Shown: positions 1-42,687 of the stretch, one piece after another
Position numbering within the stretch: position 1 is the first letter of the stretch
Layout: each line of letters begins with the position of its first letter
Source of the DNA: a virus
Virus record (IMG/VR): IMGVR_UViG_3300021387_001323
Reading direction: 5' to 3' (one strand)
Length of the DNA: 42,687 nucleotides
Position numbers and translations under genes: made by a program
The notes under the pieces: model-generated
Databases searched by the model: none
What the model was told of the DNA's origin: nothing
What the model saw: the letters and a program-made list of their open reading frames with translations, nothing else

Positions 1-107
1 GTCCTCCTTTGTGATTGTGGGCTCCATTTACGCGGGGACGCTCAGGTCCCCGCATTTGATACTATTGGCGCTTCGCTTTGATAGAGATGCGGAAGCAGAC
101 GGGCACG
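1..107. repeat. Terminal direct repeat copy 1 (assembly overlap of a circular sequence)
   Basis: Identical base-for-base to 42581-42687; the RBS of the ParB-like gene (start 42573) lies inside the repeat, so genes read through the junction. Confidence 0.9.
32..53 (-). promoter_or_regulatory. Hairpin downstream of VR2 (candidate DGR target-recognition structure)
   Basis: GCGGGGAC (32-39) / loop GCTCAG / GTCCCCGC (46-53), perfect 8-bp stem; no U-tract follows on the minus strand; homologous hairpin after VR1 at 14112-14133. Confidence 0.6.
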
Positions 108-844
108 TAGAACGCGCTGGACGCGTGGTGGTAGTTGGAGAACCCGTAGCTGCCGACACGCACGACGAGCGACGAGCTGCCGGAGGGAGCCGAAGCAGTC
201 CACCAGGTGGCCATTTCCTCGCCTCCCGGCTCGGTGGCTTTCATGCGATTGCGTCGGTCTTTGTAAAAATCGAGCTGCTCATAGAGCGGAGCGTACCAGT
301 CATCATCCGGCTCAAAGAGCTCGGAAGCGTCCGGCAGGAAGAGTTTTGATCTGAAAGTCATCTCGTCAGCATCCTCGTCGCCGCCCTCTGTGAAACGTCT
401 CTCGGTGTCAATGATCAGTTCCCGGATGTAGTCCGGCAAAAGCGGTAGCATCTTCTCGTTGAGATACTTCTGCACATCGGACGCCCAGACGCCGCCAGCG
501 TTGCCGCCTTTTTCATTCCACACGGTCTTGCCGAGGCAGTCGTGAGAGTCGAAACGGATCCAGTCCTCGCCGCGGTCAACGATGTCAAAGCGTGCGGTCC
601 GTCCGTCTGTCAGCTCCATTTTGATGTAGTCACCGACTGCTGCATCTGCAAGGTCCTCAATAAAAGTCTGAGGCTTGTGCATCTGTGCTGCGCTTTCGCA
701 GCATCCGTGCTCACCCTGCTGTATTTTCGCAGCATATACGAACGGCTTGCCGATCTCTTTTAAATATTCCATCGCCTGGCTCATTGCGCCGTCTCCCTCG
801 GCTTCGATAGCCATGGTTCCTGTGATGATCTTGACCTTTTCCAT
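62..844 (-). CDS. DGR target protein 2: N-terminal unknown domain plus C-terminal C-type-lectin-like variable domain (paralogous to tail-fibre C-terminus)
   Basis: C-terminus ...ATWWTASAPSGSSSLVVRVGSYGFSNYHHASSAFYVPVCFRI parallels fibre C-terminus ...AYWWTASALSGSSTYVVFVSHHGTSGNGNASYAFCVPVCFRT; last ~117 nt match the TR; RBS AGGAGGGAGCACATG. Confidence 0.85.
   Translation of the reverse strand: MEKVKIITGTMAIEAEGDGAMSQAMEYLKEIGKPFVYAAKIQQGEHGCCESAAQMHKPQTFIEDLADAAVGDYIKMELTDGRTARFDIVDRGEDWIRFDSHDCLGKTVWNEKGGNAGGVWASDVQKYLNEKMLPLLPDYIRELIIDTERRFTEGGDEDADEMTFRSKLFLPDASELFEPDDDWYAPLYEQLDFYKDRRNRMKATEPGGEEMATWWTASAPSGSSSLVVRVGSYGFSNYHHASSAFYVPVCFRISIKAKRQ
96..212 (-). repeat. DGR variable repeat VR2
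   Basis: Aligns without gaps to TR 13514-13630; 21 differences, 20 at plus-strand T (= sense-strand A) of the TR. Confidence 0.9.
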
Positions 845-855
845 GTGCTCCCTCC

Positions 856-1593
856 TTATGCGATGATGGTGATCTGCTCGCGGTTCGGGATGTCCGCAAG
901 AGCTTCCTCAAGGTAGTGCTTTACATTAGCCACCGCCTCAGCTTTCCAGAGTCCGCCGTCAGCTGCTACAAGCTTAAAGGTCGGAGGGCATCCCTCGTTC
1001 TTTTTGATGCGGAAAATGAAATCACTGGCAGGCTGGTCCACCTCCAGGAAAGTGCGGTAGGGTGTCAGATTCACCGGATTCGGCACGATGGCGTTGTCCT
1101 TGTGCGCGACTCCACTCTTGATCACAACCTGCTGGGTGACGCCGTCGTCACTGTACTGCTCGTTCTGCTGGTCTGTGATGTTAGCCGCCACGGTTGCGAC
1201 AGCTGTGCGATCATCCGACTCCCTGAAGCAGCTCTGCAGAGAGATCAGGAAGCGCTCTTGGTCATATTCGTGACCAAAATCAAAAGAGGGCAGGAGAGCT
1301 CTGACCGTGAAAAGTGTCTCGCGTTTTCTCTCCTTTGTGAGTCCGGAGAACAATCTCACCGTGGTCTCGTCCTCGACCTGGATGATCATGCTCTCGCGGA
1401 GCTCGTCCCTCTTTTGCTTGATATAATCCACCAGTGCGGTGAGGGTTGTCGCTTCGATGCTTTTGGCCATCGGCTCCTCGTCGTATCTGGTCAGGTTTTT
1501 GTTGCAGTAGGTTTTGCCGTTGATTTCTACGACCTCGGGCTTTTCTGCTTTCGTTGCCAGTTCTGTGATAAAGGCAAGTGCGTCCTTAATCAT
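856..1593 (-). CDS. Hypothetical early phage protein
   Basis: ORF with RBS AAAGGAGGATAAAAATG at the internal Met (MIKDALAFI...); no motif I can name with confidence. Confidence 0.6.
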   Translation of the reverse strand: MIKDALAFITELATKAEKPEVVEINGKTYCNKNLTRYDEEPMAKSIEATTLTALVDYIKQKRDELRESMIIQVEDETTVRLFSGLTKERKRETLFTVRALLPSFDFGHEYDQERFLISLQSCFRESDDRTAVATVAANITDQQNEQYSDDGVTQQVVIKSGVAHKDNAIVPNPVNLTPYRTFLEVDQPASDFIFRIKKNEGCPPTFKLVAADGGLWKAEAVANVKHYLEEALADIPNREQITIIA

Positions 1594-1786
1594 TTTTATC
1601 CTCCTTTTCGTCCGGTCCCACAAAGTTGACCGTTTTCTCGTTGTATGGGTTTATGTTTCCTGCTTTGAAAATCCGACCACAGTCAAAGCACCGCAGGTGC
1701 TCCTTGTTGGCCGTTGTCTTTGCCATACCTGCGCACACCGGGCAGGCCGCCCGACCGTCCGGGTGCAGATATACCGAGTATTGCAT
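1586..1786 (-). CDS. Small zinc-ribbon protein
   Basis: CPVC...CFDC motif pair; start overlaps upstream stop (TGATG). Confidence 0.6.
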   Translation of the reverse strand: MQYSVYLHPDGRAACPVCAGMAKTTANKEHLRCFDCGRIFKAGNINPYNEKTVNFVGPDEKEDKND

Positions 1787-2355
1787 CAGCCCTCCGCTGC
1801 CATCTTGGCCAGTGCGTCGTAGTTTGGCGGATCTAAGATCTCGCCGGTCTCAGGATCTACGTCAACGCCGGGGATGGGTGCGAGTGCAGCCGCTCCTGTG
1901 AGCCTCCTGCCTTTTCTCAGGTCAATCGGTGGTGTTGCCGGATCCGGATCTTCCACGACCTGGGCGTTGATAATCTTTGCATTATCTTCGCCGATGACTT
2001 CCGGGGCGGTCTGCGCCAGTTCCCTGATCGACATCTGTCCGGGGATGTTGCCGTCGTACTCGCTGATCATGACCTCGCCAGTGCGCATATCCGTCCCCAT
2101 GAGCATCTGCGTCTCAATGGCTTCGGTGCTGGCCAGCTTTGTGGTGACCATGATCTGTGTGTTTACGACCTGGCGCGTCTTGCTTGGTGCAAAGGTCAGC
2201 ACAATGTTGATTTTGCGCTTTGTCGTGGGCTCCGTGTTTGGGTTCTGGATGTTCTCGCCGACCTGCAGGAGTGCTTCGCTCACTTTTTCACGAAAAGCGC
2301 CCTCTGCGAAGTCATTGAGGTCGATCATCCAGTCCGAGTCTCTGTGGTGTCTCAT
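1786..2355 (-). CDS. Hypothetical early phage protein
   Basis: ORF with GGAGGAG RBS 8 nt upstream, ATGA overlap with upstream gene. Confidence 0.6.
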   Translation of the reverse strand: MRHHRDSDWMIDLNDFAEGAFREKVSEALLQVGENIQNPNTEPTTKRKINIVLTFAPSKTRQVVNTQIMVTTKLASTEAIETQMLMGTDMRTGEVMISEYDGNIPGQMSIRELAQTAPEVIGEDNAKIINAQVVEDPDPATPPIDLRKGRRLTGAAALAPIPGVDVDPETGEILDPPNYDALAKMAAEG

Positions 2356-3047
2356 TCTGTGGACTCCTCCTTTTCTTCTATGCGTTGGACTTCCGGATCC
2401 TCCGCGGTTAAATAGTTACCTCTTAGTGCTCCGAGCTCAAGGCGCCGGAGCGTCTGCTCGCGATCCTCCCGCTCACGTCTGGCCGCTTCGATTTTCTTGC
2501 GACCGTCGCCCGCCAGCTTCTCGGTGATGTCGTCGATGGTATTTCTCACGCTTGCCGTCACCTGCTGCCGCTGGCGTTCTCTTTCAAAGAGTGGGCGGTA
2601 TATATCCATAAAAGCCACGCGATCCAGTCCGGGCTTTCCTCCGGTGATAGCCTGGCGCCTCAGTTCCCTCAGGTTTGACCATCCGACCGCCTTGACGGCC
2701 GTTCTGATCAGATCCGGGAGCTTGTCGCTTTCGTCTCCGAAGTCTCCGGAGGTGTAGAGCAGGTCAGTGACTGCAATCCACGCCTCGTCGGGCTGTATCA
2801 TATCCGGGCATTGTATGGTCCACATGATCTCGCGGATCTCTGCGATGCTTGGCGGCCATTTGTTGGTCTGGATGTGCTTCGCGACTGCCAGCTGCACCAG
2901 CTTCGCGTCATCCTCTGCAAAGGTTGCCGCCCAGATCTTTGCCATCCCCTCGACTGCCTGCTCTGATGCAAAGCGGTCGTGGTTAGGGTAGGCCGAGGAA
3001 ATTGCCGCCAGGACCTGCGCCGTTTCTTTCACTGTCATCAGCTGCAT
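2352..3047 (-). CDS. Replicative helicase loader/inhibitor (SPP1 G39P-like)
   Basis: N-terminal ...AAISSAYPNHDRF... motif typical of G39P-type loaders; position directly after replication organizer. Start at 3047 or 3038 (MQLMTV...). Confidence 0.55.
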   Translation of the reverse strand: MQLMTVKETAQVLAAISSAYPNHDRFASEQAVEGMAKIWAATFAEDDAKLVQLAVAKHIQTNKWPPSIAEIREIMWTIQCPDMIQPDEAWIAVTDLLYTSGDFGDESDKLPDLIRTAVKAVGWSNLRELRRQAITGGKPGLDRVAFMDIYRPLFERERQRQQVTASVRNTIDDITEKLAGDGRKKIEAARREREDREQTLRRLELGALRGNYLTAEDPEVQRIEEKEESTE

Positions 3048-3786
3048 CCTCCTCTCTGTAGATGCGTTCAAGCACTCCCATGGTGTCCACCTTGCGTCCC
3101 GCTGCCGGTTTTGATGTTGCAACCGTTCCGGCAGGTGTGAGCTCGTCGTCCCAGCGCCCCTGGTTCAACCAGGTGGCAGGGTGCGGTATAAACTGGCCGC
3201 CATCCTTTTGCCATTGCTGGGAGTTCTTTGCAGCTTCGACAGCTGTCAGGATCCTTTCAAAGAGTTCAGCTGTTGGCTTGATCTTTTTCCAGGACTTGAG
3301 AGCTGCTGCCTTGCCAACCTTGCGAGGGTAGAGCTTCCAAAACTCGTCGAAGCGTTCCGCCTGTAGGTCTTTTTTCGGTGCATCCACCGCCGCAGGTGGT
3401 GAAAGTGTTTTTATTGTCTCTGTATCTGTATCATTATCTGTATCTGTATCATTATCTGTATCTGTATCGGGTTTTTTGGGTTTCTCAAAAAACCGTTCGG
3501 TTTCTTGGCTTTCTTTCGGTTTCGGTGGTCGCCCACCTTTGAGACCGTTCTTTCGGTTGGTTTCGCACTTTTTCTCGTACTCCTCGCGGTCTCTGTCGAG
3601 CTGCGCCTTTATGAAAGAGTAAGCCATCGCCGCCGCTCCTCTCAGGTATGTGGGCTCTGGTCGCTCCGGATCCTCATGCGCGAAGATGGCCCGGAGTAGT
3701 TGTCCGCACTCTGCATCAGTCAGCTGATCGAGGTGCTCGGCGTAGTCCAGATAAAGCAGGAAGCTCTTTTTTGTGGTGTCCTGCAT
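2983..3786 (-). CDS. Phage replication initiator / replisome organizer
   Basis: C-terminal FDEFWKLYPRKVGK...KSWKKI...FIPHPATWLNQGRWDDE motif common in phage replication proteins; D/T/N linker; RBS GGAGGTGGTCAAGATG. Confidence 0.6.
   Translation of the reverse strand: MQDTTKKSFLLYLDYAEHLDQLTDAECGQLLRAIFAHEDPERPEPTYLRGAAAMAYSFIKAQLDRDREEYEKKCETNRKNGLKGGRPPKPKESQETERFFEKPKKPDTDTDNDTDTDNDTDTETIKTLSPPAAVDAPKKDLQAERFDEFWKLYPRKVGKAAALKSWKKIKPTAELFERILTAVEAAKNSQQWQKDGGQFIPHPATWLNQGRWDDELTPAGTVATSKPAAGRKVDTMGVLERIYREEDAADDSERNGAGPGGNFLGLP
3415..3468. repeat. Tandem 18-bp repeat (about 3 copies, TGTATCTGTATCATTATC) inside replication gene; candidate origin iterons
   Basis: Direct reading: tgtatctgtatcattatc x2 followed by tgtatctgtatc; encodes DTDTDN linker. 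Confidence 0.8.
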
Positions 3787-3804
3787 CTTGACCACCTCCT
3801 TGTC

Positions 3805-4188
3805 TTAGTTGAATGGCAGCTCCTCGTCGATGCCGTCCGGGATGTTCATGAAACCGTCGTCTGCCGGTTCTGATCCGCCTGCTGCATCCTGCGGTTTTGA
3901 GTCTGCGAAGTAGATATTTTTCGCGATGATCTCGGTCTGGCGGTGTTTCTGTCCGTCCTTTTCCCAGTCGTTGTTGTGCAGGGATCCGGAGACTACCACC
4001 TGGCGTCCTTTTTTGAGGTGCTTCTCGCAAAACTCTCCGAGCTTGTCAAAAGCTACAACCGGGAAAAACTCCGCCTTGTTGTTTGGCATATTGACGGCGA
4101 GAGTGAAGCGAGAGACCGCTTTCCCCTCTGCTGAGTACCTTGTCTCAGGATCTCGCGTAAGCCTCCCGAGTTCGTTCACTTGATTCAT
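3805..4188 (-). CDS. ssb: Single-stranded DNA-binding protein
   Basis: MNQVNELGRLTRDPETRY... OB-fold N-terminus and acidic C-terminal tail DGIDEELPFN. Confidence 0.9.
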   Translation of the reverse strand: MNQVNELGRLTRDPETRYSAEGKAVSRFTLAVNMPNNKAEFFPVVAFDKLGEFCEKHLKKGRQVVVSGSLHNNDWEKDGQKHRQTEIIAKNIYFADSKPQDAAGGSEPADDGFMNIPDGIDEELPFN

Positions 4189-4205
4189 TTTTTATCCTCC
4201 TTGTG

Positions 4206-5030
4206 TTATGGTGTGCCCGTTCTTGCCTCATCCAGCTGTCGGCAGATGCTGTCATACTGGTCGCGTGTCAGATCCGCAGGATCATCGCACTGGTATAGCT
4301 GCTTGATCCGCGCCGCACATTGCTCCCGGCTCATTCCGGCGTCCTCGGCTTTTCGGTATAGCCTGCCGATCTGTGGTTCTGTGAGCTTTCGCGGAGCCTG
4401 CTGCCCTTGCTGACCGTTTTGGGTTGCGGTCTGCTGTGGTCTTGCCTGGCTCTGCGGCCGTTCGCTGATGTGTTCAGTGTTGTCAGGATCTTCCGCGCCC
4501 TGATCAATGCCGAGCATCTCGAAAAGGTAGTACTTGAGGCAGTAGGTGAGAGCACTGCCTTTTGCTTTATCCGGTCCGCCGTCGTTGGTGCCGATCGCGT
4601 GGAGCGTGACAGCTTGATGATCTTCCGGATTGTCTGCATCCACCCAGGTGACCTCGATGTCCGATTCGTACACCCACACCTGGCGGTCGTAGCCGTTGCT
4701 GGTGTGCTGCGTATATGCGGAGTAGAAGATCTCGTCGCCGTTTTCGGCGTGCCGGGTGGCTGTTTCGCCTGTTATTTTCAAGTTGACGTGCTGCTCGTTC
4801 ATGGCAGGCGTCAAAAATCTGTAAACGTCATCTATGCGGTTGAAGCTATACTTCACGCCATCGCTGTGCTTTTCCTTTGGCAGTGCCGGGATGGCTTTGC
4901 GGATTTCCACGAGCTTCTGCTCGAGGTTCAAAGGCTTGGCACCTGCTGCCGGTTTTGTCTCTTTTGCGTCTGGCGGCTTCTTTGCTTCTGCTTTAGTCGC
5001 TGACGTCTTGGCCGTGGATTGTGCTGCCAT
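4206..5030 (-). CDS. erf: ERF-family single-strand annealing recombinase
   Basis: Core ...KAKGSALTYCLKYYLFEMLGI... resembles the ERF family signature; adjacent to SSB. Confidence 0.7.
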   Translation of the reverse strand: MAAQSTAKTSATKAEAKKPPDAKETKPAAGAKPLNLEQKLVEIRKAIPALPKEKHSDGVKYSFNRIDDVYRFLTPAMNEQHVNLKITGETATRHAENGDEIFYSAYTQHTSNGYDRQVWVYESDIEVTWVDADNPEDHQAVTLHAIGTNDGGPDKAKGSALTYCLKYYLFEMLGIDQGAEDPDNTEHISERPQSQARPQQTATQNGQQGQQAPRKLTEPQIGRLYRKAEDAGMSREQCAARIKQLYQCDDPADLTRDQYDSICRQLDEARTGTP

Positions 5031-5820
5031 CAGCTGAGCCCTCCTCTCTGAAAAATCTGTGGCCGCCGATCGTCACCACATAAATCTGGGACTCGTGCCA
5101 GTTGCTGGTCGTTCTGTCCGGTGCGTAGAAGTATTTGATCGGCTCCGATGTCACCGCCCAGCCAAAGTCGAAGATTGCAGAGACCGCAAGCAGCGACTCT
5201 TTTGACGGTTCCGGGCGTCTTTTTGTGTATCGATATTTCTGCACCGCTTCCGTGGGACGGATCCCGTCATCCTCGCAAGCCTGGAGGATGCACTGAGCGA
5301 CCGCTTCTTTTCCTGCAAAACACTCAGCTCCAGCCTCGGCTTCGACCACGCTGGCGATCTCCCATCGTTCGGCGTCTGTCAGCTCATAGCGGAGCGTCGT
5401 GCCATTTTCTGCCGCCCAGGAGCTTGCAAGCTCTTGAAGATCCACCGCTGTTGTTTCTTCTGCGCCTGCTGCCTGGAAGTAGACCATGATGACCTCGGGC
5501 TGGATCGGTTCAGTTTCCTCCTCCAGCTCCGGAGAGCTTGAGAATGGCGACTCATCTGATGTGATCACAACCGGGTGCTGTTCATCCTGCACCTCTTTCG
5601 GTCTCTGTCTTGCCACAACAACCGTCACGGCGATGATCACCAGGAGAGCAGAGGCGCCTGCTGCCATGAGCTTGCGGCGGCGGATGATTGCCTTGCGCCT
5701 GGATCGCTTTCGTGCTATGATTGTTGTGGACTTCCTCTGAGTTGTGGGCTCCGAGATGTCCTTGGAAGCGTTCGGCTGTGCAGGCCGGGCGCTTTCTTTA
5801 ACTTCTAAGATCTCTATCAT
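4993..5820 (-). CDS. Membrane-anchored cell wall hydrolase (SleB/CwlJ-like domain)
   Basis: Single TM (AAGASALLVIIAVTVVVA) then ...ERWEIASVVEAEAGAECFAGKEAVAQCILQ...IGGHRFF resembling Hydrolase_2 domain; RBS GAGGGAGAAAGCATG. Confidence 0.55.
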   Translation of the reverse strand: MIEILEVKESARPAQPNASKDISEPTTQRKSTTIIARKRSRRKAIIRRRKLMAAGASALLVIIAVTVVVARQRPKEVQDEQHPVVITSDESPFSSSPELEEETEPIQPEVIMVYFQAAGAEETTAVDLQELASSWAAENGTTLRYELTDAERWEIASVVEAEAGAECFAGKEAVAQCILQACEDDGIRPTEAVQKYRYTKRRPEPSKESLLAVSAIFDFGWAVTSEPIKYFYAPDRTTSNWHESQIYVVTIGGHRFFREEGSADGSTIHGQDVSD

Positions 5821-5992
5821 GCTTTCTCCCTCTTTCTTTTTTCCACTTTCTAAACTCTGACGCGATCGCAGGATCCTCGAAAGTTCTGCGCACTGCGTCA
5901 AGCAGAGTGACAGCTGCACGATCTGAGACCTGCGCGGGTAAAACAGTCAGGTCGATGGATGGGCGGCTGTGCGGTTTCGTTGTCGTCTGCAT
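5798..5992 (-). CDS. Hypothetical small protein
   Basis: Strong RBS AAGGAGGAGAACCATG. Confidence 0.5.
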   Translation of the reverse strand: MQTTTKPHSRPSIDLTVLPAQVSDRAAVTLLDAVRRTFEDPAIASEFRKWKKERGRKHDRDLRS

Positions 5993-6113
5993 GGTTCTCC
6001 TCCTTGGTTTTCCGATCTTTGCTTTCGGTTGCTTCCTGGCAGTCGCACGACTCTCCAGGATCTAAGGCCGCGCCGCAGAACGGGCACGAGTAGTAGTCGC
6101 TAAAGTACTTCAT
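5898..6113 (-). CDS. Small Cys-rich (zinc-binding?) protein
   Basis: CPFCGAALDPGESCDC motif; RBS AAAGGAGGAGAAAATG; 3' end overlaps next gene in another frame. Confidence 0.5.
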   Translation of the reverse strand: MKYFSDYYSCPFCGAALDPGESCDCQEATESKDRKTKEENHADDNETAQPPIHRPDCFTRAGLRSCSCHSA

Positions 6114-6492
6114 TTTCTCCTCCTTTTCGTTTCCGGAGACGCTTCTCGAAAGCGTGCTCCCATTTCTTCCGGACTCGGTACCGTCCGTGTGTGTATTGAT
6201 GCCACTGTCTTGGTGTGGCCACTGTCTCGAGTTCTTTTTGGTGTTCTAAGCAGGCCGCCAGCTCCGGCATGATGTCGCTGATGCTTTGAGCTATTTGCTG
6301 GAGCGCTGGAGCGAGTTTCTCGGCCACCTGCTGCATCACTTTTACAAAGTTATCCACAACAGTGTGCACAGATTCGCCGATGCTTTCGGCTGCCTTTTGC
6401 AGGCTCTCAAGTTGCTCAGGTGTCAGCTCGGGGAGTTCGAGTTGCTCAGGTTTCAGCTCAGGGAGCTCCTGGTTGTTGATCTGCTCGTTCAT
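6100..6492 (-). CDS. Hypothetical protein with N-terminal PEL/PEQLE repeat
   Basis: RBS GAGGGAGGCATAACATG; contains tandem 30-nt duplication. Confidence 0.6.
   Translation of the reverse strand: MNEQINNQELPELKPEQLELPELTPEQLESLQKAAESIGESVHTVVDNFVKVMQQVAEKLAPALQQIAQSISDIMPELAACLEHQKELETVATPRQWHQYTHGRYRVRKKWEHAFEKRLRKRKGGENEVL
6411..6470. repeat. Tandem 30-nt duplication (25/30 identical) within coding sequence
   Basis: gttgctcaggtgtcagctcggggagttcga / gttgctcaggtttcagctcagggagctcct. Confidence 0.85.
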
Positions 6493-6493
6493 G

Positions 6494-6727
6494 TTATGCC
6501 TCCCTCATTGAAGTCATGCCAGGCACCGCGTTGGGTGAGTATAAGTATTCGAGGGTTGTCTGTGGGAAATATCTGTCGCGGATCACGAGTGCCTTGCCGA
6601 ACGGGATCTCTGTTTTACCTCTGAGCCAGTTGCGGATAGTGTCCGGAGACTTTTCTGCGACTGCTGCCAGGTCTTTTTCAGTGATTCCGATGCGAGCCAT
6701 CTCTGCCACGAGGTTTGGGTATGCCAT
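6494..6727 (-). CDS. Cro-like / XRE-family HTH regulator
   Basis: MAYPNLVAEMARIGITEKDLAAVAEKSPDTIRNWLRGK... HTH; RBS AAAGGAGGCAAATTTATG; second gene of the leftward operon opposite the repressor. Confidence 0.65.
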   Translation of the reverse strand: MAYPNLVAEMARIGITEKDLAAVAEKSPDTIRNWLRGKTEIPFGKALVIRDRYFPQTTLEYLYSPNAVPGMTSMREA

Positions 6728-6743
6728 AAATTTGCCTCCTTTC

Positions 6744-7112
6744 TTAGTTGATACGGTCGCCGTATGAGTAGACGACCATGTTGACTTTGTTGGTTTTCTC
6801 GTCAAAGTATCCATAGTTTTCGATTCCATCGAAGCCGATGATCTCGCGCACGATGTAGCTGATGGTGTTCGTCTCGCTTGCTGATCCGTCCGGTCTCCAT
6901 AAATCCTTGAGCAGCTGGATGATGCCTTGCCTGCCGGTTGCGTAGTTGCTCAGATCAAACTGGAAAGCCTCGAGCGTTTTCATCAGCTCCGGATCTTGTC
7001 CGTTTGCTTCCTCCAGGATCGCGGTCATTTCATTCACGCCGATCATGATGTGGTAGATGGTCTTGACCTCCTGCTTTGTTACTGCTGCCATATTTCTGTT
7101 GTATGTGTTCAT
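6744..7112 (-). CDS. Hypothetical protein, first gene of leftward early operon
   Basis: RBS AAGGAGGTCACAAAATG at internal Met (MNTYNRN...). Confidence 0.6.
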   Translation of the reverse strand: MNTYNRNMAAVTKQEVKTIYHIMIGVNEMTAILEEANGQDPELMKTLEAFQFDLSNYATGRQGIIQLLKDLWRPDGSASETNTISYIVREIIGFDGIENYGYFDEKTNKVNMVVYSYGDRIN

Positions 7113-7148
7113 TTTGTGACCTCCTTGGTTTGATTTTGTGGGCTCCGC

Positions 7149-7241
7149 TTTCCACTCCACTGGAAAGCCATGCCTATAATATAATCCAGCCCACTGGAAT
7201 TTGCAAGGCTTTTTTATAAAAATATTCTTGTGTGGTGGAAT
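7149..7241. promoter_or_regulatory. Three operator-like imperfect palindromes (TTCCA-N6-TGGAA type)
   Basis: tttccactccactggaaa (7149-7166), aatccagcccactggaatt (7183-7201), attcttgtgtggtggaat (7224-7241); the second fills the spacer of the leftward promoter. Confidence 0.5.
7178..7206 (-). promoter_or_regulatory. Leftward (lytic/early) sigma-70-type promoter
   Basis: Minus strand TTGCAA (7206-7201) - 17 nt - TATATT (7183-7178). Confidence 0.55.
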
Positions 7242-7247
7242 AATTTA

Positions 7248-7276
7248 TTGATAAACGCCCATTTTTTCTGTATAAT
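7248..7276 (+). promoter_or_regulatory. Rightward (repressor/lysogeny) sigma-70-type promoter
   Basis: TTGATA (7248-7253) - 17 nt - TATAAT (7271-7276), 24 nt upstream of the repressor ATG. Confidence 0.65.
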
Positions 7277-7299
7277 CGGGAGGAAAAGGAGGTGATAGT

Positions 7300-7659
7300 A
7301 TGAGGGAAAAAATAGTCCGGTACCTTGAGGAAAACAAGATCACCGCCATGGAGCTTTCGCGTCGGAGCGGTGTCAAAAAATCAACCGTTTACAATTTGAT
7401 CAACGGTGACGCTGATCCGATGGAGCTCGGTATTTCCAAAGTGTTGGCACTGGCCAACGCCATGGGTATGACCGCCGAGGAGCTCTACGGTCTGCCACCT
7501 GTTGAAAACTCGGAGCCCACACCTGAGAAGATGCCCGTCAATGATTCGGAGCTTGAGCTTTTGGAATTATATCGAAACGCCACACCGGAAGCCCGCAGCA
7601 CCGTCGTCAATGTCCTGCGATGCAATCAGCGCGTGAAAAAAGAAGTGGCAATCTCTTAG
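7300..7659 (+). CDS. CI-like repressor (XRE-family HTH)
   Basis: ITAMELSRRSGVKKSTVYNLINGD HTH; divergent from Cro-like operon; RBS AAAGGAGGTGATAGTATG. Confidence 0.75.
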   Translation: MREKIVRYLEENKITAMELSRRSGVKKSTVYNLINGDADPMELGISKVLALANAMGMTAEELYGLPPVENSEPTPEKMPVNDSELELLELYRNATPEARSTVVNVLRCNQRVKKEVAIS

Positions 7660-7690
7660 TCGTGGATTTTACCATTTAGGAGGTGATTCT

Positions 7691-8113
7691 ATGGCAAAAA
7701 ATGAAACGCTGCCGAGTGTTATCGATATTATGGAGCAGGCCGACGAGTCTGCTCAGAGAGCTCTGCAGACTCTTTTGAAAAATTCACTTTATAAGAAAAG
7801 ACAAAAGACCGAGCCTGCTGCCGTTGAGCAGCTGGAGGATCTCGGTCTTATATCCGTGGTTGATGGTTCTGCGGTTTTTTCTCCGGATCTTGATGCCTGC
7901 AAGAAAAAGGTCTACACCTATTTGATGCGAAAGTATGAGGATCAGCAGTATTATGACGAGGATATGGAGCCGCACACCATTCCGCATGGTGCTCAGATGG
8001 TGGCCAGCGTCTCGCTTTCCGGTTCTGAGCTCCGCGTTGAGTTCCCGGATGATGATGTGACCGCCTTGCTCGATGCTCACGGCGTCAACCGTTGCAGGGG
8101 GTGGAAGCTGTGA
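7691..8113 (+). CDS. Hypothetical lysogeny-module protein
   Basis: RBS TAGGAGGTGATTCTATG; between repressor and integrase; no recognisable motif. Confidence 0.6.
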   Translation: MAKNETLPSVIDIMEQADESAQRALQTLLKNSLYKKRQKTEPAAVEQLEDLGLISVVDGSAVFSPDLDACKKKVYTYLMRKYEDQQYYDEDMEPHTIPHGAQMVASVSLSGSELRVEFPDDDVTALLDAHGVNRCRGWKL

Positions 8114-9738
8114 AAAAGAAAAAAGAGGTCGCTGCCGGATCTGTTCCGGCCGTGATCTATGCCAGATATTCAAGCAGTGGCCAGCGTGAGGAGTCCATTG
8201 AGGGACAGCTGAGAGACTGCCGGGAATATGCAAAAAAGAACGGCCTGCTCGTTGTTGGTGAGTATATTGACAAAGCCCTCACCGGTAGGACAGACAAGCG
8301 CCCGGACTTTCAGAGGATGCTCAGGGATTCCGAACGCGGAGCTTTCAAGGTCGTGATCTGCTGGAAGATGGACCGCTTTGCCCGCAACCGGTACGACTCG
8401 GCCATGTATAAATACAAGCTAAAAAAGAGCGGCGTCCGCCTGGTTTATGCCATGGAGTCCATCCCGGAGGGACCTGAGGGGATCATCCTCGAGAGCGTCA
8501 TGGAGGGATATGCTGAGTACTACTCCGAAAACTTGAGCCAGAACGTCAAGCGCGGATATTATGACAGCGCCCTGGAGCTCAAAACGCTCGGGCAGACTGT
8601 CCTGGGATATAGAAAAGGCACCGACGGTCGTTTTGAGATAGATCCGGCCACCGCTCCGGTCGTCCGGAGGATCTTCGAGGAGTATGCTGCCGGAGAACGC
8701 GCCAAAGACATCTACGAGAGACTCAACGAGGAGGGATATCGCACCACCCGTGGTGGAAAATTCAACAAAAACAGCATCCGGAGGATCCTGCAAAATGAAA
8801 AGTACGTGGGCGTCTATGAGTTCAAAGACATCCGCGTCGAAAATGGGATCCCGGCCATTGTGAGCCGTGAGCTGTTTGAGGAGTGTGGAAAAATGGTAGA
8901 AAAACACCACCGTGCGCCTGCTGCAAAGCGCGACGAGCCTTTCCTGCTCACCACGAAGATCTTCTGCGGAGAGTGTGGCGAGCCGATGACCGGAGACGCT
9001 GGTACCAGCAAAAGCGGCGCCGTGCATTATTACTATATTTGCAACGGCAGGCGGCGCCATACGTGCAAAAAGGAGCGCGTGCGAAAGAACGAGATCGAGG
9101 AGGCAGTGGTTTCCGAGCTTGTGCAGCTGATTCACTCCGGTGATTTTATTGAAAAGGTCGCAGATCTTGCGATGGAATACCAGGAGCGAGAAAAGGACAC
9201 GAGCGCACTCAAAGCACTCGAAGCCCGTCAAAAAGACATAGAAAAGAAGATCGAGAACGTCCTCAGAGCCATCGAGGACGGCATTGTGACCGCATCCACA
9301 AAGACGAGGCTCATGGAGCTGGAAGCCGAGCGGGCTGACATTGAAAAAGGGATAGCCAAAGAGCTGATAGCAACGCCGGAGCTCGACCGCGATCAGATTG
9401 TTTTCTTTTTGGAGAGGTTCCGGGATGGTGATGCAAAGGATGAGCGGTACCGGGAGTTCCTGGTTGACACGTTCCTGCAGGCCGTTTTCGTTTACGACGA
9501 CCGCCTTGTGATCACGCTCAACTATTCCGGCCAAAATAACAAAGTCACGAAGTCACTCGCAGACAAAGCCGCCAGCGGCGAGGGTTCTGGGTGTTCGTGT
9601 TTGGCGCCATCCGGCGCACTCAATGGCGCAGATTTGAACACCTCACCGATCCGGATCTTCTGGATTCAAAAGGTGATCGGAGTGGTCGCGCCGTATGATC
9701 GAAAGATTCAAGAGCAAAAGAAAAAAGCCAGGGTATAA
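8110..9738 (+). CDS. int: Large serine recombinase (integrase)
   Basis: AVIYARYSSSGQ...RPDFQRML...WKMDRFARN resolvase catalytic domain, recombinase domain and Cys-rich zinc ribbon (CGECG...CNGRRRHTC), coiled coil. Start GTG 8110 (GTGA overlap) or TTG 8092. Confidence 0.9.
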   Translation: MKKKKEVAAGSVPAVIYARYSSSGQREESIEGQLRDCREYAKKNGLLVVGEYIDKALTGRTDKRPDFQRMLRDSERGAFKVVICWKMDRFARNRYDSAMYKYKLKKSGVRLVYAMESIPEGPEGIILESVMEGYAEYYSENLSQNVKRGYYDSALELKTLGQTVLGYRKGTDGRFEIDPATAPVVRRIFEEYAAGERAKDIYERLNEEGYRTTRGGKFNKNSIRRILQNEKYVGVYEFKDIRVENGIPAIVSRELFEECGKMVEKHHRAPAAKRDEPFLLTTKIFCGECGEPMTGDAGTSKSGAVHYYYICNGRRRHTCKKERVRKNEIEEAVVSELVQLIHSGDFIEKVADLAMEYQEREKDTSALKALEARQKDIEKKIENVLRAIEDGIVTASTKTRLMELEAERADIEKGIAKELIATPELDRDQIVFFLERFRDGDAKDERYREFLVDTFLQAVFVYDDRLVITLNYSGQNNKVTKSLADKAASGEGSGCSCLAPSGALNGADLNTSPIRIFWIQKVIGVVAPYDRKIQEQKKKARV

Positions 9739-9754
9739 CGCCCTGGCTCTTTTG
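9726..9754. terminator. Bidirectional intrinsic terminator between convergent integrase and lysis genes
   Basis: AGCCAGGG (9726-9733) / CCCTGGCT (9741-9748) stem flanked by A6 upstream and CTTTTG downstream. Confidence 0.7.
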
Positions 9755-9757
9755 TTG

Positions 9758-10156
9758 CTATTCTTTTTCCGGTGTTTTGGTTTCTCTGACCGTCTGCTCG
9801 ATCTTGGTGTTGAGCCAGAGGTCGAAGTTGCCATACTCCTCGGCGATGATCTTCTGAGTCTCCTCGTCGATCATGTTGCGAGCTTCAGACTTTGCCATCT
9901 CGAAAGCCTTGCTCTGCGCTTCCGGCGTAAAGGATCCGGAGCGTTTCAAGCTGTCAACATAGGTCTGCATGACATAAATGACCGACTGCTCGACCGTGTT
10001 GATCGCTTCCAGGATGATGGCTCTGAAAGCCTCGTCCTCGACCTGCATCGCCTTGTTTTTCAAGTATGCAGCAGCCCAGCGCAAAGCGTAGGCCATAAGA
10101 GGCACCACGACGGCCAAAACGACCGCGAGGATGATCTTTCCCATGAGTTCGTCCAT
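9758..10156 (-). CDS. Putative holin (LL-H-family-like, single N-terminal TM)
   Basis: N-terminal TM GKIILAVVLAVVVPLMAYAL followed by helical domain; directly downstream of endolysin. Confidence 0.5.
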   Translation of the reverse strand: MDELMGKIILAVVLAVVVPLMAYALRWAAAYLKNKAMQVEDEAFRAIILEAINTVEQSVIYVMQTYVDSLKRSGSFTPEAQSKAFEMAKSEARNMIDEETQKIIAEEYGNFDLWLNTKIEQTVRETKTPEKE

Positions 10157-10170
10157 TGTTTCGCCCTCCT

Positions 10171-10944
10171 TTATACTTTCTTAGCATAATCGAGGCTGAT
10201 CCATCCGGCGCCGCTCTTGAGCTTGCCCCATCCGGTTTTTGAGCCTTTTCCGCTCTTGACCTCGACGATTGTATAAACTCCGGGCTTGATGACGCCCTTT
10301 CTTGCGGTGTCAGTTCCTGCGCCTGCTCGGATGTTTAGGTCAGTGATTGAGACTCTGACCTTGAAAACTCCCGTTGTTGGCGTCGGTGTTACTGCCGGAG
10401 AGTCGGATCCTGCGCCGAGTCTCTTGTTGACCTCCTGAGCGATCCAGCCGTGGAGCTTGTAGAGATAGTCGCCAGGGCACGCCTTGGCTGCATAGTCACG
10501 GTGCACGGTCATGTTGCAGCCGTTCAAGTGGTTCACGCGGTCGTTTTTGTTCTCTGACCAGACGAGCTTCTTGATGCTGTTACGCTTGCAGATGTCCTCG
10601 ACCAGATTGAGCAGCGAAGCCAGCGCCTTGTCTGATACGTGCCAGCCGGTATTTGCTCCGCCATCGTTTGCCACCTCGATGGTGACGGCTCTCATGTCGT
10701 TCGCTCTGTTTGAGGTACACCAGGAGCGGTCTTTTTCCTCGACATACATGGCAATGCGGCCATCGGATCCGATGCCGTAGTTGCTGGACGCCTGTCTTGA
10801 AGTAGGCGCGAACACGTTGCCGCAGGTCTCGACCGTGAGATTGCCGGCCATGCAGTGAATCGTGATCGTGTCGATGGCGTGATTTCTTGGGCTGGTTTTG
10901 TTCGGGCTGATTTTGGTGTAGCACACCAGTGAGCTGTTACTCAT
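10171..10944 (-). CDS. Endolysin: N-acetylmuramoyl-L-alanine amidase (Amidase_2/PGRP-like) with C-terminal SH3-like domain
   Basis: ITIHCMAG...SSNYGIGSDGRI...HRDYAAKACPG catalytic motifs; C-terminal ...NIRAGAGTDT...GWGKLKSGAGWISLDY SH3b-like. Confidence 0.85.
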   Translation of the reverse strand: MSNSSLVCYTKISPNKTSPRNHAIDTITIHCMAGNLTVETCGNVFAPTSRQASSNYGIGSDGRIAMYVEEKDRSWCTSNRANDMRAVTIEVANDGGANTGWHVSDKALASLLNLVEDICKRNSIKKLVWSENKNDRVNHLNGCNMTVHRDYAAKACPGDYLYKLHGWIAQEVNKRLGAGSDSPAVTPTPTTGVFKVRVSITDLNIRAGAGTDTARKGVIKPGVYTIVEVKSGKGSKTGWGKLKSGAGWISLDYAKKV

Positions 10945-11035
10945 CGTCCTCGCCTCCTTTTGCATCATTGAGCTCATCGAGAGCCTCCTCAGGGATTTCG
11001 TTTTCGTTTGTTACTTCCTGCAATTTTTCATCCAT
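10937..11035 (-). CDS. Possible 32-aa acidic peptide, translationally coupled between holin and endolysin
   Basis: ATGGATGA overlap with upstream stop; MDEKLQEVTNENEIPEEALDELNDAKGGEDDE; below ORF-track cutoff. Confidence 0.3.
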   Translation of the reverse strand: MDEKLQEVTNENEIPEEALDELNDAKGGEDDE

Positions 11036-11336
11036 AGTTTTCGTCCTCCGTTTCTTTGAAGTCCTCCGGGCTGGATGGTTCCGGATTCTGTTCGCTTAGT
11101 TCGAGCTTTTTCCTCCATGCGTCGAGCTTGATCTGGTTCTCTGCTTTGGCTTTCCAAAAATAAAAGCCGGTAGCAGCCGAAAGCTCTGCGAAGATGCCGG
11201 GGATGATGTACGCCAAAGGCGACGTGTCCCCGGTTCTCCACATAATCACAAAAGAGGATATGACAATCACGGCAGCGGCAAAAGCCACCACCGTGAGTAT
11301 CACCTTTGAAAATTCCACTTTTTTCTTCTTTTTCAT
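11028..11336 (-). CDS. Putative holin (two transmembrane segments, charged C-terminus)
   Basis: MKKKKKVEFSKVILTVVAFAAAVIVISSFVIMW...LAYIIPGIFAELSAATGFYFW; RBS TAAGGAGGACGACCATG; position between XhlA-like gene and endolysin. Confidence 0.55.
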   Translation of the reverse strand: MKKKKKVEFSKVILTVVAFAAAVIVISSFVIMWRTGDTSPLAYIIPGIFAELSAATGFYFWKAKAENQIKLDAWRKKLELSEQNPEPSSPEDFKETEDENYG

Positions 11337-11347
11337 GGTCGTCCTCC

Positions 11348-11656
11348 TTACATTCCCAGATGGGTGAAGATAAAGCCGACCACGATGCCGATGATGGTTG
11401 TGACTACATAGCCCACCACCTGGCGCCACATTTTACCGTCGCGGCTTTCGAGTTCTTCGATCTTTTCGCCCTGTCGGGCCTGTTCTTTGACCATGTTCTC
11501 GATTGAGACCGCCAGCTTCTCGACGGATGTCGTCAGCTGTCCGATTTCTTTCACCGTCTGCTCAAGATTCTCGATGCGGTGGTTCTGTCTGTTGTTTTCC
11601 TCCTCGATCCTGCGCATCGCCTCGTTGTGCAATTCCATTGTTACCGGTTCGCTCAT
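11348..11656 (-). CDS. XhlA-like lysis-associated membrane protein
   Basis: N-terminal coiled coil (HRIENLEQTVKEI...) and C-terminal TM (VVGYVVTTIIGIVVGFIFTHL), as in PBSX XhlA. Confidence 0.6.
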   Translation of the reverse strand: MSEPVTMELHNEAMRRIEEENNRQNHRIENLEQTVKEIGQLTTSVEKLAVSIENMVKEQARQGEKIEELESRDGKMWRQVVGYVVTTIIGIVVGFIFTHLGM

Positions 11657-11677
11657 TTTCCTGCCTCCTTTCGTCGT

Positions 11678-11875
11678 TTATTCCTCCAGCTTTGCGCTGA
11701 GGGTTGCAGCAGTCTTTAGACTGTTGGCGATAGGACAGCTTTCAAACTCTTCGACCGTCATGTACTGCATGAGGAGAGAAAACTGCTCGTCGATGATTCC
11801 ACTCATGAGGTGGATCACCTCGGACTGCTGATAGACGAGTTTCTCAAGCCTGCCGATTGTGTTCATATCGCCCAT
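11678..11875 (-). CDS. Hypothetical small protein
   Basis: RBS ACGGAGGGCGACCATG. Confidence 0.5.
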   Translation of the reverse strand: MGDMNTIGRLEKLVYQQSEVIHLMSGIIDEQFSLLMQYMTVEEFESCPIANSLKTAATLSAKLEE

Positions 11876-11889
11876 GGTCGCCCTCCGTT

Positions 11890-12099
11890 CTATTCATCCG
11901 CAGCGGCAAGCTCCTCCTCGAGCTCGTTGATGCGCTCGCGGTAGCTTTTGCGGAGTTCTTTCATCTCCTCATAGTCTGCGTCAGAGATCTCACCCTCTGA
12001 GTGTTTGATTGCCTGGTAGTCCGTGTTGCTCAGGAGCTGCTTGTAGGCGTTGATCTCGCCCTGGATCTCCTGGCTCGGTCTTGCTGTTTTCTTTGCCAT
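11890..12099 (-). CDS. Hypothetical small coiled-coil protein
   Basis: RBS AAAGGAGGACAAGAAAATG. Confidence 0.55.
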   Translation of the reverse strand: MAKKTARPSQEIQGEINAYKQLLSNTDYQAIKHSEGEISDADYEEMKELRKSYRERINELEEELAAADE

Positions 12100-13261
12100 T
12101 TTCTTGTCCTCCTTTTGGATTGGTTATTTGTTGGCCGCCTATCCAGTTTTCAATAAATAGGCGATTAAAAAGAGCGTCCATGCTCTTGACGGTCCGATAT
12201 GCGTCGCGGTGGCTCATGGATCCGCGCCAGCTGGCGTATGATGTCCGGATGTTCTCGAAAGTAAGAACACCCTCCTCCAGGAGCTTCGCTTGCTTTTTCA
12301 GTTTTCTGCGTTCGCGTGTTATTGCATCCCTGCAGGGCTTCTTGATGATGTGGCCGCTGTCTGTGATATAAAAGCGGGTTTTCAAGTACGTGAAGCCGTG
12401 GCGCAGGTCGCAGATTTTTGTCTTTTTCTCGTTGATTATGATGCCATACCTGGCATATACCTCCCGGAGCTTTTCAAGGCACTCCCTGAGATATTCCACA
12501 TCCTCGTGGATCAGATAGCTGTCGTCCATATAGGCGCCGTACCCTTTTATCCGGAGCACTTCCTTGGCAAAGTGATCCGACGGGCTCCTGAGTGCGACCG
12601 CGTTGATCTGGCTGGTCTCTGATCCGAGACCGAGGCCGATGTCTCCGAAAGCATAAATAAACGACAGCCCGAGAGCTCGGAGCCTGTCGTCATAAAATGC
12701 CGCCCGGTAGATCTTTTCGAGAGCTGCATGGTCTGCCTGGCCAAAATAATCACTAAAGTCGATCAAAAGGATCCCGCCGGTGCGTCCATGCCTGTGGATG
12801 TGTCTCACCAGGTGGATCGTCATGCGATCGAGTGCAAACTGCGTGCCTTTTCCTCTTTGACTGGCTCCGTTGTCATAGATCAGGGAGTTCGTCAAAACTG
12901 GATAGAGGGCGTTCCTGCAGATGCTTTTCTGGACTACTCGCTCAGAAAAATGCACGCTTTTGATGTGCCTGAGCTTTCCGCGTTCCATAAGATCAAAGCA
13001 GATAAATCCCTTTCGGATGTCTCTGCCTTTTAACAAGTCCCGGTGTGTCCGGTATATGTTGAGCATCCGCGTGTAGTTGTAACGCTGGACGCTTGCTTTC
13101 CAGGCGACGCCGACCTGTGCCTCGTCTGCAGCTTTATTCAACGAGTTGAGAGATGCAACGCGATCAAAGTCATCGTACTCCGACAGCTTTGCCCGGCGCT
13201 TTGCATCTCTGGCCGATTTTCGGCGCAGGTATCGGCGCTCGCGTCGTTCTTCGCTTGTCAT
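11990..13261 (-). CDS. DGR reverse transcriptase
   Basis: YMDD catalytic motif (GYGAYMDDSYLI), LGLGSETSQINAV (DGR-type SQ motif), ILLIDFSDYFGQ motif; adjacent to TR. Confidence 0.9.
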   Translation of the reverse strand: MTSEERRERRYLRRKSARDAKRRAKLSEYDDFDRVASLNSLNKAADEAQVGVAWKASVQRYNYTRMLNIYRTHRDLLKGRDIRKGFICFDLMERGKLRHIKSVHFSERVVQKSICRNALYPVLTNSLIYDNGASQRGKGTQFALDRMTIHLVRHIHRHGRTGGILLIDFSDYFGQADHAALEKIYRAAFYDDRLRALGLSFIYAFGDIGLGLGSETSQINAVALRSPSDHFAKEVLRIKGYGAYMDDSYLIHEDVEYLRECLEKLREVYARYGIIINEKKTKICDLRHGFTYLKTRFYITDSGHIIKKPCRDAITRERRKLKKQAKLLEEGVLTFENIRTSYASWRGSMSHRDAYRTVKSMDALFNRLFIENWIGGQQITNPKGGQENGKENSKTEPGDPGRDQRLQAAPEQHGLPGNQTLRG

Positions 13262-13640
13262 TTCTCCGTGTTCCTTTGTTAAATTAAAAAACAGTCACCG
13301 GGCACGGCTTAGCGCGTTATTGTAACCGCATAGGATGCAGGCATGAAGCAAAAGGCTCTCGCGCTCCCTTTTGCCATGCAAGAAGCGTCCGCCTGCTCTC
13401 GTCCCGGTTCTTATTTACGCCTCAAAGGGCGAGGGATGACTGCTCCTTCCACCCACTTGGCACGGCTTTCGGCTCTTTTGGAGCTTACTCGATCTGGCTC
13501 TATTGCGTGGGATCAGACGGGCACGCAGATCGCGTTGGACGCGTTGTTGTTGTTGGAGTTCCCGTTGTTGTTGACATTCACGACGTTCGTCGAGTTGCCG
13601 GAGTTAGCCGAAGCAGTCCACCAGTTGGCCCGAGCACCAC
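13262..13640 (-). ncRNA. DGR template RNA region (TR plus 252-nt spacer leading to RT)
   Basis: No credible minus-strand ORF; contains TR, a 13-bp hairpin (13341-13379) and the 10-nt repeat GGCACGGCTT at 13301-13310 and 13459-13468. Confidence 0.65.
13514..13640 (-). repeat. DGR template repeat (TR)
   Basis: 127 bp; sense strand reads GGARANWWTASANSGNSTNVVNVNNNGNSNNNNASNAICVPV with 14 AAC/AAT codons; 31 adenines. Confidence 0.9.
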
Positions 13641-13663
13641 ATAACAGCAGTCATCCCGTTGAT

Positions 13664-14092
13664 TTATTTGTTTTTCCCTTTTCCTCCGACCGGTATCACT
13701 TTGTCGTTGTCTCTATGGCGCATCGCGAGCCCGATCTCTTTGTCGAGAAGCTCAAGGATGTCGGCCATGGATGCAGACGTTGCGGACGGGATCACGTTCT
13801 GCGCTCGTGCCAGCTTCCGGTCGAGTTGTTTGCAGGCTGTGATCGTCATCCTCCAGTAGTCCCGGCGCCTGTCGATGTGTTTTTCATCCGGCCAGGTCTC
13901 GTTTGCTGCGATTGCGCAGTCGCTGATCTTGTCAGCTGCTTCCACCAGCGGGACGCCCACGAGTTGCCTCCATCTTTTCGGGATCCGCTTTTCGTTCATG
14001 ACGTAGAGCGTCACTGCATCCTGGAGACGTGCCGCGACATCCACCGGATCGAAGTGTGTCTGCTTTCTGTTTCTCGCATAGACTCCGCTCAT
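13664..14092 (-). CDS. avd: Accessory variability determinant (Avd)-like protein
   Basis: 142-aa basic, predicted helical protein located between target gene and TR, the canonical Avd position; RBS GGAGGTACACGATG. Confidence 0.6.
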   Translation of the reverse strand: MSGVYARNRKQTHFDPVDVAARLQDAVTLYVMNEKRIPKRWRQLVGVPLVEAADKISDCAIAANETWPDEKHIDRRRDYWRMTITACKQLDRKLARAQNVIPSATSASMADILELLDKEIGLAMRHRDNDKVIPVGGKGKNK

Positions 14093-14111
14093 CGTGTACC
14101 TCCGGTGTTAT

Positions 14112-14133
14112 GCAGGGGCGCAGAGGCCCCTGC
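14112..14133 (-). promoter_or_regulatory. Hairpin downstream of VR1 (candidate DGR target-recognition structure)
   Basis: GCAGGGGC / loop GCAGAG / GCCCCTGC, perfect 8-bp stem, no U-tract; covaries with hairpin at 32-53. Confidence 0.6.
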
Positions 14134-14156
14134 TATTTGTGCATTGCATCGGTCGC

Positions 14157-15494
14157 TTACGCTTCCATAGTTCGGAAGCAGACGGGCACGCAGAACGCGT
14201 AGGACGCGTTGCCGTTGCCGGAGGTCCCGTGGTGGCTGACAAACACGACGTACGTCGAGGAGCCGGAGAGAGCCGAAGCAGTCCACCAGTAGGCCCGAGC
14301 ACCACCCGGGCCAGCACCTTTCATGCGGTGCTCATAGCTGTTGGCAAAGATCGGATACTGAACAGCCTGACCGTTGCCGTAGCCCTTGGTTGACCATACG
14401 AGGCAGTCGAAGATCTCAGTCTCAAGAGGCGCCCAGAGCTTGTCGAAGTCCTGCCACGCCCACGAGTTGTCGTCCGTAAGAGTTGCGCCGCTCTGATAAC
14501 GAGATGGTGCGAGGATTCTCTTTGCCTTGATGACGTTCTTGAGCTTTGCATCCAAAAGCGGGTAAAGTGTGCCGTCGAGCCAGCTCTTGAGGTTTGAGGC
14601 AAGAAACGGGCTTGGACTGTTGGCGTTGCCGTTGTTGTTATTTGTTGTGTTAAACTGCACCGTCTGGCTGTAGCAATCGCGAGTGATCCAGTCGATGTGG
14701 TAGCCAACTTCGTGACCAGTGTCTCCGGTTCTTCTGTAGGTGTTTATACCTGCAATCTCCGCAAGATGATTCTCGGCGCCGACTTTGATTGGAATATAAT
14801 CGCCGACACGCAAACCGCTCACATTATGAGCATCGAGCCTTGCCTGGATCCACGCCCATTCGTCTGAGTAGTTTGCAATCTCATCGGCAAAAATGACCGT
14901 CAAGTCTCTGCCTGGGAGCATGATGCGGTTGATCCCGTCCCATGCCGCCTCTGTCTCTGCTGCCTGAGCAGTCTCAAAGGCTGCCTCTTTTGCAACCTGA
15001 TCGGCAAGGTCGTCCGCGAGAGCGTAAGCTCCGGCACCTGCCTCGATGGTCACGTTCGCAGAGTTGTCAACCGTTGCGTAGTATTCCTGGACGATGGTTG
15101 TCGGTGTGAGTCCATTGTATGGCGGCATATAGTCAGCGACCTGAGCCACCGAGATGGAATAGAGCACCGGTACCGCATCGGGATCGAGTGCGTCCGTTGC
15201 ATAAAGTCCGACCTCTCTGACGTAGTAACCAGCCAGGAGCTCCTCGTTGTCAAGTGCTGCCGTGAGGTGCACGCTTGTGTCGGATTCCACCACAATGCTG
15301 GAAAAAGCGACGCTCTGCTTCTGACTTTTGAGAGCTGTCCGCTGCTGCAATGCTGAGACAGCACGCTCGCCCTCTGTGTATTCACCATCACCGGCGACCA
15401 GTGTGGTAAATTCGATCTTTGCGGTGCCTGCCAGGGCGGCGGCAAGCAGCGCAGCTCCGTCGTTTGTCATGACGGCTGCATAAAATTGAGCCAT
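14157..15494 (-). CDS. Tail fibre / receptor-binding protein, DGR target 1
   Basis: N-terminus MAQFYAAVMTNDGAALLAAALAGTAKIEFTTLVAGDGEY resembles phage tail-collar fibre N-domain; C-terminal lectin-like domain ends in VR1; follows baseplate I-like gene. Confidence 0.85.
   Translation of the reverse strand: MAQFYAAVMTNDGAALLAAALAGTAKIEFTTLVAGDGEYTEGERAVSALQQRTALKSQKQSVAFSSIVVESDTSVHLTAALDNEELLAGYYVREVGLYATDALDPDAVPVLYSISVAQVADYMPPYNGLTPTTIVQEYYATVDNSANVTIEAGAGAYALADDLADQVAKEAAFETAQAAETEAAWDGINRIMLPGRDLTVIFADEIANYSDEWAWIQARLDAHNVSGLRVGDYIPIKVGAENHLAEIAGINTYRRTGDTGHEVGYHIDWITRDCYSQTVQFNTTNNNNGNANSPSPFLASNLKSWLDGTLYPLLDAKLKNVIKAKRILAPSRYQSGATLTDDNSWAWQDFDKLWAPLETEIFDCLVWSTKGYGNGQAVQYPIFANSYEHRMKGAGPGGARAYWWTASALSGSSTYVVFVSHHGTSGNGNASYAFCVPVCFRTMEA
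14179..14305 (-). repeat. DGR variable repeat VR1
   Basis: Gap-free alignment to TR 13514-13640; 18 differences, all at TR sense-strand adenines. Confidence 0.95.
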
Positions 15495-15519
15495 TTTGTT
15501 GTCCTCCTTTGTTTGGTTT

Positions 15520-16248
15520 TTATCTTATTGTGTTTCGGATCCGAGGCGGAGCTGCCACGGTACCCGTGTTCACCGTTTGAGTGATAGTTCTTTCGAGAGT
15601 GTAGCCCTCGATGATGACGTTCTTGGTGTGTGCCTGCTGCCCGACTGCTGCATACATATCCAGCTGTCTGATGGTGTAGTTGCGGACAGAGCCCTCAAGG
15701 ATCACATTGGTGATGTGGGAGCGCGTGGCGCATCCTGCATATAGCCGCTGGTCGATGCGTCTGGTGACGCTGATCGCCTCAATGTGGGAGCGGGCATTTT
15801 TTACCCTGGCGATCATGTTGAGGATCTGCTGGATGCCTCCGGGTGTGAGGGTGGCGTTTGTCAAAATCTTGAAATAATAAGGATCCCCGCCATACTCAAA
15901 CCACTCAGTCACCTCGCCGATGCCAAAAGCGGCGATGGCCAGCTGTTCAACCGCCCATTTTGTGCCGCGCTTTTCCATGATGGCGCCCGCCATTTTGATG
16001 GTGCGGATCTTTTGATCACGCTCCCAGGATGACACCCACCAGTCAATGCCGAGTTCCCAGGCGGTCTCGTCCAGTTCCTCGTTTGTGAGGTTTTCAAGCT
16101 GGTCCCAGACTCGTGGTGTTTTCACACGTTCGCCCGGCGCCTTGAAAAGCTCGTCCATTGCGGAGCTGAGTGCGATGTTTGCCTCGTCCGTCCGCATCCA
16201 GTTAGGCAGGAGTTTGAGCATTTCAGGCTTGTCTATTTTCATTCCCAT
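15520..16248 (-). CDS. Baseplate/tail protein I-like (P2 gpI family)
   Basis: LLPNWMRTDEANIALSSAMDELF...WDQLENLTNEELDETAWELGIDWW pattern; follows baseplate J. Confidence 0.65.
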   Translation of the reverse strand: MGMKIDKPEMLKLLPNWMRTDEANIALSSAMDELFKAPGERVKTPRVWDQLENLTNEELDETAWELGIDWWVSSWERDQKIRTIKMAGAIMEKRGTKWAVEQLAIAAFGIGEVTEWFEYGGDPYYFKILTNATLTPGGIQQILNMIARVKNARSHIEAISVTRRIDQRLYAGCATRSHITNVILEGSVRNYTIRQLDMYAAVGQQAHTKNVIIEGYTLERTITQTVNTGTVAAPPRIRNTIR

Positions 16249-16260
16249 AGGCCGCCTCCT

Positions 16261-17388
16261 TTACTCGCTTGTTGTCAGCTGATGCGAGACGGTCAGGTTT
16301 CCGGAAAACTGTGCGACCGTGGTTTCGTCCATGTCTGTAAATACCGGCTTGACGATGTTCACGCGGACAGCTCCGACAAGATCCTCAGCCCAGTCAGGTG
16401 CAAGGATCAGTTTGCGCAGATAATCCGGGTTGATGTCACGGTTGAGGCTTGAGCCCTGCCAGTAGATGTACTTGTCAATGGCTCCGCCATCTCCCTCGAT
16501 GGTGCTCACGCAGGCGCTTTCGTCTGCCTCTGTTGTGTAGTAGACGAGCTCGATGTCGTACTGCTGCACCGTTGGAGCTTCGACCGTCACCTGATCCGTG
16601 AGAGGTCTCACGTCATCAGCTGAGCAGGATGCCAGCACCTTTGCCAGGATGTCATCGGATGGCATGACGCCGCCGTAACAGATCGGCACGATTTTGACCA
16701 CTCCGGGAGATGGCGAGGAAACGTAAGCATCCGCCACGGATGCGTCCGCGCTCATCGCCCAGAAGCGGTAGGCGTTAGGTGGACCAGCAACGGACAAAGT
16801 GGATCCGGAGAGCCGGATCCTGTCACGGTATGCATCGTCTGTTTCCTCGTCTGATCCTCCGTGCGTCTTGACTGTATTGGTCACGGTATCGATGCTCGGT
16901 ACCATGTCAACCAGCACGTTGATCGCACCGGCAAGGATGTCGTTCGCCTGGCTTCCTCCCTCGGTAGCTTTTACTGCTACATCGACATAGGATTCACCAG
17001 CAGGGAGCACCGCCGTCGCTGTGGTGGCGAAGTAGTTCAAGTAGTCGCTTGTGACTCTTGTGCCTGCCGGTATGATGATATTCGAGCCGATCGGTGTGTT
17101 TACTCCGAAACGCTCAACGGTTTCGGCTGCGACTGCTGCCTCTCGTGTTACCCCTCGGTTTTCTCCCAGGGCGTCAAGTACTTCGCCGCGTGCATATCTG
17201 AGCATCTTCTGGCGGCAGGCGTCGTTGACGCTTGAATAGACTGCCACAACCAAAGGTACCAAAGCCTCGCCGAAGATCCTGCGCTCATCGCCTGGGTATA
17301 ATTCCTCGGAGCATCCGTCCTCGAGCGCGCTGATCACGGTCTCGTAGATCTCCGAGGGTTTCACTTCGATAAAATTGAGATCACTCAT
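16261..17388 (-). CDS. Baseplate J-like protein
   Basis: Size, position and N-terminal pattern (ISALEDG...LYPGDERRIFGEAL) typical of P2 gpJ / Mu gp47 family. Confidence 0.75.
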   Translation of the reverse strand: MSDLNFIEVKPSEIYETVISALEDGCSEELYPGDERRIFGEALVPLVVAVYSSVNDACRQKMLRYARGEVLDALGENRGVTREAAVAAETVERFGVNTPIGSNIIIPAGTRVTSDYLNYFATTATAVLPAGESYVDVAVKATEGGSQANDILAGAINVLVDMVPSIDTVTNTVKTHGGSDEETDDAYRDRIRLSGSTLSVAGPPNAYRFWAMSADASVADAYVSSPSPGVVKIVPICYGGVMPSDDILAKVLASCSADDVRPLTDQVTVEAPTVQQYDIELVYYTTEADESACVSTIEGDGGAIDKYIYWQGSSLNRDINPDYLRKLILAPDWAEDLVGAVRVNIVKPVFTDMDETTVAQFSGNLTVSHQLTTSE

Positions 17389-17676
17389 TTACTCGTCCTC
17401 CTCGGTGTTTATAGTCAGATCGGCCACGAGGCCGAAGTCGTCCGGCTCATCCGTTTCGGTCACGCTGATGCTGTTGACCTCCACGCGTGGCTCGTATGTC
17501 TCAAGAAGCCACTCGGCGTCTGCTGCCATTCCTGCGCCAGCTGATGCGGCCGGAGTGTCAACAAGTCCGCCGTCGATGCCCTTGATCCGCTCATAAGGGA
17601 CGGAAAAGCGAGGAGTCTTGAGGAGATTGTCGGCGCACTGCTGTGGCGCTCCGTTTCCTGATGCCATCATAGCCAT
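17389..17676 (-). CDS. Baseplate wedge protein (gpW/gp25-like)
   Basis: 95 aa, immediately upstream of baseplate J; ...YEPRVEVNSISVTE... pattern. Start 17676 or 17670. Confidence 0.5.
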   Translation of the reverse strand: MAMMASGNGAPQQCADNLLKTPRFSVPYERIKGIDGGLVDTPAASAGAGMAADAEWLLETYEPRVEVNSISVTETDEPDDFGLVADLTINTEEDE

Positions 17677-17682
17677 CCCTCC

Positions 17683-18117
17683 TTACTTTTTCCGGGCCTT
17701 TTTGTCTGCTTTTGATGCAGTCGCCCGGCTGTTTCTTTTCTTTTGTTTCTGGTTCTTTTCCTCAAAGCTCAGACTGATCTCGGCGGTGCGGAAGCGTCCG
17801 AAGTCGTCCTGCGTTACGGATCCGAGGGACACGCTTTGCAAGATCAGCGGATTGCTCCACCACTTCTCGCCGTGGATGTATAAATAGTTGGCCGTGTCGA
17901 TGAGCTTGCGCCATGCGTAGTACTCCTCCTCTGGGTTTACTCCGGCGGCAGCATTGCAGGTGATGGAAAAGCTCACCTTTTCGAGCTCGGTCGTTGTCTT
18001 TTTGCTTTTTGAGTCGTCAGCTTTCTTTTCTGCTGATGTTGAAAAACCTTTGAACGGGTTTACTTTTTTGGTGCTCACCTCAAAAGTGCGGGAGCCCCAG
18101 CGTCCCATTATTGCCAT
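17683..18117 (-). CDS. Tail/baseplate protein (possibly gpU-like)
   Basis: Position in baseplate cluster; weak architectural resemblance to P2 gpU; lysine-rich tail. Confidence 0.35.
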   Translation of the reverse strand: MAIMGRWGSRTFEVSTKKVNPFKGFSTSAEKKADDSKSKKTTTELEKVSFSITCNAAAGVNPEEEYYAWRKLIDTANYLYIHGEKWWSNPLILQSVSLGSVTQDDFGRFRTAEISLSFEEKNQKQKKRNSRATASKADKKARKK

Positions 18118-18129
18118 GGGCTCACCTCC

Positions 18130-18396
18130 TTAAATTTTCGCTAAAATCACTCCGGTGCAGTCGCTAAAGCCAGCAAAAGCGACGGTATCCCCTTTCTGGA
18201 TCCGTCGCTCGTCTGCAATATTCAGGAGCGCCGTCTTGAGACTCACGTCCGACGTGGCGTTCGCCATGGTTTCATAGTCGTCCACGAGTAGGTGAGGCGG
18301 GATCGTATAGAAGCCGCTCACGGCGTCGATGTCGTCCATCGGTGCCACTCTTGCCTTGTTTCCCTCAATGCTGAGGACGGTGCCTTTGTGTACCAT
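18130..18396 (-). CDS. Baseplate spike/plug protein (gpV-like small OB-fold)
   Basis: MVHKGTVLSIEGNKARVAPMDD... pattern typical of phage baseplate assembly V N-domain; RBS AAAGGAGGGGCGCAAAGATG. Confidence 0.5.
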   Translation of the reverse strand: MVHKGTVLSIEGNKARVAPMDDIDAVSGFYTIPPHLLVDDYETMANATSDVSLKTALLNIADERRIQKGDTVAFAGFSDCTGVILAKI

Positions 18397-18586
18397 CTTT
18401 GCGCCCCTCCTTTTTCGGTGGTGTTTTTCGGCATACATCGAAAAAACCGCAGGAGAGACAGCCGCCGTGGCAGTCTTTTCCGGGTGTGAGTTGCCAGCGG
18501 ATCCTCTGCAGCGTGTCTTTGATCGCGTAGCCCAGGATCCGGGCGACCTGTTTGATGTATGGGTGTTTGTCTTTTGGGTATATCAT
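18365..18586 (-). CDS. Small Cys-rich hypothetical protein
   Basis: Fills the gap after gpD-like gene (TAAATG junction); CHGGCLSCGFFDVC motif. Confidence 0.45.
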   Translation of the reverse strand: MIYPKDKHPYIKQVARILGYAIKDTLQRIRWQLTPGKDCHGGCLSCGFFDVCRKTPPKKEGRKDGTQRHRPQH

Positions 18587-19516
18587 TTAATAGCCCTCCA
18601 GCGGCCGCCTCAAGAAGATGACCGTCTGGTCGTTGTGCCATTCGTGCCGGATCCGGTATGCGTAGAGCGTGCCGTTCCATCCGGCAGGTTTTTCTCCGGA
18701 GAGTGTCATCGTGATCCCCGCCGTCAGTTCCGGGATGATCTTCGTGGTGACGGATAGGGTGGCGGTGTTTTTGTTTGCGTATCGCAGGTGCCCCTTTGCG
18801 GCTCTCGTCGCCTCTGCTGAGCTTGGCGTTTTCACCGATTGGATTGCCAGCTCGTTCGAGTTGGATGCGTCTGCGGTAAAGGTTCCGGTCACGGATCCGG
18901 CTTTGACTGTTGCCTTGCCGTAGGCCGTGTTGGATTGATCAACGCAGTCGTATGTTGTGCCCTCCATGTCAAGCTCAAAGCTCGGCGCCTGGCTTTCAAG
19001 TTGTGGCTCGCTCATCATGATGATGCGGCCATTGTAGAACACGAGCACGGCGCTTTCTTGCTTTGCAAGATCTCCCAGGAGAGCCACGTCGCTTTGATTC
19101 TTTTCGAGCTGCTTGGTGTCATAAAAGACATCATCCATCTGCATGAGCTCGAAGCTCAGCCCATTCCTTTTGGCCAGTTCCTTGCCGATCTGGGAGAGGT
19201 AGACCTTTTCCCAGCTCTTTGACTGCGTTGCTGAGGCGGATGCGGATGTCGGCATAGGGCTCGCGTATATTGTGGTGACTTTTTTCTCAATGTCGAAGTC
19301 GTACACGTAGAGCTTGCCGGTGCTTGCTCCGTCTCTTTTGTATTCAACCTTGTCGCCGACTTGCGGGCGCCAGTTTTGCCAGCCGTCGCCCTTTGTTGAA
19401 AATTCCAGGCGCAGCGTGTCCGCCTGGGTACAGTCGGTGATGGTGTCGTATGTTGCAATGGAGATCTCCACGGCGTCGGTGATGTCTTTGCCCTCGTAGA
19501 TTAACTTCTCGGCCAT
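18587..19516 (-). CDS. Tail protein D-like (baseplate hub, P2 gpD / XkdQ-like)
   Basis: Position after tape measure and gpX-like gene; size and N-terminal pattern. Confidence 0.6.
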   Translation of the reverse strand: MAEKLIYEGKDITDAVEISIATYDTITDCTQADTLRLEFSTKGDGWQNWRPQVGDKVEYKRDGASTGKLYVYDFDIEKKVTTIYASPMPTSASASATQSKSWEKVYLSQIGKELAKRNGLSFELMQMDDVFYDTKQLEKNQSDVALLGDLAKQESAVLVFYNGRIIMMSEPQLESQAPSFELDMEGTTYDCVDQSNTAYGKATVKAGSVTGTFTADASNSNELAIQSVKTPSSAEATRAAKGHLRYANKNTATLSVTTKIIPELTAGITMTLSGEKPAGWNGTLYAYRIRHEWHNDQTVIFLRRPLEGY

Positions 19517-19520
19517 TTTC

Positions 19521-19739
19521 TCACCTCCTCCATGGAGCCTTCGTCTCGGTTGTCTCAGGCTCGTCGATGATCGGGATGATCAGCTTGACGCCGCCCTCAA
19601 AAACAACCACATCCGCATAGTCGGGGTTGGCTTCGATGATATAGTTCGCTAGCTTTTCCTCGTCATAATAGCGGAGAGAGAGGAGGTCGAACGTGTCGCC
19701 CTCCCTGGTTGTGTATGTGTAGTATTTTGATTTAGCCAT
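19521..19739 (-). CDS. Tail protein X-like (LysM-like)
   Basis: YTYTTREGDTFDLLSLRYYDEEKLANYIIEANPDYADVVVFEGGVKLIIP matches the gpX/LysM pattern. Confidence 0.7.
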   Translation of the reverse strand: MAKSKYYTYTTREGDTFDLLSLRYYDEEKLANYIIEANPDYADVVVFEGGVKLIIPIIDEPETTETKAPWRR

Positions 19740-21909
19740 AAGCTACGCGCCCCCTCCTTGTGGTCCAGGCTGTCAGCCAGTCCATAAACTCGTCGGCGTG
19801 TTGTCTCAGCTGCTGCATGATGTCGCCGGATCCTGCCTCCTGCATATTGACCACCGGGTTGTACTGCATACCCGAAAAATCGTAGATCGTTGTGGATCCC
19901 TCGGTCGTAAGTCCCGCAAGAGAGAAGTCGTCCAGGTTCAAGAGCTCGCCAGCCAGTGCGCTCGCGGTGCCTTGGCCATATAGTCCGAGCATCCGGCCAG
20001 CTTCCGCCCAGTATCCAACATTGTCGCGACGGTATGCTTTGTTGAAGCTGATGACCGCCTCGGTGCCAGCCTCGCCCGCGATGCTCAAGCCGTCCGTAAA
20101 TCCACCAGATGCAAGCATCGGGATGGTCGGGATGCTAAAGCCGAAGTGTGTGCCTCCGAGTACCGGTACCCAGTCAGGCACATCAACGCTGATGTTGTTG
20201 ATGGCGCCGATTGCGCTGTTGACCAGCGAGATCACTGCGTTGATCGGGCCTTTGACGATGCCGACCAGTCCCGAAAAGGCGCCGGCTATCATGTCTGCAA
20301 AACCTGAGATCAGTGTCGTGATGGCGGTGATGATCGGGCTCAGCGCCTGAAAAGCTACGCAAAGGACGCTGGTGATGATGTTCGCGACGGCCATGATCAC
20401 CGGCATGAGTGCCTGGATGATGCTGATGATAGGCGGCAAAAGTGCGCTGATCAGCTCGCCGACAGCTGTGAGCACCGGGCTCAGGGCTGTGAACAGCTGC
20501 GTGATAATAGGTGCGATGGCTGTCAAAAGCTGCTGGATGACCGGCAAAAGTGTCATGATGATGGTCGTGATCGGCGGAATTAGCAGCTCGATCAGATCGA
20601 CCAAAATCGGCAAAATCGTGTCGATGATGATCTGGACGATTGGCATGAGCGCGTTCAAAATTGAAAGCGCGAGCGGGATCAGGTCGCTCACAATCTGAAC
20701 GATCGGAGGGATGACCTGAGACGCCAGTGTTCCGGCCATGCTTACGAGCGGTGGTACCAGCTGAGAGATCAACGGGGTGATCTTTGGCACGAGGTCTTTC
20801 ACAATAGGCATGAGATTGGCCGACAGTTCCTGGATGACTGGGATCAGCTGGTTCATGAGATCCTCAACGACCGGCATCATTTCCGTGATACTGTCAAGCA
20901 GGGAGTTTGCCAGCGGTTCCAGTGCCACCTGAGCCCGTTGTTTGAATAAATCAAAACGCTCGGCCAGTGTGTAGGTGTCCTCAGCGGCTGCGCCGATTGT
21001 TTCACCGTTTGCCTGGAGTGAAGCTGTGAGTTCCTCCACTGAAAGACTGCCGTCTCTGATGGCTGCTGCCATTGTCGAGCCTGCTCTGGATCCGAAGATC
21101 TCCGTCGCGATGGATGTGGCTTCCGCCATGTCTCCGGCGTTCTTTATCTTTTCGGCATACATTTCAAGGCCCTCGGACGCGCTTATGCCGTCCTTTGCCA
21201 GAGCTCCGACCGATTTCTTCATGGCGCCGAGTACTTCGTCTGCATTTACTCCGGCTTTGTCAAGTTGGCCGATGAGTGCAACGGACTCCTCGAACGAGTA
21301 GCCCAGTTCCTGCATCTGCGGCGCAAACTTCTGAACGTCTGACAAAAGATCGTTGAAGCCGGTGCCGGTTGACTGCGATGCTTTGAAAACATAGTCCATA
21401 GCGTCGCCCATGTCCTCGGCAGATATATTCCACGCCTCAAAAGCCTGACTGGATTCCTCGATGACGCTCGACAGATCTTCACCGAGCAGATCGGAGACCT
21501 GGATTGCCTGAACGCTCAAGCCCTCCAAAACGTCGCCGCTGACGCCCAGGCGGGTGTTGTAGTCGGCGATTGCCTGGCTCGCATCCTCCATGGTTGTCGG
21601 TACGTTTTTGTAAACCTCGTCGAAGCTGCCCATCAATTCATCCAGAGCGTCGCCGGTTGCTCCGGTTCCGACTCTGATCGTGTTCTCAGCTTCCTGGAAA
21701 GCAGTGCCGAGTTCATAGAGTGCTTTGGTTCCCTCAGCCACTCCTTTGACAACTGCCACGCCGACTGCTGCCATGCCTGCGCCGACTGCTGCCGCTTTGA
21801 CGTTTATTCCGTCGAGCTTGTCCGTGACTCCTCCGACAGCTTCCTGGAGGGTTGGGCTCAGCGTTCCGGCGATCTCAACGATTGCCTGCAATGTTTTATT
21901 TTTTGCCAC
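19732..21909 (-). CDS. Tail tape measure protein
   Basis: 725 aa; ...FKASQSTGTGFNDLLSDVQKFAPQMQELGYSFEESVALIGQLDKAGV... core; long hydrophobic 11-aa repeat region; GTG start with GGAGGT RBS. Confidence 0.9.
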   Translation of the reverse strand: MAKNKTLQAIVEIAGTLSPTLQEAVGGVTDKLDGINVKAAAVGAGMAAVGVAVVKGVAEGTKALYELGTAFQEAENTIRVGTGATGDALDELMGSFDEVYKNVPTTMEDASQAIADYNTRLGVSGDVLEGLSVQAIQVSDLLGEDLSSVIEESSQAFEAWNISAEDMGDAMDYVFKASQSTGTGFNDLLSDVQKFAPQMQELGYSFEESVALIGQLDKAGVNADEVLGAMKKSVGALAKDGISASEGLEMYAEKIKNAGDMAEATSIATEIFGSRAGSTMAAAIRDGSLSVEELTASLQANGETIGAAAEDTYTLAERFDLFKQRAQVALEPLANSLLDSITEMMPVVEDLMNQLIPVIQELSANLMPIVKDLVPKITPLISQLVPPLVSMAGTLASQVIPPIVQIVSDLIPLALSILNALMPIVQIIIDTILPILVDLIELLIPPITTIIMTLLPVIQQLLTAIAPIITQLFTALSPVLTAVGELISALLPPIISIIQALMPVIMAVANIITSVLCVAFQALSPIITAITTLISGFADMIAGAFSGLVGIVKGPINAVISLVNSAIGAINNISVDVPDWVPVLGGTHFGFSIPTIPMLASGGFTDGLSIAGEAGTEAVISFNKAYRRDNVGYWAEAGRMLGLYGQGTASALAGELLNLDDFSLAGLTTEGSTTIYDFSGMQYNPVVNMQEAGSGDIMQQLRQHADEFMDWLTAWTTRRGRVAYG

Positions 21910-21930
21910 GCCGCGCCACCTCCTTTTCTT

Positions 21931-22457
21931 TTAATGTTTGCGGTGTTTCGCCCTGGCTATCTTTGCCGGGCGTGGTACCGATTGGTTTCTGTTTCTTCTT
22001 TCGTTTTCAGCAGCGAGATCCTCGGCTGCCTCCGCGTATTCGATCAAAAAGGACGTCAGTCTTTTCCTTTCGATGTCTGTGATGCTTGTGTGGTAGACTC
22101 TGGAGAAATCTCGGATTGCTCGTCGGAGTCGTCGTCCAGTGATTCCTCCGACCTCACGATAAAATTTCGGCCGAGCTTCATGACCTCCACCACGTCGTGG
22201 CCTTTGATTCTTGCCACATCCTCGAAAGTGTAGTCAGGGTTGACCGCAACGATCGAAGCGATGCCGAGATATAAATGGAGTGGGTAGTCGAGCTCCATTG
22301 CTCCGGAGAGGTTGCCGTTGACCTTTGTCGCTTTGAGCTTCTTGCCCTCAGCTTCGGCAAAGAGTTCCGGGGTGATCTCGTCGGTGTCGTATGTGAGTTT
22401 CTTGATGTTCTTGCCATCGATTTTGATGGCGTTGATGAGTTCGAGTGTTCCTTTCAT
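21931..22457 (-). CDS. Putative -1 frameshift-extended tail assembly chaperone
   Basis: -1 frame open from slippery A AAT TTT (22167-22161) to TAA at 21933-21931, exactly filling the 146-nt gap before the tape measure RBS. Confidence 0.35.
22056..22457 (-). CDS. Tail assembly chaperone (gpE/gpG analogue)
   Basis: Located between tube and tape measure; acidic C-terminus; RBS AAGGAGGAACCCACAAATG. Confidence 0.65.
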   Translation of the reverse strand: MKGTLELINAIKIDGKNIKKLTYDTDEITPELFAEAEGKKLKATKVNGNLSGAMELDYPLHLYLGIASIVAVNPDYTFEDVARIKGHDVVEVMKLGRNFIVRSEESLDDDSDEQSEISPESTTQASQTSKGKD

Positions 22458-22481
22458 TTGTGGGTTCCTCCTTGTGATTTC

Positions 22482-22516
22482 ATAAAAAGCCCCGGTGCCA
22501 TGACAGACGCCGGGGC
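22482..22516 (-). terminator. Intrinsic terminator after tail tube gene
   Basis: Minus strand GCCCCGG - 14-nt loop - CCGGGGC followed by TTTTTA. Confidence 0.55.
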
Positions 22517-22542
22517 CGTGTTCCTTTTGTGATTCCTGCCGA

Positions 22543-23040
22543 TTAGAGCAGCTTTCTGATGGATGCCATGTAGTCCTGGCCGTTGACTCTGAGGATCTGG
22601 TTGAGTCTGTCAACCAAAAGGATCTCGGAGCCGTTTGCAAAGAGCTGGTAACGTGTGACCGTGTAGGTCTCGCTGAGCTCTGAGGCAGATCCGAGCTCTA
22701 CGCTCACCCCGGGGATCTCCTGAGGGATGACGTTGAGGAAAGCCTTGCAGCCCTGGTGGCTCACTGAGCCGTCTGCTGCAACCTTATCCTGCACCCATCT
22801 AAACTCCATGGCCATCTTCTGGAGCTTTGACATCCGGCCAAAGCCGGTATCGACTCCGATCTTAGTGATCGAGAGAGTCATGTCGTCCAAAAGTCCGACC
22901 AGAGGGAGAGAGAGCGTTCCCATTGCAGGGATGTCCGCCGTCTGGAGGGCAATGCCAGGGAGCTCGAAGCTCACGTCCTCCGCTGCTTTTACTTTGTCAA
23001 TCAGCAGGGTATCTGCGATGACTGCGCTGTGCTTATCCAT
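22543..23040 (-). CDS. Tail tube protein (P2 FII-like)
   Basis: 165 aa directly after sheath; C-terminal ...RLNQILRVNGQDYMASIRKLL pattern. Confidence 0.8.
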   Translation of the reverse strand: MDKHSAVIADTLLIDKVKAAEDVSFELPGIALQTADIPAMGTLSLPLVGLLDDMTLSITKIGVDTGFGRMSKLQKMAMEFRWVQDKVAADGSVSHQGCKAFLNVIPQEIPGVSVELGSASELSETYTVTRYQLFANGSEILLVDRLNQILRVNGQDYMASIRKLL

Positions 23041-23043
23041 GCT

Positions 23044-24528
23044 TTAACCCTCCTCTCCGAAAAATGACGAGAAGCCCTCGTCTGTGTATGTTACCTTTGC
23101 AGTGGCTGACTTGAGAGGTGGCGTAGGTGTCGCCATAATATGCCAAACAAAGTCGCCGTTGATCATGTCGCTCTCCGGGTTCTCGTTCTCAAGGAAAAGG
23201 ACCTCAGGCTTGCCGATGAGTGCACCGACTCCGGTCAAAGCGTCAAGTTCTCCCTGCTCGCTCACGACGATGCTGTCGCGGTCGTTCGGTGTCATCGGTG
23301 TGTCGATCTTGGTGCCGTTTCTGAGCTGGAAGCCGTTCGTGATATACATGAGCATCCTCATGTTTGTCTCGAAGATTGCAGAAGCGTCCATGGATCCGTT
23401 ATAGGTGAAGCCAGCGGTATGAGGTCCCCACAACTTGAAAGCACCGTCCCAGAAGCAGAGGGTTGTGATGCCTTTCTCGTTGAGGTCGTTCGCCTCAGTC
23501 TGATCGAAGCCCTGATTCTCAGAGTCTCCGAAGTACTGGTCTGTCGCCATGATGTCCTTGTTCGAGCAGCTCTCGAACGGGATGCAGTCGTGCTCCAGAT
23601 CGGTCTCGAGCATCTTGGCGGTCATGATGGTGCTGAGGTGGTAAACCTTGTCGCCATACTGAGCCATAGGCCACGCCACTTTGCTGACCGGGCTGGTGTA
23701 TGCGTTGTCGTTTTTCCATGCGATCGCCTGGGCGATAGTCTCGACCTTGTAGGTTGTGCCGGACTGCTTGTAGCTGATAGGGATGTCCGCATTGACGAAA
23801 GCATCCCAGTGGCCGTTGATCTTCTGTGCTGCGCTGCAAAGTGCACGATATACGGCAGGCTTCTCGGACCAGCCAGGAGCTGCCAAAATGTTCGGCACTG
23901 CGTTCTCGCGCATATAGAGCAAAGCGACAGCTGCGATTCCGGTGTAGTCGCCGGATCCGGTATGCTGTCCGATGATGGTGCTCTCAGTGATAGCGGTGAG
24001 ATCCACGTCGTAGTATGTCACCGTTACGGTGCCAGTGAGCTGGTCGTTTTCGATCAGGCTCTTGATGGTGACGGTTGAGCTGTTGAAGTCGTACTCGATA
24101 GAGTAGTCAACGCCCTCGGTCTTGTCCTCGATTGCGATGGTGTCAAGAATGACGGTATCGCTCACAAAGGATCCGGAGCCGTTTGAAAATGCAACCGACT
24201 TAGTGGTTGCCGTGCTCTTGCGGTGAGTGTCGGGATCTAACACGTTGACGATGTAGATCGGGCCGACGTTTCCGTTTGCGTTGTTGAAGTGGTAGTCAAT
24301 AGCCTCGCAGAGTGTGAAGCTGTCCCACGAGTCGGAGTATCCGACTTTGGCCTGAGCGTCACCGAGATTTCTCAATCTCACGGGCACATTGACAAGATCG
24401 GCGTCATCGTATCCTCTGATCAGGTTGATCGGAGCGGTTCCGAAGTAGACCACGTTCTCCTCGGCCTGCTTGGTGCTCTTTACCTGGGAGGCAGTACGCT
24501 CGCCGTATGCTCCATGTTTGTATCCCAT
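23044..24528 (-). CDS. Contractile tail sheath protein
   Basis: 494 aa; MGYKHGAYGERTAS...VYFGTAPINL N-terminus typical of P2 FI-like sheaths. Confidence 0.85.
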   Translation of the reverse strand: MGYKHGAYGERTASQVKSTKQAEENVVYFGTAPINLIRGYDDADLVNVPVRLRNLGDAQAKVGYSDSWDSFTLCEAIDYHFNNANGNVGPIYIVNVLDPDTHRKSTATTKSVAFSNGSGSFVSDTVILDTIAIEDKTEGVDYSIEYDFNSSTVTIKSLIENDQLTGTVTVTYYDVDLTAITESTIIGQHTGSGDYTGIAAVALLYMRENAVPNILAAPGWSEKPAVYRALCSAAQKINGHWDAFVNADIPISYKQSGTTYKVETIAQAIAWKNDNAYTSPVSKVAWPMAQYGDKVYHLSTIMTAKMLETDLEHDCIPFESCSNKDIMATDQYFGDSENQGFDQTEANDLNEKGITTLCFWDGAFKLWGPHTAGFTYNGSMDASAIFETNMRMLMYITNGFQLRNGTKIDTPMTPNDRDSIVVSEQGELDALTGVGALIGKPEVLFLENENPESDMINGDFVWHIMATPTPPLKSATAKVTYTDEGFSSFFGEEG

Positions 24529-24546
24529 GGTGTTGTCCTCCTTGTC

Positions 24547-25182
24547 TTAGTTTAATAGGTTGCGGATGGTCTCCGATTTCTTATACGGAACGCCGCAAAC
24601 AACTGAAAAAGATATCCAGCCGCACCAGTATGGGTAGTAGTCCCAGATCACACCGTCCTCGCTAAAAGGTCCATAGGTGATCGGTTCCATGTTATCGACG
24701 CGAACACCGGCGAAAAGCTCGGCGCTCTCGAGTTCCCTCAGTGCGATGTCCTGGAAGTTGTAGAGATCTTTCCATCCGTCGCTGTTGCGGTTGTAGGTTT
24801 CCCCCTCCGGGTTGGTCTCGTATTTGTAGCCGCCCAGAGCGTCCACGTCCTCGATCGGGTGGAGAGTTTCACCTGGATGCGTACCGGGGTTCCATGTGGA
24901 TAGACAAAGCCGGAGCTTTAACCGCCTTTCGCCCGTTGCCAGCTGATCGCTTCCCTCAAGCAGCTGCACTGCGATGGATGGGATCGGTGCCTTTACGTTT
25001 GGCGGTATTCTGTCTTTTGCCGGTACAAAAAGAGGGAAAGCGGCAGGAGCGACCATCTGCACGCGATAGCGGCCGTCGTTCGCACTGTCGTCCGGCAGTT
25101 TGAGCTGGATCTTTGTGCAGATGTTTTCAGCCACCCAGGACGTCACGCCCTCGATGATGTCTTTTGTTGTCACTGCTGCCAC
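24547..25182 (-). CDS. Structural protein (putative neck/tail terminator)
   Basis: Position between head-tail connector genes and sheath; start may be GTG 25173 (8 nt after GGAGG). Confidence 0.4.
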   Translation of the reverse strand: MAAVTTKDIIEGVTSWVAENICTKIQLKLPDDSANDGRYRVQMVAPAAFPLFVPAKDRIPPNVKAPIPSIAVQLLEGSDQLATGERRLKLRLCLSTWNPGTHPGETLHPIEDVDALGGYKYETNPEGETYNRNSDGWKDLYNFQDIALRELESAELFAGVRVDNMEPITYGPFSEDGVIWDYYPYWCGWISFSVVCGVPYKKSETIRNLLN

Positions 25183-25186
25183 CTCC

Positions 25187-25507
25187 TTAAATGGTTCTAT
25201 TTTGCTTTAATAAAATGCAGCTGACGCCGGTGTTCTCCACCCAGTCAACGACCTGGCACTCACGCCCATCGAAGTTTATGAGGGATCCCGGTGCTTTTCT
25301 GTCCGGAGCGTCCTCGCTTCTTGCATAGATCAAAAGATCCGCCTCACCGAGTCCGATCTCCGTGCCGGTCTTGAGCTTGAGCAGCTCGTCGTTGTCGATA
25401 ACGATGTCGATGTTCTTGCCCTCGACTTCATGCGTCTCGCCGAAGTCCGACAGCATGAAAAACAGATCGGCCACATCTCCGGCCATCAGCTCCTTGAGCG
25501 TCATCAT
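25187..25507 (-). CDS. Putative head-tail connector protein
   Basis: 106 aa, position after capsid genes; ATGATGA coupling to upstream gene. Confidence 0.4.
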   Translation of the reverse strand: MMTLKELMAGDVADLFFMLSDFGETHEVEGKNIDIVIDNDELLKLKTGTEIGLGEADLLIYARSEDAPDRKAPGSLINFDGRECQVVDWVENTGVSCILLKQNRTI

Positions 25508-25962
25508 TCAGGCAAAGCTGCGGTGATGTCGGGAGCGTCGCCGCAGTCCTCACCGTCATCCTCGCCGCTTTCCTCTCCAGCATCCTCAGCATCGTCATCG
25601 TCCTCAGGTTTTTCGCCCTCGTCAGATGCTCCGGCCTTGGCTGCGTCAAGTGCCTCGATGATCTGCTTCTTTGTTGCTCTTTCTGCGACTTCGACGCCGA
25701 GCTTTTCAGCGATTGCCTTGAGCTCTGCGACTGTGTTCTTGTCGCTGTACTCGAGTTCGTCGGCTTTGGATGCAGGAGCCTCGGAGGCGTCGCCGCCGTC
25801 CGAGCTCACATCCTCGCCCACGTATTCCGCTACACCTGCTGCAACCAGCTCGTCCTCACGATCTTCCGGGAGAGTGAAAGGCTTTGACTTTGCAGTCTTG
25901 GCCTCGACCACGCCCGTCTGAGGGTTGCGGTAGCCGTAGGTGCCGTTGATAATTCTGATCAT
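25504..25962 (-). CDS. Acidic protein with HeH/Rho-N-like motif (head-associated?)
   Basis: NTVAELKAIAEKLGVEVAERATKKQIIEALD motif; very acidic tail; directly after major capsid gene. Confidence 0.4.
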   Translation of the reverse strand: MIRIINGTYGYRNPQTGVVEAKTAKSKPFTLPEDREDELVAAGVAEYVGEDVSSDGGDASEAPASKADELEYSDKNTVAELKAIAEKLGVEVAERATKKQIIEALDAAKAGASDEGEKPEDDDDAEDAGEESGEDDGEDCGDAPDITAALPE

Positions 25963-25981
25963 GTGGGTTTCCTCCTTTGCC

Positions 25982-27058
25982 TTATACAGTGGTCAAAACG
26001 TCCGCGCAGATCCAAGGCGCCTTGTTGTTAGGCACAAGTAAAGGTTTAGCGGAGAGCTTGATCTTGCGGACTTCGCTCTCAGCGTCTGCGGTGTACTTAG
26101 GTACGCGGCTTGCCGCATAAGTGTGGAAAGCTCCGTCAGCCTGTTCGAGCTGAGTGACTGCACCGTAAAGAGTGCGGCCAGCGCCAGGAGCGGTGAGGAT
26201 TGCCTTGCCGTAACCGATGAACGCTGCATCGTTTCCGCTTTCGTCCTCGTATGTCTCATCGTAGGAGATGAGGTTGATGTTGCGACCCTCGATGTTGAGG
26301 ACAGCGATGCGGCTTGCACCGTCAGGAAGCACGATAGGAGTGACTTCGCCGATGTTGATGCGACGATTGTCGAGGAGCTTCTGCACGCCATTGTTGTTGA
26401 TGATGACCTGAGCGGTTGCAGGATCAACAACGAGGTCAACAGCAGGAAGTCCGCGGCTGGTGAGCATCCTTACCATTGCGGCGAGGTCACCGATGATGTC
26501 GTAGTTCGCAGAGCTGTCCCACTTTGCGGATGGTGTAAACTTCGCAGGGTTGTTGCTTCCGTCGTAGAACATCAGCTCAAACTCTTCGTAAGCTCCGCCG
26601 TAGTCGTCCACGTACTGCTTGAGCACGTAGCCGTTGTTCATCATCGCCTGTGCTGCCATGTACTCCTCGCGGCCGTCGATCATGATGCCGAGCTCAGAGA
26701 GATCCTGGCCGAGAACGGAAGCCTCGCGCTGCTGAGGAGTCACCTGAGTGTAGAGGTTCTCACCGAAGCCCCTTTTGTTGAGGTCGTCGATGGTGAGAGG
26801 TCTCTGAGGAGCTACGAGAGGAGGAGCGAAGCGCTTGGTTGTGTAGCCGTCACGCAAAACGGTGATGCCGCCCTTGCGAGGAGCTACAACGGGAGCGATC
26901 TTCTTGCTGCCGTCCTTGTAGTCGATCAGCACCTCATCTGTTGGAAAAATGTCTGCCGGAGCAGTAGGGAAGTAACGATCGCGCAGGAAAGTCCTGTGGG
27001 TAGGCATTGCCTGGATTGCTGCGATCATTGTCAAAGTCTGATAAATAATGTTAGGCAT
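25982..27058 (-). CDS. Major capsid protein (lambda gpE-like)
   Basis: 358 aa; ...RTFLRDRYFPT...EVLIDYKDGSKKIAPVVAPRKGG... pattern and position after decoration protein as in lambda D-E. Confidence 0.85.
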   Translation of the reverse strand: MPNIIYQTLTMIAAIQAMPTHRTFLRDRYFPTAPADIFPTDEVLIDYKDGSKKIAPVVAPRKGGITVLRDGYTTKRFAPPLVAPQRPLTIDDLNKRGFGENLYTQVTPQQREASVLGQDLSELGIMIDGREEYMAAQAMMNNGYVLKQYVDDYGGAYEEFELMFYDGSNNPAKFTPSAKWDSSANYDIIGDLAAMVRMLTSRGLPAVDLVVDPATAQVIINNNGVQKLLDNRRINIGEVTPIVLPDGASRIAVLNIEGRNINLISYDETYEDESGNDAAFIGYGKAILTAPGAGRTLYGAVTQLEQADGAFHTYAASRVPKYTADAESEVRKIKLSAKPLLVPNNKAPWICADVLTTV

Positions 27059-27077
27059 TTGTTTGTCCTCCTTTTCT

Positions 27078-27737
27078 TTACTCGACTACACCCTCGACAA
27101 AGATGCCCTTGCCGCGGAGTGTTTCGATGTTTGCTGCCGATAAAGTCAGGCTGTTGATCTCCTCAAGCGTCTGCTTTGCGAAGTTGCCGGACTTGTATGC
27201 CTCTACGAGATAAGATCCCGAAGTCTCAACAACGAGATCATCTGCAAGGATGCAGTCAGGTGTTCCGTCAGAGAACACGCTCGCAGTAGTTCCAGAAACC
27301 TGGAGGATAGTGCCGCGAGGGATCGTATAGGCAGGGAAGTCGTCAGTATCGGTGAAGATAGTGCCGCCTGCTGTGATGCCGCCGCTCTGTACCTTGTAGA
27401 GCACGCCGTTGAGTGTGAAGTAGTCGTTTGCTGAGTAGCCGCTTGCTGCAACGAAGTCAGTCTCTGCCGCTACGGTGAGAGCTGTCACGTTTGTGCCGGC
27501 TACGAGAGTTGCGTCCTTTGCGATTGCTGCGCTTGCAGTGTAGTAGTTATCACCCACCTGGATGATGTCGCCGGAAGCGTAAGCCTTTGAGGCTTTCATG
27601 GATTCCTCCACGCTCACTTCCTGGGCTTTTGCGTTTGCAGCCTGGACGATGCTCACGCCCTTGACGTCAAGATCGTGCTTGCCGTCAACGATGAGGTTGT
27701 CAGCTGCCAGGGTTCCGATGGTTTTGCCTGTTCTCAT
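27078..27737 (-). CDS. Head decoration protein (gpD-like, extended)
   Basis: Position between protease/scaffold and capsid genes; terminal segments resemble gpD family. Confidence 0.55.
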   Translation of the reverse strand: MRTGKTIGTLAADNLIVDGKHDLDVKGVSIVQAANAKAQEVSVEESMKASKAYASGDIIQVGDNYYTASAAIAKDATLVAGTNVTALTVAAETDFVAASGYSANDYFTLNGVLYKVQSGGITAGGTIFTDTDDFPAYTIPRGTILQVSGTTASVFSDGTPDCILADDLVVETSGSYLVEAYKSGNFAKQTLEEINSLTLSAANIETLRGKGIFVEGVVE

Positions 27738-29003
27738 TTATTTGCCCTCCTTATCGTTGTTGAAAGTGCCCGCGATCATTTTGACCGCATCTTCTTCGCT
27801 GAGCTCTTTGCTGTCTCCGAGATCCGGTTCAGGGTTTCCACCGTTAGGATCAGCTACTACGCCTGCCGCGCCGCTCTGCTGGAAGTCCTGCGCCTGGTTC
27901 TGGATGTGCTGGGTGCCGAGCTTTGCCTGCTTCTGCATAGCGCGAAGCGCAAGCTCTGAGGCTGTGCAGGCGGTCTCGCCATACATTGCCTCGTTGACCA
28001 TCTCCTGATCTCCGACTGTCGCCGCGATCTCCTGGATCGCCTGGAGGCGGGCGCGCTCGTCGGTGATGGCCTGGTTCTTTGCCTCAGCTGCTGCATCTGC
28101 TGTGATCTGTGCAACGAGCTCAGGCTCTGCCTGTTTGAGTTCTTCTAAGGTCATGTGCTTGTCCTCCTTGTTTTTCTTGGTTTTTGTTGTATTTGCAGCC
28201 GCGGACGTTTTGGCAGGTTTATCATCCGTCGGTGTTGCCGTGTTAGGCTGTGCAGCCGCCTGAGCTGCAACCGGTATAGATCCCGGGAGATTGGAAAAGG
28301 CCGACGCGCTCATTCTGAGACCGTTGACCGTGATCATTTCCTTGTCTGCAGATAGACTCATTTCAGGATCCTCACCCTCAAGCACTTCGTCGATCCAGCC
28401 CTTTTCAGCTGCTTCGCGTCCGGTGAGCCATGTCTCTTTTGCCATAGCGTTGCGGATCTTATCAATGCCGAGGTGTGTCTTGCTCTCGTAGGTCTCAGCC
28501 GCTGCGGAGTTCGCTGCTTCGAGTCCTTTGTTGACCTTTGCAAGTGCGTCGTGGTTGTAAACGCCGACCAGCGTCACCGCTGCCTCGTGCACCATGAAAA
28601 GGCTGCCAGGGTATGCCTGGATCGTATCGCATCCCATCGCGATGACAGTCGCTGCGGATGCAGCCACGCCGTCGATGATTGCGACAGTGTTGCCAGTGAG
28701 TTCTTTGAGTCTGTTGCTGATTCCGATGGCTGTGTAAAGATCACCGCCGACCGAGTTGATGCGGACGGTGACGTTCTTGGCGCCTTTGATCAGGTTCAGA
28801 TCTTCCAAAAACTCCTTTGGAGTGGTGAAAAGCCCGTCGTCCGGTTCACCTGTCCACCAGTCTTTTGGTCGCTTGGTGACGATCTCGCCGTAGACGGTCA
28901 GCTCTGCGTTGTCTCCGTCGCCCTGCACAACATTCCAAAAGCGCGGAGTAGTGGCGGCTGCTGCCGCCGGTCCCATTGTGATGGGCGTTCTATTCTTGTG
29001 CAT
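27738..29003 (-). CDS. Head maturation protease (ClpP/S49-like) fused to scaffold-like C-terminal domain
   Basis: VRINSVGGDLYTAIGISNRLKEL...IDGVAASAATVIAMGCD...MVHEA serine protease core; coiled-coil C-terminus; RBS AAGGAGGTCAAGACAATG. Confidence 0.85.
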   Translation of the reverse strand: MHKNRTPITMGPAAAAATTPRFWNVVQGDGDNAELTVYGEIVTKRPKDWWTGEPDDGLFTTPKEFLEDLNLIKGAKNVTVRINSVGGDLYTAIGISNRLKELTGNTVAIIDGVAASAATVIAMGCDTIQAYPGSLFMVHEAAVTLVGVYNHDALAKVNKGLEAANSAAAETYESKTHLGIDKIRNAMAKETWLTGREAAEKGWIDEVLEGEDPEMSLSADKEMITVNGLRMSASAFSNLPGSIPVAAQAAAQPNTATPTDDKPAKTSAAANTTKTKKNKEDKHMTLEELKQAEPELVAQITADAAAEAKNQAITDERARLQAIQEIAATVGDQEMVNEAMYGETACTASELALRAMQKQAKLGTQHIQNQAQDFQQSGAAGVVADPNGGNPEPDLGDSKELSEEDAVKMIAGTFNNDKEGK

Positions 29004-30540
29004 TGTCTTGACCTCCTTGTGGTTCTGCGGCTGCCGTAGCCTCCGCGATCTTTTTGTTCTCCTCGGTGATCTGTCGGATGTTTGCGTTCCAGTTTCCGCC
29101 GTTGAGCTTGATCGTGCTCTGCTCGTGGGTTGAGAAGCCGTGCTCCACCGCCATGACCTCCGCTTGGATCTCTTTCGTAGGATCGAGCTGTCCCTGAGAC
29201 GGACCGATCCACTCACTGCCGAGCCATGCCTCCCGGATGATTGGATCCGAGAAAAAGCCGGGCGCTTGAATACGTCCGCGGGCGACTGCCTCGTGCAGCC
29301 AGATCTCATAGATTGGCTTGCAGAAGTCGTCCACAAACCACTCGCGGCGCATCTTAAAGGCTTTCCATGCTTCCATGAGAGCCGCACGGCTTGCCGAGTA
29401 GGATGCGTTGAACGATTTCATGAGAAGATCAGCAGGCACCTCCAAAGCGGCGCCGCACTGTTCACAAAGGCATTTCATGAAAGCATCGAAGCCAGCGTTC
29501 GGATGCGTAGGAGCTCCAAACTTGACGTCCTCGCCCGGTTTCATGATGTTGACCTGGCCCGGTCCCATCTCATACTCGTCATCGTCGTGAGAGATCTGAG
29601 GCTGTCCGGCTTCGTTGTACGGATTCTCTGTCGGATCCGCCTGCGTAAGCACGAAAGCAGTGAAAAAGCTCTGGATGAGAGCCGCCTGCAGTTCGCTTTC
29701 GGTGTATCTGCGCATCTGGAGCATCGGTTCGATAACCTGCGCCAGGTATGAGATGCCACGGTATTGCTCGGGACGTTCCGAGTCCATAATCTGGAGCACG
29801 TTCGGGAGCCCTGTCAGGGATCCGTATGCCTCAACGCGGACAAACTCATTTGGCTCGCTTGTCACCTGCCCCGGGTAGTGGTTGCAGATGTGATAGGCTA
29901 CAATCTGGCCGTCGTGATTAACTTCCACGCCGTCAAAGATGCGGTTCCCGTTGTCCGGGTTCTTTCCGTCCGTCACGCTTGGGTATGTGCTGCCCTTGCC
30001 GATCGGTGTCATGATGCGATCAGCTTCGACGAGGTGAATCCTGAGCGAGTACGGATTGAGTGGTGTCGGGCTCTGCTGTTTCATAACAGCAAAAACGTCG
30101 CCGGACAAAAGCCAGGACGTGAGAGCCAGCTGTTGCAATCCGTAAAAATTATTGATGCCGGTGGCGTCGCAGGACCGCTTCTTTCGAGCCCAGAGCTCAA
30201 ACTCTGCCTCTGTCCGTCGTTCCCACGCCGCCGCTTGCTCCGGCGTTAAACCTAAGAGTTCAGCGTTCGGCTTGCTTTGTAGCTTTAGGCCGCAGCCGAT
30301 CACGTTTGTGCGGTTCGTTTTAACCGCTGAGGTCGCCAGTGGTGCGGCCATGTATAGCATCCTGGCTCTTTGCCTCATTGTGTAGTTGTTCCAGTCGATG
30401 TCCTCCCGGGCGGATATGCTCGAAGCAATAAACGACTTGAGTGCTCGCTTTCTCCAGCTGGCACCTGCGTCGCCGTATCCGCTGTTGCTCGCTCTTTTAG
30501 CTTTTCCGGTTGGCACTTCTGGACTGCGTTTTTCTTCCAT
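28990..30540 (-). CDS. Portal protein (lambda gpB family)
   Basis: 516 aa between gpW-like and protease genes; N-terminal ...GASWRKRALKSF...DIDWNNYTMRQRAR pattern. Confidence 0.85.
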   Translation of the reverse strand: MEEKRSPEVPTGKAKRASNSGYGDAGASWRKRALKSFIASSISAREDIDWNNYTMRQRARMLYMAAPLATSAVKTNRTNVIGCGLKLQSKPNAELLGLTPEQAAAWERRTEAEFELWARKKRSCDATGINNFYGLQQLALTSWLLSGDVFAVMKQQSPTPLNPYSLRIHLVEADRIMTPIGKGSTYPSVTDGKNPDNGNRIFDGVEVNHDGQIVAYHICNHYPGQVTSEPNEFVRVEAYGSLTGLPNVLQIMDSERPEQYRGISYLAQVIEPMLQMRRYTESELQAALIQSFFTAFVLTQADPTENPYNEAGQPQISHDDDEYEMGPGQVNIMKPGEDVKFGAPTHPNAGFDAFMKCLCEQCGAALEVPADLLMKSFNASYSASRAALMEAWKAFKMRREWFVDDFCKPIYEIWLHEAVARGRIQAPGFFSDPIIREAWLGSEWIGPSQGQLDPTKEIQAEVMAVEHGFSTHEQSTIKLNGGNWNANIRQITEENKKIAEATAAAEPQGGQDNAQE

Positions 30541-30551
30541 CTTTGCCCTCC

Positions 30552-30803
30552 TTACCAGTCGCGGGGTATTACCCCGAGAGCTTTGCGTCTTGCGCCGCCT
30601 CCCTCAAGCTCTGCGAGCTCGTCCTCGAGTTCCTTGATGGCGCTGCGGATGGTCGAGAGGTCGGTATTGTATCGCGTGGCGTTTCTGGATCCGACGCCAT
30701 AAGATTGAACGCCGCCGGAGAGCATCTCGGCTTCGCGCTTTTTGTAAAGGTCCAGACGTTCGCGGATGCTTTCGATCCGGGCTTTCTTTTGCTGTTGCGT
30801 CAT
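30552..30803 (-). CDS. Head-tail joining protein gpW-like
   Basis: 83 aa between terminase and portal; pattern similar to lambda gpW. Confidence 0.65.
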   Translation of the reverse strand: MTQQQKKARIESIRERLDLYKKREAEMLSGGVQSYGVGSRNATRYNTDLSTIRSAIKELEDELAELEGGGARRKALGVIPRDW

Positions 30804-30814
30804 GCTTTTCCTCC

Positions 30815-32716
30815 TTACCACTCGTCACCGTATAGGTCACGCTTTTTCTTTTTCTTTGGAGGCGGCTGCTTCGGTTTTGGTTCATCCAGTCCCTTGAGTC
30901 GTCTCTCTATTGCGTCGAGATCAGGATCCACGACGCGGAAGCCTGCCATCGCGTAGTTGCGACAGTCAAGCGCCTCGTTTCTTTCATGTCCCGGGATCTT
31001 TTCCCAGGCCCATCGCTCGCCTTGTCTGCTTCTCTTTCTGACGAGAGTCTCAGACAGTAGGCCGTTGAAGTAGTTTAGATCGTAGCCGCGTTCCTCTCCG
31101 AGAGGAAAGTGGCAGTATTTTGTCTCACCGTCTGCATCATTGACGCGGAGCGCTGACATGATGGAGCTCTTGCCAGCATCGACGCCGATGGTGTAGAGCC
31201 AGCAGGTCACTCGCTTGTTGTCGCGGATTGCAACCTTTGACGGTGGGCTGATGTATGGGATGCCCTCGCCACCTTTACCTTTGATTGCAAAGACGCGCTT
31301 CGTGAGTCGTTTCCGGCACTCGCTGTAGACTTCCTGCGTGTAATGTCCGCCGGAGTCCACAAAAGTGATGGAGATCCGGAGCCCTTTGCCGTTTTGGTAT
31401 TTGTACGAGTGTTCAACCACGTCGTCGAGGCGTTGCCACACCTCGGGGTTGTCAGGCTTTCCCATGATGTAGCCTTTTTTGATGCCCCAGGTGGCGCCGC
31501 CTTTTCCATGGCCGACAACCTCGTACTCCAGACGATTGTCCTGAGTATCGACGCCGCAGGTCAGACAAAGCACACCGTCCGGCAGTTCTGCCGGGTATTG
31601 CTCGCGCCTTGTGAGCATCGAGTCCTCGTCCTGGATGTCTCCGCGCTCCTCCCAGAGCTCACCGAGCAGGGTGTTGAGCACAACCTTGAGACGTTCCGGA
31701 TCCTTTTGTGCGTCCAAAAACTTCGTGGCGATCTTTTCCCACGGAGTCCATGGCGAAGCGAAAGCGGAGAGCCAGTAGCTCTTGACGCCGTTCGCAGCTG
31801 CGTCCGGATTCTGCGCCACCCACTTGGCCGGTTGCTTTCGCATCTGTTCCTCTGTGGAGATGCAGCCGCAGATCGGGCAGCAATATGTAAGCGGGCCGAC
31901 GATCTTGTTTTTCTTTTTGCCGTGGACCGTTACGATCTTGTGCTCGAAGTGGATCCGGTTGAAAGTGATCTCACTATACTCACCACACTCCGGGCACTGA
32001 TGGCACCAGCGTTCCTGGGTTCCCTCGTAGTAGGCCGTCTCGATGTTCGAGAAGTTCTTAATGGTAGGGGTGGAGACTTCCACCGCCTTTGCATTGTAAA
32101 AGGTCGCCTGTCTTGCTTCCGCGAGAGCCCAGGGATCACCCTCGTTACCAGCTGACACCGCCCATCGGTCACGCTCGTCGCCGATAATATACCGGCACGG
32201 CGTTGAAGCCAGGGCGCTGGCGCTGTTTGATCCGGTGATGGTCAGCATCCCACCGGGGAAAGACTTCTGCAGCACGGTGCTCGTCGCATCCTTGCCCTTG
32301 ATGTCTGTCACCCTGCTTTTGAGGACTTTGCTGTCTCGGATCATGGGCGCGATCCTCAGCCTTGAAAACTTTCGCGCATCTTCCAGGGAGGGTTGCACGA
32401 AAAGGATCGAGCCGGGATCCTGGTGCATTATATAGCCGATGATGTTCAGCTCCATCTCGGACTTGCCGACCTGTGAAGCTGCCACCATGACGATCTTGTG
32501 GATTTTGGGATCCGTAAAGGCTCCCATTGGTTCTTCAAGGTAGGGCGTGCGGGATGTTCGCCACGGTCCTGCCTCTGCTGATGTTTCCGGAGACAAGCGG
32601 CGGTACTTGTCAGCCCACTCGGCCACCGTTAAATTTTCCGGAGGCTTGAAGTGTGAGAGGGCTCCGGCGATCGCGGCGTTGAGGTTTCTTACTTCCTCAT
32701 TCTTCGTCACCGTCAT
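30815..32716 (-). CDS. terL: Terminase large subunit (lambda gpA family)
   Basis: LTVAEWADKYRRLS...GPWRTSRTPYLEEPM...VMVAASQVGKSE (Walker A-like) ...zinc-finger-like CHQCPECG...CCPICG. Confidence 0.9.
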   Translation of the reverse strand: MTVTKNEEVRNLNAAIAGALSHFKPPENLTVAEWADKYRRLSPETSAEAGPWRTSRTPYLEEPMGAFTDPKIHKIVMVAASQVGKSEMELNIIGYIMHQDPGSILFVQPSLEDARKFSRLRIAPMIRDSKVLKSRVTDIKGKDATSTVLQKSFPGGMLTITGSNSASALASTPCRYIIGDERDRWAVSAGNEGDPWALAEARQATFYNAKAVEVSTPTIKNFSNIETAYYEGTQERWCHQCPECGEYSEITFNRIHFEHKIVTVHGKKKNKIVGPLTYCCPICGCISTEEQMRKQPAKWVAQNPDAAANGVKSYWLSAFASPWTPWEKIATKFLDAQKDPERLKVVLNTLLGELWEERGDIQDEDSMLTRREQYPAELPDGVLCLTCGVDTQDNRLEYEVVGHGKGGATWGIKKGYIMGKPDNPEVWQRLDDVVEHSYKYQNGKGLRISITFVDSGGHYTQEVYSECRKRLTKRVFAIKGKGGEGIPYISPPSKVAIRDNKRVTCWLYTIGVDAGKSSIMSALRVNDADGETKYCHFPLGEERGYDLNYFNGLLSETLVRKRSRQGERWAWEKIPGHERNEALDCRNYAMAGFRVVDPDLDAIERRLKGLDEPKPKQPPPKKKKKRDLYGDEW

Positions 32717-33260
32717 CCGTTGCCTCTTTCCAGCCCTCGCGCTCCCTCACGCGTTTGGCGTATTCCTCGGGATCGTATTTGTAGTTGGAAAGCTCCTCCA
32801 GCACCTGATAGCACTCGCGCCGGATGATTTCCGACGCTTCTGGAGCAGTGTCAACCGCTGCCACATCGACGGCGAGCCGTCCCGGCAATGCGATGATCAT
32901 GCTGCGGATCGTATAGACCAGGTCGGTCGTGATCGCCTCAACGTCCTCGCTGCGGTGCATCTGTCCGCGCAGTTCTTTGAGCTGGAGCTCCGCCATGTCC
33001 GCCTTGGCTCTTTTCAGATCTGCCTCAGCGGCGAGCTTTTCCTCCTCGGTTTTTCTGTTTTTCTGATCGCGTCCGTTTGCTTTGTCGCTCAGGTACGCGA
33101 TGTACTTGCGCACCGTAGGGAGCAGGTCAAATTGATAAACGCCGTCAACCTTGCGGCCCTCGATGACGCCCTCCTTTGCCAGCTGCTGCACGCGCCTCTC
33201 GCTGAGATTAAAAAGCGATGCCACGACAGCGGTGCTTTGTAGGTTTTCCTTTGCCGCCAT
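32697..33260 (-). CDS. terS: Terminase small subunit (Nu1-like)
   Basis: N-terminal wHTH ...VASLFNLSERRVQQLAKEGVI...; overlaps terL start; RBS AAAGGAGGCGCCAGGATG. Confidence 0.7.
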   Translation of the reverse strand: MAAKENLQSTAVVASLFNLSERRVQQLAKEGVIEGRKVDGVYQFDLLPTVRKYIAYLSDKANGRDQKNRKTEEEKLAAEADLKRAKADMAELQLKELRGQMHRSEDVEAITTDLVYTIRSMIIALPGRLAVDVAAVDTAPEASEIIRRECYQVLEELSNYKYDPEEYAKRVREREGWKEATDDGDEE

Positions 33261-33283
33261 CCTGGCGCCTCCTTTCACTTTCT

Positions 33284-33302
33284 CCGGGCGGTCGCCGCCG
33301 GG
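33284..33302 (-). other. Candidate cosN-like imperfect palindrome containing GGCGGCGACC
   Basis: Minus strand CCCGGCGGCGACCGCCCGG; 14/19 positions rotationally symmetric; 10-nt identity to the lambda cohesive-end core GGCGGCGACC. Confidence 0.35.
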
Positions 33303-33506
33303 CAGACGAAACGAAACGCCCGAAAAATTTTTCTAAAAAAATTTTCGATTTCTGGGCTCGCCAGCACCGCAGGCGGTTGAGAGCAGTCACAGTACCTTGC
33401 CGGACTCCGGATGGGTTCGGAGTCTTGCATGGCGGAGCGGTCGCCTTTGGGTTGGCGTCGCGCCCGGGCGTCGGCTGCATCCGCTTGGTGTGGCGGAGCG
33501 GCCTGC

Positions 33507-34169
33507 CTACTTGCTCATGGTCTGCTCGACGTGGTGGTTTAGTCGTGCAATCATTCCCTCCTCGATCCGCTTCTGGATGTCCTCGGCCACCTTTTCGTTG
33601 GTGATCATTTGAGGAATGGAGACGGACTTGATGGAGGTGATCGGCGTGCGGCTTTCTCCAGTCCTTTGAAATGGAATGAAGCCCTCGCCTTTATTGGTTC
33701 CCAGGAACGCTCCGCTCGGCAGGTTCTTGGCCTTGCCTTTGTGGATCTCCACGTTTATCTGGTAAGCCTTTATCGGATAGACCGGAGCCACTTCGCCAGT
33801 GAAGCCCTCGACATTCTCGCCCGGGATCAGGCGCTTGTCCTTTTCCCTGGCAGCCTTTGGCTTCTTGGGTTTCATTTTGAAGTGGAGCGGAGTGAGTAGC
33901 CGTCCTTTGTATTCCAGGCCGATGTTGTCAACCATGGTGCCGCTGACTTTGATGGAGCCGATCTTCTTGGCTCCGACCATGGCGCCCTTGACCTCTGACT
34001 TCTTGATTGTGTACTCGTCAGAGACTGCCTGGCTGATCCATCCGGGTGCACGGCTTTTGAAGTCGGACACGGTTCTGCTGATTGCTTTCTCCGCGTCCTT
34101 GTTCATCGCCCGAAGGTCGCTGCATAGCTTGGCGTAGTTCTTGATTGAGATCTGCATACCCTCAGCCAT
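33507..34169 (-). CDS. Tail completion protein (lambda gpZ-like)
   Basis: Overall pattern resembles gpZ (…SGAFLGTNKGEGFIPFQRTGESRTPITSIKSVSIPQM…); first gene after the early-operon terminator. Confidence 0.4.
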   Translation of the reverse strand: MAEGMQISIKNYAKLCSDLRAMNKDAEKAISRTVSDFKSRAPGWISQAVSDEYTIKKSEVKGAMVGAKKIGSIKVSGTMVDNIGLEYKGRLLTPLHFKMKPKKPKAAREKDKRLIPGENVEGFTGEVAPVYPIKAYQINVEIHKGKAKNLPSGAFLGTNKGEGFIPFQRTGESRTPITSIKSVSIPQMITNEKVAEDIQKRIEEGMIARLNHHVEQTMSK

Positions 34170-34185
34170 GGCGTGCCTCCTTTCG

Positions 34186-34218
34186 CAAACAAAAACAGCA
34201 GGACGGGGTTGCCTGCTG
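34186..34218 (-). terminator. Intrinsic terminator at end of early operon
   Basis: Minus strand CAGCAGG - 9-nt loop - CCTGCTG followed by TTTTTGTTTG; 17 nt before next gene ATG. Confidence 0.65.
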
Positions 34219-34256
34219 CTTTGTCCGGTTTGTTTTTCCGGTTCTTATTCAGTCTG

Positions 34257-34265
34257 ATAATAACA
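34257..34265 (-). promoter_or_regulatory. Extended -10 element (TGTTATTAT) without recognisable -35
   Basis: Minus strand acgcgTGtTATTATcag; -35 position occupied by the 10-bp repeat array. Confidence 0.3.
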
Positions 34266-34270
34266 CGCGT

Positions 34271-34320
34271 TCTACTTCCGTGCGCTTCCGATTTCTACCG
34301 ATTACTTCCGATTACTTCCA
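34271..34320. repeat. Five tandem 10-bp repeats (minus strand CGGAAGTAAT consensus), helical phasing
   Basis: tctacttccg tgcgcttccg atttctaccg attacttccg attacttcca, exactly 10-bp register. Confidence 0.85.
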
Positions 34321-34355
34321 AAAACTCCCACATTAACCGACTAAAACCGTTGGGT

Positions 34356-34859
34356 TTATTGGCTTTTCTTGGGTTTGGTTTTTTCGTTTTTTTCTGTCTC
34401 GGATATATAAATCTTTGCAAGTGAGACGAGAGCAGAGCCGTGTAGCTTGTACGTGCGCTGCTGGTATGCCCTGGCCGCTGTCTTGTAGTCGGGCTCACGG
34501 TGGAAGATGGCGCGAGTGATGTCCGTCCAGCCCATGCCGTCGAAGTATTTCATGCGCACAACTGCACGCTCGTCGGCTTTTGGGATCTTCCGGATGAGAT
34601 GGTCGAGAGCTCTGCGCTCGTTCTCCATGATGCGCAGGTCGTCGCCGATCTCTTTTTCCAGCTCCATGACCTCCGCCACGTAGTTGGTCATCTTGTCTTT
34701 GTCACCGCCTCCGCCTCCAGGTATCGGCTCGAAGCTCGGGCTCTTGTATTCCATGGAAGCCCTGAGTCTCTCCAGTCGCTCGAGCTGTATCTCATGGTCT
34801 CTGCGCATCTCTGCGTATGCCTGGAGGCGTTCTTTGATCGCGTCCGTTTTCTTGGTCAT
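34356..34859 (-). CDS. Late-gene transcriptional activator, sigma-70 region-4-like (RinA/DUF1492-type)
   Basis: C-terminal ...ADERAVVRMKYFDGMGWTDITRAIF... HTH resembling sigma region 4; N-terminal coiled coil; position just before the structural genes. Confidence 0.6.
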   Translation of the reverse strand: MTKKTDAIKERLQAYAEMRRDHEIQLERLERLRASMEYKSPSFEPIPGGGGGDKDKMTNYVAEVMELEKEIGDDLRIMENERRALDHLIRKIPKADERAVVRMKYFDGMGWTDITRAIFHREPDYKTAARAYQQRTYKLHGSALVSLAKIYISETEKNEKTKPKKSQ

Positions 34860-34862
34860 CAG

Positions 34863-36251
34863 CTACACCTCCCCGTTGTTTGTTTCCACGCCTGCTGCCC
34901 CTGCTGCCAAAATAGGAGCCCATACCTCGCGGGCTTGCTCCTTTCCCTTGCGGATCAGGCGCAGGTCGGTGTCACCGGTGAGCTGCACGTAGCGGCGGAC
35001 GATGGTGTCCGTGTAGCCCGGCGTGAGTTCCATGATGTACGCCTGCTGCCCTTGCTTCTCAGCTGCTGCAAGGCTGGTCCCGCTGCCTCCGAACGGATCA
35101 TAGACGCCCAGCGCCCAGGCAGTGTTGTCGAGGATCTTCTCCAGGAGCTCCAGGGGCTTCTGGGTTGGGTGGAGTTCATTGCCGGAGCGGGTGCACTGGA
35201 TGACGTTGCCGTATCCTTTGTGGTTGTCCCAGTTGGCTTTGCGCTTGATGCCAAACATACAAAGCTCGTGCTGGGCTCTCCATCCGAAGCCCATGCCGGG
35301 TGTCTGCTTATCCCATACGATCATTGACTTCACCCCCAGTCCTGAGCTCTCCACTAAGTCGTAGAGATATACCCACATTCTCCAGTCTGTAAAGATATAG
35401 GCCACCGTCGCCGGGCTGTTCGCCAGCACGTTCTTGATCAGGGACTGGTAGCCCCTCGTGCTCAGCGTGTCGTTTGCTATCTTTACCTCGATTTCCTTGC
35501 CGTCCTTGTCGTATCGTTTCGTCCCGATCGAGCCTGATGACCGCCCCCCCTCCTGGAAGCCTCCGGAGCAGTACGGTGGATCAGTGAGCAGGATCTCCGG
35601 CTGCGCACCATCCAGGAGCTCAGCAACCTGCTTCTCGTTTGTGGAGTCGCCGCACATAACGCGATGACGGCCGAGGATCCACACGTCGCCCACCATAGAG
35701 ACCGGAGCGGCAGCAGGCTCAGGATCGAAGTCGTCGCCCTTGTCGTTGTCGAGCTCCTCGTGTACTGATTCCGCCAGCTGGTTGATGATCTGCTCGATCT
35801 CTGTCTCCTTGTAGCCGGTCTGGTCCAGGTCGATCTCTCCGGTGTCGATCTCCGCGAAGATGTCGGCCAGCATCTTGTTGTCAACCTCTGCCAGCTCGGC
35901 GATGCGGTTGTCGGCTATGAGGTCGGCATATTCCTCCGCCTCTGATGCGTAGTCCTGATAGTCAACCGGCACCTGGTCGAGACCCGCCAGCTGTGCAGCC
36001 ATGAGACGGCCGTGCCCCTTTACGATGTAGCCGGAGCGATTGGAGACCGTGATCGGCTGACGCCAGCCCGATGACTTGATGATCTTGGCCAGCATCTTGA
36101 TCTGGTCGTCCGGGTGCTTGTTTGGGTTTGCCGGGTTCGGTACCAGCTTTACCGTGTCCACGATCTTGTCGTGTGCACAATAAACCGGCACACCGGCAGC
36201 AGTCCCTTTTTGCTTTGGTTCTGCTTTGGTTTCCTTTGGTTCTTTTGACAT
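34863..36251 (-). CDS. ParB-like nuclease domain fused to DNA methyltransferase (N6A/N4C, DPPY type)
   Basis: N-terminal ParB-N (PNPANPNKHP...VKGHGRLMAA); MTase motifs LLTDPPY (IV) and VYDPFGGSGTS (I). Confidence 0.85.
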   Translation of the reverse strand: MSKEPKETKAEPKQKGTAAGVPVYCAHDKIVDTVKLVPNPANPNKHPDDQIKMLAKIIKSSGWRQPITVSNRSGYIVKGHGRLMAAQLAGLDQVPVDYQDYASEAEEYADLIADNRIAELAEVDNKMLADIFAEIDTGEIDLDQTGYKETEIEQIINQLAESVHEELDNDKGDDFDPEPAAAPVSMVGDVWILGRHRVMCGDSTNEKQVAELLDGAQPEILLTDPPYCSGGFQEGGRSSGSIGTKRYDKDGKEIEVKIANDTLSTRGYQSLIKNVLANSPATVAYIFTDWRMWVYLYDLVESSGLGVKSMIVWDKQTPGMGFGWRAQHELCMFGIKRKANWDNHKGYGNVIQCTRSGNELHPTQKPLELLEKILDNTAWALGVYDPFGGSGTSLAAAEKQGQQAYIMELTPGYTDTIVRRYVQLTGDTDLRLIRKGKEQAREVWAPILAAGAAGVETNNGEV

Positions 36252-36290
36252 AATATGTCCCCCGTTTCTTGTTGATTTTGGTGCTTTTTT

Positions 36291-36596
36291 CTACCATTCG
36301 AGCAGTTTGCCGCACCAGTGGCAATGCTCGTTGTTTGCGCTTATCCTCCGGCAGCAGGACGGGCAGTAGAAGATCCCACCGCCTCGTCTTGTAGGCTCCG
36401 CCGCCGTTTCGTATTGATCCACCAGCCTGGCAGTCATTTCCACCGCGCCAGTGTAGTCGTATATAATATCCGCCGCCTCCTCGACCGTTTTCTGATCCTC
36501 TCCGGAGAGAGTAGAGGCGATGCGTGCAAGGTCGTCGCAGAGCTGTCGGTATTTCTTGTCCTGCTGCCCCTGCTGCATCTTTGTCCTCTTACCCAT
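36291..36596 (-). CDS. Hypothetical protein with C-terminal zinc ribbon
   Basis: CPSCC...CHWCG; RBS AAAGGAGCACGGCCATG. Confidence 0.5.
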   Translation of the reverse strand: MGKRTKMQQGQQDKKYRQLCDDLARIASTLSGEDQKTVEEAADIIYDYTGAVEMTARLVDQYETAAEPTRRGGGIFYCPSCCRRISANNEHCHWCGKLLEW

Positions 36597-36903
36597 GGCC
36601 GTGCTCCTTTCGGATGCGTTTGAGATCCTCGGCGGTTCCTCCTGCTGCACCTTGAAGCGCACACTTGGTGCAGGCGTATCGTCCGCCCTCCCGGATCAGT
36701 GCCACCGCGATGGTGGAGAGCCAGATCCCAGCACCGCACTCAGGACACTCGGAGAGCTCCCAGTCGTGGTGCTTGTCCTTTACCTCGTCCCAGGTACCCA
36801 CATTGGAGACCAGAGGGCAGCAGGCGACGTCTCCGGGATTCATCCGGCCGGATGGGTTCGGTGTTATTTTGAAGTAGGCTCCTTGTCTTTTCTCTTTCCC
36901 CAT
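36589..36903 (-). CDS. Hypothetical zinc-finger protein
   Basis: CPECG...CTKC; RBS CAGGAGGCAAACCATG. Confidence 0.55.
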   Translation of the reverse strand: MGKEKRQGAYFKITPNPSGRMNPGDVACCPLVSNVGTWDEVKDKHHDWELSECPECGAGIWLSTIAVALIREGGRYACTKCALQGAAGGTAEDLKRIRKEHGHG

Positions 36904-37109
36904 GGTTTGCCTCCTGATGGTTCAATGATGCACCTCTCGCCGTCCTCGGTCTCTACGACCGCGCCTTTTCTTGCGTATATGATCGCCACCGGCTCGCCGA
37001 AATATATGCCAGCCCAGTGCTCGAGCTTCTTGGAGAGCTTGCGCATCTTCTTGTCTGCGACTTCTTTCATTGCCTTGCGGAAGCCGTCAAACTCCTCGTC
37101 TGTTATCAT
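36864..37109 (-). CDS. Hypothetical small protein
   Basis: RBS AGAGGAGGAAAGACATG at internal Met (MITDEEF...). Confidence 0.5.
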   Translation of the reverse strand: MITDEEFDGFRKAMKEVADKKMRKLSKKLEHWAGIYFGEPVAIIYARKGAVVETEDGERCIIEPSGGKPWGKRKDKEPTSK

Positions 37110-37125
37110 GTCTTTCCTCCTCTTT

Positions 37126-37350
37126 TTAATAACCGACCGTTTTCTTTGGGTTTTGTTCGGTTTCTTTCGGTTCAGTGTTCGGGCGGATGGTCTCCGCGAT
37201 GGTGAGCGTCTTGAGTTGTTTCTCAAAGATTTCCTGGAAGCCATCTCCGGTGTTCTTTTGTTTCTTCGCCTGCTGCCGGTCGTCTGCTATAAATGGGCGC
37301 TTACCGTTTAGGATGTCGGTCGCTGCCCATACGCCTGCGATATTTCTCAC
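37126..37350 (-). CDS. Hypothetical small protein
   Basis: GTG start overlapping ASCH stop (GTGA) with GGAGGAGG RBS. Confidence 0.4.
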   Translation of the reverse strand: MRNIAGVWAATDILNGKRPFIADDRQQAKKQKNTGDGFQEIFEKQLKTLTIAETIRPNTEPKETEQNPKKTVGY

Positions 37351-37781
37351 TGCTGCACCTCCTCCCATATCCGTGCGTCGTCGTATATCGTCCACAAGCC
37401 CTGCTGCCCGCGCCACTCAATCGGATGAGAGAGTGGCCGGATGTTGTCGAGCACCCAGGCGAAGCGGCCGGGACGGTAGTCGCCGAACGTTTTCTCCTGG
37501 AGCGTGAGCTGTTCCACGTATTCCTTGGAGAGCGGCACCACGTCCACGAGATCAGCCACCGCAACGATGGCTCCATGTGGTAGCGGCTTCGGTACGTCTT
37601 TTAGGAGCTCGTCGGTGAGACGTCTGGCGTCCCTTGTCAGGGCGTCGGGTTGTGCTTCCATGAGTCCGGCATGGATGGCAATCGGCCCGCGGTGGGATGT
37701 TCTCCATCCTCTGGTCTCGATTTTCTTCTCACCCAGGGCGATCAGCTGCGCCCATGGTTGCCTTATGGTAATTGCTTTCAC
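37347..37781 (-). CDS. ASCH domain protein
   Basis: MKAITIRQPWAQLIALGEKKIETRGW...HAG... typical ASCH/PUA-like N-terminus. Confidence 0.75.
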   Translation of the reverse strand: MKAITIRQPWAQLIALGEKKIETRGWRTSHRGPIAIHAGLMEAQPDALTRDARRLTDELLKDVPKPLPHGAIVAVADLVDVVPLSKEYVEQLTLQEKTFGDYRPGRFAWVLDNIRPLSHPIEWRGQQGLWTIYDDARIWEEVQQ

Positions 37782-37903
37782 TATTCACCGTCCTTTTCGC
37801 GTTTGCCCTTACGACTGCTGCCGTTGCCGCCTTTGTTGATGATGGTCAGGATCACCAGCGTGGCGCAGATGATCAATGTGATGCAGATAGCTGTTGCGTT
37901 CAT
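37781..37903 (-). CDS. Possible 40-aa single-TM peptide
   Basis: RBS AAAGGAGGAGAAACATG; MNATAICITLIICATLVILTIINKGG...; below ORF-track cutoff. Confidence 0.45.
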   Translation of the reverse strand: MNATAICITLIICATLVILTIINKGGNGSSRKGKREKDGE

Positions 37904-37936
37904 GTTTCTCCTCCTTTTCTCGCCTGCTGCCAGGCG

Positions 37937-38417
37937 TTACATTGTGATGCAGTTGGTTGGTATGTTCCTTTGTTCTGGGCTTCTCCATATAACGAGAGCC
38001 GATGGAAAAGGCGCCGGATCTGTTGCGTGGCCGTCCTCGTCTGTAAACTTGAGCCGCCCTTTTATAAATCGCACCTCGTCGGCTTTGCCGCCCAGTATGT
38101 AGTCGTGCCAGTATTGTGTGTCCGTCCTTGCTGGGATCAGCATGGCGACCATTGTGCCCGGTGTTTGAGATTCCTGGAAGCCCTTGCGCACCCAGTCAGC
38201 AATTTGCCGACCGTATGGAGGATTGCAGAACACTCGGCACCCCCCCCCACGATTGCTCCAGGCCGTTTTCCTCCGGCGTGAAGTAGTTTGCGCACTTGGC
38301 GCTTTTATGTGTTGCAGCAGGATCGAGATTGAAGTGGAGCTCCTTGTCGAGCTTCTCAAAGAAGTCTGCAGGAGTGCACCAGTTCATCGTCTTACTGCTT
38401 AGCATTGCTTTGTTCAT
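37937..38417 (-). pseudogene. dam: Phage Dam-like N6-adenine DNA methyltransferase, frameshifted at a G9 homopolymer
   Basis: Two overlapping ORFs: ...NWCTPADFFEKLDKELHFNLDPAA...EQSWGG | (frame change) | CRVFCNPPYGRQIADWV...LIPARTDTQYWH...FIKGRLKF; junction at C9 run 38240-38248; G8 would restore one 169-aa ORF. Confidence 0.8.
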
Positions 38418-39015
38418 CCTCGTCCTCCTCTCCGTAGGTGATCTCAATGCCCTCCAGCATCTTGACCACTCCGCTCATAAAATCCACGCGGCAGCTCTCA
38501 AGCTCATCCTGGCGGATGTATTTGCGCCCGTAGATCTCTTTCATGTCTCGGAACGTCTCCCAGGGGATCCGGTAGAAGTCCTGGAGTCCGAAGCTCACCA
38601 GCACAAAGGTGGCAGCTCCGAGCTTGTGATGTCTGGCCAGTGCCTCCACCTGCTCCTCGGTGAGCCGATCGTATGTGATCCGGTCGCTGTCCGTGTGCTT
38701 TGCCTCAAAAACGACCGAGCGGCCGCCTGTGAGGGTGCCCTTGAAGTCCGGCTGTCCCTGCTTGGTGTAGCAAGCTAAAAACTGGCCCTGTCGGTTTGGC
38801 TTCCGGAGTGGTCGCATTGGTTCCGGCGTCTTTTCAATAAATGCCACGCCCATGGATTCGTACCACTCGAGGCTTGAGCTGATCAGGTTTTCAAAGTGCT
38901 CACCTGCTGCACGCGAGCGCCTGCCCCTCATGGCTCTTTCGTATCTCTCGACACTTTCCACCGCCTCGGTGGCTGTTGGATCCGGGTATCCCTCCTGGTT
39001 CTTTCCGGCTGTCAT
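38392..39015 (-). CDS. recU: Holliday junction resolvase RecU-like
   Basis: ...GEHFENLI...GVAFIEKTPEP...QPDFKGTLTGGRSVVFEAKHT... matches RecU catalytic core pattern. Confidence 0.7.
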   Translation of the reverse strand: MTAGKNQEGYPDPTATEAVESVERYERAMRGRRSRAAGEHFENLISSSLEWYESMGVAFIEKTPEPMRPLRKPNRQGQFLACYTKQGQPDFKGTLTGGRSVVFEAKHTDSDRITYDRLTEEQVEALARHHKLGAATFVLVSFGLQDFYRIPWETFRDMKEIYGRKYIRQDELESCRVDFMSGVVKMLEGIEITYGEEDEDEQSNAKQ

Positions 39016-39506
39016 GTTGCGCTCCTCATAAAGCCCGGAGCGGCAGCGGGATTAAATTGCTTTTGAAACTGTGCCATGATCTCGTCCATTGCAGCAGGAT
39101 GGGCCTCTCTTAAAAGCGGAGCGGCAGCAGGCGTGCCAGCTTCCATGGCAGCAGGCAGAAGATCCGGGAGCTCTTTGAATACCTCCGCGGCGTCCATGAT
39201 CGGGATGTTGTGCTCCTTGGCATATTTCAGCTCACTGCGCATCCCGGCGCTCGGGTTCTGCATATAAAAAACGAGCATCCCGTCGCATCGGTTGAGGAGT
39301 TCGATGCCTGCATCCATGCCGAGCGCTCTCTGTGCCTCGTTTGTATCATCCAAAAACTGGGTGAAGTACACGTGCGGAGCGATTGGTATGTAGTCGGGCA
39401 GTGTCAGCATGACCAGCTGGCAATATTCCTGAGCCATTGTGATGTTGTGCTCGTAGTTTCCGTCGTTACCTCTGCAAGGTGAACAGATATAAAGCAGTTT
39501 TTTCAT
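39012..39506 (-). CDS. DUF4406 / nucleoside 2-deoxyribosyltransferase-like protein
   Basis: MKKLLYICSPCRG...PIAPHVYFTQFLDD...SAGMRSELKYAKEHNIPI pattern. Confidence 0.55.
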   Translation of the reverse strand: MKKLLYICSPCRGNDGNYEHNITMAQEYCQLVMLTLPDYIPIAPHVYFTQFLDDTNEAQRALGMDAGIELLNRCDGMLVFYMQNPSAGMRSELKYAKEHNIPIMDAAEVFKELPDLLPAAMEAGTPAAAPLLREAHPAAMDEIMAQFQKQFNPAAAPGFMRSAT

Positions 39507-40357
39507 TCTGTCTTTTTCCTCCCTTTTCGTTGTTTCTTTCGCCTTTGGCCTGCTGCCGTTGTTGCGATCATCAGGTCGGCCATGGCGTTGGCCACTTCTC
39601 CGGTCTCGATGTCGCTGCCATGTAAGTGGTGGCGATTCTTGACCGCGTGCTGTGCTTTGGTCTCCAGGAGCAGGTTGCTGATGTCATAGTTGAGCGTGTT
39701 GCCGTCTGCAAAGGTCACCATGCAGCCGTCCGGGATCGGTCCGTTGTGGCGTTCCCATTCGAGCTGATGCTTTAACCTCCAGCGGTTCGGCTCTGCAACC
39801 TTTTCCCAGTAATATGGGTGAGAGTGCGGCTTGTTCTTTGTTGCCTGCCTGAGCCTCACGGTTCCGATCGGTGTGCCTCCGTTGTGTGGTACCTGACCTT
39901 TTTGGAAGCGTGTCGCCTTGGTTCTCTCAATAGCCTCGGCGCTCATGAAGTCGGTCTGCTTGAGTCCTTTGTTCCAGGACTGCTGCCCTTTGACAAAATA
40001 ACCGGTGCGACCGCTGTCGAGCTTGTTCCTTGCGTAGTATGCTTTGACCTGTTCCTTTGTGAAGCTGGTGCCGAAGTGCTCGTTCAAGAGGTCAGCCATC
40101 GCCTGGTGTCCGGTTCCTTTATAGTTGGCCAGTATGAAAGCATCCTGCTCCGGTGTTGTAAGTCTTTGCGCGTCTATTTTCTTTCCGGCTCTGCCGTAGT
40201 GGATCCCGTGGTTGTGAGTGTAGGCTTTCAGCTGCGCCGGTGTAATGTCTATGCCGAGATCTTCCCGGATCTTTGGCGCCAGCTGTTTGATGGTGAGAGT
40301 CTTGAAGTGTTCGCGGACGTATTTCTCAAGCTCTGGTGGGTATATTTTACGGGGCAT
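39503..40357 (-). CDS. HNH endonuclease
   Basis: ...RLKHQLEWERHNGPIPDGCMVTFADGNTLNYDISNLLL...H... HNH_3-type motif. Confidence 0.75.
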   Translation of the reverse strand: MPRKIYPPELEKYVREHFKTLTIKQLAPKIREDLGIDITPAQLKAYTHNHGIHYGRAGKKIDAQRLTTPEQDAFILANYKGTGHQAMADLLNEHFGTSFTKEQVKAYYARNKLDSGRTGYFVKGQQSWNKGLKQTDFMSAEAIERTKATRFQKGQVPHNGGTPIGTVRLRQATKNKPHSHPYYWEKVAEPNRWRLKHQLEWERHNGPIPDGCMVTFADGNTLNYDISNLLLETKAQHAVKNRHHLHGSDIETGEVANAMADLMIATTAAGQRRKKQRKGRKKTE

Positions 40358-40363
40358 CGTCCG

Positions 40364-40642
40364 TCACCCCCCCACTTTTCCAGATTCGTCAACCACCACA
40401 TCCGTCCCGATCAGCATTTGCTTTGCGGATTCCGGTGTGACTTCGAGACCGAGCTCCTCGGTGGCATACTTTAGCGCGTCCAGCTGCGTCTTGTGGATCT
40501 CGACGATGGTCTTGGCGCTCTCAGTGATTGCCTTGCTGCGCTTAATCGCCTTTTCCAGCCCCTCATCATCCAGCTCGTCATCGTTTACCCTCTCGATCTG
40601 CTCGAAAAGGTAGTTTTTCAGGTCTGTCATTGAGTTCTGCAT
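40364..40642 (-). CDS. Hypothetical small protein
   Basis: RBS AAGGAGGAAAACCATG at internal Met (MQNSMTDL...). Confidence 0.55.
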   Translation of the reverse strand: MQNSMTDLKNYLFEQIERVNDDELDDEGLEKAIKRSKAITESAKTIVEIHKTQLDALKYATEELGLEVTPESAKQMLIGTDVVVDESGKVGG

Positions 40643-40725
40643 GGTTTTCCTCCTTGGTTTTCTTGTGTGGGCTCCTGGACTGCTGCACCAGCGCACAAAA
40701 TAGTGCGCCGGAGCTCGTCCGTGGT

Positions 40726-40899
40726 TTATTCCTTTGGCTTTTCTCTGTCGAGCTGTTTCCAGCTCTTTGGCTTCGGGCACTCCTCCAGCGGATGCCCTTT
40801 GCCGTCCGTTTTATAGTTGAGAGTGCAGCCGCGAGCTTCTCCGCTCATTGGATGCCCTCCGGTTTCTGCTGCATAGCAGCCTTTGCAGGTTTTGTTCAT
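40726..40899 (-). CDS. Possible 57-aa Cys-rich protein
   Basis: RBS AAAGGAGGATGGTCATG; MNKTCKGCYAAETGGHPMSGEARGCTLNYKTDGKGHPLEECPKP...; below ORF-track cutoff. Confidence 0.45.
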   Translation of the reverse strand: MNKTCKGCYAAETGGHPMSGEARGCTLNYKTDGKGHPLEECPKPKSWKQLDREKPKE

Positions 40900-40911
40900 G
40901 ACCATCCTCCT

Positions 40912-42573
40912 TTATTCATCGTCACCGTCTTCGGTGTCGTCATTTTCGTCGTCTTCCTCGTCCAGTTCGTCGTAGTATTCGCCGTCTGTGCAGTATCCGT
41001 ACTTCTCACCGTCCCAGTCGCAAGTGTCAGCCTCTTCGTTGTAGTGCTTGCATCCATCGCACTGGATGTTATCCACATCATTCTCTGTCACTGGCTCAGG
41101 CTTGTCGAAGAGCTCATGGCTTCCGTCTGTGATCTGGCGGAGTTCATCGTCTGACCAGCCAAAACCGAACGGCTCCAGAGCTTTCACGACTGCTGCCATC
41201 TTCCTGATGCTTTCGTCTTTTGCGAGACAGCTCCAGTCGGCCATCTCTATATTTTCAAGCCCTCTCTTGAAGAGGATCAGCATCTGCTGGTCAATCGGGA
41301 GAGCTGCAAAAAGTTTTTCGGCGGTCTCTTTTTCTTCACCTTTGATGGTCCACTTATCTTTTCCGGTGATATAGGAGAGAGCCTCGCCTATACTTACGTA
41401 GGTTTCCAGGGTGAGCAGTGCGCTCCAGATTCCCGGCATTGACTCTTCCGGTTTTATTGCCTCAACGCGGCCGTCGATGATATTCTTGATAAAGTCCATA
41501 ATTTCGGAGACCGCCGCCTTTGTGCGTTCCTTGATCTTTTTCCTTTTCTTTTCTCTTTCTTTCTGTTCTATCTCGTAGGGTGAGAGCTGTCTTTCTGCCT
41601 CTTTCTGCTTTTTTCTTGCCCGGCAGATCTTGAGGCCTCGCCAGCTTTCACTCCAGAAGAGCTCGTCGCCCTCAGCTGCACCCTCGATTCTCAATCGCTT
41701 CGCAGGCTCTTCGCTCAGGTCGATCTCTTTCAAGGTCTCGAAGTTGGTGCCGTAGTCGTTGCGCATCTCGGGTTTTTCCTTGATGCCTCTGGCGTCCAGC
41801 ATCTCAAGCCATACCTTTGCGTGCTCGGCTCTTTTTTCGGCTGTCACTTCCTGCAGGGCTCTTCTGACGAGATCCTGGGAGCTTGTCGCTTCTTTGAGCA
41901 CCTTGTTCCTGGTCTTGATGTTCTTGATCTTCTCCAGCTCGTAGTAGTCCTTGAGGGAGAGCTGGAAGCTGTCGTCTTTTTCCTTTTCCCTGACCACCTT
42001 GCTGTCGAGCTTTGCGATGTTGAGGCGGTGCTGGATGGTAGTGTGGCCGAAGCCGGTCTTTTTCTCGATGGTTTCGATTGTCTCGCCGAGGTCGAGCATC
42101 ATCTGAAAGCCCTGAGCCTGCTCCCAGATCGTCAAGTCATTGCGTTGCATATTCTCTTCAAGCATGATGCCGAGCTGCGTCTTAAATGGGATCCGGGTGA
42201 GGATCCTGCAAGGGAGCTCTTTGATGCCTGCCTGCCTTGCGGCTTCGAGGCGGCGGTTGCCGATCAGCACAAAGTATCGATGCTCGCCCTTGCTGCCGTT
42301 CGGGTTTTCCTCAAAAGGTTCCACCGGGACGTCTGCGTTGTAGTCCTTATCCTTGCCGACCATGATGATGACGGTCAGGTTCTGCATGACGCCGTTCTTT
42401 TTCATAGATTCCACCAGCTCGGTGAGATCTCCGAGGTCTTTTCTCGGGTTCTCCGGGTGATGCTCCAGCTGGCTGGTGTTGATCATGACGATCTTGCTGC
42501 TCTGGTACTCCTGGGCGGTGGTTTCCTCCGCCACGGGTACCGGGTTTTCTGTTTTCTTCTTAGGTCTTGCCAT
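40912..42573 (-). CDS. ParB-like N-terminal domain protein (partition/nuclease-like) with acidic Cys-rich C-terminus
   Basis: ...LEHHPENPRKDLGDLTELVESMKKNGVMQNL...FVLIGNRRLEAARQAG (ParB GxRR box) ...HTH GFGHTTIQHRL. Confidence 0.8.
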   Translation of the reverse strand: MARPKKKTENPVPVAEETTAQEYQSSKIVMINTSQLEHHPENPRKDLGDLTELVESMKKNGVMQNLTVIIMVGKDKDYNADVPVEPFEENPNGSKGEHRYFVLIGNRRLEAARQAGIKELPCRILTRIPFKTQLGIMLEENMQRNDLTIWEQAQGFQMMLDLGETIETIEKKTGFGHTTIQHRLNIAKLDSKVVREKEKDDSFQLSLKDYYELEKIKNIKTRNKVLKEATSSQDLVRRALQEVTAEKRAEHAKVWLEMLDARGIKEKPEMRNDYGTNFETLKEIDLSEEPAKRLRIEGAAEGDELFWSESWRGLKICRARKKQKEAERQLSPYEIEQKEREKKRKKIKERTKAAVSEIMDFIKNIIDGRVEAIKPEESMPGIWSALLTLETYVSIGEALSYITGKDKWTIKGEEKETAEKLFAALPIDQQMLILFKRGLENIEMADWSCLAKDESIRKMAAVVKALEPFGFGWSDDELRQITDGSHELFDKPEPVTENDVDNIQCDGCKHYNEEADTCDWDGEKYGYCTDGEYYDELDEEDDENDDTEDGDDE

Positions 42574-42580
42574 TTTCTTT

Positions 42581-42687
42581 GTCCTCCTTTGTGATTGTGG
42601 GCTCCATTTACGCGGGGACGCTCAGGTCCCCGCATTTGATACTATTGGCGCTTCGCTTTGATAGAGATGCGGAAGCAGACGGGCACG
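42581..42687. repeat. Terminal direct repeat copy 2
   Basis: Identical to 1-107. Confidence 0.9.

Follow-up and report, generated by a model that had tools for sequence, protein, structure and literature searches.

A stand-alone DUF6273 gene in the early region of a Lachnospiraceae phage as a probable active second target of the phage's single DGR

Introduction

Phage DGRs are known almost entirely from receptor-binding tail proteins. In phage BPP-1, a single adjacent target, Mtd, forms a trimeric tail-fibre tip with a beta-prism and a beta-sandwich; its variable repeat (VR) lies at the C-terminus on a C-type-lectin fold, and adenine-specific homing from the template repeat (TR) to the VR involves Avd and a reverse transcriptase (RT). 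This homing needs a hairpin or cruciform downstream of the VR, with a stem of 7-10 bp and a 4-nt GRNA loop, 4-34 bp away (Guo et al. 2011, PMC3240598). Targets can also lie away from the cassette: non-adjacent targets occur in 45 of 372 DGRs, and the phage-associated ones are usually within the same prophage (Wu et al., PMC5758913). The DGR of the Bacteroides phage Quimbyvirus has one structural target and one in a defence-related island, the latter interpreted as a non-structural protein that may take part in conflict between phage and host (Benler et al. 2021, PMC8008677). Small DUF6273 second targets have further been described in Faecalibacterium and gut-virome phages (PMC11792537; PMC10743442; 10.1101/2024.10.15.618418).

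Roseburia phage Shimadzu carries two VRs, VR1 in the tail fibre gene orf22 and VR2 in orf43, a gene of unknown function (Cornuault et al., 10.1101/575076; ISME J 2020). Both VRs are diversified: the share of diversified reads is 2% for virions in vitro and 47-65% for mouse viromes (10.1101/575076). VR2 alleles, unlike those of VR1, showed no clear selection in mice during lytic blooms; the isolates each had a different VR2 allele with none dominant, and the authors considered the gene less important for multiplication (10.1101/575076).

Here we analyse a comparable locus in a virus sequence of 42,687 nt (IMG/VR record IMGVR_UViG_3300021387_001323; hereafter the window), annotated as a temperate P2-like myovirus, a gut prophage and Lachnospiraceae phage. 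An earlier note on this DNA had pointed to a second, remote DGR target in the early operon. The novelty which it implied was overstated, as the Shimadzu arrangement (10.1101/575076), Wu et al. (PMC5758913) and Benler et al. (PMC8008677) precede it; the arrangement of one cassette with two targets is already published and no new mechanism is revealed. What is new here is the early-region placement of the target 2 family in five phage backbones; the pairing and covariation of the hairpins, their non-canonical loop and a very clear natural case of VR2 activity add modestly to this.

Results

A single DGR cassette with two targets

The window starts and ends with the same 107 bp, and therefore represents a circular or terminally redundant unit of 42,580 bp (Table 1). 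Its annotated genes comprise the terminase, portal/protease, capsid, sheath, tape measure, baseplate J/wedge and the VR1-bearing tail fibre, which is followed by the Avd-like protein, the TR, the RT, an endolysin, a serine recombinase and a repressor. The leftward early operon runs from a replication initiator (DUF6291) through a G39P-type helicase loader, phrog_997 and phrog_1029 to the gene for a 260-aa protein, target gene 2. Since the window closes through the terminal repeat, target gene 2 lies between a replication-module gene and the ParB-like gene, an order across the junction that the earlier note had claimed and that is contiguous in three relatives (L003, L018 and L020). Its ribosome-binding site overlaps the upstream gene's stop codon, which suggests that the two genes are translationally coupled as part of the early operon, and no promoter-like or terminator-like site was called on the minus strand of positions 1-4000.

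Table 1. Coordinates of the DGR cassette, its two targets and neighbouring features in the window
Feature	Position	Strand	Description
Terminal direct repeat	1..107	.	107 bp, identical to 42581-42687
GC-rich hairpin, 42 nt downstream of VR2	32..53	-	8-bp stem GCGGGGAC/GTCCCCGC, loop CTGAGC; from folding
Target gene 2	62..844	-	260-aa stand-alone DUF6273 protein; orthologue of Shimadzu orf43
IMH-like 3' motif	90..95	-	CTTCCG, common to VR1 and VR2; TR has ATCCCA there
VR2	96..212	-	Variable repeat, codons 212-249; ungapped match to TR
Target 2 ribosome-binding site	848..857	-	AAGGAGGGAG; overlaps stop codon of upstream gene; read from sequence
Upstream early gene, phrog_1029	856..1623	-	Last replication-module gene before target 2; adjacency conserved in relatives
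DGR reverse transcriptase	11990..13261	-	Pfam RVT_1, phrog_1423
Structured RNA between TR and RT	13274..13502	-	Rfam RT-2 motif RF03077
TR	13514..13630	-	Template repeat, 117 nt, 31 adenines, 14 AAY codons
Avd-like accessory protein	13664..14092	-	142 aa; canonical position
Hairpin, 45 nt downstream of VR1	14112..14133	-	8-bp GC-rich stem GCAGGGGC/GCCCCTGC, 6-nt loop CTCTGC; from folding
Target gene 1, tail fibre	14157..15494	-	N-terminal tail-collar domain, C-terminal DUF6273 domain
VR1	14179..14295	-	Within tail fibre gene; 18 mismatches to TR, 18/18 at adenines
ParB-like gene	40912..42573	-	Pfam ParB_N, phrog_6218; directly downstream of target 2 across circular junction

VR2 differs from the TR at 21 of the 117 ungapped positions, and 20 of these mismatches fall on the 31 sense-strand adenines of the TR (hypergeometric P for at least 20 of 21, 9e-14); outside the adenines, 85 of 86 positions are identical. 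The exception, a G at TR position 13526 that is an A at window position 108 and turns Cys246 into Tyr, means that not all VR2 differences are canonical. A scan of the whole window that ignored adenine positions recovered exactly one TR and two VRs, VR1 and VR2, and no third VR. The gapless alignment, and the reading that one RT and one TR serve two loci, had both been put forward from the sequence beforehand; they are borne out by the adenine patterns of the three repeats together with the single Avd-TR-RT cassette. VR2 had also been described as the last 117 nt of the gene, which is right for the match to the TR and wrong for the literal gene end, as ten codons and a stop (62-95) come after it.

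Between the TR and the RT, the match to RF03077 (E = 4e-29) reaches 125.9 bits, where the gathering score is 40, and this RT-2 RNA motif presumably forms the spacer portion of the DGR RNA. The Avd-like protein had no match among Pfam, NCBIfam and PHROG HMMs, and NCBIfam likewise gave none for the target 2 protein or the product of the upstream gene.

Paired cis elements follow both variable repeats

VR1 and VR2 both end in ...GTGCCCGTCTG and then read CTTCCG, while the TR continues with ATCCCA; CTTCCG is kept after every VR in the relatives and in Shimadzu. Each VR is also followed by a hairpin, and so is every VR1 and VR2 examined among the relatives and in Shimadzu: the stems covary without losing complementarity, and the loops are of type CTNNGN, except for a GCAA loop in the post-VR hairpin of a more distant clade. 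We propose the hairpin beside target gene 2 as a candidate DGR target-recognition hairpin or cruciform, a role suggested by its conservation. BPP-1 likewise has an IMH-type 3' junction, and the hairpins recall the GC-rich one that follows its VR (PMC3240598), but the 6-nt CTNNGN loop and the spacing of 42-45 nt are both outside the BPP-1 consensus (PMC3240598). The hairpins were also considered as intrinsic terminators, a role that we rejected because they lack a T-tail and no minus-strand terminator was called.

VR2 varies while the rest of the gene is conserved

The window provides a clean natural example of VR2 variation. A second assembly of the same phage (L018) aligns with it without gaps over 20,783 bp, and the two assemblies (ERZ12302816 and ENA ERZ28612940), which may stem from the same sample or from different ones, differ at 24 positions. 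All 24 lie inside VR2 (window 108-208), and 23 are at TR-adenine positions; the 24th is position 108, where L018 carries the G of the TR. Variation is likewise essentially confined to codons containing a TR adenine in an alignment of 21 proteins at least 85% identical, in which the residues seen are those that the TR codons allow (ACT giving Thr or Ala; ATC giving Ile, Leu or Phe). Codon 246 (TR TGC) is the exception among these homologues, being Tyr in the window and Arg in two of them.

The relative IMGVR_UViG_3300011979_000367, with an RT 88% identical to that of the window, has a TR that differs from the window TR at six non-A positions. Its VR2 has the bases of its own TR at all six, and the internal mismatches between them are adenine-only. 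Since VR2 of this relative follows its own TR, VR2 was rewritten from the cognate TR after the lineages split. The adenine patterns of VR2 and TR were re-verified in two phages of a different backbone (L021 and L022) and in Shimadzu.

Compared with four relatives, target gene 2 has a dN/dS of 0.12-0.20 outside the VR and of 1.2-1.8 inside it, and its open reading frame is intact in more than 40 homologues. These dN/dS values indicate that the gene has been maintained as a functional scaffold and is no stray piece of a fibre. Diversification of VR2 by the phage's own DGR is, on these data, close to certain. That window positions 62-844 are a genuine, currently active second target of the single DGR is likely when the explanation is taken as a whole, together with the early-binder reading developed in the Discussion.

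The target 2 protein has a single, probably lectin-like domain

The product of target gene 2 is an acidic protein of 29.4 kDa (pI 4.8). A match to Pfam PF19789 (DUF6273) at residues 121-254 (E = 2.9e-12) is its sole Pfam domain and lies in the C-terminal part. The protein is 35% identical over 145 aa to the C-terminal domain of the phage's own tail fibre (E = 2e-16), and both match DUF6273. No transmembrane segment or signal peptide is apparent, the highest Kyte-Doolittle mean over 19 residues being 0.57. The earlier note had described both the paralogy of the C-terminal half with the lectin-like domain of the fibre and the lack of a signal peptide or transmembrane segment, and was right on both. 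In an AlphaFold model (built with 43 homologues, mean pLDDT 82), residues 60-260 form one confident globular domain, residues 34-56 are disordered and residues 1-33 form a low-confidence hairpin and helix. The N-terminal 60 residues have low pLDDT, have no family match, are poorly conserved and are nearly absent from Shimadzu orf43. In the model, the VR forms surface beta-strands in a beta-hairpin.

Among solved structures (Foldseek, PDB), the best match of the model is the DUF6273 N-terminal domain of the IgA peptidase of Thomasclavelia ramosa (E = 1.6e-4; PMC12402451), whose role there gave no functional lead. We regard target 2 as a probable lectin-like (C-type-lectin-like) domain, to which classical C-type lectin structures in the PDB match weakly. 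No Mtd chain is among the Foldseek PDB matches listed, and no tail-collar, beta-prism, beta-sandwich or other attachment domain was found in the protein, which is not Mtd-like by that test. Pfam and the AlphaFold model show no Ig domain either, and by that test the protein is not a tentaclin (tentaclins: PMC10743442).

Predicted viral structures that match target 2 include many gut-phage DUF6273 proteins, either small and stand-alone or fused to fibre or receptor-binding proteins. A profile search of 1.8 billion representatives returned 2,667 relatives, 483 of them at E <= 1e-10; among the best 150 of the 2,667, most have 170-320 aa, with giant multi-repeat proteins making up a smaller share. 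When the family profile was run against PDB sequences, the sole hit, caltractin, was dismissed as due to chance (E = 0.46).

The early-region position is a trait of the family

In every context retrieved, the target 2 family lies in the early or replication region, across five phage backbones and never in the tail module; the contexts examined were the window, L003/L004, L005, L018, L020, L021, L022, L023 and Shimadzu. The placement of the gene in the early/replication operon, which had been claimed for the window, thus extends to related phages. Close relatives, a lineage of 50% identity and a prophage in a Lachnospiraceae MAG all share the synteny of the window. L021 and L022 have a different backbone with a REP_ORF2-G2P initiator, in which the target 2 homologue follows the divergent repressor at the first to third position, the DGR cassette lies across the lysogeny module from it, and the internal differences between VR2 and TR are adenine-only. 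The homologue of L023 stands between PcfJ-type genes and SSB, and orf43 of Shimadzu between methyltransferases and Erf. These contexts indicate that the early-region position is a family trait and that the exact neighbours are not.

Comparison with described two-target systems

A tblastn search of GenBank phages returned one relative of target 2, Shimadzu orf43 (LR596903), which is 42% identical (E = 1e-39; residues 70-253 against 32-208). Megablast of window positions 1-4000 against INPHARED phages gave no match, and Shimadzu was found at the protein level only. Both phages are temperate P2-like myoviruses of Lachnospiraceae with the gene order tail fibre-Avd-TR-RT, and besides the small target they share an RT of 71% identity; the Avd-like protein of the window is 44% identical (E = 3e-36) to the one annotated as Avd in Shimadzu. 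In both, a small stand-alone DUF6273 protein of the early region has the second VR at its C-terminal end, some 13 kb away from the TR, and both VRs are followed by the ...GTCTGCTTC junction and a CTNNGN-loop hairpin. They differ in that the window protein has 260 aa against 209 aa in orf43, with about 50 extra N-terminal residues, in that the window gene stands between the helicase-loader block and the ParB-like gene instead of the neighbours of orf43, and in the lack of megablast-level DNA identity between the genomes.

Quimbyvirus, likened here by description, also has one RT with two C-type-lectin targets, the first close to the tail genes and the second distal, surrounded by genes for methyltransferases and nucleases, but it belongs to another phage family, has a host of another phylum and carries a frameshifted RT. 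The Faecalibacterium phages Lelie/CP11, the Toutatis-like phages and nd4/nd12 (tgt2) resemble the window in having one TR and two VRs, with both targets being DUF6273 proteins with a C-terminal VR; the smaller target has 234-294 aa and no assigned function, and the remote VR of Toutatis is 17.5 kb from its TR. Their partner target is Hoc-like or a tentaclin (C-lec and Ig domains) and not a tail-collar fibre, and tblastn found no homologue of the window protein in these phage records. Like the DGR of BPP-1, that of the window has TR-to-VR changes specific to adenines, an RT, a candidate Avd and a VR at the C-terminus of a probable C-type-lectin-like domain; it differs in having a second, remote target that lacks attachment domains.

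Discussion

We propose a model in which the cassette at 11990-14092, comprising Avd, the TR, the RT-2 RNA and the RT, would make adenine-mutagenised cDNA from the TR, and this cDNA would replace either VR1 in the adjacent tail fibre gene or VR2, which lies 13.3 kb from the TR on the circle and would be about 29 kb from it in an integrated prophage. Both VRs would be recognised in trans through the IMH-like GTGCCCGTCTG-CTTCCG junction and, 42-45 nt on, the 8-bp GC hairpin with its CTNNGN loop. Target gene 2, probably translationally coupled into the early replication operon, would yield a signal-less acidic protein of 29 kDa with a poorly ordered N-terminus of about 60 residues and one DUF6273 domain, on which the diversified surface beta-hairpin (residues 212-246) is the predicted ligand-binding site, with about 1e18 possible sequences. 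We tentatively favour the view, to which we give somewhat less than an even chance, that this protein is an early-made, soluble cytoplasmic binder of a variable ligand from the host or a competitor, possibly related to defence, and not part of the virion. The conserved early location, the operon coupling, the absence of both signal peptide and attachment domain, and the weak selection on VR2 in lytic blooms speak for such a binder; the words 'early' and 'cytoplasmic' rest on the position of the gene, its coupling to the upstream gene and the lack of a signal peptide.

Two other explanations would deny the variation of VR2 a role. The earlier note had named, as its own refuting case, a VR2 that has decayed into an inactive relic or a displaced, unexpressed tail-fibre fragment. 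The distance of the gene from the cassette and the single non-adenine mismatch near the 3' end of VR2 could be taken in this sense, but at the latter position L018 has the TR base, and the restriction to VR2 of all differences between two assemblies over 20.8 kb, an intact and constrained reading frame with a strong ribosome-binding site, and the experimentally active orthologous VR2 of Shimadzu leave this reading hardly credible. We rejected it on the comparison with L018 and the dN/dS values, and the variation among homologues and the tracking of the cognate TR likewise describe a live target. It is also conceivable, if quite improbable, that diversification of VR2 is a by-product: junction motif and hairpin would have been kept by descent from a duplicated fibre tip, the variation would be near-neutral and the protein would function independently of it. 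The paralogy of the two domains fits such a descent, and so do the Shimadzu isolates, with their different VR2 alleles and a gene deemed less important for multiplication (10.1101/575076). Against it, lineages down to 42% protein identity and unrelated replication backbones alike have retained the VR, CTTCCG and a hairpin whose stem changes compensate each other; purifying selection acts on the scaffold, and TR and VR2 have remained matched at non-A positions after divergence of the TR. Conservation of these VR2 elements reflects their continued use and is not by itself proof of benefit.

A further alternative accepts a selected binding function but places it on the virion. Target 2 would then be an accessory receptor-binding protein or adhesin that uses its N-terminal segment to dock on the tail or capsid and broadens adsorption to bacterial or gut-surface ligands. 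To our knowledge, the well-understood phage DGR targets are all receptor-binding proteins, without exception. Phage tail fibres and receptor-binding proteins commonly carry DUF6273 domains at their tips, as does the fibre of this phage, and a receptor-binding role is favoured by the authors who described similar small targets (PMC10743442; 10.1101/2024.10.15.618418). We nevertheless consider an adhesin less likely than the early binder, though it is a serious rival: the gene is found in the early/replication region in five backbones and never in the tail module, the protein is without a tail-collar, beta-prism or other attachment domain, Mtd is absent among the Foldseek matches listed, and the short N-terminal segment on which docking would depend is poorly conserved and all but missing from Shimadzu orf43. 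In Shimadzu, moreover, VR1 alleles were selected in lytic blooms whereas VR2 alleles were not (10.1101/575076).

The cytoplasmic binder therefore remains the reading that we prefer for the window. A hypervariable, signal-less lectin-like protein that is kept in early operons points to a ligand that may be intracellular, and the VR2-only differences between assemblies, together with the conserved early location and the paired cis elements, make the family tractable for pull-downs and deletion studies. As a more speculative extension, which we think unlikely at present, the small stand-alone DUF6273 proteins could constitute a conserved group of early-expressed cytoplasmic binders, diversified by DGRs against intracellular factors of the host or of rival phages, such as defence proteins. 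If true, such a class would extend the function of DGRs beyond receptor recognition. Small stand-alone DUF6273 genes often adjoin methyltransferase or ParB-like genes in several unrelated Lachnospiraceae phage backbones.

Genomic setting and predicted expression of the second target

The small stand-alone DUF6273 protein that carries VR2 is also found in a different phage backbone, represented by L021 and L022, where its gene occupies position 1-3 of a rightward early operon that begins directly after a divergent HTH repressor. From this position it would be one of the earliest genes to be transcribed once these phages are induced. In the window, two ParB_N-domain proteins lie in the early/middle region; the second (34863-36251) has counterparts in relatives that are fused to an N6_N4 methyltransferase, and HNH, RecU and Dam-like genes are present in relatives as well. 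Taken together, these genes make the neighbourhood of the second target rich in DNA-modification functions, a setting that recalls that of Quimbyvirus.

The short arc separating VR2 from TR is occupied by the lysogeny module. The gene order of L003, a relative with a homologue of the second target, suggests that the attachment site lies beside the serine recombinase gene. If so, the 13.3-kb spacing between VR2 and TR holds for the circular form only, and in an integrated prophage with the L003 order the two would be approximately 29 kb apart, near opposite ends.

Coordinates of features in the window and in two phages of a different backbone
Feature	Position	Strand	Remarks
Hairpins 3' of the VRs	32-53; 14112-14133		compared with those of L019, L005, L008-L011 and L020
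Lysogeny module	7300-10189	+	repressor-like HTH and 548-aa serine recombinase
RT reading frame	11990-13261	-	423 aa
RT-2 RNA motif (Rfam RF03077)	13274-13502	-	full-length match, 125.9 bits
275-aa ORF	13343-14170	+	antisense to TR and Avd
ParB_N-domain proteins	40912-42573; 34863-36251	both -	early/middle region
Small DUF6273 target region, different backbone	L021 1-512 and 7001-7711; L022 6793-7545		

RNA elements and components of the DGR

The RT-2 motif, which fills the exact gap from TR to the RT start codon, presumably represents the structured spacer of the RNA with which the DGR primes cDNA synthesis. The RT frame extends about 45 residues past the end of its alignment with the 379-aa RT of Roseburia phage Shimadzu (L019), and overlaps the next small ORF (11890-12099). 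The 275-aa ORF is almost certainly spurious, arising from a GC-rich antisense frame.

Hairpins following the VRs were compared between the window, Shimadzu (after orf22 and orf43), L005, L008-L011 and L020. Whereas the published phage consensus has a GRNA loop of 4 nt located 4-34 bp away (PMC3240598), the hairpins of this clade stand at a distance of 26-60 nt from the VR and carry loops of 5-7 nt that follow the pattern CTNNGN. Their stems covary from one phage to another, and also between the VR1 and VR2 hairpins of a single phage.

Sequence variation and relatives of the target protein

The sole TR/VR2 difference that does not fall on an adenine, at window position 108 (-), converts codon 246 of the 62-844 gene from TGC to TAC (Cys to Tyr). 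This Tyr is private to the window assembly, and Cys is found in a second assembly of the same phage (L018) and in nearly all homologues. The difference could have arisen through a rare misincorporation at a position other than A, by point mutation since homing last took place, or from an error in the assembly.

The profile of the target family also matches giant proteins, including P0060 (3,973 aa), P0062 (3,404 aa) and P0085, strongly (E down to 1e-107), with up to 12 tandem DUF6273-like stretches in each; these are probably bacterial surface proteins.

Follow-up and report, generated by a model that had tools for sequence, protein, structure and literature searches.

The stretch of DNA analysed here (42,687 nucleotides, IMG/VR virus record IMGVR_UViG_3300021387_001323; hereafter the window) very probably carries a functional diversity-generating retroelement (DGR), a system in which a reverse transcriptase serves to rewrite the tip of a phage tail fibre at template adenines. 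It belongs to a temperate, myovirus-like phage found in samples of animal gut or rumen and combines an avd-TR-RT core with two target genes. The original prediction, which was made from the DNA letters, placed the components in the order of a fibre gene ending in the variable repeat VR1, a hairpin, a 142-aa basic ORF, the template repeat (TR), a 252-nt spacer and a reverse transcriptase (RT) with the motifs YMDD and GSETSQ. Both the coordinates and the motifs bore out this arrangement.

The repeat pair and the two target genes

The features that bear on the exchange between the TR and VR1 are as follows.

13,514–13,640, minus strand: TR, the template repeat, non-coding, 127 nt with 31 sense-strand adenines
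14,179–14,305, minus strand: VR1, the variable repeat at the 3' end of the fibre gene, 127 nt, an ungapped pair with the TR
14,158–14,192, minus strand: IMH-like 3' boundary of VR1, an A-free, GC-rich 14-nt element TGCGTGCCCGTCTG common to the TR, then CTTCCG and onwards
14,157–15,494, minus strand: target gene 1, a tail fibre of 445 aa (Pfam PF12571 and PF19789; PHROG 7037)
14,112–14,133, no strand assigned: GC-rich inverted repeat 3' of VR1 (stem of 8 bp, loop of 6 nt)

When aligned without gaps at an offset of 665, the TR and VR1 were found to differ at 18 positions, all of which (18/18) are T on the plus strand, i.e., sense-strand A of the TR. The changes comprise eight A>T, five A>C and five A>G, and the chance of all 18 mismatches falling on the 31 adenines among 127 positions is 6.3e-14 (hypergeometric). 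The ungapped comparison confirmed the gapless 127-bp pair and the 18 differences at template adenines that had been claimed, and a recount returned the same 31 adenines and 14 AAC/AAT codons, which in the frame of VR1 are 13 AAC and one AAT. No stop codon can be reached by adenine mutation from any of the TR codons. The adenine-specific pattern is a direct observation, as are the identities of the components. Beyond the 3' end of the repeat, the likeness between the TR and VR1 runs for five more nucleotides with two non-A mismatches, marking the point where IMH and IMH* diverge. After TGCGTGCCCGTCTG, VR1 and the second variable repeat (VR2; see below) continue with CTTCCG and the TR with ATCCCA (IMH versus IMH*), and the contrast between CTTCCG in the VR and ATYCCA in the TR recurs at VR2 and in Roseburia phage Shimadzu, the relative compared in the last section. 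This sequence pattern agrees with the IMH/IMH* boundary of a DGR, of which the function here is putative.

The 445-aa ORF ending in VR1 possesses an N-terminal Phage_tail_fib collar (PF12571) and a C-terminal DUF6273 (PF19789) according to Pfam, matches PHROG 7037 (tail fibre), and adjoins the genes for Baseplate_J and Tail_P2_I. VR1 encodes residues 397–439 of the protein, and DUF6273 is among the target domains described for DGRs (PMC11792537). The AF2 model of the fibre (pLDDT 91) had strong structure matches in BFVD to phage DUF6273 proteins and also matched receptor-binding proteins, together with weak matches to DUF1566; its PDB matches by Foldseek were mostly C-type lectin domains and were weak (E above 0.01, low TM).

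The second target is found far from the fibre, and the corresponding features are listed below.

62–844, minus strand: target gene 2, 260 aa, with a C-terminal DUF6273 (Pfam PF19789), in the replication module
96–212, minus strand: VR2, the second variable repeat, matching TR positions 11–127
32–53, no strand assigned: GC-rich inverted repeat located 42 nt past the end of identity of VR2 (stem of 8 bp, loop of 6 nt)

VR2 and target gene 2 lie outside positions 11,990–15,494, to which the original prediction was confined. Twenty of the 21 differences between VR2 and the TR are at adenines, the sole exception being a G>A in the GC-rich 3' element, and differing VR2 alleles are held by two other contigs (L022 and L023). 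Target gene 2 belongs to the replication and early module, where it is flanked by a phrog_1029 gene and a ParB-like one; it lies ~13 kb from the fibre, with genes for SSB, G39P_N and ParB_N as its neighbours, and no recognisable virion domain was found in the 260-aa protein. Considering both this location and the lack of a virion domain, the second target may not be a tail component. It is possible, albeit rather doubtful, that the protein is a non-structural DUF6273 binding protein diversified for a purpose other than adsorption, for example towards a variable molecule of the host or a competitor inside or outside the cell. If this is the case, a single DGR would serve two distinct biological functions.

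The GC-rich hairpin expected downstream of a DGR VR, with a stem of 7–10 bp, is present 3' of both VRs with an 8-bp stem, and the one after VR1 lies 45 nt past the end of the TR/VR1 identity. We found neither a T-run after the VR1 hairpin nor a hairpin counterpart 3' of the TR. The stems after VR1 and VR2, in the contig L001 and in Shimadzu differ in sequence yet stay paired. The loops measure 6 nt here (CTCTGC and CTGAGC; CTSWGC), those of L001 and Shimadzu 5 nt. The hairpin consensus of phage DGRs, a 4-nt GRNA loop located 4–34 bp from the VR (Guo 2011), is not matched by the hairpins here in either loop (6 nt) or spacing (42–45 nt), the published range being counted from a differently defined VR end than ours. 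The same paper calls the hairpin distance flexible (Guo 2011), and the role of the hairpin has been described for BPP-1 (PMC3240598).

Reverse transcriptase, spacer RNA and accessory protein

The remaining components of the cassette are the following.

11,990–13,261, minus strand: DGR reverse transcriptase, 423 aa (Pfam RVT_1; PHROG 1423, 201 bits)
13,262–13,513, minus strand: TR-RT spacer, 252 nt, holding the Rfam RT-2 RNA
13,274–13,502, minus strand: RT-2 RNA (Rfam RF03077), full-length match to model positions 1–222 at 125.9 bits (gathering score 40)
13,664–14,092, minus strand: putative Avd-like accessory protein, 142 aa, pI 9.6 (AF2 four-helix bundle, position and distant family links)

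The RT bears YMDD at residues 244–247 and LGSETSQ, a motif of the [I/L]GxxxSQ type, at residues 212–218, and ends in a non-conserved C-terminal tail of ~45 residues extending into the following gene. In PDB it had a single significant match, the RT of BPP-1 (bRT; 54.7 bits, E 1e-13), in which R74 and I181 align with R98 and L212, respectively, of the RT in the window; the role of these two residues in bRT has been described (PMC7826257). The next-best PDB match was a group II maturase (15.8 bits, E 0.06); retron RTs were absent from the PDB matches listed. The scores against TIGR04416 (30.7 bits, cutoff 300) and against the PADLOC models for RT, DRT and retrons (36 bits or less) were far under the family cutoffs. 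The grouping with group II intron or retron RTs that the original prediction had named as an argument against a DGR was not seen in the PDB search, and both the similarity search and the motifs suggest that the RT belongs to the DGR type, nearer to bRT than to the RTs of group II introns and retrons. A group II intron or retron identity was also considered and rejected, as (i) the RT scored below the family cutoffs, and (ii) no cognate structured RNA was detected in the Rfam scan.

The Rfam scan of the whole window returned RT-2 as the sole match, and neither group II intron nor retron RNA was found. RT-2 is similarly placed in L001, Shimadzu and a further contig (L024). RF03022 (Phage_DGR) gave no match in the window at either the gathering threshold or E<=1, and scored 104.7 bits on BPP-1 as a control. 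The RT-2 segment probably acts as the cis-acting RNA scaffold and primer segment of the DGR.

The AF2 model of the accessory ORF is a four-helix bundle (pLDDT 85), for which the best Foldseek matches (TM of 0.73–0.82, weak E-values of 0.03–1.2) were 2gsc, 2rld and chain 8ube_D, the Avd of BPP-1. Both 2gsc and 2rld belong to the PF05635 family. The ORF is 44% identical to orf23 of Shimadzu, which is annotated as ‘Avd’, and among its 62 distant relatives found by profile searches three match Pfam bAvd (best 1.1e-6) and one matches PF05635. The ORF itself matched none of the Avd models in Pfam (PF22296 bAvd and PF05635), NCBIfam and PHROG, even at E up to 10 for Pfam and NCBIfam; a sequence search of PDB gave no match, and hhalign against BPP-1 Avd gave no signal (probability 0.1%). 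Its expected membership of the Avd or other four-helix-bundle families was upheld in part: the models did not match positions 13,664–14,092 directly, but the fold did match, and the family is bridged to bAvd through the distant relatives. Fold, position and these distant family links support the prediction that the 142-aa ORF is Avd-like, and by homology with BPP-1 the protein may form a pentamer and bind the RT. The Avd-like family, which amounts to ~500 clusters at 50% identity, is missed by the Avd models of Pfam, NCBIfam and PHROG, and DGR finders that require an Avd match would consequently score such cassettes as Avd-less. These data link the orphan Rfam motif RT-2 to the spacer between TR and RT in a DGR clade with an experimentally active member (Shimadzu). 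It is attractive to speculate that RT-2 serves this clade as the scaffold RNA for priming in cis, together with a divergent Avd subfamily overlooked by current models; we regard this as more probable than the non-structural role considered above for the second target.

Variation among related phages and alternative readings

The population set consisted of 16 contigs from other samples that carry the TR, 15 of which also carry VR1. In these contigs avd is the same or 99% identical, and the TR is invariant except for one T>C SNP (L005–L008) and a 3-nt deletion (L019 and L026), both of which are mirrored in VR1 wherever the contig also holds VR1. By contrast, VR1 is represented by 12 distinct alleles among the 15 tabulated contigs. 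In the population contigs 239 of the 244 TR-to-VR1 substitutions are at adenines, and the nine distinct ungapped VR1 alleles vary in all 31 A columns against 3 of the 96 non-A columns. Had the TR varied as much as the VR, the original prediction would have been in doubt; we observed the opposite, a near-invariant TR and a VR1 that varies at the adenine columns, and these population data decide the matter in favour of a DGR. As near-identical phages hold different VR1 alleles, the turnover of VR1 must be much faster than the background divergence. The invariant TR as against the hypervariable VR1 across samples is observed directly, and so is the transfer of TR changes to VR1.

The cassette could in principle be a decayed relic, in which the TR/VR pattern reflects past activity and the targets are no longer mutated. 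Such a history is improbable, although the one non-adenine difference of VR2 inside the GC-rich 3' element would fit it, and some related gut-phage DGRs are reported to be without a signal in culture (PMC11792537). The RT ORF is unbroken and retains every catalytic motif, Avd, the TR, RT-2 and the two hairpins are likewise complete, and the near-identical phages of other samples carry different VR1 alleles along with RTs that are intact wherever checked. It is far less probable still that recombination, together with ordinary diversifying selection at a receptor-binding tip, produced the diversity of VR1 and that reverse transcription had no part in it. Tail-fibre tips are generally hotspots for both processes, and the fibre length does vary in the population (445, 451 and 452 aa). 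Nevertheless, neither process would limit the changes to the adenine columns of a separate non-coding repeat 665 nt away, nor would it copy the SNP and the 3-nt deletion of the TR into VR1. Finally, an RT of group II intron, retron or defence type next to a 127-nt repeat that is an unrelated duplication of the fibre gene end is scarcely conceivable, as the weak generic RT-domain matches that favour it are all far under the family cutoffs, bRT is the sole significant PDB match, RT-2 is the only structured RNA detected by the Rfam scan of the window, and a plain duplication can account neither for the concentration of changes at adenines within the window and across the population nor for the co-inheritance of TR changes in VR1. 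The cassette is a clean, fully documented case from nature of a phage DGR with two targets, in which the flow of information from TR to VR is evident at the population level.

Proposed mechanism and comparison with known systems

By homology with BPP-1, the avd-TR-RT region would be transcribed, and the RT and a pentameric Avd-like protein would assemble on an RNA composed of the TR plus the structured RT-2 segment that lies downstream of it. The cDNA would be primed in cis from this segment and extended through the TR, with bases misincorporated at random opposite adenines, and would then replace the VR homologous to it. Three features would set the 3' limit of the exchange, namely the GC-rich element free of A, the CTTCCG boundary and the GC hairpin beyond it, whereas homology would set the 5' limit. 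In this way, 17 codons, mostly AAC, at the C-terminal tip of the fibre DUF6273 could be randomised without creating stop codons, allowing ~10^18 protein variants, and the 260-aa DUF6273 protein ~13 kb away would be diversified likewise. We infer the priming chemistry, the assembly of Avd, RT and RNA, the role of the hairpins and the binding of a receptor by the fibre tip.

The original prediction called the layout the ‘canonical’ mtd-avd-TR-brt arrangement of BPP-1. The order is indeed that of the annotated BPP-1 record (mtd/VR1, bbp7 (avd), TR, brt), and most components of such a cassette lie where they had been predicted, the features of the target fold and the hairpin loop excepted. The two systems share the adenine-specific differences, a VR located 3'-terminally in a tail-fibre or receptor-binding gene, a GC-rich boundary element with a downstream GC hairpin, and a basic four-helix bundle as the accessory protein. 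Their RTs are homologous, with YMDD, IGxxxSQ and R74 conserved, albeit with an identity of only 25%. The term canonical fits less well in other respects: the accessory protein had no direct Avd-model match and shares no detectable sequence similarity with that of BPP-1, the spacer RNA is RT-2 (222 nt) instead of Phage_DGR RF03022 (127 nt), the hairpin loop is of 6 nt instead of the 4-nt GRNA, and the target is DUF6273 instead of Mtd, with two targets here. The DGRs of Faecalibacterium and gut-virome phages (PMC11792537; PMC10743442) resemble the one described here in having a VR at the C-terminus of DUF6273 and one TR for two targets, and these too are temperate gut phages with population variation at adenine columns. 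However, their RTs are only 30–35% identical to the RT in the window, and several of the phages are siphoviruses with other target architectures (for example, tentaclins or Mtd-like proteins).

Among annotated relatives, Roseburia phage Shimadzu (LR596903; Cornuault et al., bioRxiv 10.1101/575076 / ISME J 2020) is the nearest, and its DGR mutates both VRs as demonstrated by read analysis and in mice (bioRxiv 10.1101/575076). The two phages have in common a gene order that runs from baseplate J and the P2-I tail protein through the tail fibre with VR1, Avd, TR, RT-2 RNA, RT and a small ORF to the lysis genes, together with a GC hairpin after VR1, the CTTCCG/ATTCCA boundary, and a second VR in a remote gene, which in Shimadzu is of unknown function. 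The RTs are 70% identical and the Avd proteins 44%, and RT-2 scores 145 bits in Shimadzu at the same position as here. The genomes nevertheless show no DNA similarity at the megablast level, the hairpin stems and the TR sequences differ, and the RT in the window has an extra C-terminal tail of ~45 aa that Shimadzu lacks. The target hairpins, with loops of 5–6 nt, depart from the GRNA consensus. These findings leave the understanding of DGRs unchanged. The cassette is a well-supported but ordinary DGR, a close relative of the Shimadzu DGR, for which activity has already been demonstrated.

Template repeat and variable repeat of the cassette

We assign the cassette at 11990-15494, with high confidence, to the diversity-generating retroelements (DGRs), as originally predicted. 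The assignment is supported by differences between the template repeat (TR) and the first variable repeat (VR1) that are confined to adenines, by a reverse transcriptase (RT) resembling bRT, the RT of the prototype DGR of Bordetella phage BPP-1, and by the pattern of TR and VR1 in the population.

Features of the cassette
11990-13261, minus strand: RT with an RVT_1 domain, phage RT family phrog_1423 (201 bits)
13274-13502, minus strand: RT-2 RNA, Rfam RF03077, full-model match (125.9 bits; gathering score 40)
13664-14092, minus strand: Avd-like accessory ORF, 142 aa, pI 9.6, four-helix bundle in an AlphaFold model
14112-14133: VR1 hairpin, GCAGGGGC-CTCTGC-GCCCCTGC, starting 45 nt downstream of VR1
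14157-15494, minus strand: tail fibre with N-terminal tail-collar domain PF12571 and C-terminal DUF6273

Direct reading at an offset of 665 aligned TR (13514-13640) with VR1 (14179-14305) over 127 nt without gaps, and the repeat was recovered independently as family D1. All 18 mismatches are T on the plus strand, that is, adenines on the coding (minus) strand of TR, which changed to T in eight cases and to C and G in five each. TR holds 31 adenines, and the probability of all 18 mismatches landing on them by chance is 6.3e-14. Translated in the VR1 frame, TR reads GARANWWTASANSGNSTNVVNVNNNGNSNNNNASNAICVPV, with 13 AAC codons and one AAT. The coordinates, ungapped length, adenine-only differences and counts of adenines and AAC/AAT codons in the original prediction were thus all reproduced. 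The 17 changeable codons of VR1 can generate approximately 10^18 proteins with no potential stop codon. Within the fibre gene, 22 nt (14618-14639) are 91% identical to TR 13551-13572 and code for a conserved Asn-rich loop of DUF6273 (NNNNGNAN); the likeness probably reflects common AAC-codon composition rather than a third variable repeat.

The behaviour of the repeats in populations was examined in contigs from independent samples carrying either the exact avd protein, for which the assembly collection has 104 indexed blocks, or a 99% variant, together with one contig from the genome collection. TR was identical to that of the window in nine fetched contigs; its variants were a single T>C in L005-L008 and one missing AAC in L019 and L026, and the TR change was mirrored in VR1 of every contig also holding VR1. 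Twelve distinct VR1 alleles were found among the 15 tabulated contigs (a total that includes the window and L001, a more distant relative), and 239 of the 244 TR-to-VR1 substitutions in the tabulated contigs fell at adenines. Among nine distinct ungapped alleles, every one of the 31 adenine columns varied, as did 3 of the 96 other columns, one of them being the TR SNP. The original prediction had named TR positions as variable as those of VR as evidence against a DGR; a nearly invariant TR beside VR1 variable at all adenine columns favours the DGR interpretation. VR1 of contig L017 bears a 3-nt insertion relative to its own TR, within the AAC run, which possibly arose by slippage during cDNA synthesis or integration. 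The length of the AAC run varies at L017 3785-3914, L019 3179-3302 and 3841-3964, and L026 2791-2914 and 3453-3576.

Reverse transcriptase, spacer RNA and accessory protein

The gene order, the 252-nt spacer between TR and RT, and the YMDD and GSETSQ motifs of the RT had been described correctly. A clustering of the RT with those of group II introns or retrons would have spoken against a DGR. When the RT was searched against all PDB sequences, the sole significant match was the BPP-1 DGR RT (8ub7; E 1e-13, 54.7 bits), the next hit, a group II maturase, reached 15.8 bits (E 0.06), and retron RTs were absent from the match list. With the group II RT/maturase equivalog (cutoff 300) the score was 30.7 bits, and with the PADLOC models of retron, DRT and Cas-associated RTs it was at most 36 bits. 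Aligned with bRT, it conserves YMDD, the [I/L]GSxTSQ motif and R74, while I181 is replaced by Leu; bRT residues R74 and I181 are reported to promote adenine mutagenesis (PMC7826257).

The RT was intact in the contigs checked, including two missed by the gene caller; a broken RT, suspected from the gene tables of L014 and L006, was dropped when translation gave intact 423-aa RTs. The C-terminal ~45 residues (11990-12125) are not conserved in comparison with BPP-1 or Roseburia phage Shimadzu, and they share a 110-nt overlap with a conserved 69-aa ORF (11890-12099) that has a strong ribosome-binding site. The Shimadzu RT terminates where the counterpart of this ORF begins, and the 423-aa form is maintained in all near-identical contigs.

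The RT-2 RNA also fills the equivalent gap between TR and RT in L001, Shimadzu and L024, whereas BPP-1 carries a different family at this position (RF03022, Phage_DGR). In the paper defining the RT motifs, RT-10 was the only one tied to the DGR of BPP-1, with the speculation that further motifs belong to other DGRs (PMC5737381). In BPP-1, the downstream RNA binds Avd (accessory variability determinant), provides the priming site and confines processive synthesis to the DGR RNA (PMC6182149; bioRxiv 10.1101/2023.10.23.563531). By analogy, we infer that RT-2 would have the same role in the window, in Avd binding, priming and the confinement of synthesis.

The 142-aa ORF had been compared with Avd and described as basic, the latter being borne out by its pI. 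The comparison with Avd found no direct model in its favour: the ORF had no match in Pfam, NCBIfam, PHROGs, PADLOC or PDB sequences, even at permissive thresholds, and hhalign of two profiles of its family against BPP-1 Avd gave no signal. AlphaFold predicted a four-helix bundle (pLDDT 85), for which the top Foldseek matches were 2gsc, 2rld and chain 8ube_D, which is Avd in the BPP-1 RNP, with TM-scores of 0.73-0.82 and RMSD of 2-3 A; the E-values are weak, as would be expected of such a simple fold. Both 2gsc and 2rld are, we presume, members of the 23S-rRNA-IVP/Avd superfamily (PF05635). A profile search recovered relatives in 509 clusters, and among 62 diverse relatives three matched the Pfam bAvd model (best E 1.1e-6) and one matched PF05635. 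The Shimadzu homologue (44% identity) was named Avd by its authors. We therefore call the ORF Avd-like, as position, charge, fold and transitive homology fit while direct models give no match; its Avd subfamily is invisible to current models.

Two targets and their boundary elements

The fibre gene directly follows the Baseplate_J and P2-I tail genes. In BFVD, a model of its C-terminus (pLDDT 91) had numerous matches to DUF6273 proteins and receptor-binding proteins of phages, with E-values down to 1e-13. Its PDB matches were mostly C-type lectin domains, present yet weak, so that a C-type lectin fold is likely but not established; Mtd and TvpA were missing among the structural matches. The sole significant PDB structural match of the C-terminal model (14157-14960) was the IgA peptidase of Thomasclavelia ramosa (9qa6, E 4.6e-4), and DUF6273 is reportedly also mentioned in a study of M64 IgA metallopeptidases from gut bacteria. 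DUF6273 with a C-terminal VR has already been reported as a DGR target (PMC11792537; PMC10743442).

Features of the second target
32-53: VR2 hairpin, GCGGGGAC-CTGAGC-GTCCCCGC, starting 42 nt downstream of VR2
62-844, minus strand: target gene 2, a 260-aa DUF6273 ORF in the replication module, with VR2 at its 3' end
96-212: VR2, a third TR-like copy, differing from TR at 20 adenines and one non-adenine

The second variable repeat (VR2) has its own boundary element and its own GC hairpin, and its alleles differ in two IMG/VR contigs (L022 and L023). SSB, G39P_N and ParB_N genes neighbour the ORF. An exact look-up of a neighbouring ORF from its ATG start found two places only; in IMG/VR there were two VR2 loci as well as another two loci with the cassette, and a scan of JGI metagenomes with the VR2 flank found nothing.

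The A-free element TGCGTGCCCGTCTG closes both VRs, with one G>A change in the VR2 copy, and is followed by CTTCCG in both VRs versus ATCCCA in TR. No counterpart of the hairpins was found after TR. We rejected the hairpins as intrinsic terminators, since neither has a trailing T-run. The structure is kept with other stems in relatives (GCGGGGC-TTCCT-GCCCCGC in L001; CCGGCTAC-CTCGT-GTAGCCGG in Shimadzu). A hairpin/cruciform requirement was shown for BPP-1, with a reported 4-nt GRNA loop at a distance of 4-34 bp (PMC3240598). The window hairpins fit this requirement, albeit with 6-nt loops at distances of 45 and 42 nt.

The phage genome and known systems

The first 107 nt of the window (1-107) are identical to the last 107 (42581-42687), and the window is therefore a phage genome in complete form, either circular or terminally redundant, of about 42,580 bp (~42.58 kb). 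A large serine recombinase ORF (8092-9738, plus strand), assigned by analogy with a 542-aa Resolvase/Recombinase/Zn_ribbon gene likewise placed in related loci, indicates a temperate lifestyle. The lysis module varies among otherwise near-identical phages, with an Amidase_2 endolysin in the window (10171-10977) and a 261-aa ELLD-domain protein instead in L010 and L013 (7046-7831). The sole match in the genome collection, L026 (JAFUXZ010000001.1, a 42,116-bp contig), was binned in a 'Paludibacteraceae' MAG from roe-deer rumen; this contig is probably the phage itself, and the host is therefore not given by the bin. A Stomatobaculum MAG (P0179) includes a 137-kb contig that encodes a related fibre (85% identity).

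The cassette had no megablast match among 50,697 phage records, and its relatives were found at the protein level only. The nearest annotated relative by protein is Shimadzu, with an RT 70% identical to that of the window and the same order of tail fibre, Avd, TR, RT, small ORF and lysis genes. Two VRs were reported in Shimadzu, located in a tail gene and in a gene whose function is unknown, and adenine-type mutagenesis of both was shown in virion reads and mice (bioRxiv 10.1101/575076). Two-target DGRs with DUF6273 targets have also been described in Faecalibacterium and gut-virome phages (PMC11792537; PMC10743442). The departures from BPP-1, namely the RT-2 RNA, the model-invisible Avd subfamily, the longer hairpin loops and the remote second target, are common to already-described DGRs of gut phages.
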